Source of the DNA: an uncultured virus (IMG/VR IMGVR_UViG_3300025000_000008)
Lineage: Duplodnaviria > Heunggongvirae > Uroviricota > Caudoviricetes
Virus record (IMG/VR): IMGVR_UViG_3300025000_000008
Length of the DNA stretch: 20,000 nt
Strand: one strand, 5' to 3'
Shown: positions 1 through 20,000 of the stretch, in pieces
Layout: each line of letters begins with the position of its first letter
How positions within the stretch are numbered: the first letter of the stretch is position 1
Program-made: the position numbers and the translations under genes
Notes under the pieces: generated by a model
Told to the model about the DNA's origin: nothing
Databases searched by the model: none
The model's input: the letters and a program-made list of their open reading frames with translations, nothing else

Positions 1-1724
1 ACGATAAACTCGAAGGTCTCGTTTTTGAATCCATCCCTGCAGAAAAAAAAGAAGTCGCCCCATCAAAGTTTGACAAATCAGCCTGGCTTGATGGAGAACG
101 AATCCGGTTAAAATCCGATGATCTTGCCGATGCAATCCGCACAAAACAACTCTTCGACCGCAGGTATTCCAAAAATACCAACACCTATAGTTGCCAATTT
201 ACCCTTGATAATCTTCTTAATCTCCGGGAGTGGGGCTTTAAATTCAGCCAAGAACTCCGCCGGAAACAGCGAAATATCTGCAGGAAAGCCAGTACCATAT
301 CTGGTGAAATAGAAATCCCTGACCTTCCCGGAACCCTCCGTGATTACCAAAAAGAAGGGGTCAACTTCCTGAATATCAAAAACGGCCGGGCTTTGATTGC
401 TGATGAAATGGGGGTCGGTAAAACCATTCAGGCCCTGGCGTATTGTCAGCTCGTCAAAGAAGAAAAGCCAATCCTGATCGTAACAACCGGAGGATCAAAA
501 CTCAACTGGAGGAATGAAGTCCGGATCTGGCTCCCGAATTGCTCGACCTATATTTGCGAGGGTCGAAAACCAACAATCGGGAAGATCGATGCCGAGGTTT
601 ATATAATAAACTACGACATCCTCAAAGGGTGGGAAAAAGTATTATTGGCAACCGAGTTCAAGATCCTGATTGGTGATGAGATTCATAAAATCAAAAACCC
701 CACTACCCACCGATCAAAATCATTTGCAAAGCTCGGGGTATCGATTGAGAAATTTATTGCCATGAGCGGCACCCCTTTTGATAACCGACCTATCGAGTTG
801 TTTGCTTCCGTATCGCTTCTAGCCCCTTGGCTCTTCCCTTCTTATTGGGATTATGCAAAACGCTATTGTGCGGCCTACGAATCGCCTTGGGGTTGGGATG
901 TATCCGGCAAGAGTCATATTGACGAGTTATACGACAAACTCGGGTATATTATGATCAGGCGAAAAAAGTCGGATGTCCTGAAGGAACTCCCGGAAAAGAA
1001 CCGGCAGATCATCCCGATTCAATACGAAGAAAGGGTTTATAAACAAGGATTGAAAGAATACCGAGATTGGGCCAGGCGGGAATGGAAAGAAGATGATGAC
1101 GGATTCATGCAATATTTCCGGGATAATCCAGCGGCAGCTATGGTCGAAATTGAGAAGTTAAAACTTGCTGTTGCCCGAAGTAAAATACAATCTGTTTATG
1201 AATGGATTGAGGATTATCTTGAAAACGAAGATAAGCTCGTTGTCTTTTGCGAACATCGAGAAATTCAGGAATTATTGTTGCAAAAATTCAAAGGGATTTC
1301 TATCCATTCAAAAGAAAAGAATTCAGCTCATGAATTCCAGAAATGTACTACTTGTGGGATTGATCAGGATAAACATAGTACCAATCCTGATTCCTGTGAA
1401 AAGTATTCCCCGAATATGAAAACCAGATTGTTTATTGCTGGTCGGGATGCTATCGAGGCAATTACCCTAACCGCGGCGCGAGCGACATGTACGGTGGAAT
1501 TCTGGTGGGTGTGGGCCAAACATGCGCAGGCTGAAGACCGGGTGCATAGGATCGGACAAGAGCATGATTCGGTTGATGCCTTCTATTTGATTGCTGACGG
1601 CACGATTGAAAATGATATAATCAAGATACTCGATAAGAAAAGGCGAACATCTGACGAAGCCCTGGATGGGATAAAGACCGAGAAAGATGATTTATTGGCA
1701 GGTTTGCTCGCCAGTTTGGTATAA
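1..1724 (+). CDS. SNF2/SMARCAL1(HARP)-like helicase/ATPase, 5'-partial (frame open from window start)
   Basis: The frame of ORF 393..1724 is open back to base 3. Q-motif LRDYQKEGV, Walker A ADEMGVGKT, DEIH box, SGTP motif III, QAEDRVHRIGQ motif VI. Confidence 0.9.
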   Translation, partial: DKLEGLVFESIPAEKKEVAPSKFDKSAWLDGERIRLKSDDLADAIRTKQLFDRRYSKNTNTYSCQFTLDNLLNLREWGFKFSQELRRKQRNICRKASTISGEIEIPDLPGTLRDYQKEGVNFLNIKNGRALIADEMGVGKTIQALAYCQLVKEEKPILIVTTGGSKLNWRNEVRIWLPNCSTYICEGRKPTIGKIDAEVYIINYDILKGWEKVLLATEFKILIGDEIHKIKNPTTHRSKSFAKLGVSIEKFIAMSGTPFDNRPIELFASVSLLAPWLFPSYWDYAKRYCAAYESPWGWDVSGKSHIDELYDKLGYIMIRRKKSDVLKELPEKNRQIIPIQYEERVYKQGLKEYRDWARREWKEDDDGFMQYFRDNPAAAMVEIEKLKLAVARSKIQSVYEWIEDYLENEDKLVVFCEHREIQELLLQKFKGISIHSKEKNSAHEFQKCTTCGIDQDKHSTNPDSCEKYSPNMKTRLFIAGRDAIEAITLTAARATCTVEFWWVWAKHAQAEDRVHRIGQEHDSVDAFYLIADGTIENDIIKILDKKRRTSDEALDGIKTEKDDLLAGLLASLV

Positions 1725-1748
1725 TAGAAGAAAATTTTTGGAGGATTT

Positions 1749-1961
1749 ATGAAAGAACTTTCGGCAGAAAAGGCAAAGGCATTGAGACTTGAAAGAACTT
1801 CAAAAGGTCTTTGCGACCGCTGCGGAAAACCTGCAGAAGAAGGGCTTCATCGCTGCAACAAATGCGGTATAACCCATAGGATAAAAGAACGGAATAGAAG
1901 AGGACTTGATCCTTGGAATAAATCAGGTAAGGGGCAAGCCTGGAGATATCAAGGCGAATGA
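1749..1961 (+). CDS. small Zn-finger protein
   Basis: GGAGG RBS upstream; CDRC...CNKC pairs; ATGA overlap with the primase gene. Confidence 0.65.
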   Translation: MKELSAEKAKALRLERTSKGLCDRCGKPAEEGLHRCNKCGITHRIKERNRRGLDPWNKSGKGQAWRYQGE

Positions 1962-2905
1962 TTGATATCCTCAAACTCTACCGTGATTACCGAATTGAAT
2001 ACCGGGATCATGGACACAAGCATTGCCGGTCAGGTTGGGTGCAGATTGAATGCCCATTCTGTTCCGGCAATGCTGGTTTTCACCTCGGCTATTGTGTCGA
2101 TTCCCGTAGCAAATTTGCCGGGGTTTTCGTCTGCTGGCGCTGTGGCGGTCACCATGAACAAAAAGTCCTGAAAGAGATCCTCAAGGACCATAAACCGCGC
2201 CATGACCACAAAGAAATCCTCAAGCAGTATCGGATATCCGGCTTCGCCGGCCCTTCCGTCGATACACAACTCAAACTCGTCAAAACCTCTTTCAAATATC
2301 CCAGCGGAACGGATATTATGCAGGACCATCACCGCCGGTATCTCCTGAAAAGAAACTTCGATCCTGACTATATCGAAAGCGAGTGGGGAGTTCTCGGGAC
2401 CGGCCCAATCTCTTCTTTAAGTGTCGGCCGAGGGAAAGAGAAGAAGTATATCGATTATCGCAATAGAATCATTATCCCCATAGAGTGGGATGGAAAAATA
2501 GTTTCTTTCCAAGGTAGGGATATTACAAACCGTCACAAAATGAAGTATCTCGCTTGCCCTGAAGAGCGGGAAATCATTAATCTGAAAACCATCCTTTATG
2601 GGAAATCGAATGGTAAAAGAGGGGTCCTTGTTGAAGGTGTTACCGATGTTTGGCGTTTAGGATTTGGCTCTTTATCTACTTTTGGGATAAAATATACCCT
2701 GAAGCAAATAAAATGCCTGAGCAAGTTTGAAATGGTATTTATCTTATTTGATCCGGAAGAGCAGGCCCAACAACAGGCGGAGAAGATCGAAGCGGCATTA
2801 AATTTCAGGGGCGTGAAAACCAAGATTTTGACAGATATAACCACAGATCCAGGAGAAATGAAGCAGGATGATGCAGACCTTTTGATGGAGGATTTGGGCT
2901 TATGA
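1958..2905 (+). CDS. phage DNA primase (Zn-binding + TOPRIM)
   Basis: N-terminal CPFC...CWRC; RIIIPI...SFQGR; TOPRIM VEGVTD and LFDPE; DPGE motif. Confidence 0.85.
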   Translation: MIDILKLYRDYRIEYRDHGHKHCRSGWVQIECPFCSGNAGFHLGYCVDSRSKFAGVFVCWRCGGHHEQKVLKEILKDHKPRHDHKEILKQYRISGFAGPSVDTQLKLVKTSFKYPSGTDIMQDHHRRYLLKRNFDPDYIESEWGVLGTGPISSLSVGRGKEKKYIDYRNRIIIPIEWDGKIVSFQGRDITNRHKMKYLACPEEREIINLKTILYGKSNGKRGVLVEGVTDVWRLGFGSLSTFGIKYTLKQIKCLSKFEMVFILFDPEEQAQQQAEKIEAALNFRGVKTKILTDITTDPGEMKQDDADLLMEDLGL

Positions 2906-3090
2906 AAAAGAAAATCGGGGAGGAAGTGAAGATACAAAAAACAAGGAGAATTCAAGTAAAAACTGAACAGTATGGGTTATCGAAAGAAATTGTTGCTTTA
3001 ATTCCGGATCAAGGGGGGCTTGAGGCCAGAAAGTATTATGACCACATGGAGAAATATCGACAGGAACGTGAAATGTTCGATATTTTTTAA
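2902..3090 (+). CDS. hypothetical protein
   Basis: 62-aa ORF, ATGA overlap with primase stop, GGAGG upstream. Confidence 0.5.
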   Translation: MKKKIGEEVKIQKTRRIQVKTEQYGLSKEIVALIPDQGGLEARKYYDHMEKYRQEREMFDIF

Positions 3091-3116
3091 GACAAACAAA
3101 TCAAAGGAAAATAACC

Positions 3117-3965
3117 ATGAAAATCATCAAACCAGAAGTACAGTTTTTTGGAGAAGTCCCGACAGAATATAATGCTGCGCTCAAGTTTATCGAGATGGCC
3201 GGGCGAACCTGTTACAAATCAGAGGATAAGATCACCGAGACCAGCGCCGAGGGATTCGTCCGGAAGCTGATCAAGGCCGGGCATCTGGCTATGGTTGAGC
3301 ATTCGAATTTTGTGGTTAGATTTGATAACCCGAATGTAAATGTTATTCATGTTTTGGGTAATTTTCTTAATATGCACAGCGATAACCATTTTACTTACGT
3401 GGGTGGAAGTCTTACGGCGTGGTATAACCAGCTAAAAGCAATTAAAAGTTATGCACCTGTATTTTTTCCATTTATAAAGCTGTACAGTGGATTATTTAAT
3501 TTATTTGATTTGTATGCAGATTCTTGGGAAGTATGCCCCCATGACGAAATCCCCAAAGAACTCCACCGCTACTCAGCAAAGTTTATCTGTGATCGCGGGG
3601 TCAGTCATGAACTGGTGCGGCATAGGCCCTGCTCGTTTGCGCAGGAGTCAACCAGGTATGTAAATTACGCCGGCAAGGATATGGAGTTTATTGCCCCGGA
3701 TGAATATGATTCTTTTACTTTGGAACAATTATATTTGTTTGAAAGAATGTGTGTCACTTCCGAAAACTTCTATAACAAAATGATCAGGCTGGGACAGACA
3801 CCTCAACAGGCTCGTGCGCTTTTGATAAACGCCCTGAAGACTGAGATCGTAGTCACGGCAGATGCAACTGAATGGAAACACATCAAGAAGTTGCGGACGG
3901 CGAAGTCAGCCCACCCTGACATGCAGCGGGTAATGAACATGATGCCTTGGGATTCATTCCTGTAA
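3117..3965 (+). CDS. thyX: FAD-dependent thymidylate synthase
   Basis: GRTCYKS, GHLAMVEH, DRGVSHELVRHR-SFAQESTRY (RHRx7SxR ThyX signature), AHPDM. Confidence 0.93.
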   Translation: MKIIKPEVQFFGEVPTEYNAALKFIEMAGRTCYKSEDKITETSAEGFVRKLIKAGHLAMVEHSNFVVRFDNPNVNVIHVLGNFLNMHSDNHFTYVGGSLTAWYNQLKAIKSYAPVFFPFIKLYSGLFNLFDLYADSWEVCPHDEIPKELHRYSAKFICDRGVSHELVRHRPCSFAQESTRYVNYAGKDMEFIAPDEYDSFTLEQLYLFERMCVTSENFYNKMIRLGQTPQQARALLINALKTEIVVTADATEWKHIKKLRTAKSAHPDMQRVMNMMPWDSFL

Positions 3966-3995
3966 AATAAATATTAACAACTGGAGGAAATCATC

Positions 3996-4187
3996 GTGAT
4001 TATTTGCTGTTGTAATCAAGCCCTGTCTTTATGCTCAGATACCTGCATTCGATGGTGGCGCCGGACCCATAAACCAAATGAGGTAATACGGGTAAAGGCA
4101 TGGTCAAAACACCCTAAAGAATCTCCATCGATACAAGCAGCAATTGATTATGCAAAGGGGTTAAACTGGCCGGAAACAGATGATTGA
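3996..4187 (+). CDS. hypothetical protein
   Basis: GTG start preceded by GGAGG; 63 aa, Cys-rich N-terminus. Confidence 0.45.
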   Translation: MIICCCNQALSLCSDTCIRWWRRTHKPNEVIRVKAWSKHPKESPSIQAAIDYAKGLNWPETDD

Positions 4188-4289
4188 AATAAATAATTAG
4201 TTGATATAAAAATAACACTTTTATTTCTAATCTAATTATATTATAAAGGCTTTTAAAGGGTCGCGCCTTTTACTCGGTTTGAAATATTG

Positions 4290-4356
4290 ATCCCCCTGGA
4301 ATGTGAGTAGGTAACCGACCTGCGCGACCTCATTTTCCAGGGGGATTTTTTGTTTT
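4290..4356 (+). terminator. terminator/attenuator-like hairpin with large loop
   Basis: Perfect 12-bp inverted repeat ATCCCCCTGGAA (4290-4301) / TTCCAGGGGGAT (4335-4346), followed by a T-rich tract. Confidence 0.6.
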
Positions 4357-4365
4357 GGAGTCAAT

Positions 4366-4941
4366 ATGAGATTTGAAAACGAAAGAGAATTGGTAAAAGC
4401 CTATTTAGAAAAATGTGAAAAGACTAAATATTGCGAAATAACAGAACAAGACCTCCCATGTAAAAATAGATTTGTGGAATTTATACTTCCCGGATTTGGA
4501 AGAATAGATTTAATTGATTTTTCTTTTGGGGCTAATCCATTTGATGGTATTTTATATGGAATAGTTCATATATTGGAATTCAAAAATAATAGCCTTTGTA
4601 GAGATGATGTCGTCCAAGTCAATAGGTATTATCAAGGAATAAAAAATATAATAAAAGATAAATTTAACATCTATGATATAAATCAAAAAAAGACATCGAT
4701 TCATATTGGTTTATATTTAATTGGATCTGAAGCAAATTTCAATCCCGATACAATGTTGCTCATTGATTCGATTCCTGAACTACAAATTATGACACATAAA
4801 ATAGTAAATGGGAAAATAGAAATAGATTTTGATCCTCTAAAAGGAGTAGAATATCCAGCAGATACCAACCCGGTGTTAGATAAACACCTAACTGCCGCTA
4901 AATATGAATGGGATAATATTCGTAAGGCAGGGGGTAATTGA
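4366..4941 (+). CDS. PD-(D/E)xK nuclease-like protein
   Basis: GRIDL...ILEFK...QVNRYY pattern of the restriction-endonuclease-like fold; AT-rich. Confidence 0.6.
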   Translation: MRFENERELVKAYLEKCEKTKYCEITEQDLPCKNRFVEFILPGFGRIDLIDFSFGANPFDGILYGIVHILEFKNNSLCRDDVVQVNRYYQGIKNIIKDKFNIYDINQKKTSIHIGLYLIGSEANFNPDTMLLIDSIPELQIMTHKIVNGKIEIDFDPLKGVEYPADTNPVLDKHLTAAKYEWDNIRKAGGN

Positions 4942-5831
4942 TTATGCCAAATACCATTGAAGATAAACCCAAAAGAAAAACTAAAGGTATTTGGATTCCT
5001 ATTGAAATTTGGGAGCATGAAGATTTAAGTTTGCAAGAGAAGGTATTTCTTGCGGAAATTGATAGTCTTGATAATGATGATGGGTGTTGGGCTTCCAATG
5101 AATATTTCGCCAAACACTTTGATTTATCCAAAAATAGGATCAGCGTCGTAATATCTTCTTTAGTGAATAAAGGTTTTCTCACAAATCATCTTATCTATAA
5201 GGAAAATTCCAAAGAAATTTATAGAAGAATTCTTAGAATAACAAGTAGTTTATATCCATCAAAACATTGCCCCCCTATATCTGAAAACGCAAATACCCCC
5301 TCCCTTTGGAAACGCAACGAGGGTATCCTTGGAAGTAAAGATACCCCTCCCTTTGAAAACGCAAAGGATAATAATCTATCTTTTAACAATCCAAAAGAAT
5401 ATCTTTTAAAAGATATAGGCGCTCCTTCGGAGCTGCCGTCTTCTAGTTCTAATACTTCCAAAAATAATCTTATAGCAAAAGCAAATAGAATTATAAAACA
5501 TCTAAATAAAGTTACCTCCAAAAATTTAAAATTACTCCCCGCAAATAGACAACCAATAATCGCCAGACTCAAGGTTTATACTTACAAAGACTGTATCGAA
5601 GTTATCAATAAAAAATCCAAACATGAATGGTTCGTCGAAAATGGCAATATGACCATTGATACTTTATTCCGCCCAAAGAATTTCGACAAATACCTTAACG
5701 AAGATCCCAAACAATTCAAGAAACAAAACAAAGGCCCAAGTAATGGTTCTGGAGTTTCCGGCACAATGAACTACCAAAAAGGGAAAACTATAAAAGTTGA
5801 ATGGGTAGACTTAGGAGAAGATAATGAATGA
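4938..5831 (+). CDS. phage replication initiator (N-terminal winged HTH; start may be ATG 4944)
   Basis: GIWIP...LSLQEK...EIDSL...CWASNEYFA...ISSLVNKG wHTH; C-terminal IIKHLN...TLFRPKNFDKYLNE motif seen in phage initiators; directly upstream of a DnaC-like gene. Confidence 0.8.
   Translation: MIMPNTIEDKPKRKTKGIWIPIEIWEHEDLSLQEKVFLAEIDSLDNDDGCWASNEYFAKHFDLSKNRISVVISSLVNKGFLTNHLIYKENSKEIYRRILRITSSLYPSKHCPPISENANTPSLWKRNEGILGSKDTPPFENAKDNNLSFNNPKEYLLKDIGAPSELPSSSSNTSKNNLIAKANRIIKHLNKVTSKNLKLLPANRQPIIARLKVYTYKDCIEVINKKSKHEWFVENGNMTIDTLFRPKNFDKYLNEDPKQFKKQNKGPSNGSGVSGTMNYQKGKTIKVEWVDLGEDNE
5283..5364 (+). repeat. iteron-like direct repeats (candidate origin) inside the initiator gene
   Basis: ATACCCCCTCCCTTTGGAAACGCAA (5293-5317), ATACCCCTCCCTTTGAAAACGCAA (5341-5364), partial GAAAACGCAA (5283-5292). 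Confidence 0.65.
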
Positions 5832-6528
5832 TGTTTTTGATGATTTTGACATAATCGAATTTCCAAATCAAGAACAGGTATTTTGTCAATGCGGGGATAA
5901 AGTAAGTTTTGGTTGCGAGGATCAATGCCGGGTTTGTTTCTATTCAGCCAAATTCAAGGCCAAAAATATTCTTACCCACCTGAGCGAAGCTAATGTCCCG
6001 CCTAAATCTGCTCGTAGAGCGTCAAAACTGGCTCTACGCTTCAAGGAAAATAAAAAGGCTTATCCTGGGTCGCTTATCCCCGAAACATTTAGTCACAGCC
6101 TGTTTCTCCCCGGCAAAGCCGGAATAGGGAAAACATCTTTTGCCCTCCTGACTATGATGTATCACATGGAGCAGTTCAATTGCGTAAAAGGGAGATTCCA
6201 GAAGGGGAAAACTTTTTTATTTGAAACAACTCAAGATATGATCCAAATTTTACGGCATGCCATCCGGGGTTCCGTCGAAGATGAAATTGCAACAATCGAC
6301 AAATACAAAAACGTGGACTTCCTGATCCTTGATGATTTTGGGGTGGAGAAAAGTACCGACTGGGCATTCTCGGTTTTGTATCTGATCATCTCTCACCGAT
6401 ATGAAGAAGATAAGCAGACGATCTTCACTAGCAACTTCGATCTGGATCAATTGGCCGAGAAGAACAATGACGAGCGCCTGACCCGTAGAATTTCCGATTG
6501 GTGCAAAATAATCCACTTGACAAGATAA
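5824..6528 (+). CDS. DnaC/IstB-like AAA+ helicase loader
   Basis: Walker A GKAGIGKT, Walker B LILDDFG, TIFTSN, RLTRRI. Confidence 0.88.
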   Translation: MNDVFDDFDIIEFPNQEQVFCQCGDKVSFGCEDQCRVCFYSAKFKAKNILTHLSEANVPPKSARRASKLALRFKENKKAYPGSLIPETFSHSLFLPGKAGIGKTSFALLTMMYHMEQFNCVKGRFQKGKTFLFETTQDMIQILRHAIRGSVEDEIATIDKYKNVDFLILDDFGVEKSTDWAFSVLYLIISHRYEEDKQTIFTSNFDLDQLAEKNNDERLTRRISDWCKIIHLTR

Positions 6529-6600
6529 ATTGAATCAAAATGCTGGTCATTGAAGTATAATATGTCGAACGGTTAAAACAAAATCAGGAGGGGAAATAAA

Positions 6601-6906
6601 ATGTATCTATGTTCAGAAAAATGCCCTTTAGAGACAAATTGTGAAGGGGTATGTTTTTATCCAAATTTTAGAATAAAAACGCCAACACCAAATACCCCTG
6701 AGCCTGACCCGGTCAAAAATAATCACCCGGCGGTTTGGGATCTCGTCTTGAAGGATATGGCCGAGCGGGATGCAATCGGGGAGCAGAAATACGGAACCAG
6801 ACTTCAGCCGCATAATGGCCGGGATGCTTTGGTGGATTTATATCAGGAACTTTTAGATGCGGTCGTTTATATCCGGCAGACAATTTACGAACGGGATAAT
6901 AAATAA
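6601..6906 (+). CDS. hypothetical phage protein (possible all-alpha NTP-pyrophosphatase-like domain)
   Basis: GGAGG RBS; RDAIGEQKYGT...YQELLDAVVY resembles a common phage family; function uncertain. Confidence 0.55.
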   Translation: MYLCSEKCPLETNCEGVCFYPNFRIKTPTPNTPEPDPVKNNHPAVWDLVLKDMAERDAIGEQKYGTRLQPHNGRDALVDLYQELLDAVVYIRQTIYERDNK

Positions 6907-6907
6907 C

Positions 6908-7081
6908 ATGATCCCAATAATTCAGCGAGACTGCGGAAAATGTCGGGAACTGTATATAGAAAATCAGAAAACGCTTTGTCGTAAATATCCCGGTCGGATA
7001 CTCCTCGGAGAAAGGTTGCGGGCTTGCAAGAACGGAGAAATCAAACCTGTTCAAATTATTTGTCCAGTTTGCGGCAAATAA
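6908..7081 (+). CDS. small Cys-rich (Zn-binding) protein
   Basis: ATG at 6908 just after the upstream stop; CGKC...C...C...CPVC. Confidence 0.5.
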   Translation: MIPIIQRDCGKCRELYIENQKTLCRKYPGRILLGERLRACKNGEIKPVQIICPVCGK

Positions 7082-7116
7082 AACAATTTACAATGAGTAA
7101 AAAGCGAGGGATTGAA

Positions 7117-7428
7117 ATGAAAAGATATCTACTAGCAATATTGATCCTTTTAAGTATCCCGACGGTATCTTTTGCAGGAGAAAAATGGGAAGAAAAATGT
7201 GCCGTAATTTCTAATCTTGCTTATGTAATAATGGAAGCCCGGCAGAACGGAGCACCAATGCAAAAAATTATGGAAAAGGTAGTTGGGACAAAAATATACG
7301 AGCGAATGGTCTTTGAAGCGTATGAGACTCCAAGATTCAATACAGAAGAATACCAGACTGATGCAGAGAATGATTTTCGCGATCGGTGGTACTTGTTATG
7401 TTCTAAAAATTTAAGCGAGGGGAAATAA
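7117..7428 (+). CDS. small exported protein with signal peptide
   Basis: MKRYLLAILILLSIPTVSFA-G is signal-peptide-like; GAGG upstream of ATG 7117, so a better start than 7024. Confidence 0.65.
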   Translation: MKRYLLAILILLSIPTVSFAGEKWEEKCAVISNLAYVIMEARQNGAPMQKIMEKVVGTKIYERMVFEAYETPRFNTEEYQTDAENDFRDRWYLLCSKNLSEGK

Positions 7429-8042
7429 TGATCGATCTGAAACAAACAATGCTGAAAAATTGGCAGGAGAAGAATTTTCCCCGCAGCAGATATGAAGCGA
7501 TGACCAAGGATGAACTTATTGATATGATTTTGATCATGCAGTTTACCCTTGGCATGGCAGAAGAAGTCGGAGAGATTTGCCACCATATCCTGAAGGGGGT
7601 ACAAGGTATTCGCGGTGGAGTTAATGGAATAGATAAGAAACAAGTCGCGGATGGATTTGGTGATACAATAGTATTTGGCGAACAACTTTGCTCTGCTCTT
7701 GATATTAATGCTGAAGAAGAGGTTTCTGAAGTAATTGATGCGGTATTGAAGAGAAACTGGAAAGAAGATCCGAGCGGCAAGAAGATGAAAACCCCAATTC
7801 AGGAATATTGTACCTGTTTAGCGGATGGGGTATTTACTACGACTTCATATGATAGGAAGAAAGACCGCTATATTTGTGATGAATGTAAGAAAATGCAATC
7901 ATTTGTTTCATTAATGGGTCAATATAAAGAATATTGCGACTGTAAACAAAAAGGAATATTGACCTCTTCATTTCATGATAGAGAAGGTAAACCCATTTGC
8001 TTTAATTGTTATTTGCCTAAAAAGCCTTATCAGCCGGTTTGA
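7428..8042 (+). CDS. MazG-like NTP pyrophosphohydrolase with duplicated C-terminal Zn-ribbon
   Basis: LGMAEEVGE...VADGFGD MazG-type motif; TAATG overlap; two CxC...CxxC repeats. Confidence 0.7.
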   Translation: MIDLKQTMLKNWQEKNFPRSRYEAMTKDELIDMILIMQFTLGMAEEVGEICHHILKGVQGIRGGVNGIDKKQVADGFGDTIVFGEQLCSALDINAEEEVSEVIDAVLKRNWKEDPSGKKMKTPIQEYCTCLADGVFTTTSYDRKKDRYICDECKKMQSFVSLMGQYKEYCDCKQKGILTSSFHDREGKPICFNCYLPKKPYQPV

Positions 8043-8045
8043 TCA

Positions 8046-9578
8046 ATGAGTGAAAAATTCATTGAGCGCCGGATTGCAATCGGCCTCATCACCAACGAAA
8101 AATACCTGCGTGAAGTATCCCCCGTCTTCTCCCAGGATCTTCTGAAAGACGATGCCGCCAAAAAAATATCCTCATGGTGCATCCGGTATTTCAATAAGCA
8201 CGGGAAAGCCCCGCTTGAAGATATTGCCATCATCTATGAATCCTATATCAGGCGCGGGAAACTGGCCCATGACGAGGCGGAAGACATCGGGGATATCCTA
8301 GATAGCCTATCTGATGAATATCAAAGTCAGGCCGAGAATAACCCCGACGTATTGATTGATGAAACCTTTGCCTACTTCGATGAAAATAGATTAATCAGAC
8401 TTGCCGATGATATCAAAGCTGAAGCCCAGCGAGGAAATACCCTTGAAGCGAATGCCCTTATTGCCGAAAACAGGCAAATCCAAAGACAAGCAAATATCAA
8501 CTACGACTTCTTCGCCGATGATGTTGAAAGAACTAAATCGATCTTTGAAAATGTCCAAGAACCGATTATTGAATATCCCGGAAAACTAGGCCAACTTTGG
8601 AATAGGCATTTTGTGCGGGGAGGATTTATGGGCCTCCTTGGAGGAGAGAAAGTCGGTAAAACATGGATACTAATGGATATTGCTTTCCAGTCCCAAAGAT
8701 CCGGACGAAAAGTAGCATTCTTCGCGGCCGGGGATATGAACCGGGAAGAAATGGAACTCCGGAAATATATCTACATGGCCAGGCGTTCCAATGAGTATGA
8801 ATATTGTGGAAACCTTATGATTCCGGTCATTGATTGCTTCTGGAATCAAAATGGGTCATGCTCAACGGGCTGCGGAGAAGCCCCGATCCGAGGCGATAAG
8901 CCACCAGCCTTCAAGGATATGCAGAAGGTTTATACAGAAGCCTTTGAACAATACGGGGCAGATCATGAGCCATGTACCAAATGCATGGGGAAGAAAGAAT
9001 TCCTTGGCTCCCCATGGTTCAAGACCCGGCCGAAAGTTGATCCCTTGACTTGGAAAGAAGGATATGAAATTGAACGAAAATTCAGGAAGAGATTCCGGAA
9101 TGCCGGGTGGAATTTTGCGGATTATACTTCTGATACCCTGACGACGAGGATGATCGATAATCAACTTGCTATCTGGCATGAGCAGGGATTTACTGCCGAT
9201 ATCATCTTGATTGACTATCCGGATATTATGGCCCCAGATGATGAGGATCGAAAACTCGATTTCCGGCAGAAAGAGAATCGGAAGTGGTTGAAACTCAGGG
9301 GACTTGCCCATAAGTGGCATTGCCTCGTAGTATGCCCTACACAAGCCGATGCCGGGTCCTATGGGAAGGATTGGTTGGACCTGAGTAATTACAGCGAGGA
9401 CAAGCGAAAGTACAGCCATGCAACAGCATTCTTTGGATTGAATCAAACCGATGGGGAGGCAGAACTCGGGATCTTCCGAATAAATCAATTGATTGTTCGT
9501 AGCGGAAAACGAGGGAAGAAATACGCAACTATTTGTCAGCGGCTCGAAATGGGTCGTCCATTTTTGGGGTCATATTAA
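8046..9578 (+). CDS. DnaB-like (SF4) replicative helicase
   Basis: Walker A GGEKVGKT, ILIDYPD, PTQ, SEDKRK motifs; helical N-terminal domain. Confidence 0.82.
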   Translation: MSEKFIERRIAIGLITNEKYLREVSPVFSQDLLKDDAAKKISSWCIRYFNKHGKAPLEDIAIIYESYIRRGKLAHDEAEDIGDILDSLSDEYQSQAENNPDVLIDETFAYFDENRLIRLADDIKAEAQRGNTLEANALIAENRQIQRQANINYDFFADDVERTKSIFENVQEPIIEYPGKLGQLWNRHFVRGGFMGLLGGEKVGKTWILMDIAFQSQRSGRKVAFFAAGDMNREEMELRKYIYMARRSNEYEYCGNLMIPVIDCFWNQNGSCSTGCGEAPIRGDKPPAFKDMQKVYTEAFEQYGADHEPCTKCMGKKEFLGSPWFKTRPKVDPLTWKEGYEIERKFRKRFRNAGWNFADYTSDTLTTRMIDNQLAIWHEQGFTADIILIDYPDIMAPDDEDRKLDFRQKENRKWLKLRGLAHKWHCLVVCPTQADAGSYGKDWLDLSNYSEDKRKYSHATAFFGLNQTDGEAELGIFRINQLIVRSGKRGKKYATICQRLEMGRPFLGSY

Positions 9579-10348
9579 TGCAAACTAAAATAATAATTCC
9601 GGTAAGTGGTGGCAAGGATTCACTTCTTTGTTTGTTACTGGCAATCGAAACACATGGGAAGGAAAATTGTATTCCATTATTTAACGATACTGGTTGGGAA
9701 CATCCGGAAACATATTCTTATTTAAAAAGATTGGAAGAAAAACTTGGAATTGAAATAACCAAAACAGAAAATGCAATTTATTGGAATAAAGTTTATTGCG
9801 ATATTCCGAGTTTAATTATAGCAATGCAAAGATTTCCATGGGGCAGGGGTCGATTTTGTTCTAATTATTTTAAAATACAACCAACAAATAAATGGATAAA
9901 ACAGATAATAAAATCAAATCCAAATATAATTTTTGAAATATGGTATGGGATGAGATCTGCCGAAAGCACCAATAGAAAGAAAAAATACGGCAAATTAGAT
10001 ATGAATTCCACCTATGATTTTAATGAGATATTCCCCAAAAGATTTTCTAAAAAAGATTTAATTACTGTCAAGGTGAAACTTCCAATCCTTGAATTATCCA
10101 CCGATCAAGTTTTTAAGGAGATCAGAAATCGCAAAATCGAACTAAATCCTCTTTATTTTGAGGGTACAAATGATCGAGTCGGTTGTTATCCATGCTTCCT
10201 TGCTTCAAAACCAACACAACAAAAGATGTTCAATACTGAATTCGGAAAAATTCAGCTGGCAAAAATAAGAAAACTTGAAAAAATCATCGGGAAGAAATAT
10301 GAGAATATTCAAGATGAAGATGCCCCTTGTGGATTCTGTTTAATTTAA
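9578..10348 (+). CDS. PAPS reductase family protein
   Basis: SGGKDS PP-loop, DTGWEHPET, GMRSAES, RVGCYPC; ATG 9578 overlaps the helicase TAA (TAATG). Confidence 0.85.
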   Translation: MQTKIIIPVSGGKDSLLCLLLAIETHGKENCIPLFNDTGWEHPETYSYLKRLEEKLGIEITKTENAIYWNKVYCDIPSLIIAMQRFPWGRGRFCSNYFKIQPTNKWIKQIIKSNPNIIFEIWYGMRSAESTNRKKKYGKLDMNSTYDFNEIFPKRFSKKDLITVKVKLPILELSTDQVFKEIRNRKIELNPLYFEGTNDRVGCYPCFLASKPTQQKMFNTEFGKIQLAKIRKLEKIIGKKYENIQDEDAPCGFCLI

Positions 10349-10360
10349 AAAGGAGAGTTT

Positions 10361-10735
10361 ATGTCATCGATTACCGTAACCAGAAAATTTGAATTCAGCT
10401 ACGCCCATCACCTGCCGGAATATCAAGGAGACTGCGCAAATCACCATGGACACAATAGTAATGTGGAAGTGGAATTCGGCCAGTCATCCAATTTGCCGGA
10501 AGCATATACCGGTATGGTCATCGACTTCAAAGATATTAGCAAACATGTTCAGCCGGTGATTGACGAGCTTGATCACAAAGATCTGAATGAGGTCTTTGGT
10601 CCCGGGTATACCCCTACCGCCGAACATATAGCCAAATGGATTGCCGCTGAAATTCTGATTACACCAATTGGTTCCGGCCTGATCAGGGTCCAGGTTTCCG
10701 AAACCGATAACTCTTTCGCGACTTGGAGAAGATAA
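10361..10735 (+). CDS. queD: 6-carboxy-5,6,7,8-tetrahydropterin synthase
   Basis: AHHL, CANHHGHN, GMVIDF, LDHKDLN, PTAE, VSET; strong AGGAG RBS. Confidence 0.93.
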   Translation: MSSITVTRKFEFSYAHHLPEYQGDCANHHGHNSNVEVEFGQSSNLPEAYTGMVIDFKDISKHVQPVIDELDHKDLNEVFGPGYTPTAEHIAKWIAAEILITPIGSGLIRVQVSETDNSFATWRR

Positions 10736-11451
10736 TGGAAACCCCAAATAGTTTACGGATCATGTCGGTTTTCTTTTCTATCTCCGGGGAAATCAATGCC
10801 TGGCCACAAGGAACCCCGACGGTGTTTATTCGTCTAGCTGGTTGTAATCTCACCTGCAAATTTTGTGATACCCCACAGAGTCGCCCAGCAGAGGCCGGCG
10901 AGGAAATGACTTTTTCAGAAATCCTTTTCAAAATAAAGTCGTTTGGATTTACCGATTTCTCCCGGGTAAAATTTCTGATCACCGGGGGAGAGCCCCTGAC
11001 TCAAGCCCCCGGCGTGGATGCCTTGATTCTTAACTTGCGCCGGGCTTATTCATTCTGTGAAATAGCCATTGAAACAAATGGGTCTTTCCTGATAGATTGC
11101 CTGAAGAATCAGCCCGATTGCTGGGTGATTGATGTTAAACCAAAGTCCTTGGGGATGGATATTTTCATGGTCCCGGTTGATACTCAGATTGAATCAACCA
11201 AGATTCCTTCTCATATTCTCAAGGGTCGGCCATCAACCATCATATTCAAATGGCTGGCTTGTAGCCTCCCGGATGATATCCTCCCCCTGGCTTTCTATCT
11301 TCTGAAAAAGGGCCAGCAGGAAGGGGTCACACATGCCGTATCTCCTATTGCCCCAGTCAAGCCGGCGGAGCTTTGGGAAAATATGAGGATTTTCAGGAAT
11401 CATCCAGTTGCCCTAAATTGTCAGATTCATAAGCTTTTAGAGTTTGAGTGA
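10735..11451 (+). CDS. queE: 7-carboxy-7-deazaguanine synthase (radical SAM)
   Basis: FFSISGE, VFIRLAGCNLTCKFCDT (CxxxCxxC), ITGGEP, IETNG, QIHK; TAATG overlap with queD. Confidence 0.92.
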   Translation: METPNSLRIMSVFFSISGEINAWPQGTPTVFIRLAGCNLTCKFCDTPQSRPAEAGEEMTFSEILFKIKSFGFTDFSRVKFLITGGEPLTQAPGVDALILNLRRAYSFCEIAIETNGSFLIDCLKNQPDCWVIDVKPKSLGMDIFMVPVDTQIESTKIPSHILKGRPSTIIFKWLACSLPDDILPLAFYLLKKGQQEGVTHAVSPIAPVKPAELWENMRIFRNHPVALNCQIHKLLEFE

Positions 11452-11600
11452 TATTTCTTTGATATTTTTTTACTAAAAGGAAATAATTTTTGAAGAAAAA
11501 GTACAGCGGTTCTTGTATAATAGTTTGAAAGCAAGATTTGCTTGCTGATATAGAATTTAATTGATCAAGATTTTCAACCAGAAGTAAAAAGGAGAATGCC

Positions 11601-12473
11601 ATGACTGAAATCAAACGAATCCAACTGATTGCCGCAGCCAAGGAGCTGAATCACCTGCTCGATGCCGATCCCAAGATCCGAACCGTCGGAATCAAATCTG
11701 AGGATATGATCGGCCCCATCAAGACCGCTGCCGGACTGCTGGAAGACGGCGACAAGCTCACAACCATCACCAAGAATATCCTGGAAGGCCTCGGGATCGT
11801 CTTGCCTGAGGGGATCATTATTGACGATGACGGTGGTCCGCCGGCAGATGATCTCAGCAGCGACGAGGCTGGTGAGCCCGCAGCAGAAGCAACCGTCGAA
11901 GAATTGACCGCCCTGATCGAAGAAATGAATGTCGTCATGTCCCTGGACCCGGTCATTGAGATCCCCGAGGATGCCGATGTCGCCAAGCTGAAGGCACTCA
12001 TTAAGGAAAACTGCTACGACAAGGGGGAATGCCAGGTTTTTGACAACGACAAGTTTTCTGAGGCCTCATGGAAGCTGCTGGCCGGTCTCGACGTGAATCC
12101 AATCATCACCGAGAAGAAAAAGCCGGCCAAGGAAAAAGCTGGCAAGGAAAAGGTCCCAGCAGCAAAACCAGCCAAGGCCGGGAAAACTGAAAAGCCAGCC
12201 AAGGAAAAGGCCGCCAAGCCGGCCAAAGCCCCTGCCGAGAAGAAGGAAAAGGCCTTCAAGGGTCCTGGCGTTATCAAGAGTATCGCCACCATTATCAAGG
12301 AAAAAGGGCCGATCACCAAGGAAAACATTCTGGCTGAACTGGTTAAACTCTTCCCAGACCGTGACAAAGACGCCATGAAAAACACGATCAACGTCCAGAT
12401 TCCGAACAGGATCAATAAGGAACAGGATTTTCAGATTGAAAACACCGACAAGGGTTGGAAGGTTAAGAAATAG
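11601..12473 (+). CDS. acidic + Lys/Ala/Pro-rich histone-H1-like protein, putative DNA-binding
   Basis: AAGGAG RBS; acidic N-terminal half with an internal repeat; PAKEKA/PAKA repeats; small C-terminal globular domain. Confidence 0.6.
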   Translation: MTEIKRIQLIAAAKELNHLLDADPKIRTVGIKSEDMIGPIKTAAGLLEDGDKLTTITKNILEGLGIVLPEGIIIDDDGGPPADDLSSDEAGEPAAEATVEELTALIEEMNVVMSLDPVIEIPEDADVAKLKALIKENCYDKGECQVFDNDKFSEASWKLLAGLDVNPIITEKKKPAKEKAGKEKVPAAKPAKAGKTEKPAKEKAAKPAKAPAEKKEKAFKGPGVIKSIATIIKEKGPITKENILAELVKLFPDRDKDAMKNTINVQIPNRINKEQDFQIENTDKGWKVKK

Positions 12474-12496
12474 CTACCGACCAACAGTCTGGAGTC

Positions 12497-12533
12497 AAGG
12501 GTCGGATGGTTATATTATCCGACCCTTTCTTTT
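12497..12533 (+). terminator. intrinsic terminator
   Basis: 11-bp stem AAGGGTCGGAT (12497-12507) / ATCCGACCCTT (12517-12527) followed by TCTTTT. Confidence 0.8.
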
Positions 12534-12552
12534 ATCAATAAGGTGATAAAAT

Positions 12553-13212
12553 ATGAAAATGGTAATCTCCCTTTCCGGCGGGCTGGACTCAGCGGTTCTG
12601 CTCGGTAGAATGAAAAATATCGGCTATGATGTCCATTGCGTGACTTTTGATTATGGATCAAAGCATGGTCATTATGAAATCGATGCCGCCAGGAAACTCG
12701 CCGCTTGGTATTCAATCCCCTGGCAGGTTATTGATGTCCGCGGGGTTTTCTCCGGCTTTGCCTCCGCCTTGCTCAAAACCGATGAGCGAATGATCCCCGA
12801 GGGGCATTACGAAGACTCGTCAATGTCTCAGACCGTCGTCCCCGGCCGTAATATGATCTTTGCCTCCATCCTGGCCGGGCTCGCCCAATCAATCGGTTAT
12901 GATAGCGTTGGGCTTGGAATTCATGCCGGGGACCATGCTATCTATCCTGATTGCCGGCCCGCTTTCTATGCCGGTATGGGGGCGGCAGTCTCTGCTGCTA
13001 CGGAGCAAAATATTGAATTGTACGCCCCCTTTTTGGATATGACAAAAGGCGAGATAGTTGCTGAAGGGGGTCGATACAAAGTCCCCTTCCGGTTAACCAG
13101 AACCTGTTATAAGGATCAGCCATTACCTTGTGGCCTTTGTGGATCATGTACCGAACGCCTTGAAGCCTTTGCCTTTGCCGGTCTCGTCGACCCCGTCGAA
13201 TATGCAAAGTAG
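12553..13212 (+). CDS. queC: 7-cyano-7-deazaguanine (preQ0) synthase
   Basis: SGGLDS, FDYGSKH, VPGRN, YPDCRP, TRTCY, CGLCGSC. Confidence 0.95.
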   Translation: MKMVISLSGGLDSAVLLGRMKNIGYDVHCVTFDYGSKHGHYEIDAARKLAAWYSIPWQVIDVRGVFSGFASALLKTDERMIPEGHYEDSSMSQTVVPGRNMIFASILAGLAQSIGYDSVGLGIHAGDHAIYPDCRPAFYAGMGAAVSAATEQNIELYAPFLDMTKGEIVAEGGRYKVPFRLTRTCYKDQPLPCGLCGSCTERLEAFAFAGLVDPVEYAK

Positions 13213-13410
13213 AAAAGGTTCGGCCCTGGAAGCCGCGATGAATATTGCTTCCGGCTTCGTCATTTCCTGGGCGCCCCCCCTCCAATCCTCCTGTTATTTG
13301 GTTATTCAATATCAGGAAGCAAGGCGTTTGGGATGACTTTAATATATACCGTCATCTCGTTTATCCGGTCGTATATCTGGCGACGGTTTTTCAACAAGAG
13401 GAAGATATGA
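13202..13410 (+). pseudogene. small phage membrane protein frameshifted at a C7 tract (phase-OFF candidate)
   Basis: MQSRKGSALEAAMNIASGFVISWAPP stops at 13336. With C8 at 13274-13280 it continues ILLLFGYSISGSKAFGMTLIYTVISFIRSYIWRRFFNKRKI to TGA 13408-13410, which overlaps the folE ATG. Confidence 0.7.
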
Positions 13411-14282
13411 AAAGAATTATCACGAACGAGGAAGTAGAAAATAAATGCCGCTGGCTTTTTAATAACAAGCCGTGGACTTCCGGTCTTTTTTACGGAGTTC
13501 CTCGCGGTGGTATCGCTCCGGCATATATGCTTGCCGGAATGGCTGGAGGTCGCGTCACAAATACCCCTGACGAGGCCGACTATATCATTGATGATCTAAT
13601 TGATTCCGGCAGAACGAAAGAGCATTACGAATCCCTTTATCCATATGCCGATTTTATTGCCCTTTTCGAAAAGCAAGATCCTATGGAATGGTTGGTCTTT
13701 CCTTGGGAGGTAACCGCCAAAGGGGAAGATAAATCAGCTGAGGATATTTTTACCCGTTTCCTCGAATTCGTCGGCGAAGATCCCCAGCGTGAAGGTCTGA
13801 TTGAAACCCCGGCCAGGATGGCCAAAGCTTGGAAATTCTGGACAAGCGGTTATGGTCAGAATCCAGATGCGGTTTTTAAGGTTTTCGAAGACGGCGGGGA
13901 GAATTACGATGAAATGGTAATCGTTGATCCAATTCCATTTTTTTCCCACTGCGAACATCATATGGCGGCAATTTTTGGTCAGGTTCATATTGCTTATGTT
14001 CCATCCAAAAAGATTGCCGGACTTTCAAAGTTTGCTCGCCTCGTTGATATCTTTGCTCGCAGGTTGCAGGTCCAAGAACGGATCACCGTCCAGATTGCCG
14101 ATACCATTGAAAAGAATCTTGAGCCCCTCGGAGTTGCGGTTTTCATCAAAGCGACCCACTTTTGTATAGCCAGTCGTGGGGTCCAGAAGGCCGGGACCTT
14201 CGCCAAAACATCTGCCTTGCGCGGCATCTTCAAGGAGAATCCTGCAGCGCGGGCAGAATTTTTCTCGTTATTGAAGGTCTGA
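13407..14282 (+). CDS. folE: type I phosphoribosyltransferase-like domain fused to GTP cyclohydrolase I
   Basis: N-terminal YGVPRGG, IIDDLIDSGRT, WLVFPWE (PRTase); C-terminal REGLIETPAR, SHCEHH, GLSKFAR, RRLQVQER, HFCIASRGV (FolE). ATG 13407 preceded by GAGG. Confidence 0.9.
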   Translation: MKRIITNEEVENKCRWLFNNKPWTSGLFYGVPRGGIAPAYMLAGMAGGRVTNTPDEADYIIDDLIDSGRTKEHYESLYPYADFIALFEKQDPMEWLVFPWEVTAKGEDKSAEDIFTRFLEFVGEDPQREGLIETPARMAKAWKFWTSGYGQNPDAVFKVFEDGGENYDEMVIVDPIPFFSHCEHHMAAIFGQVHIAYVPSKKIAGLSKFARLVDIFARRLQVQERITVQIADTIEKNLEPLGVAVFIKATHFCIASRGVQKAGTFAKTSALRGIFKENPAARAEFFSLLKV

Positions 14283-14294
14283 TAGTATAATACA

Positions 14295-14463
14295 ATGAAG
14301 ATATTTTTGGCCGGCAATACTCCGGGTCGGGTCGAGGAAGAAAAGTTATTTAAGAAACACGGGATAGACCCCCCCCCGGCGACTAATGGCCTTCCATTAT
14401 CTTCTTTGTGACAAATCGGTATTATTAATGTTCAACTATTTCATCAAAAAGGAGAAATCATGA
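14295..14463 (+). pseudogene. DpdA N-terminal-like module 1 (C9 tract, out of frame)
   Basis: MKIFLAGNTPG...GIDPP. C9 at 14369-14377 gives a stop at 14411; C8 gives RRLMAFHYLL...KEKS ending at TGA 14461-14463, overlapping the yhhQ ATG. Confidence 0.75.
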
Positions 14464-14978
14464 AGTATACTTGGCCCGCATTATACCTGACAAGCATCCT
14501 GCTCGGCAATTTCTTTGTCATGTGGTTCGGCATCGTTCATATTGCCGGATTGACCTTTCCGGCTGGCGTCGTTTTTGTCGGATTGACTTTCTCGTTCCGG
14601 GACTTTGTTCAGCGGCAGTGGGGTGATTATGCCTGCTGGATTTGGATGGCTATAGCCACCGGAATAACCTTTTTCCTGAATCAACAGATTGCCCTGGCTT
14701 CGGTATCGGCCTTCCTCGTTTCGGAAGCGGTTGACTGGGCCTCTTTCAAATATTTGAAGTTCTCATTCAAAAAACGAATATATATTTCAAACCTCTTTTC
14801 ATGTCCGCTGGACTCCTTGATCTTTGTGACGATCGCTTTCGGCTGGGTCTGGCCGGCGATATGGGGTCAGGCATTGATAAAGTATCTTGCCGGTCTGCTG
14901 GTATTGCCATTCATCCGGGAGGAAGAGCGGTATCCTTGCGGGTGCGAAACCGAAGATGCCGATCTCATATACAGATAA
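14460..14978 (+). CDS. yhhQ: VUT/YhhQ-family queuosine-precursor transporter (short form)
   Basis: Hydrophobic; GLTFSFRDFVQ, ALASVSAFLVSEAVD, SNLFSCPLDSLIF, GQALIK motifs; que-gene context. Confidence 0.8.
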   Translation: MKYTWPALYLTSILLGNFFVMWFGIVHIAGLTFPAGVVFVGLTFSFRDFVQRQWGDYACWIWMAIATGITFFLNQQIALASVSAFLVSEAVDWASFKYLKFSFKKRIYISNLFSCPLDSLIFVTIAFGWVWPAIWGQALIKYLAGLLVLPFIREEERYPCGCETEDADLIYR

Positions 14979-15145
14979 TGAAGATTTATCTTGCCGGGGT
15001 TCCAGGGGGGGGCAGTCCAGGGATTTGTAAGCGGGAAATTGATCTTGTCAAAGCCGATCTATTTAAACGAAGATTGCACTCTTACTATCATATCCTGATT
15101 ACAAAAAGCAAATTATCAGCAGACTTAAAACGACCATCCAAATGA
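14978..15145 (+). CDS. DpdA N-terminal-like module 2 (G8 tract, in frame)
   Basis: MKIYLAGVPGGGSPG...KRRLHSYYHIL..., 55 aa; TAATG overlap at start, ATGA at end; G8 at 15005-15012. Confidence 0.75.
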   Translation: MKIYLAGVPGGGSPGICKREIDLVKADLFKRRLHSYYHILITKSKLSADLKRPSK

Positions 15146-17134
15146 AAATCACCTTCGCTGGAACCCCAGGAACGAGAGAGAGAGAGAGAGAGGAAATGGC
15201 AAACTATAATTCAACGCCGGCTCCTCTCTTTCTGGGATATCTCACAAAACCAATTCAATATTCCTTTTGCCTTCGAACATTCCATGGAAACAAAAACTGA
15301 CATCTTCCTCGACTCAGGCGCATACTCGGCATTTACCCAAGGCGTAGAGATCGACATTAATGATTACATCGCTTTTATTAAAGAGCATAGTGATCATCTC
15401 GCCGTCTATGCAAATCTTGATGTAATAGGATCTCCTGAAGGAACCTGGCGAAATCAACGCAGGATGGAAGCCGCAGGCGTAAAACCCTTGCCATGCTTCC
15501 ATTACGGCGAAGATCCAAAGTGGTTGAAAAAATATCTTGATCGTGGCTACGACTATATCGCACTCGGGGGTATGGTCCCAATCTCAACGCCTGATCTGAA
15601 AATCTGGCTGGATGATATCTGGAAGAATTATTTGACCGATACAGATGGAATGCCGCTTGTCAAAGTTCACGGCTTCGGTCTAACCAGTAATTCATTGATG
15701 CGGCGATATCCGTGGTTTTGTATGACGGAAGAAGATCATACTGTCCTTACCAAGAAAGGATGGGCATCATTGGTCGATTTAACTATTGGTGATGAAATTT
15801 TATCATTTAATAATGGAATCGCTGAATGGCAACAAATTCAAGAAATTCCAATTTTCGAAGTTGAAAATGCCGAAATCAGGCATTTATCAAATAGAACTTT
15901 TGAAGCAATGGTTTCTGGGAATCATCGGTGGCAAGTTTCAAATATCAATAATAGAAACGAAAGATATAAGTGGAGAACCACCGATACTTTACTTGCAGGA
16001 GATTGTATCAATCGGGTCGGACAGTATGATTTTCCGATCAAATCCCCATATACTGATGCCCAAATTAAAGCATTGGCCTGGTTCTGGACTGACGGAACCA
16101 TAAAAAGAAGACCAAAATACAAAAATGATTCAATCGTCATTTATCAATCAAATAAAGCGAATCCAGAAAAATGCCAAATTATTCGGGATGTCTTAATAAC
16201 TGCCGAAGAAGCTTTTTGCGAATCTACTTCCACGGGTGATATGATTTCTTTTGAATTGTATGGGGAGTTAGCGAAATGGCTATTGAGCCAGGCCCCTGAA
16301 AAGAAGTTATCAATAGACCTTCCGTTTTTAATGACAAAAAAACAATCTGAGGATTTTATAAAATATTCAATTCTTGCAGATGGAAGCAAAACAAATCTAA
16401 AGAGGTCAGATGGATTTTCTTTGACTGTTACGAGAGAAGTTAAGAAAGAAAATTTAGAAATAATCAGAATAATATGTTTATTATTAGGGATTCCCACTTC
16501 TGTATTTGATAATAATTATAAGCCAAGTCGTGGATTATTATCCTCTTCGGTTAATTATGTCTATGTCAACCAAATTAAAAAAGAAACAATAAAATATACC
16601 GGAAGACTTTGGTGTGTCAGGGTCCCATCTGGAGCATTTTTTACCAAATGTCGAGATAAAATTTACGTTACTGGAAACTCCGTAGATAGTACAAGCTGGG
16701 TAATGACCGGCAGGATGGGGGGTGTCTATGTGCCGAAATATCGGAATGGCCAGTATGATTATTCTGAGGATTGCTGGAAGGTTCAGGTCAGCAATCGTAG
16801 CCCGAGCAAAAATGAACCTGGGAAACATCTCGAATCCTTTTCCCCTGCAGCTCGCCGCAATATCGAACAATATTTCACCCATAAGGGATTCAAGGTCGGC
16901 AGGTCAGAATTCAGGATGATGCCGGCCGATTATGAACTCAAGGAAAGTGAAAAATGGAATGGTAAGGCGGTCGGAGATAAACGAGAAGTGGAACTCATAA
17001 TTGAGCCCGGCCTTTCCAATGATTACAAACAACGGGATGAACTGAATATCATCTATTTCCTGGATCTGGAAAAGAACTGGAGGCCTTGGCCCTGGCCGTT
17101 TCAACCAAGAGTATCAAGGAGTTTTTCATTATAA
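15142..17134 (+). CDS. dpdA: TGT-fold DpdA-like 7-deazaguanine DNA transglycosylase with intein; N-terminal module 3 out of frame at (AG)9 (uninterrupted body 15284..17134)
   Basis: FLDSGAYSA, ANLDVIG, PCFHYGE, IALGGMV, VHGFG, SVDSTSW TGT-like motifs beside folE/queCDE. MKITFAG (15142) joins RRLLSFW...EHS-METKTDIFLDSG if the tract is (AG)10 or (AG)7. Confidence 0.8.
15175..15192 (+). repeat. (AG)9 dinucleotide simple-sequence repeat
   Basis: AGAGAGAGAGAGAGAGAG read directly from the sequence. Confidence 0.95.
15719..16678 (+). mobile_element. intein (320 aa) with LAGLIDADG-type homing endonuclease region
   Basis: Starts CMTEEDHTVLTKKGW; block B VSGNHRW; ALAWFWTDGT and YSILADGS endonuclease-like motifs; ends LWCVRVPSGAFF...VTGN followed by Ser; exteins rejoin as RYPWF|SVDSTSW. 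Confidence 0.9.
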
Positions 17135-17343
17135 TGTGCAAAATATATCTTGCAACTTGGCTTCTGGAAGTTTCACAAGGGGAATCCTTGACCAATGCCG
17201 GAGGCAATCAACGCCTCTTGTCATATTTCCATACCAAGGAAAAAGAATCCGAATTTCCCCACTATTGCAAAACTGGACGAAATGAAAATATACCTTGCCG
17301 GCAACGGGGCGATGCCAAAAGAACAAAGAGAAAGTCTTTATAA
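17134..17343 (+). CDS. DpdA N-terminal-like module 4 (no SSR, in frame)
   Basis: MCKIYLATWLL...NQRLLSYFH..., 69 aa; TAATG overlap with the dpdA stop. Confidence 0.7.
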   Translation: MCKIYLATWLLEVSQGESLTNAGGNQRLLSYFHTKEKESEFPHYCKTGRNENIPCRQRGDAKRTKRKSL

Positions 17344-17471
17344 CCCCCCCCCAGCCGCTACTAAAAAGGAGGCTGTTATCTTTCTTTGAGATCCAGCCAG
17401 GAAGATTTTGTTGCAGTCAATGGAATTGGTTGTATGAAAATATACTTAGCAAGCACCGCCCCAGGCCATGA
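17282..17471 (+). pseudogene. DpdA N-terminal-like module 5 (C9 tract, out of frame)
   Basis: MKIYLAGNGAMP...LYNPP. C9 at 17344-17352 gives a stop at 17389; C8 gives QPLLKRRLLSFFEI... to TGA 17469-17471. Confidence 0.75.
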
Positions 17472-17638
17472 GGGGGGGGCAGAAATAAAGGCCCTGAAAA
17501 ATAATAAATAAACGACTTTTGTCGTATCATCATATCCTTGGTAATACTTTCGGTTCAACAATCGTCTTCAATGAAATAACAGGAGCAAACCATGAGTTTA
17601 AAAAGATTGGAATTAATCACCGCACTCGAAGAAGTTAA
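17434..17638 (+). pseudogene. DpdA N-terminal-like module 6 (G8 tract; out of frame at A5)
   Basis: MKIYLASTAPGHEGG (G8 17472-17479) stops at 17511; removing one A from the A5 at 17497-17501 gives LKIINKRLLSYHHILG... to TAA 17636-17638. Confidence 0.65.
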
Positions 17639-18590
17639 GCCCGGTTTGGCCAATAAAGACATTATTGCTCAATCAACTTCCTTCGTCTTTACCAAGAATT
17701 CAATCACGACTTTCAATGACGAGATATCGGTTTTCAAACCTTTCAAGTCAGGTATTGAAGGGGCGGTCCGGGCCAATGAATTATATTCCCTGCTCGGGAA
17801 GATCAAGGACGAGGATATCGAAACCGAAGTCACAGCCGGTGAACTGATCATCCGGGGAAAGAAGAGTGAGGCCGGTATCAAACTCGAAGCAGATATCCTC
17901 CTTCCTCTGGACGAAGTCGATATCGAACATACTGACCTGATCCCCCTGCCGGAAAACTTCATCCATGCAATTACCATCGCCAGTAATTGTGCCGCCAAGG
18001 ATCTGAGCAAGCCCCATCTGACCTGCCTGCATATTGATGGCCCATGCGTCGTAGCCTCCGATGACTTCCGGATTATCCGCGTTGACTTCACCGATGAGGT
18101 TGATTCTGACCCTATCCTCCTGCCGGCATCAGTTGTTAAGTTCCTGGGCAAATACAAGGTAAAATCCCTTTCGCATTCTTCCGGGTGGGCTCATTTCCAT
18201 ACCGAAGATGGTTTAATATTTTCAGCTAGGGTTCTTGCCGGCAATTTCCCGGAGGTGGATCAATTCCTGAAGGTCGAAGGGAAGGAGTTGCAATTCCCGG
18301 TTGAAGTCCTCGGGATGCTTGATCGGGCCGGGATCTTTACGGCTGATTCAACGAATGGCGATTTCGTCACAATTACGGTCGAGAATCGGCAGATGATGAT
18401 CCGGGGCGAAGGTGATTACGGATGGCTGAAGGAAACGGCCAATTGTAAGTACAAGGGGGAGAAATTTGAGTTCTGTGTTGATCCTTCCTTCATCAAGGAA
18501 ATTCTGAAGGATCTGCGGAAATGTATCGTCGGAGAGAATGCTTTATTGTTCGAGGGGGATAACTTCGTCCATGTAGTTGCTTTGGTGTAA
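17592..18590 (+). CDS. dnaN: DNA polymerase III beta sliding clamp-like protein
   Basis: 332 aa; VASDDFRI (ATDxxRL-like) and ARVLAGNFPEV (RLxxGxFP) clamp motifs; AGGAG RBS. Confidence 0.85.
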   Translation: MSLKRLELITALEEVKPGLANKDIIAQSTSFVFTKNSITTFNDEISVFKPFKSGIEGAVRANELYSLLGKIKDEDIETEVTAGELIIRGKKSEAGIKLEADILLPLDEVDIEHTDLIPLPENFIHAITIASNCAAKDLSKPHLTCLHIDGPCVVASDDFRIIRVDFTDEVDSDPILLPASVVKFLGKYKVKSLSHSSGWAHFHTEDGLIFSARVLAGNFPEVDQFLKVEGKELQFPVEVLGMLDRAGIFTADSTNGDFVTITVENRQMMIRGEGDYGWLKETANCKYKGEKFEFCVDPSFIKEILKDLRKCIVGENALLFEGDNFVHVVALV

Positions 18591-18610
18591 AAACATAAAA
18601 CGAGGCGAAT

Positions 18611-18967
18611 ATGGAATTTAAAAATGTAAGGGCATATTTGATATCGGTATTTGTAATCTTGGTATCTGTAATTATAGGGGGATTGATTAGCGGTAATTTT
18701 AGTTTCAATGTAGCAAGCAATAATCAAACGGCCGTTGCCGCAGATCCACAAGATAAAAACGATATAAGAAAAGAGCAGCCGATAAAGAATGTTGATGATT
18801 TACCCCCAGGATTCTCATATCAAAAATCCAATTTTGATGAATATAGATGGGTAGATCGAAATGGATATCCCAATATATTTGAACAGAAAAACTATGCAGA
18901 AATGGTAGAATCAGCATGGAGTTGGTATGAATTCGAGAAAAGAAAAAAAGATACCGTGTGGAAATAA
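18611..18967 (+). CDS. membrane-anchored hypothetical protein
   Basis: N-terminal hydrophobic helix; GAGG RBS; AT-rich. Confidence 0.6.
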   Translation: MEFKNVRAYLISVFVILVSVIIGGLISGNFSFNVASNNQTAVAADPQDKNDIRKEQPIKNVDDLPPGFSYQKSNFDEYRWVDRNGYPNIFEQKNYAEMVESAWSWYEFEKRKKDTVWK

Positions 18968-19006
18968 ACTCATTCAAACCATATAGTTTTTAAAACTGGA
19001 TAAATA

Positions 19007-20000
19007 ATGGCTTTCTGTCATCTACACCTTCACAATGAATACTCGGTTCTTGATGGGGTCGGCACTTCTAAACAATATGCCGCACTCGCTAAAGAACTCG
19101 GGCAAACTCATCTTTCTTTGGTAAATCACGGCAATATTGACGGGGCGATTGAGCACCAGAAGCAATGCCTCGAAGCCGGAATCAAGCCGATTGTCGGCGC
19201 AGAGATGTATTTGGTTCCGGATATCTCAGTCAAGACCAAAGGAGAAAGGCGATATCACATTACCCTTCTTGTCGAGAATCAAACCGGCTGGCGGAATCTC
19301 CTACAACTCCTGACTATTGCCAACATCGAAGGATATTATCGCCGGCCCAGAATTGATCATAAAACTTTGATGGAACATATTGAAGGCCTTGTGATCATGA
19401 GCGCCTGTTCAATGTCTTATTTATTGCTTGATATAGACAATTGGATGGTTCTTGATTATATCAATGCGCTTGGAAAGGACCGGGTATTCTTTGAGGTTAT
19501 GCCCCATAAGATACCAGAACAGATCAAAATCAATAAGCTCGCCCTCCATTATGGAAAACAACTCGGTATCCAACTCGTAGCTACAAATGACTGCCATTAT
19601 CCTACCGATGAAGCAACCAAACATCAAGAAGTCCTGCTGGCCATCCAATCCAAAAAGAAATGGGATGATACCGACCGGTGGAAGTTCAATTGCGACGGCC
19701 TCTTTCTTCGTTCTGAAGAGCAGATGTTCGAAGCCTTCCAAGAACAGGATTGTTTATCTGACGAGGAAATCAAGCGGGCCATTCGCCGGACGATGAAGGT
19801 TGCCAAGATATGTGAAAACTTCCGGATCGAACAACAAGAAGTGTTTCTCCCGAGTATCAAGAAATTTCCGGCTGAGGAAGATGAACTGATATTTCTTGAA
19901 AATCAAATTTTCAAAGGGCTCCGCCGCAGGCTCCGGGGATTATCTTTTGAAGAACTTACCCCATACAAAGAACGAATTGAAATGGAGATGAAATTGATTA
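19007..20000 (+). CDS. dnaE: DNA polymerase III alpha subunit, PHP domain (3'-partial)
   Basis: Absent from the ORF track because it has no stop in the window. MAFCHLHLHNEYSVLDG, GIKPIVGAEMY, HITLL..NQTGWRNL, RPRID, SAC, ATNDCHY. Confidence 0.93.
   Translation, partial: MAFCHLHLHNEYSVLDGVGTSKQYAALAKELGQTHLSLVNHGNIDGAIEHQKQCLEAGIKPIVGAEMYLVPDISVKTKGERRYHITLLVENQTGWRNLLQLLTIANIEGYYRRPRIDHKTLMEHIEGLVIMSACSMSYLLLDIDNWMVLDYINALGKDRVFFEVMPHKIPEQIKINKLALHYGKQLGIQLVATNDCHYPTDEATKHQEVLLAIQSKKKWDDTDRWKFNCDGLFLRSEEQMFEAFQEQDCLSDEEIKRAIRRTMKVAKICENFRIEQQEVFLPSIKKFPAEEDELIFLENQIFKGLRRRLRGLSFEELTPYKERIEMEMKLI

What the first reader, a model, noticed from the sequence alone, without database searches (positions are those of the whole stretch)
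14295..17638. Array of six paralogous DpdA N-terminal modules with SSR switches: candidate phase-variable, modular DNA-modifying enzyme
Seen in sequence: six short paralogs share M-K-I-(Y/F/T)-(L/F)-A, a 15-25 aa spacer, (R/K/Q)-R-L-(L/M/H)-(S/A)-(Y/F), then about 22-28 aa before the next ATG. Starts are 14295, 14978, 15142, 17134, 17282 and 17434. The motifs are kept with differing synonymous codons, which points to selection on the peptide. Five modules carry an SSR between the motifs (C9, G8, (AG)9, C9, G8). Modules 2 and 4 are in frame; 1, 3, 5 and 6 are off by a net single base. Module 3 is the missing N-terminus of the TGT-fold body, which starts abruptly at METKTDIFLDSG. Established: DpdA enzymes exchange DNA guanine for preQ0-type bases and protect phage DNA from restriction; SSR slippage drives phase variation. 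Inference: the modules are alternative first beta-alpha-beta units of the barrel, supplied in trans to a body made from ATG 15284 or swapped by recombination, giving combinatorial switching of specificity or modification level. I know of no description of this, but could not search.
Basis: partly seen in the sequence, partly recalled or inferred. Interest (0 to 1): 0.93.

Follow-up and report, generated by a model that had tools for sequence, protein, structure and literature searches.

The report
Switchable spare parts for phage DpdA
A groundwater phage surrounds its DNA-modifying enzyme DpdA with six small genes, each encoding an alternative copy of the enzyme's first quarter, most of them carrying slippery DNA repeats that turn them on or off, which suggests a split enzyme with exchangeable, switchable parts.

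Summary
Six paralogous modules of about 55 aa (MKIYLAG...RRLLSY) lie at the stated starts, and nowhere else in the six frames. Five carry C9, G8 or (GA)9 tracts; M2 and M4 are in frame and the other four are off by one base.

- **Fold.** The modules match strands β1-α1-β2-α2 of the DpdA (β/α)8 barrel. An AF2 model of a full-length relative aligns from residue 1 to the solved DpdA 7UI4 (Z 17.9).
- **Family.** Free-standing modules are common in metagenomes: 402 clusters, and 142 of the best 150 are 117 aa or shorter. They are strictly linked to dpdA (33 of 33 loci).
- **Selection.** Modules are under purifying selection in both halves, even where frameshifted (dN/dS 0.09; 1.9 in wrong frames).
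- **Trans assembly.** A never-fused module type is predicted to close the barrel in trans (ipSAE 0.85, best control 0.01). All 51 long-form homologs keep a Met exactly where short forms start.
- **Tract variation.** Tract lengths differ among near-identical genomes: G6/G8/G9 with no substitutions, and C7/C8/C9.

Best reading (0.6): a split DpdA with interchangeable quarter-barrel subunits under repeat-driven ON/OFF control. The effect on specificity, read-level heterogeneity and binding are untested. I found no prior description.

The parts
14295..14463 (+). Module M1 (AGNTP type). The N part is in frame 0. The C part (RRLMAFHYLL...) is one frame over, so M1 is OFF in the window. The ON-frame stop overlaps the yhhQ start (ATGA).
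   Evidence: The ortholog is intact with C8 in L003 (58 aa) and broken with C9 (L004) and C7 (L005). Run X3 shows three synonymous third-position changes at 14351, 14354 and 14357.
14369..14377 (+). C9 tract of M1. C8 would restore the frame.
   Evidence: The tract is reproduced without gaps in independent contigs of runs X1 and X3.
14460..14978 (+). YhhQ/Vut_1-like putative preQ0 or queuosine-precursor transporter, lying between M1 and M2.
   Evidence: Pfam PF02592, E 1.1e-12.
14978..15145 (+). Module M2 (GVPGGGSPG-CKRE type), intact at 55 aa. Its start overlaps the yhhQ stop (TAATG), and its stop overlaps the M3 start (ATGA).
   Evidence: The same type is fused to the DpdA body in other phages (e.g. 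P0086, P0064).
15005..15012 (+). G8 tract of M2 (A+G8, in frame).
   Evidence: L004 has G9 and is in frame. L003 and L005 have G8 without the A and are out of frame.
15142..15283 (+). Module M3 (GTPGTRERE...LLSFWDI type). It is the native N-terminus of DpdA, cut off from the body by the (GA)9 frame.
   Evidence: Intact fused orthologs exist (P0085, P0059). M3 is OFF in all 5 genomes of the clade, with (GA)9, 8, 8, 9 and a shorter tract.
15174..15191 (+). (GA)9 tract encoding RERERE in helix α1. (GA)10 or (GA)7 would fuse M3 to the body.
15284..17134 (+). DpdA body (strands β3-β8 plus the C-terminal domain), starting at a conserved internal Met. It is 616 aa with an intein-like insert and 296 aa without it.
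   Evidence: phrog_887, E 6.6e-51. 81-85% identical to the L005 body. The fold of a relative matches DpdA 7UI4 at Z 17.9.
15719..16678 (+). 320-aa intein-like insert (starts Cys, ends Asn, followed by Ser) directly before the SVDS strand.
   Evidence: The insert is absent from L002-L005 and present in L001. There is no Pfam hit.
17134..17343 (+). Module M4 (ATWLLE-SQG-SLT type), intact at 69 aa with no repeat tract. Its start overlaps the dpdA stop (TAATG).
   Evidence: This is the commonest free-standing type and was not seen fused. It is predicted to dock on the body (using the L005 pair).
17282..17471 (+). Module M5 (AGNGAMP type), OFF; the C part is one frame over.
   Evidence: M5 is OFF in the window, L001, L002 and L005, yet conserved: 14 synonymous against 7 non-synonymous differences between the window and L005.
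17344..17352 (+). C9 tract of M5.
17434..17638 (+). Module M6 (ASTAPGHE type), OFF in the window. It overlaps the start of the clamp gene.
   Evidence: It is intact (72-73 aa from its ATG) in L002-L005. P0128, an 83-aa database ORF, contains the window's own M6 read through in frame, i.e. in the ON state.
17472..17479 (+). G8 tract of M6. It is G9 in run X1 and in L001, G8 in X3, and G6 in X5, with no substitutions in those contig pieces.
17497..17501 (+). A5 run that actually breaks M6 in the window. It is A4 in all three runs laid and in L001.

Best explanation
The locus encodes a split DNA-guanine transglycosylase (DpdA).

**Body.** The catalytic body (β3-β8 plus the C-terminal domain) is made from a conserved internal Met at 15284. 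An intein is presumably spliced out afterwards.

**Modules.** The first quarter of the (β/α)8 barrel, β1-α1-β2-α2, is supplied by any of six paralogous module genes (inferred).
- M3 is supplied in cis when its (GA)n tract puts it in frame with the body.
- M1, M2, M4, M5 and M6 are free-standing mini-proteins of 55-70 aa. Their β1 pairs with β8 of the body and their β2 pairs with β3 (predicted).
- The paralogs keep the two strands and differ in the segments after them. Those segments are the β/α loops 1 and 2, which lie on the DNA-binding face in solved DpdA.
- Different modules therefore probably give holoenzymes that differ in DNA contact, and so in sequence context or in level of 7-deazaguanine insertion (inferred, untested).

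**Switching.** In this clade five modules carry C/G homopolymers or (GA)n inside the coding region. Slippage changes tract length, so each module gene flips between ON and OFF heritably, as in a contingency locus. A phage population would then hold a mix of module repertoires (inferred).

**What is shown here.**
- Homology of the modules to the DpdA N-terminus, and their place in the fold.
- Purifying selection on both halves of the modules.
- Linkage of modules to dpdA.
- Tract-length differences between near-identical genomes.

**What is predicted or inferred.** Trans assembly is predicted. A true switching rate and any functional consequence are inferred.
For: **1. Homology and fold.**
- The body starts at position 54 of the phrog_887 profile. 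Adding the M3 C part extends the match to position 39.
- 51 of the top 120 DpdA homologs carry a fused N-terminal module, and the module types match the window's paralogs.
- The AF2 model of the 353-aa relative (pLDDT 85.7) has E2-6, H12-18, E24-28 and H39-52 before the FLDS strand.
- The model aligns from residue 1 to DpdA 7UI4 (Z 17.9, rmsd 4.0, 269 aligned residues) and to TGTs (Z 16-17).

**2. Real genes.**
- Nei-Gojobori comparison of window modules with their orthologs in L003, L004 or L005, in corrected frames, gives pS 0.655, pN 0.126 and dN/dS 0.09. The two wrong frames give 1.86 and 1.97.
- Modules that are OFF in both genomes (M3, M5) give 0.086.
- Start and stop overlaps (ATGA, TAATG) chain the modules to yhhQ and dpdA.

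**3. Family.**
- A profile of 13 modules finds 402 representative proteins at E <= 1e-3. Of the best 150, 142 are 41-117 aa.

**4. Linkage.**
- 33 of 33 viral loci fetched with the M4-type module alone have a DpdA body on the same strand within 4 kb. At least 29 are distinct.

**5. Trans supply.**
- The L005 body with the L005 M4-type module (residues 1-50) gives ipSAE 0.84-0.86 in three runs, against a best control of 0.01. The runs share at least 92% of their contacts and the partner's pLDDT is at least 80.
- The tool's calibration for that mark is 116 of 157 solved pairs and 2 of 215 mismatched pairs, roughly, because my own alignments were used.
- The lowest-error contacts are body 7-11 (IFLDS) with module 26-30 (β2), and body 146-148 (SVD) with module 2-4 (β1).
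- All 51 long forms keep a Met within 16 residues before FLDSG, 49 of them at -6 to -10. This matches the short-form starts at -6 to -11; the chance expectation is 34%. Two cultured-phage DpdAs that were read lack this Met.
- Seven of 7 short-form dpdA loci at 52% identity or more have at least 2 free modules.
- The L006-type module is fused in L006 but free-standing in L014 and in P0144.

**6. Hypermutable tracts.**
- M1 is C7, C8 (intact) or C9. M2 is G8 or G9. M3 is (GA)9, (GA)8 or shorter.
- M6 is G9+A4, G8+A4 (intact) or G6+A4 in three runs, and G8+A5 in the window, with 0 substitutions in those pieces.
- In the hidden Markov model scan of 25 loci, 29 of 38 split hits have a repeat at the break. 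By my curation, about 26 repeat-bearing modules are broken and 11 are intact.
- Independent contigs reproduce the window's C7, C9, G8 and C9 without gaps.

**7. [quoted passage not shown]
Against: - No read-level data were available, only Logan contigs, so within-population tract heterogeneity and a switching rate are not shown. The (GA)9 region was masked by the read tool.
- The predicted complex is a model's confidence, not a measurement. Halves of one fold tend to pass by likeness to solved barrels.
- M3 is OFF in all 5 genomes of the clade, and M5 is OFF in all 4 that have it. This fits leaky recoding as well as it fits switching.
- In the wider sample, (AG)5-7 tracts are mostly in frame: about 11 intact against 4 broken.
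- Five of the 6 modules and the body start lack a Shine-Dalgarno-like motif, while most other genes in the window have one.
- Nothing tested here shows that modules change specificity or that the body alone is inactive.
- Cultured-phage DpdAs work as single fused proteins without free modules (3 of 3 examined).
Confidence: 0.6

Rival explanations
1. The free-standing modules are regulators rather than alternative active subunits. They would bind the body, or compete with the fused M3, to inhibit, stabilise or time DpdA activity, so the array tunes the amount of modification and not its specificity.
For: - The same docking prediction and the same linkage fit this reading equally well.
- Long-form dpdA genes, whose barrels are already complete, also have free modules nearby: L006, L017, L022, L023.
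Against: - Short-form dpdA genes with no fused module are common: 62 of the top 120 homologs and 7 loci. They would lack two barrel strands unless a module completes them.
- The internal Met is kept in all 51 long forms, which suggests that a module-less body is made on purpose.
Confidence: 0.15
2. The frameshifts are read through by transcriptional or ribosomal slippage on the tracts (recoding). Every module would then be made at a low constant level in every phage. Tract-length differences between genomes would be drift, not a switch.
For: - OFF-state modules remain under strong purifying selection (dN/dS 0.086).
- M3 and M5 are OFF in every genome of the clade.
- From recall, not tested here: long homopolymers are known slippage sites for RNA polymerases.
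Against: - The required shift differs between genomes (+1 in some, +2 in others) for the same module.
- Intact alleles of M1, M2 and M6 exist that differ from broken ones only by tract length.
- M6 in the window is broken at an A5 run followed by a stop, not at its G8 tract.
Confidence: 0.15
3. The modules are decaying duplicates of the dpdA 5' end, and the frameshifts are homopolymer sequencing errors. On this reading nothing functional is present.
For: - Four of the 6 modules are out of frame.
- A C7 tract also breaks a small membrane ORF at 13225-13400.
Against: - dN/dS is 0.09 in both halves, against about 1.9 in wrong frames.
- 402 database families of intact mini-proteins exist.
- Independent contigs of two samples reproduce C7, C9, G8 and C9 exactly.
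- All large genes in the window are intact despite A5-A8 runs.
Confidence: 0.03
4. The modules are silent cassettes that are moved into the expression site upstream of the body by recombination, as in a shufflon or by gene conversion.
For: - The modules lie in tandem around one body.
- Contigs of run X3 join 17195 to 17282 and to 17434, which are module starts. Each joint has only 47 letters on the shorter side, and the reads were laid at 85% likeness.
Against: - The modules share only 14-26 nt at 66-83% identity, with no inverted repeats of recombination-site type.
- No recombinase is present in the window.
- Each module has its own start and stop and exists as an annotated small protein in databases.
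Confidence: 0.03

Closest known systems
DpdA DNA-guanine transglycosylases (bacterial DpdA, PDB 7UI4; phage DpdA of the PHROG family phrog_887)
   Same: - The (β/α)8 TGT fold: Z 17.9 to 7UI4.
- The FLDSG and SVDS strands.
- The gene neighbourhood QueC-QueD-QueE-FolE-DpdA-clamp-polymerase, also seen in cultured phages.
   Different: - Cultured-phage and bacterial DpdAs are single polypeptides with one N-terminal quarter-barrel: 3 of 3 examined, with no free modules.
- Here the quarter-barrel is separated, multiplied to six paralogs, and carries repeat tracts.
- No CxCxxC...H zinc motif is visible among the invariant columns of the body alignment, unlike bacterial DpdA.
Phage contingency loci: T2/T4 (bioRxiv 10.1101/2025.10.21.683753; abstract, outline and passages read) and polyG tracts in Campylobacter phage receptor-binding genes (cited there; not read)
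   Same: - Short repeats inside phage coding regions give reversible frameshifts.
- In T2 the switched gene (agt) is itself a DNA-modification gene. Its loss escapes TgvAB, a defence that recognises the glucosylated DNA.
   Different: - Those cases switch one whole enzyme on or off.
- Here the repeats sit in several alternative subunit genes of one enzyme, so the expected outcome is a choice among forms rather than presence or absence.
- That paper does not mention DpdA or deazaguanine (0 occurrences).
Phase-variable restriction-modification specificity systems (phasevarions, switchable HsdS subunits); recalled, not searched here
   Same: It works in a similar way: a constant catalytic part is combined with variable, separately encoded, switchable parts that contact DNA.
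   Different: - The proteins are unrelated.
- The variable part there is a separate DNA-recognition subunit, not two strands of the catalytic barrel itself.
- Those systems are bacterial, not viral.
Laboratory fragment complementation of TIM barrels (e.g. half-barrels of HisF, split PRAI or TIM); recalled, and no paper with DpdA was found
   Same: A (β/α)8 barrel is rebuilt from non-covalent pieces cut between β/α units.
   Different: Those are engineered pairs of fragments. Here the split is natural and conserved, a 2+6 division, with a family of interchangeable first pieces.

Membership tests
DpdA / TGT superfamily (body) | Significant match to a curated DpdA/TGT family profile | tested here: met
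   phrog_887 'queuine tRNA-ribosyltransferase', E 6.6e-51. Pfam-A gave no hit.
DpdA / TGT superfamily (body) | (β/α)8 TGT-type fold | tested here: met
   The AF2 model of the 71%-identical L006 protein gives Z 17.9 to 7UI4, 17.1 to 1IQ8 and 16.1 to 3UNT. Foldseek gives E 9e-5 to 1e-3. The model is of a relative, not of the window's intein-bearing protein.
DpdA / TGT superfamily (body) | Catalytic Asp residues on the β3 and β8 strands | tested here: inconclusive
   D10 (FLDSG), D46, H129-G130 and D148 (SVDS) are invariant in 49 sequences. This fits the list D95/D130/D256/H181/G182 in PMC10164549, but no residue-level superposition was made.
bacterial DpdA subfamily | Structural Zn site CxCxxC...H | tested here: not met
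   No invariant Cys is present in the body alignment. I therefore do not file it as bacterial-type DpdA.
DpdA / TGT superfamily (body) | Exchange of DNA guanine for a 7-deazaguanine base | not testable with these tools
   This needs an enzyme assay or LC-MS of the phage DNA.
DpdA N-terminal quarter-barrel (modules) | Homology to β1-α1-β2-α2 of full-length DpdA | tested here: met
   Module types recur as fused N-termini of 51 long forms. The hidden Markov model built from the modules hits the N-terminus of L006 DpdA at 69 bits. The model places them as the first two β/α units.
Simple-repeat contingency locus (phase variation) | Repeat tract inside the coding region whose length sets the frame | tested here: met
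Simple-repeat contingency locus (phase variation) | Tract-length differences between otherwise near-identical genomes, including ON and OFF alleles | tested here: met
   M6 is G6, G8 or G9 with 0 substitutions. M1 is C7, C8 or C9 and M2 is G8 or G9.
Simple-repeat contingency locus (phase variation) | Length heterogeneity within one population, and a raised, reversible switching rate | not testable with these tools
   Only contigs were served. One indirect hint: the window and the contigs of its possible source samples disagree at the G and A tracts of M6.
Heteromeric (split) enzyme | Separate ORFs that together make one fold, co-located and co-inherited | tested here: met
   The modules have their own starts and stops. 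Linkage is 33 of 33. All 7 short-form loci have free modules.
Heteromeric (split) enzyme | Physical association of the pieces | tested here: inconclusive
   Association is only predicted: ipSAE 0.85 against 0.01 for the best control. The pass may owe something to the model's knowledge of whole barrels.
Intein | In-frame insert absent from orthologs, starting Cys and ending Asn, followed by Ser/Thr/Cys | tested here: met
   Residues 146-465 are inserted between W/F145 and S146 of the L005 sequence. The insert starts CMTEED and ends VTGN, followed by S.
Intein | Match to Hint or homing-endonuclease profiles | tested here: not met
   No Pfam family at E <= 0.01 for the 616-aa ORF. I call it intein-like only.

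The most novel reading that the evidence does not exclude
This would be a naturally split (β/α)8-barrel DNA transglycosylase. Its first quarter-barrel is a family of interchangeable, separately encoded subunits that carry the DNA-facing loops. Repeat-driven ON/OFF switching of each subunit gene gives a phage population a combinatorial set of DpdA holoenzymes with different target motifs. In effect this is a viral 'phasevarion' for 7-deazaguanine hypermodification. It would hedge against restriction enzymes on one side and against modification-dependent defences on the other.
Probability: 0.3. Interest if true: 0.95.

Novelty: new variant of a known kind. Interest (0 to 1): 0.85.

Why it matters
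**Enzymology.** If the modules complete the barrel in trans, this is a natural enzyme built as six-eighths of a TIM barrel plus an exchangeable two-eighths. It would bear directly on how (β/α)8 barrels evolved from smaller units, and on how specificity can be changed by swapping strands together with their loops.

**Phage biology.**
- It would add a second layer to DNA hypermodification: not only which base is inserted, but also a heritable, reversible choice of where or how much.
- It would extend the very recent idea of phage contingency loci from single on/off genes to multi-allelic subunit arrays.

**Scale and testability.**
- The family is large, with 402 clusters at 50% identity.
- It carries no functional name: there are no Pfam or PHROG hits, and the few source names seen were 'hypothetical protein'.
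- It is confined, as far as sampled, to uncultivated phages.
- It can be tested directly by co-expression in E. coli.

Tried and rejected
- **Whole genome.** None is held for this window, so genome-wide repeat statistics came from relatives' contigs only.
- **Raw reads.** None were available. All 5 runs are served as contigs, and the (GA)9 region was masked by the tool. Run X5 holds only 5% of the sampled words at depth 2.6, so its G6 may be an error and says nothing about habitat.
- **Joints.** The joints 17195 to 17282 and 17195 to 17434, among others, have short sides and were laid at 85% likeness. I treat them as other phages or repeats, not as evidence of recombination.
- **Profile and sequence searches that found nothing.**
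  - Pfam on 11 modules or DpdA proteins gave nothing above threshold.
  - PHROGs gave nothing for M2 or M4.
  - A phmmer sequence search of L006 DpdA against PDB sequences gave nothing; the fold search did find matches.
- **Earlier findings of this scan.** Three look-ups returned nothing.
- **Termination-reinitiation.** I considered whether the M3 OFF frame feeds ribosomes to the body start. The OFF-frame stop lies 14 nt past ATG 15284 in the window, but about 75 nt upstream of the body start in L002-L005. I dropped the idea.
- **ON:OFF ratio as a neutral one-third.** The first 25 loci gave about 11 intact to 26 broken. The wider sample gave about 11 to 4. No simple ratio holds.
- **Counting G8 alone against shuffles.** This is weak, with 7 of 200 shuffles reaching 6 matches. 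The argument rests on where the tracts lie.
- **Classification of module types.** It uses crude patterns of my own on two differently chosen sets. Two 'fused M4-like' calls turned out to be another type.

Full report
**Context.** The window is a phage replication and nucleotide-metabolism block, entirely on the + strand. In order it carries:
- an SNF2-like helicase, a primase and ThyX;
- a DnaD-like protein and an IstB-like protein;
- a PAPS-reductase-like protein, QueD, QueE, an unassigned 290-aa ORF and QueC;
- FolE with an extra N-terminal domain, and a YhhQ/Vut_1 transporter;
- a TGT-like gene, a sliding clamp and a PHP-domain polymerase.

The TGT-like ORF (15284-17134) matches phrog_887 'queuine tRNA-ribosyltransferase' at E 6.6e-51. 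It is a phage DpdA in the usual deazaguanine gene neighbourhood. Cultured Pseudomonas and Rhizobium phages have the same order QueC-QueD-FolE-DpdA-clamp-polymerase.

**Observation.**
- Both motifs occur six times each, always paired, only on the + strand and only between 14295 and 17638.
- The tracts are C9, G8, (GA)9, C9 and G8.
- M2 (55 aa) and M4 (69 aa) are intact. In M1, M3, M5 and M6 the second motif lies one frame over.

M6 is broken at an A5 run followed by a stop, not at its G8. M3 needs one more GA unit, or two fewer. The body without its 320-aa Cys...Asn|Ser insert is 145 + 151 = 296 aa.

**What the modules are.**
- The phrog_887 profile has about 50 positions before FLDSG. The M3 C part, which is in frame with the body, extends the match to position 39.
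- Among 2424 homologs of the 353-aa DpdA of locus L006, the top 120 fall into three groups:
  - 51 long forms (342-358 aa) with a fused N-terminal module;
  - 62 short forms (298-305 aa) that start about 8 residues before FLDSG;
  - 7 that start inside a module just after an 'RERE' segment.
- The fused modules come in the same types as the window's paralogs. M2-type examples are P0086 and P0064, an M3-type example is P0085, and an M1-like example is P0087.
- An AF2 model of the L006 protein (71 sequences, pLDDT 85.7, N-terminal blocks 72-81) has β(2-6), α(12-18), β(24-28) and α(39-52) before the FLDS strand.
- VIA-align matches the model from residue 1 to solved DpdA 7UI4 (Z 17.9, rmsd 4.0, 269 residues), to archaeal TGT (Z 17.1) and to bacterial TGT (Z 16.1). 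Unrelated complete barrels also align from model residue 1. Foldseek agrees, with E 9e-5 to 1e-3.

So a module is the first quarter, β1-α1-β2-α2, of the (β/α)8 barrel, and a body alone would have six strands. [quoted passage not shown] The module paralogs conserve the two strands and vary in exactly the segments after them (alignments A1 and A3).

**They are real genes.** I compared window modules with their orthologs in the 88%-identical clade, treating N parts and C parts separately and each in its own frame.
- There are 107 synonymous and 79 non-synonymous differences, giving pS 0.655, pN 0.126 and dN/dS 0.09.
- The same stretches read in the other two frames give 1.86 and 1.97.
- For M3 and M5, which are out of frame in both genomes compared, dN/dS is 0.086.
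- Run X3 carries three changes in M1, all synonymous third positions.
- Module starts and stops are chained to neighbouring genes by ATGA and TAATG overlaps.

**They are a large family tied to dpdA.**
- A profile of 13 in-frame modules, searched against 1.84 billion representatives, finds 402 proteins at E <= 1e-3. Of the best 150, 142 are 41-117 aa.
- Several of these are two modules read through. Four are DpdAs of another subfamily with two or three in-frame tandem modules, each starting with Met. One (P0166) is an unrelated repeat protein.
- Using only the M4-type alignment as query, 33 viral loci were fetched. All 33 have a DpdA body on the same strand within 4 kb, usually directly upstream. 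Two loci repeat contigs already held, and two pairs look identical, so at least 29 are distinct.
- In the 25 loci fetched with DpdA, modules flank dpdA in nearly all. Three distant loci (51-57% identity) gave no hit.

**Evidence for supply in trans.**
- Seven of 7 short-form dpdA loci at 52% identity or more have a stop a few codons upstream of the start and at least 2 free modules nearby.
- The L006-type module is fused in L006, but it is a separate ORF in L014 and a 60-aa protein in P0144.
- All 51 long forms keep a Met within 16 residues before FLDSG, 49 of them at -6 to -10. This is the same offset as the short-form starts, and chance would give 34%. Two cultured-phage DpdAs with one fused module lack this Met, and 3 of 3 cultured loci have no free modules.
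- The M4, M6 and M0 types were seen only free-standing, by crude patterns on unequal samples.
- The one complex job used the L005 body (296 aa, 49-row alignment) and the L005 M4-type module (residues 1-50, 62 rows).
  - The score was 0.84-0.86 in three runs, with a best control of 0.01. The runs share at least 92% of contacts and the partner's pLDDT is at least 80.
  - The tool's calibration for that mark is 116 of 157 solved pairs and 2 of 215 mismatches, only roughly valid here because my own alignments were used.
  - The best-determined contacts are module β2 (26-30) with body IFLDS (7-11), and module β1 (2-4) with body SVD (146-148). This is the neighbour order of a closed barrel.
  - This supports binding but does not show it. 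Pieces of one fold can pass by likeness to solved barrels.

**Repeat tracts.** Within the clade the same module differs by tract length and by state.

| Module | Tract and state by genome |
|---|---|
| M1 | C7 (L005, broken); C8 (L003, intact, 58 aa); C9 (window and L004, broken) |
| M2 | A+G8 (window) and G9 (L004), intact; G8 (L003, L005), broken |
| M3 | (GA)9, 8, 8, 9 and a shorter tract; broken in all five |
| M5 | Broken in all four genomes that have it |
| M6 | Intact in L002-L005; broken in the window and L001 |

- Contigs of three public runs cover M6 with no substitutions but show G9+A4, G8+A4 (intact; equals P0128) and G6+A4. The window has G8+A5.
- Two of those samples may be the window's source, so the disagreement hints at mixed lengths in the reads. 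Reads themselves could not be seen.
- The same contigs reproduce C7, C9, G8 and C9 elsewhere without gaps, and all large genes are intact. General homopolymer error is therefore not the cause.
- In whole contigs of three relatives, 8 of 10 G/C runs of 8 or more, in 125 kb, lie in modules. Two further complete relatives have none.
- Across the first 25 loci, 29 of 38 split module hits have a repeat at the break: (AG)5-9, G8 or C7-9.
- By my curation about 26 repeat-bearing modules are broken and 11 are intact. Only 3 modules are split without any repeat.
- In the wider sample, (AG)5-7 tracts, which encode the conserved 'RERE', are mostly in frame, about 11 to 4. The long C/G homopolymers are a feature of the window's clade and L013.

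**Mechanism proposed.** The body is made from the internal Met. One of several quarter-barrel subunits completes it. M3 does so in cis when (GA)n is in frame. Slippage at the tracts sets which subunit genes are open in a given genome. Because the subunits differ in the DNA-facing loops, I think a change in DNA contact, and so in motif or level of modification, is the most likely consequence. That step is inference only.

Phage DpdAs are known to have motif preferences: two motifs in CAjan and a strict GA motif in iggy (abstracts in the listing). A phage DNA-modification gene, T2 agt, has been shown to act as a contingency locus against a modification-dependent defence (abstract, passages).

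**Rivals.**
- The modules could be regulators rather than active subunits (0.15).
- OFF alleles could be read through by slippage, so there is no true switch (0.15, and not exclusive with the main reading).
- Decaying duplicates plus sequencing error (0.03), contradicted.
- Recombination cassettes (0.03), with no supporting repeats or recombinase.

**Weak points.**
- No read-level data.
- No experiment.
- Five of the 6 modules and the body start lack a Shine-Dalgarno-like motif, while most other genes have one.
- M3 and M5 were never seen in frame in this clade.

**Novelty.** I searched DpdA with phage terms (39 papers, listing read), with split, TIM-barrel and complementation terms, and with phase-variation terms. 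None of the papers listed by the split/TIM-barrel and phase-variation searches contained the term DpdA.
- The 2023 DpdA-subfamily preprint has no occurrence of 'truncated' or 'frameshift', and its two occurrences of 'split' are the name of the clustering tool Graph Splitting.
- The 2025 contingency-locus preprint does not mention DpdA.
- Supplements were not opened.

On this basis, a split DpdA with a family of free-standing quarter-barrel subunits, repeat-switched in one clade, appears undescribed. The enzyme and repeat-driven switching are both known kinds, and the combination and the split architecture are new. I file it as a new variant of a known kind, with high interest.

Noticed in passing
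window 15719-16678: A 320-aa intein-like insert (starts Cys, ends Asn, followed by Ser) sits directly before the catalytic-face SVDS strand of DpdA. It contains LAGLIDADG-looking segments by eye. It is present in the identical contig L001 and absent from the 88%-identical relatives L002-L005. There is no Pfam hit.
   Followed up: partly
window 13225-13400 (C7 at 13274-13280): A small membrane-protein ORF (…ISWAPP / ILLLFGY…RSYIWRRFFN) is frameshifted at a C7 tract. In L003 and L004 the ortholog is in frame and has no such tract. Contigs of runs X1 and X3 reproduce C7. This may be a further contingency locus.
   Followed up: partly
window 13245-14282: The FolE ORF has about 165 extra N-terminal residues. 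GTP cyclohydrolase I covers only residues 167-343. A likely start, MKRIITNEEV, lies near 13404, and the extra domain is unassigned. The same fusion is present in L005 (294 aa).
   Followed up: no
P0139, P0145, P0184, P0266 (database proteins): DpdAs of another subfamily (IFIDSGGF...HGFGMT) carry two or three modules in tandem, in one reading frame, ahead of the body. Each module starts with Met. Module multiplicity is therefore older and wider than the window's clade, and it suggests alternative starts.
   Followed up: no
L002 3561-3722; L004 3364-3504; L006 5792-6007; L008 5039-5212: A seventh module type (AGGFSVMN..GRE) is absent from the window but present in relatives. In L004 it is broken by a point stop codon rather than by a repeat.
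   Followed up: partly
L026 (G002 contig end) and L027 (G003 contig start): The only G8/C8 tract outside modules in two relatives lies in another ORF, on the opposite strand of those stretches, and is in frame in both.
   Followed up: partly
window 11601-12473: A 290-aa ORF lies in the middle of the deazaguanine gene cluster, between QueE and QueC, with no Pfam or PHROG match. It is a candidate further modification enzyme.
   Followed up: no
window 17195 joined to 17282 and to 17434 (run X3): Contigs join the middle of M4 to the exact starts of M5 or M6. Each joint has only 47 letters on the shorter side, and the reads were laid at 85% likeness. They may be related phages with fewer modules, or deletions between modules.
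   Followed up: no
P0077, P0080, P0114: A few DpdA homologs carry source names from candidate-phyla-radiation or other uncultivated bacterial bins (Paceibacterota, WS6, Gudongella). This hints at the host range or at prophages. The runs that hold the window are groundwater metagenomes.
   Followed up: no

Follow-up and report, generated by a model that had tools for sequence, protein, structure and literature searches.

We propose, with a probability of about 60%, that a simple repeat makes a phage gene for the DNA transglycosylase DpdA a fused/split switch, in a cluster of switchable pieces of the barrel. The window analysed here is the whole stretch of 20,000 nucleotides of an uncultured virus of the Caudoviricetes (IMG/VR record IMGVR_UViG_3300025000_000008). 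In it, nine AG pairs cut the DpdA core from its first barrel piece, and five more copies of this piece are present, four of them with repeats, which suggests a heritable switch between a one-piece and a two-piece enzyme. An earlier sequence-only reading of the same DNA had suggested an ON/OFF or fused/split switch by which the tract controls fusion of an upstream module (module 3) to DpdA. The part according to which the tract sets the joining of the upstream start to DpdA has held, since relatives vary in the tract, a fused (AG)7 allele included, and both halves are under selection. Two other parts had to be revised. Module 3 forms the first quarter of the barrel of the enzyme itself, and the OFF state does not necessarily switch the enzyme off, since M4, a module without a repeat that has its own gene, is predicted to make the barrel complete. 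The features of the locus are listed in Table 1.

Table 1. Features of the DpdA locus in the window (one strand, 5' to 3')
Feature	Position	Strand	Remarks
Module 1	14295..14459	+	C9 at 14369-14377; head and tail in different frames, +1 needed
Module 2	14978..15145	+	55 aa, in frame here; G8 at 15005-15012; start overlaps the stop of the YhhQ-like gene as TAATG
Module 3 head, MKITFAGTPGT	15142..15173	+	barrel strand beta1; ATG overlaps the module 2 stop as ATGA
(GA)9G tract, equal to (AG)9	15174..15192	+	conserved Arg-Glu repeat of helix alpha1; +1 out of frame here
Module 3 tail, KWQTIIQRRLLSFWDISQNQFNIPFAFEHS	15194..15283	+	end of alpha1, strand beta2 and linker; in the DpdA frame
52-aa frame as assembled	15142..15300	+	TGA at 15298-15300; final 34 residues are out-of-frame sequence
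DpdA core	15284..17134	+	strands beta3-beta8 and C-terminal subdomain; 616 aa from the junction Met; interrupted by the intein-like insert
Intein-like insert	15719..16678	+	320 aa (residues 146-465); Cys first, Asn last, Ser next; directly before the SVDSTSW strand
Module 4 (M4), MCKIYLATWLLEVSQGESLT..QRLLSYFHTKEKE..	17134..17343	+	separate gene, no repeat; start overlaps the DpdA stop as TAATG
Module 5	17282..17433	+	C9 at 17344-17352; head and tail frames differ, +1 needed
Module 6	17434..17591	+	out of frame here; G8 at 17472-17479; A run ending at 17497

The tract reads GAGAGAGAGAGAGAGAGA at 15174-15191, and the same repeat read as (AG)9 occupies 15175-15192. It starts 33 nt past ATG 15142, inside the reading frame and near its 5' end. 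Practically no such tract is expected by chance, with 0 matches in 200 dinucleotide-preserving shuffles. Frame analysis reproduced the 52-aa frame that the sequence-only reading had followed from ATG 15142 to its TGA, and coordinate arithmetic agreed with the fused products it had deduced, of 662 aa for (AG)7 (-4 nt) and 664 aa for (AG)10 (+2 nt). The DpdA frame, which reads ..ERERERERKWQTIIQRRLLSFWDISQNQFNIPFAFEHSMETKTDIFLDSG.., has no stop from 15146 to 17134 (662 codons stop to stop), and the module 3 tail contains no ATG, GTG or TTG of its own. The coupling of ATG 15142 to the stop of module 2 was equally found, as an overlap. ATG 15284 had been described as lacking an obvious Shine-Dalgarno sequence, and indeed no GGAG/AGGA-like motif occurs in the 20 nt upstream of it; by contrast, AAGGAG accompanies the YhhQ-like gene (14460) and AGGAG the clamp gene (17592). 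Another genetic code, with TGA as a sense codon so that module 2 would run on into DpdA, was rejected, as TGA ends 9 of the 26 listed ORFs, including those of the primase, QueE and FolE. Five of the six tracts of the window (a single base of at least 8 or a two-base repeat of at least 5 units) fall inside the six modules, which take up about 930 of the 20000 bp (chance about 1e-6).

By its sequence, the enzyme is assigned to phage DpdA (PHROG 887, a TGT-like DNA transglycosylase) and predicted to insert 7-deazaguanine. The region 15146-15724 matched the PHROG 887 profile with an E value of 1.7e-49 (residues 23-191 on profile positions 35-204), and tblastn gave matches in 234 phage records. The FLDSG and SVDSTSW Asp motifs are both present in the window protein, D56 and D193 being invariant in an alignment of 66 sequences (A3). 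Genes for QueD, QueE, QueC, FolE and a Vut_1 (YhhQ-like) transporter at 10361-14978 form a preQ0 synthesis neighbourhood. The intein-like insert is precise and in frame when compared with the insert-free protein of L010, to which both flanks are 81-85% identical. It gave a weak match to the AceL NrdHF intein among solved structures (E 0.016) and none in Pfam up to an E value of 10.

Module 3 is the normal N-terminus of phage DpdA, beta1-alpha1-beta2 of the TIM barrel, and not an add-on domain. Its head is homologous to the beginning of annotated phage DpdA, and the annotated proteins of three cultured phages (Rhizobium RHEph04, Stenotrophomonas Bhz54 and Shewanella S0112) place FLDSG after 59 residues, in which the head and tail motifs recur. 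The PHROG 887 alignment reaches the upstream extension of the window protein from residue 23, and the naturally fused protein of L002 from residue 1. The assignment of the strands rests on models, since a profile search against solved structures maps the core residues alone, and weakly (E 0.13). The sequence-only reading would have been undermined by homologues that always start at the Met close to FLDSG without an upstream module; the module was found N-fused in 51 of 120 close homologues, with 68 starting only a few residues before FLDSG. Pfam gave no match for the modules or for DpdA, and PHROGs none for the modules alone. Small ORFs adjoining DpdA in the Rhizobium and Shewanella phages were also examined as candidates and are not modules.

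Tract lengths in related genomes, which the sequence-only reading had named as a check, were compared in 16 rows (the window, 4 viral and 11 metagenome sequences), reduced by 2 duplicates to 14 distinct contigs. The spacing from head to tail was 52 nt in five contigs, 50 nt in five, 44 nt in three and 48 nt in one. The first three spacings are out of frame, in two phases, so that 13 of the 14 contigs and 5 of the 6 strain types are OFF, a proportion above the two thirds expected by chance, not significantly so. The 48-nt spacing corresponds to (AG)7 and is in frame; this natural allele (L027) translates as an uninterrupted fused protein, and P0013, P0014 and P0015 are fused relatives obtained by protein search. 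The tract is thus polymorphic, with both ON and OFF alleles. Within the clade, 5 contigs need a shift of +1 and 8 need one of -1. (GA)9 is shared by the window, L026 and L029, the latter two being metagenome contigs that match the window at 100% identity along 1247 nt, either of which may itself be the window's own source, and no ON allele was seen in this strain type, represented by these three sequences. Other strain types have reproducibly 8 units (4 contigs) or 5 units (3 contigs) in different samples. One tract length per strain type across samples indicates that switching of the consensus is not fast. A pattern scan of viral DNA returned only four contigs, all already known. Logan contigs (4 runs, 2 samples, 1 study) end at both edges of the tract; these breaks are uninformative on tract heterogeneity, because a co-occurring strain sharing the 41-nt core (11 nt, tract, 11 nt) would break the contigs likewise.

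Selection was evaluated on five sequences, the window and L007-L010. In the DpdA frame the variable columns of the tail are distributed over the three codon positions as 4/4/17, with 11 synonymous-only versus 6 amino-acid-changing codons, against 0 versus 18 in the frame of ATG 15142. The head, for which the numbers are small, has variable columns of 0/1/4 in the ATG 15142 frame, with 4 synonymous-only codons and 1 changing codon. Past the tract, this frame has no coding-type conservation in the five sequences. A third-position bias in head and tail, each in a different frame, argues that the joined protein is under selection.

Module 3 is one of six modules in the cluster, five of which carry repeats, the (AG)9 tract and the runs C9, G8, C9 and G8, and the same pattern of selection was found in all other modules. 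In module 1 the C8 allele (L008) is in frame, the C7 (L010) and C9 (window) alleles are not, and coding selection acts on the head in one frame and on the tail in another. Module 2 resembles the N-termini of other DpdA subtypes (P0019, P0021 and P0023); it is ON in the window and L009, and OFF in L008 and L010. Module 6 of the window has a 4-nt difference and in-frame stops. Its runs vary among near-identical (~99%) phage contigs from two samples, with G9/A4 in X1 and L001 and G8/A4 in X3, which by our reading of the frames would be in frame. These contigs, which come from other samples, differ only at the module 6 runs, suggesting hypermutability in the window's own strain type. The conserved family that includes M4 has 17 members, all stand-alone proteins of around 50 aa (48-82 aa). 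Coding selection acts on M4, with 20 synonymous-only codons versus 2 in each other frame, and all relatives keep it intact and coupled to the core.

A survey of 79 distinct loci by regular expressions yielded 147 modules. Frame shifts were found in 26 of the 55 modules with a repeat and in 7 of the 92 without (odds ratio 10.9, Fisher p 6e-8, for loci that are not independent), so that repeats and frame shifts are associated across many phages; the remaining 29 of the 55 repeat-bearing modules are in frame. The shift needed was +1 in 16 cases and -1 in 10. In five further contigs, with cores less than 65% identical, the DpdA-proximal module is split at an (AG)5-6 or G9 tract. A module starts on the stop codon of the core in 31 of 78 loci, and a downstream module was present in all four short-form loci checked, in L003 and L005 with a gene of its own and in L006 and L011 as a C-terminal fusion. 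The third protein search brought up at least 19 proteins with such a C-terminal fusion. Among relatives, the module is fused at the N-terminus, fused at the C-terminus in a circular permutation, or encoded by a gene of its own.

The AlphaFold model of the C-fused protein P0142 has a mean pLDDT of 90.3, and its C-terminal strand-helix-strand (pLDDT 83-97) adds two strands to six. The model of the N-fused P0013 has its module at low confidence (pLDDT 43-63). P0013, a relative 67% identical, was used in place of the window protein for testing the barrel fold. Its model matched the bacterial DpdA (PDB 7ui4) with a Z score of 12.6 (rmsd 4.3 A, 236 residues aligned) and TGTs with a Z of ~12, the next unrelated barrels reaching 7.5; its residues 1-5 align to TGT residues 37-50. 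Docking of M4 on the core, with the analyst's own alignments, scored 0.84, 0.84 and 0.82, versus 0.00 for the best control, on a mark passed by 116 of 157 solved complexes and 2 of 215 mismatched pairs. At least 97% of the contacts agree between runs, with a partner pLDDT of 77-80. The predicted pairing joins M4 residues 2-4 with core 146-148 and M4 residues 26-30 with core 8-11. M4 is thereby predicted to dock between the last and the first core strands and to complete the barrel, a pass that may be owed to the resemblance to TGT barrels of known structure.

Phage DpdA is a TGT-like (beta/alpha)8 barrel. According to the mechanism that we propose, its first quarter (beta1, alpha1 and beta2, about 50 residues, of the type MKIYLAG...RLLSY) behaves as a movable module in this phage group. 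The (AG)9 tract would be a slippage-prone repeat in the 5' region of the DpdA gene itself. It is seated in the Arg-Glu codons of alpha1 and puts beta1 in another frame than beta2 and the six strands of the core. Gain or loss of an AG unit, most likely at DNA replication, would turn the split state into a fused full-length gene for a one-piece enzyme of 662 or 664 aa. The split state would give the core starting from Met 15284, if translated, or no enzyme; translation of the core in the OFF state would begin at this Met, a putative start that lacks a Shine-Dalgarno sequence. The missing quarter could then be supplied in trans by M4, perhaps also by module 2, and the core together with M4 is presumably active. 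The (AG)9 tract would thus be one switch among six alternative barrel quarters, and switching would be frequent and reversible.

Three other explanations were considered. The tract might be a sequencing or assembly error, the real gene being in frame, as some platforms are prone to errors in homopolymers and two-base repeats and the Logan contigs end at the tract. We regard this as very improbable. The same (GA)9 is found in the two contigs identical to the window, contrary to the assembly error that the sequence-only reading had named as refuting it; the other strain types reproduce their own tract lengths in different samples, shifted (AG)5-6 tracts recur in unrelated assemblies, and the contig breaks are explained otherwise by the co-occurring strain. 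The second explanation is a decaying relic: the lineage would have moved to the core plus M4, leaving the N-terminal module as a pseudogene with a neutrally drifting repeat. True short-form DpdAs with a downstream module alone exist, the majority of the close homologues (68/120) start just before FLDSG, M4 is kept intact and coupled in all relatives, the clade is OFF in 13 of its 14 contigs, and module 6 of the window carries its 4-nt difference and stops. We nevertheless hold this explanation to be improbable, as a neutral relic does not fit the third-position bias in both the head and the tail of module 3, the persistence of the fused allele of L027, the recurrence of the split-at-repeat state, with head and tail still recognisable, in at least 5 contigs with less than 65% identical cores, or the in-frame state of 29 of the 55 repeat-bearing modules.

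Recoding is likewise unlikely in our view. Here the genome would be fixed at (AG)9, and either the RNA polymerase would add or drop an AG unit or the ribosome would slip 2 nt on AGA-GAG, where both tRNAs re-pair perfectly, resulting in a fixed fraction of full-length DpdA in every infected cell. This would explain why OFF alleles dominate and are stable per strain type and yet both halves are selected, and a slip of one unit rescues either OFF phase. The 3' part of the tract pairs with the pyrimidine-rich LLSF codons in a 12-bp stem (-37.8 kcal/mol, z -1.99, 9 of 200 shuffles as good), which is kept in 5 of 6 relatives. However, among 6 sequences not one compensatory pair supports this stem, which follows from constraints on the coding sequence, and the direction of the shift varies in the clade (+1 in 5 contigs, -1 in 8) and in the survey (16 versus 10). 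A programmed ribosomal frameshift of fixed direction was rejected for this reason. Strains also have heritable differences in tract length, and one allele is cleanly in frame.

DpdA decides whether phage DNA carries 7-deazaguanine, and hence whether it escapes restriction enzymes. If the repeat-driven switch is real, phages diversify their own DNA modification through contingency loci, and many of the DpdAs that gene callers present as "truncated" (68/120 close homologues) would be explained. The locus would further provide a natural two-piece and circularly permuted TIM barrel with several alternative pieces, and a natural system in which to study barrel enzymes whose parts can be exchanged. 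A standing question also becomes testable, the basis of the sequence specificity of DpdA; phage iggy, for example, is reported to have a strict GA motif (PMC10484667). The loops after beta1 and beta2 lie on the substrate side, so the module that is ON could alter the sequence contexts or the base used. That the six modules are interchangeable, repeat-switched quarter-barrels, any of which can complete one and the same DpdA core, is unlikely; such an exchange could vary the modification across the phage population, by DNA context or 7-deazaguanine base, against varied host restriction systems, and would be a phage counterpart of phase-variable specificity subunits, obtained by swapping part of a TIM barrel.

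The best structural matches of the P0013 model, bacterial DpdA (PDB 7ui4) and the tRNA-guanine transglycosylases, are in their solved forms single-chain enzymes with the usual barrel order. No natural split or circularly permuted form is known to us, and a literature search found none. The single-chain phage DpdAs of PHROG 887 (CAjan, 9g and iggy type; DpdA1 of Hutinet et al. 2019 and Cui et al. 2023) belong to the same profile family and share the Asp motifs. They also have the same neighbours, with FolE, QueD, QueE and QueC upstream and the clamp gene downstream. Their module is N-fused and free of repeats, whereas in the window it is cut off by a repeat and present six-fold, and the core bears an intein-like insert. 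A search of the main texts of PMC6884629, PMC10484667 and bioRxiv 10.1101/2023.04.13.536721 gave no mention of an N-terminal module, a frameshift or an intein. In the literature searched, neither the module with its split and permuted forms nor the repeats of the DpdA gene are described.

Hypermutable poly-G tracts were reportedly observed by Sorensen et al. (2021, Cell Rep 35:109214) in the receptor-binding protein genes of Campylobacter Fletchervirus phages. These are phage-encoded repeats as in the DpdA locus, and they diversify the phenotype within the phage population; the DpdA locus differs in that AG, C and G runs lie in pieces of a DNA-modification enzyme. In bacterial phasevarions, the reading frame of a DNA-modifying enzyme depends on a simple repeat near its beginning, and alleles differ in repeat number. 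Such phase-variable DNA methyltransferases, with repeats in mod or hsd genes, are treated in PMC4209511 and PMC4889913. The DpdA locus is alike in its early, frame-setting repeat and its repeat-number alleles. Unlike phasevarions, it is a phage gene whose predicted mark is 7-deazaguanine and not methyl, and its OFF state would leave the catalytic core, detaching a barrel quarter that other small genes may replace.

The sequence-only reading had proposed that module 3 is joined to or split from the DpdA-like gene by an (AG)9 tract. The analysis identified this module as one of six copies of the first DpdA barrel quarter (beta1-alpha1-beta2). The tract, GAGAGAGAGAGAGAGAGA, lies between the module head and a tail in the DpdA frame; such a tract did not arise in any of 200 shuffles, so none would be expected by chance. 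The head starts at an ATG overlapping the preceding stop as ATGA, and its 52-aa reading ends at a TGA, as had been claimed. The DpdA frame is open from position 15146 and is without ATG, GTG or TTG until ATG 15284, where the core begins just before the FLDSG motif. With (AG)7 or (AG)10 a fusion of 662 or 664 aa would result, the arithmetic agreeing with the lengths proposed earlier. A 12-bp RNA stem is possible between the 3' part of the (GA) tract and the pyrimidine-rich LLSF codons about 28 nt downstream (z -1.99); it is kept in five of six relatives, with no compensatory change.

Features of the module and DpdA region in the window
Feature	Position (nt)	Strand	Frame state or variants
290-aa gene	11601-12473	+	
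FolE, longest frame	13245-14282	+	
Module 1	from 14295		out
YhhQ/Vut_1-type transporter gene	14460-14978	+	
Module 2	14978-15145		in
Module 3	from 15142		out
Tract	15174-15191		(AG)9
Possible RNA stem	15183-15232		
DpdA-like gene	15284-17134	+	
TGA ending the 52-aa reading	15298-15300		
Intein-like insert	15719-16678		
Module 4	from 17134		in
Module 5	from 17282		out
Module 6	from 17434		out
G and A runs of module 6	17472-17497		window G8/A5; X1 and L001 (2251-2259) G9/A4; X3 G8/A4

Module 2 and DpdA (15146 onward) are in one frame, with only TGA 15143-15145 between them. This looks coincidental, since TGA is an ordinary stop in the window, where it ends 9 of 26 ORFs, and relatives do not preserve the shared frame.

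A phage-type replication region is followed in the window by a 7-deazaguanine cluster on the + strand, in the order QueD, QueE, 290-aa gene, QueC, FolE, Vut_1/YhhQ-like transporter, DpdA-like, clamp gene and PHP-domain gene. The 290-aa gene has acidic and Lys/Ala/Pro-rich low-complexity stretches and gave no match in Pfam or PHROG. In the longest FolE frame approximately 165 residues precede the domain that Pfam matches as GTP cyclohydrolase I (residues 167-343); this part had no Pfam match at E 0.01, and one stretch of it looks like a phosphoribosyltransferase-type nucleotide-binding motif. The transporter gene, with a strong Shine-Dalgarno motif of its own, lies between modules 1 and 2. In the related loci L008-L010 modules 1, 2 and 3 are contiguous and this gene is absent between them, suggesting that gene cassettes are gained and lost between modules.

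Related loci were collected by a DpdA protein search (11 viral loci) and a DNA pattern for the conserved tail (4 viral loci on contigs already known, and 11 metagenome loci). The tract comparison comprised 16 rows including the window, which correspond to 14 distinct contigs after removal of 2 duplicates. Measured between the ATG of the head and the Lys codon that follows the tract, the spacing was 52 nt in five contigs (the window, L026, L029, L010 and L024), 50 nt in five and 44 nt in three, all out of frame (OFF), and 48 nt in one, L027, which has (AG)7, is in frame (ON) and reads uninterrupted as MKINFAGTPGTRERERKWQ... into the core. The survey of related genomes suggested earlier thus gave four spacings, with 13 of 14 contigs out of frame. 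L027 and its nearest OFF relatives share about 92% identity, and fused relatives are present in the protein collection (P0013-P0015, P0073). Each strain type has one tract length, constant across samples. The window is 100% identical to L026 and L029 over 1247 nt, with the same spacing in all three, and among the contigs compared its own strain showed only the OFF tract and no ON/OFF pair.

Selection was evaluated on an alignment of the window with L007-L010, all five sequences being out of frame at the tract. Between the tract and ATG 15284, variable columns by codon position in the DpdA frame numbered 4/4/17, with 11 synonymous-only versus 6 changing codons; the ATG-15142 frame gave 0 versus 18 over the same stretch. 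In the eleven head codons the ATG-15142 frame showed 0/1/4, and 4 versus 1. By these counts both halves are therefore maintained as protein, although the five sequences are out of frame, in frames joinable only by a shift at the tract.

Module 3 is the ordinary N-terminus of this family. The phage DpdA profile PHROG 887 aligns with the upstream extension of the window from residue 23, and from residue 1 with relative L002, whose GTG-started module is naturally in frame. In Rhizobium phage RHEph04, Stenotrophomonas phage Bhz54 and Shewanella phage S0112, FLDSG is preceded by 59 residues in the annotated DpdA, which shares with the module the MK-hydrophobic-LAG head, the Glu/Arg-rich helix and the LxSYHY-type tail. 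In tblastn, alignments with cultured phages started only at query residue 33-53, because the N-terminal part is divergent. A model of the fused relative P0013, in which the module is of low confidence (pLDDT 43-63), matched bacterial DpdA 7ui4 (Z 12.6, rmsd 4.3 A, 236 aligned) and TGTs (Z ~12), with model residues 1-5 on TGT residues 37-50. The sequence-only reading would have been contradicted if homologues always started at the FLDSG-proximal Met, and they do not: among the best 120, the module is present in 51, while 68 have no more than 15 residues ahead of FLDSG and 1 is intermediate. At the junction of module and core, 50 of 51 N-fused relatives (proteins P0005-P0124) keep a Met 3-14 residues ahead of FLDSG, which would be consistent with two genes that fused and separated repeatedly, or with internal initiation.

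The six modules (142-165 bp each) resemble the N-termini of different DpdA subtypes in a protein search, and every one shows third-position-biased variation in its own frame(s). Besides module 3, four carry tracts (C9, G8, C9 and G8), only module 4 being without one. Relatives vary in tract length and frame state; for module 1, the C8 tract of L008 gives an open frame, and both C7 and C9 shift it. For module 6, contigs of a ~99% identical phage from other samples, including sequencing runs X1 and X3, differ only at the G and A runs, and G8/A4 would be in frame. Several assemblies are broken at or near modules: L001 begins 62 nt upstream of the DpdA ATG, and Logan contigs end at the tract and within modules 4-6. 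Modules are likely hot spots for fragmented assembly, probably because co-occurring strains share their sequence.

Four short-form loci had no upstream module in any frame, and all four have a downstream one, separate in L003 and L005 and C-terminally fused in L006 and L011. A search with the L011 protein found a C-terminal module in 16 of 16 top relatives, plus three more. The AlphaFold model of such a natural permutant (mean pLDDT 90.3, pTM 0.87) contains six core strands and a confident C-terminal strand-helix-strand (pLDDT 83-97). Module 4, whose start sits on the DpdA stop codon, belongs to a family of conserved stand-alone proteins (17 matches of 48-82 aa, 12 invariant positions). For the insert-free L010 core and its module 4, complex prediction gave scores of 0.84, 0.84 and 0.82 (best control 0.00). 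These pass a mark that was attained by 116 of 157 solved complexes and by 2 of 215 mismatched pairs; the pass may reflect resemblance to solved TGT barrels, and our own alignments were used for it. Contacts agreed by at least 97% between runs, with a partner pLDDT of 77-80. Pairing is predicted between module residues 2-4 and core 146-148 (SVD strand), and between module residues 26-30 (RLLSY) and core 8-11 (FLDS), as would be anticipated for a module that provides the two strands lacking in the core. Immediately ahead of the SVDSTSW strand, the core of the window contains an intein-like insert of 320 aa that begins with Cys, ends with Asn and is followed by Ser; it is not recognised by Pfam. 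An insert also occurs at this site in L002-L006, and L007-L010 are insert-free.

A profile scan of viral contigs gave 80 loci, and the survey input of 85 was reduced to 79 by removing 4 duplicates and 2 loci lacking the core motif. By regular-expression motif matching, and with loci partly related, at least one module was present in 71, at least two in 39 and at least three in 23. An upstream module with its tail running into the core occurred in 31 loci, its head being in the same frame in 20 and shifted in 11, in 10 of these at a repeat. Downstream modules occurred in 51 loci, and a module started on the stop codon of the core in 31 of 78. Among 147 modules, 26 of 55 with a repeat were frame-shifted versus 7 of 92 without (odds ratio 10.9, p 6e-8). 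In L040, L043, L053, L057 and L059, whose cores are <65% identical to the clade of the window, the DpdA-proximal module is split at (AG)5-6 or G9.

The best-supported reading is that a slippage-prone repeat toggles the DpdA gene between two states, one fused, giving a one-piece enzyme, and one split. This switch would operate among several alternative barrel quarters, of which four others have putative switches too. When split, the core would be translated from its putative start, ATG 15284, and module 4, here also module 2, could complete it. The directions of shift speak against a fixed programmed frameshift: both are seen, shifted repeat-bearing modules needing +1 in 16 cases and -1 in 10. 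One-unit slippage by RNA polymerase or the ribosome is possible and would account for the dominance of OFF alleles. The selection pattern on head and tail, together with recurrence in other lineages, weakens the view of module 3 as a decaying relic. An assembly error in the tract, which the sequence-only reading had itself raised, is unlikely because identical tracts are found in independent contigs.

The portions consulted of papers on phage and bacterial DpdA (PMC6884629, PMC10484667, PMC10164549 and bioRxiv 10.1101/2023.04.13.536721) contained nothing relevant on an N-terminal part, frameshift, intein or truncation. Literature searches on circular permutation or split transglycosylases and on phage-encoded repeats turned up no account of the layout. 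For phage-encoded hypermutable tracts, the nearest precedent is reportedly that of Sorensen et al. 2021.
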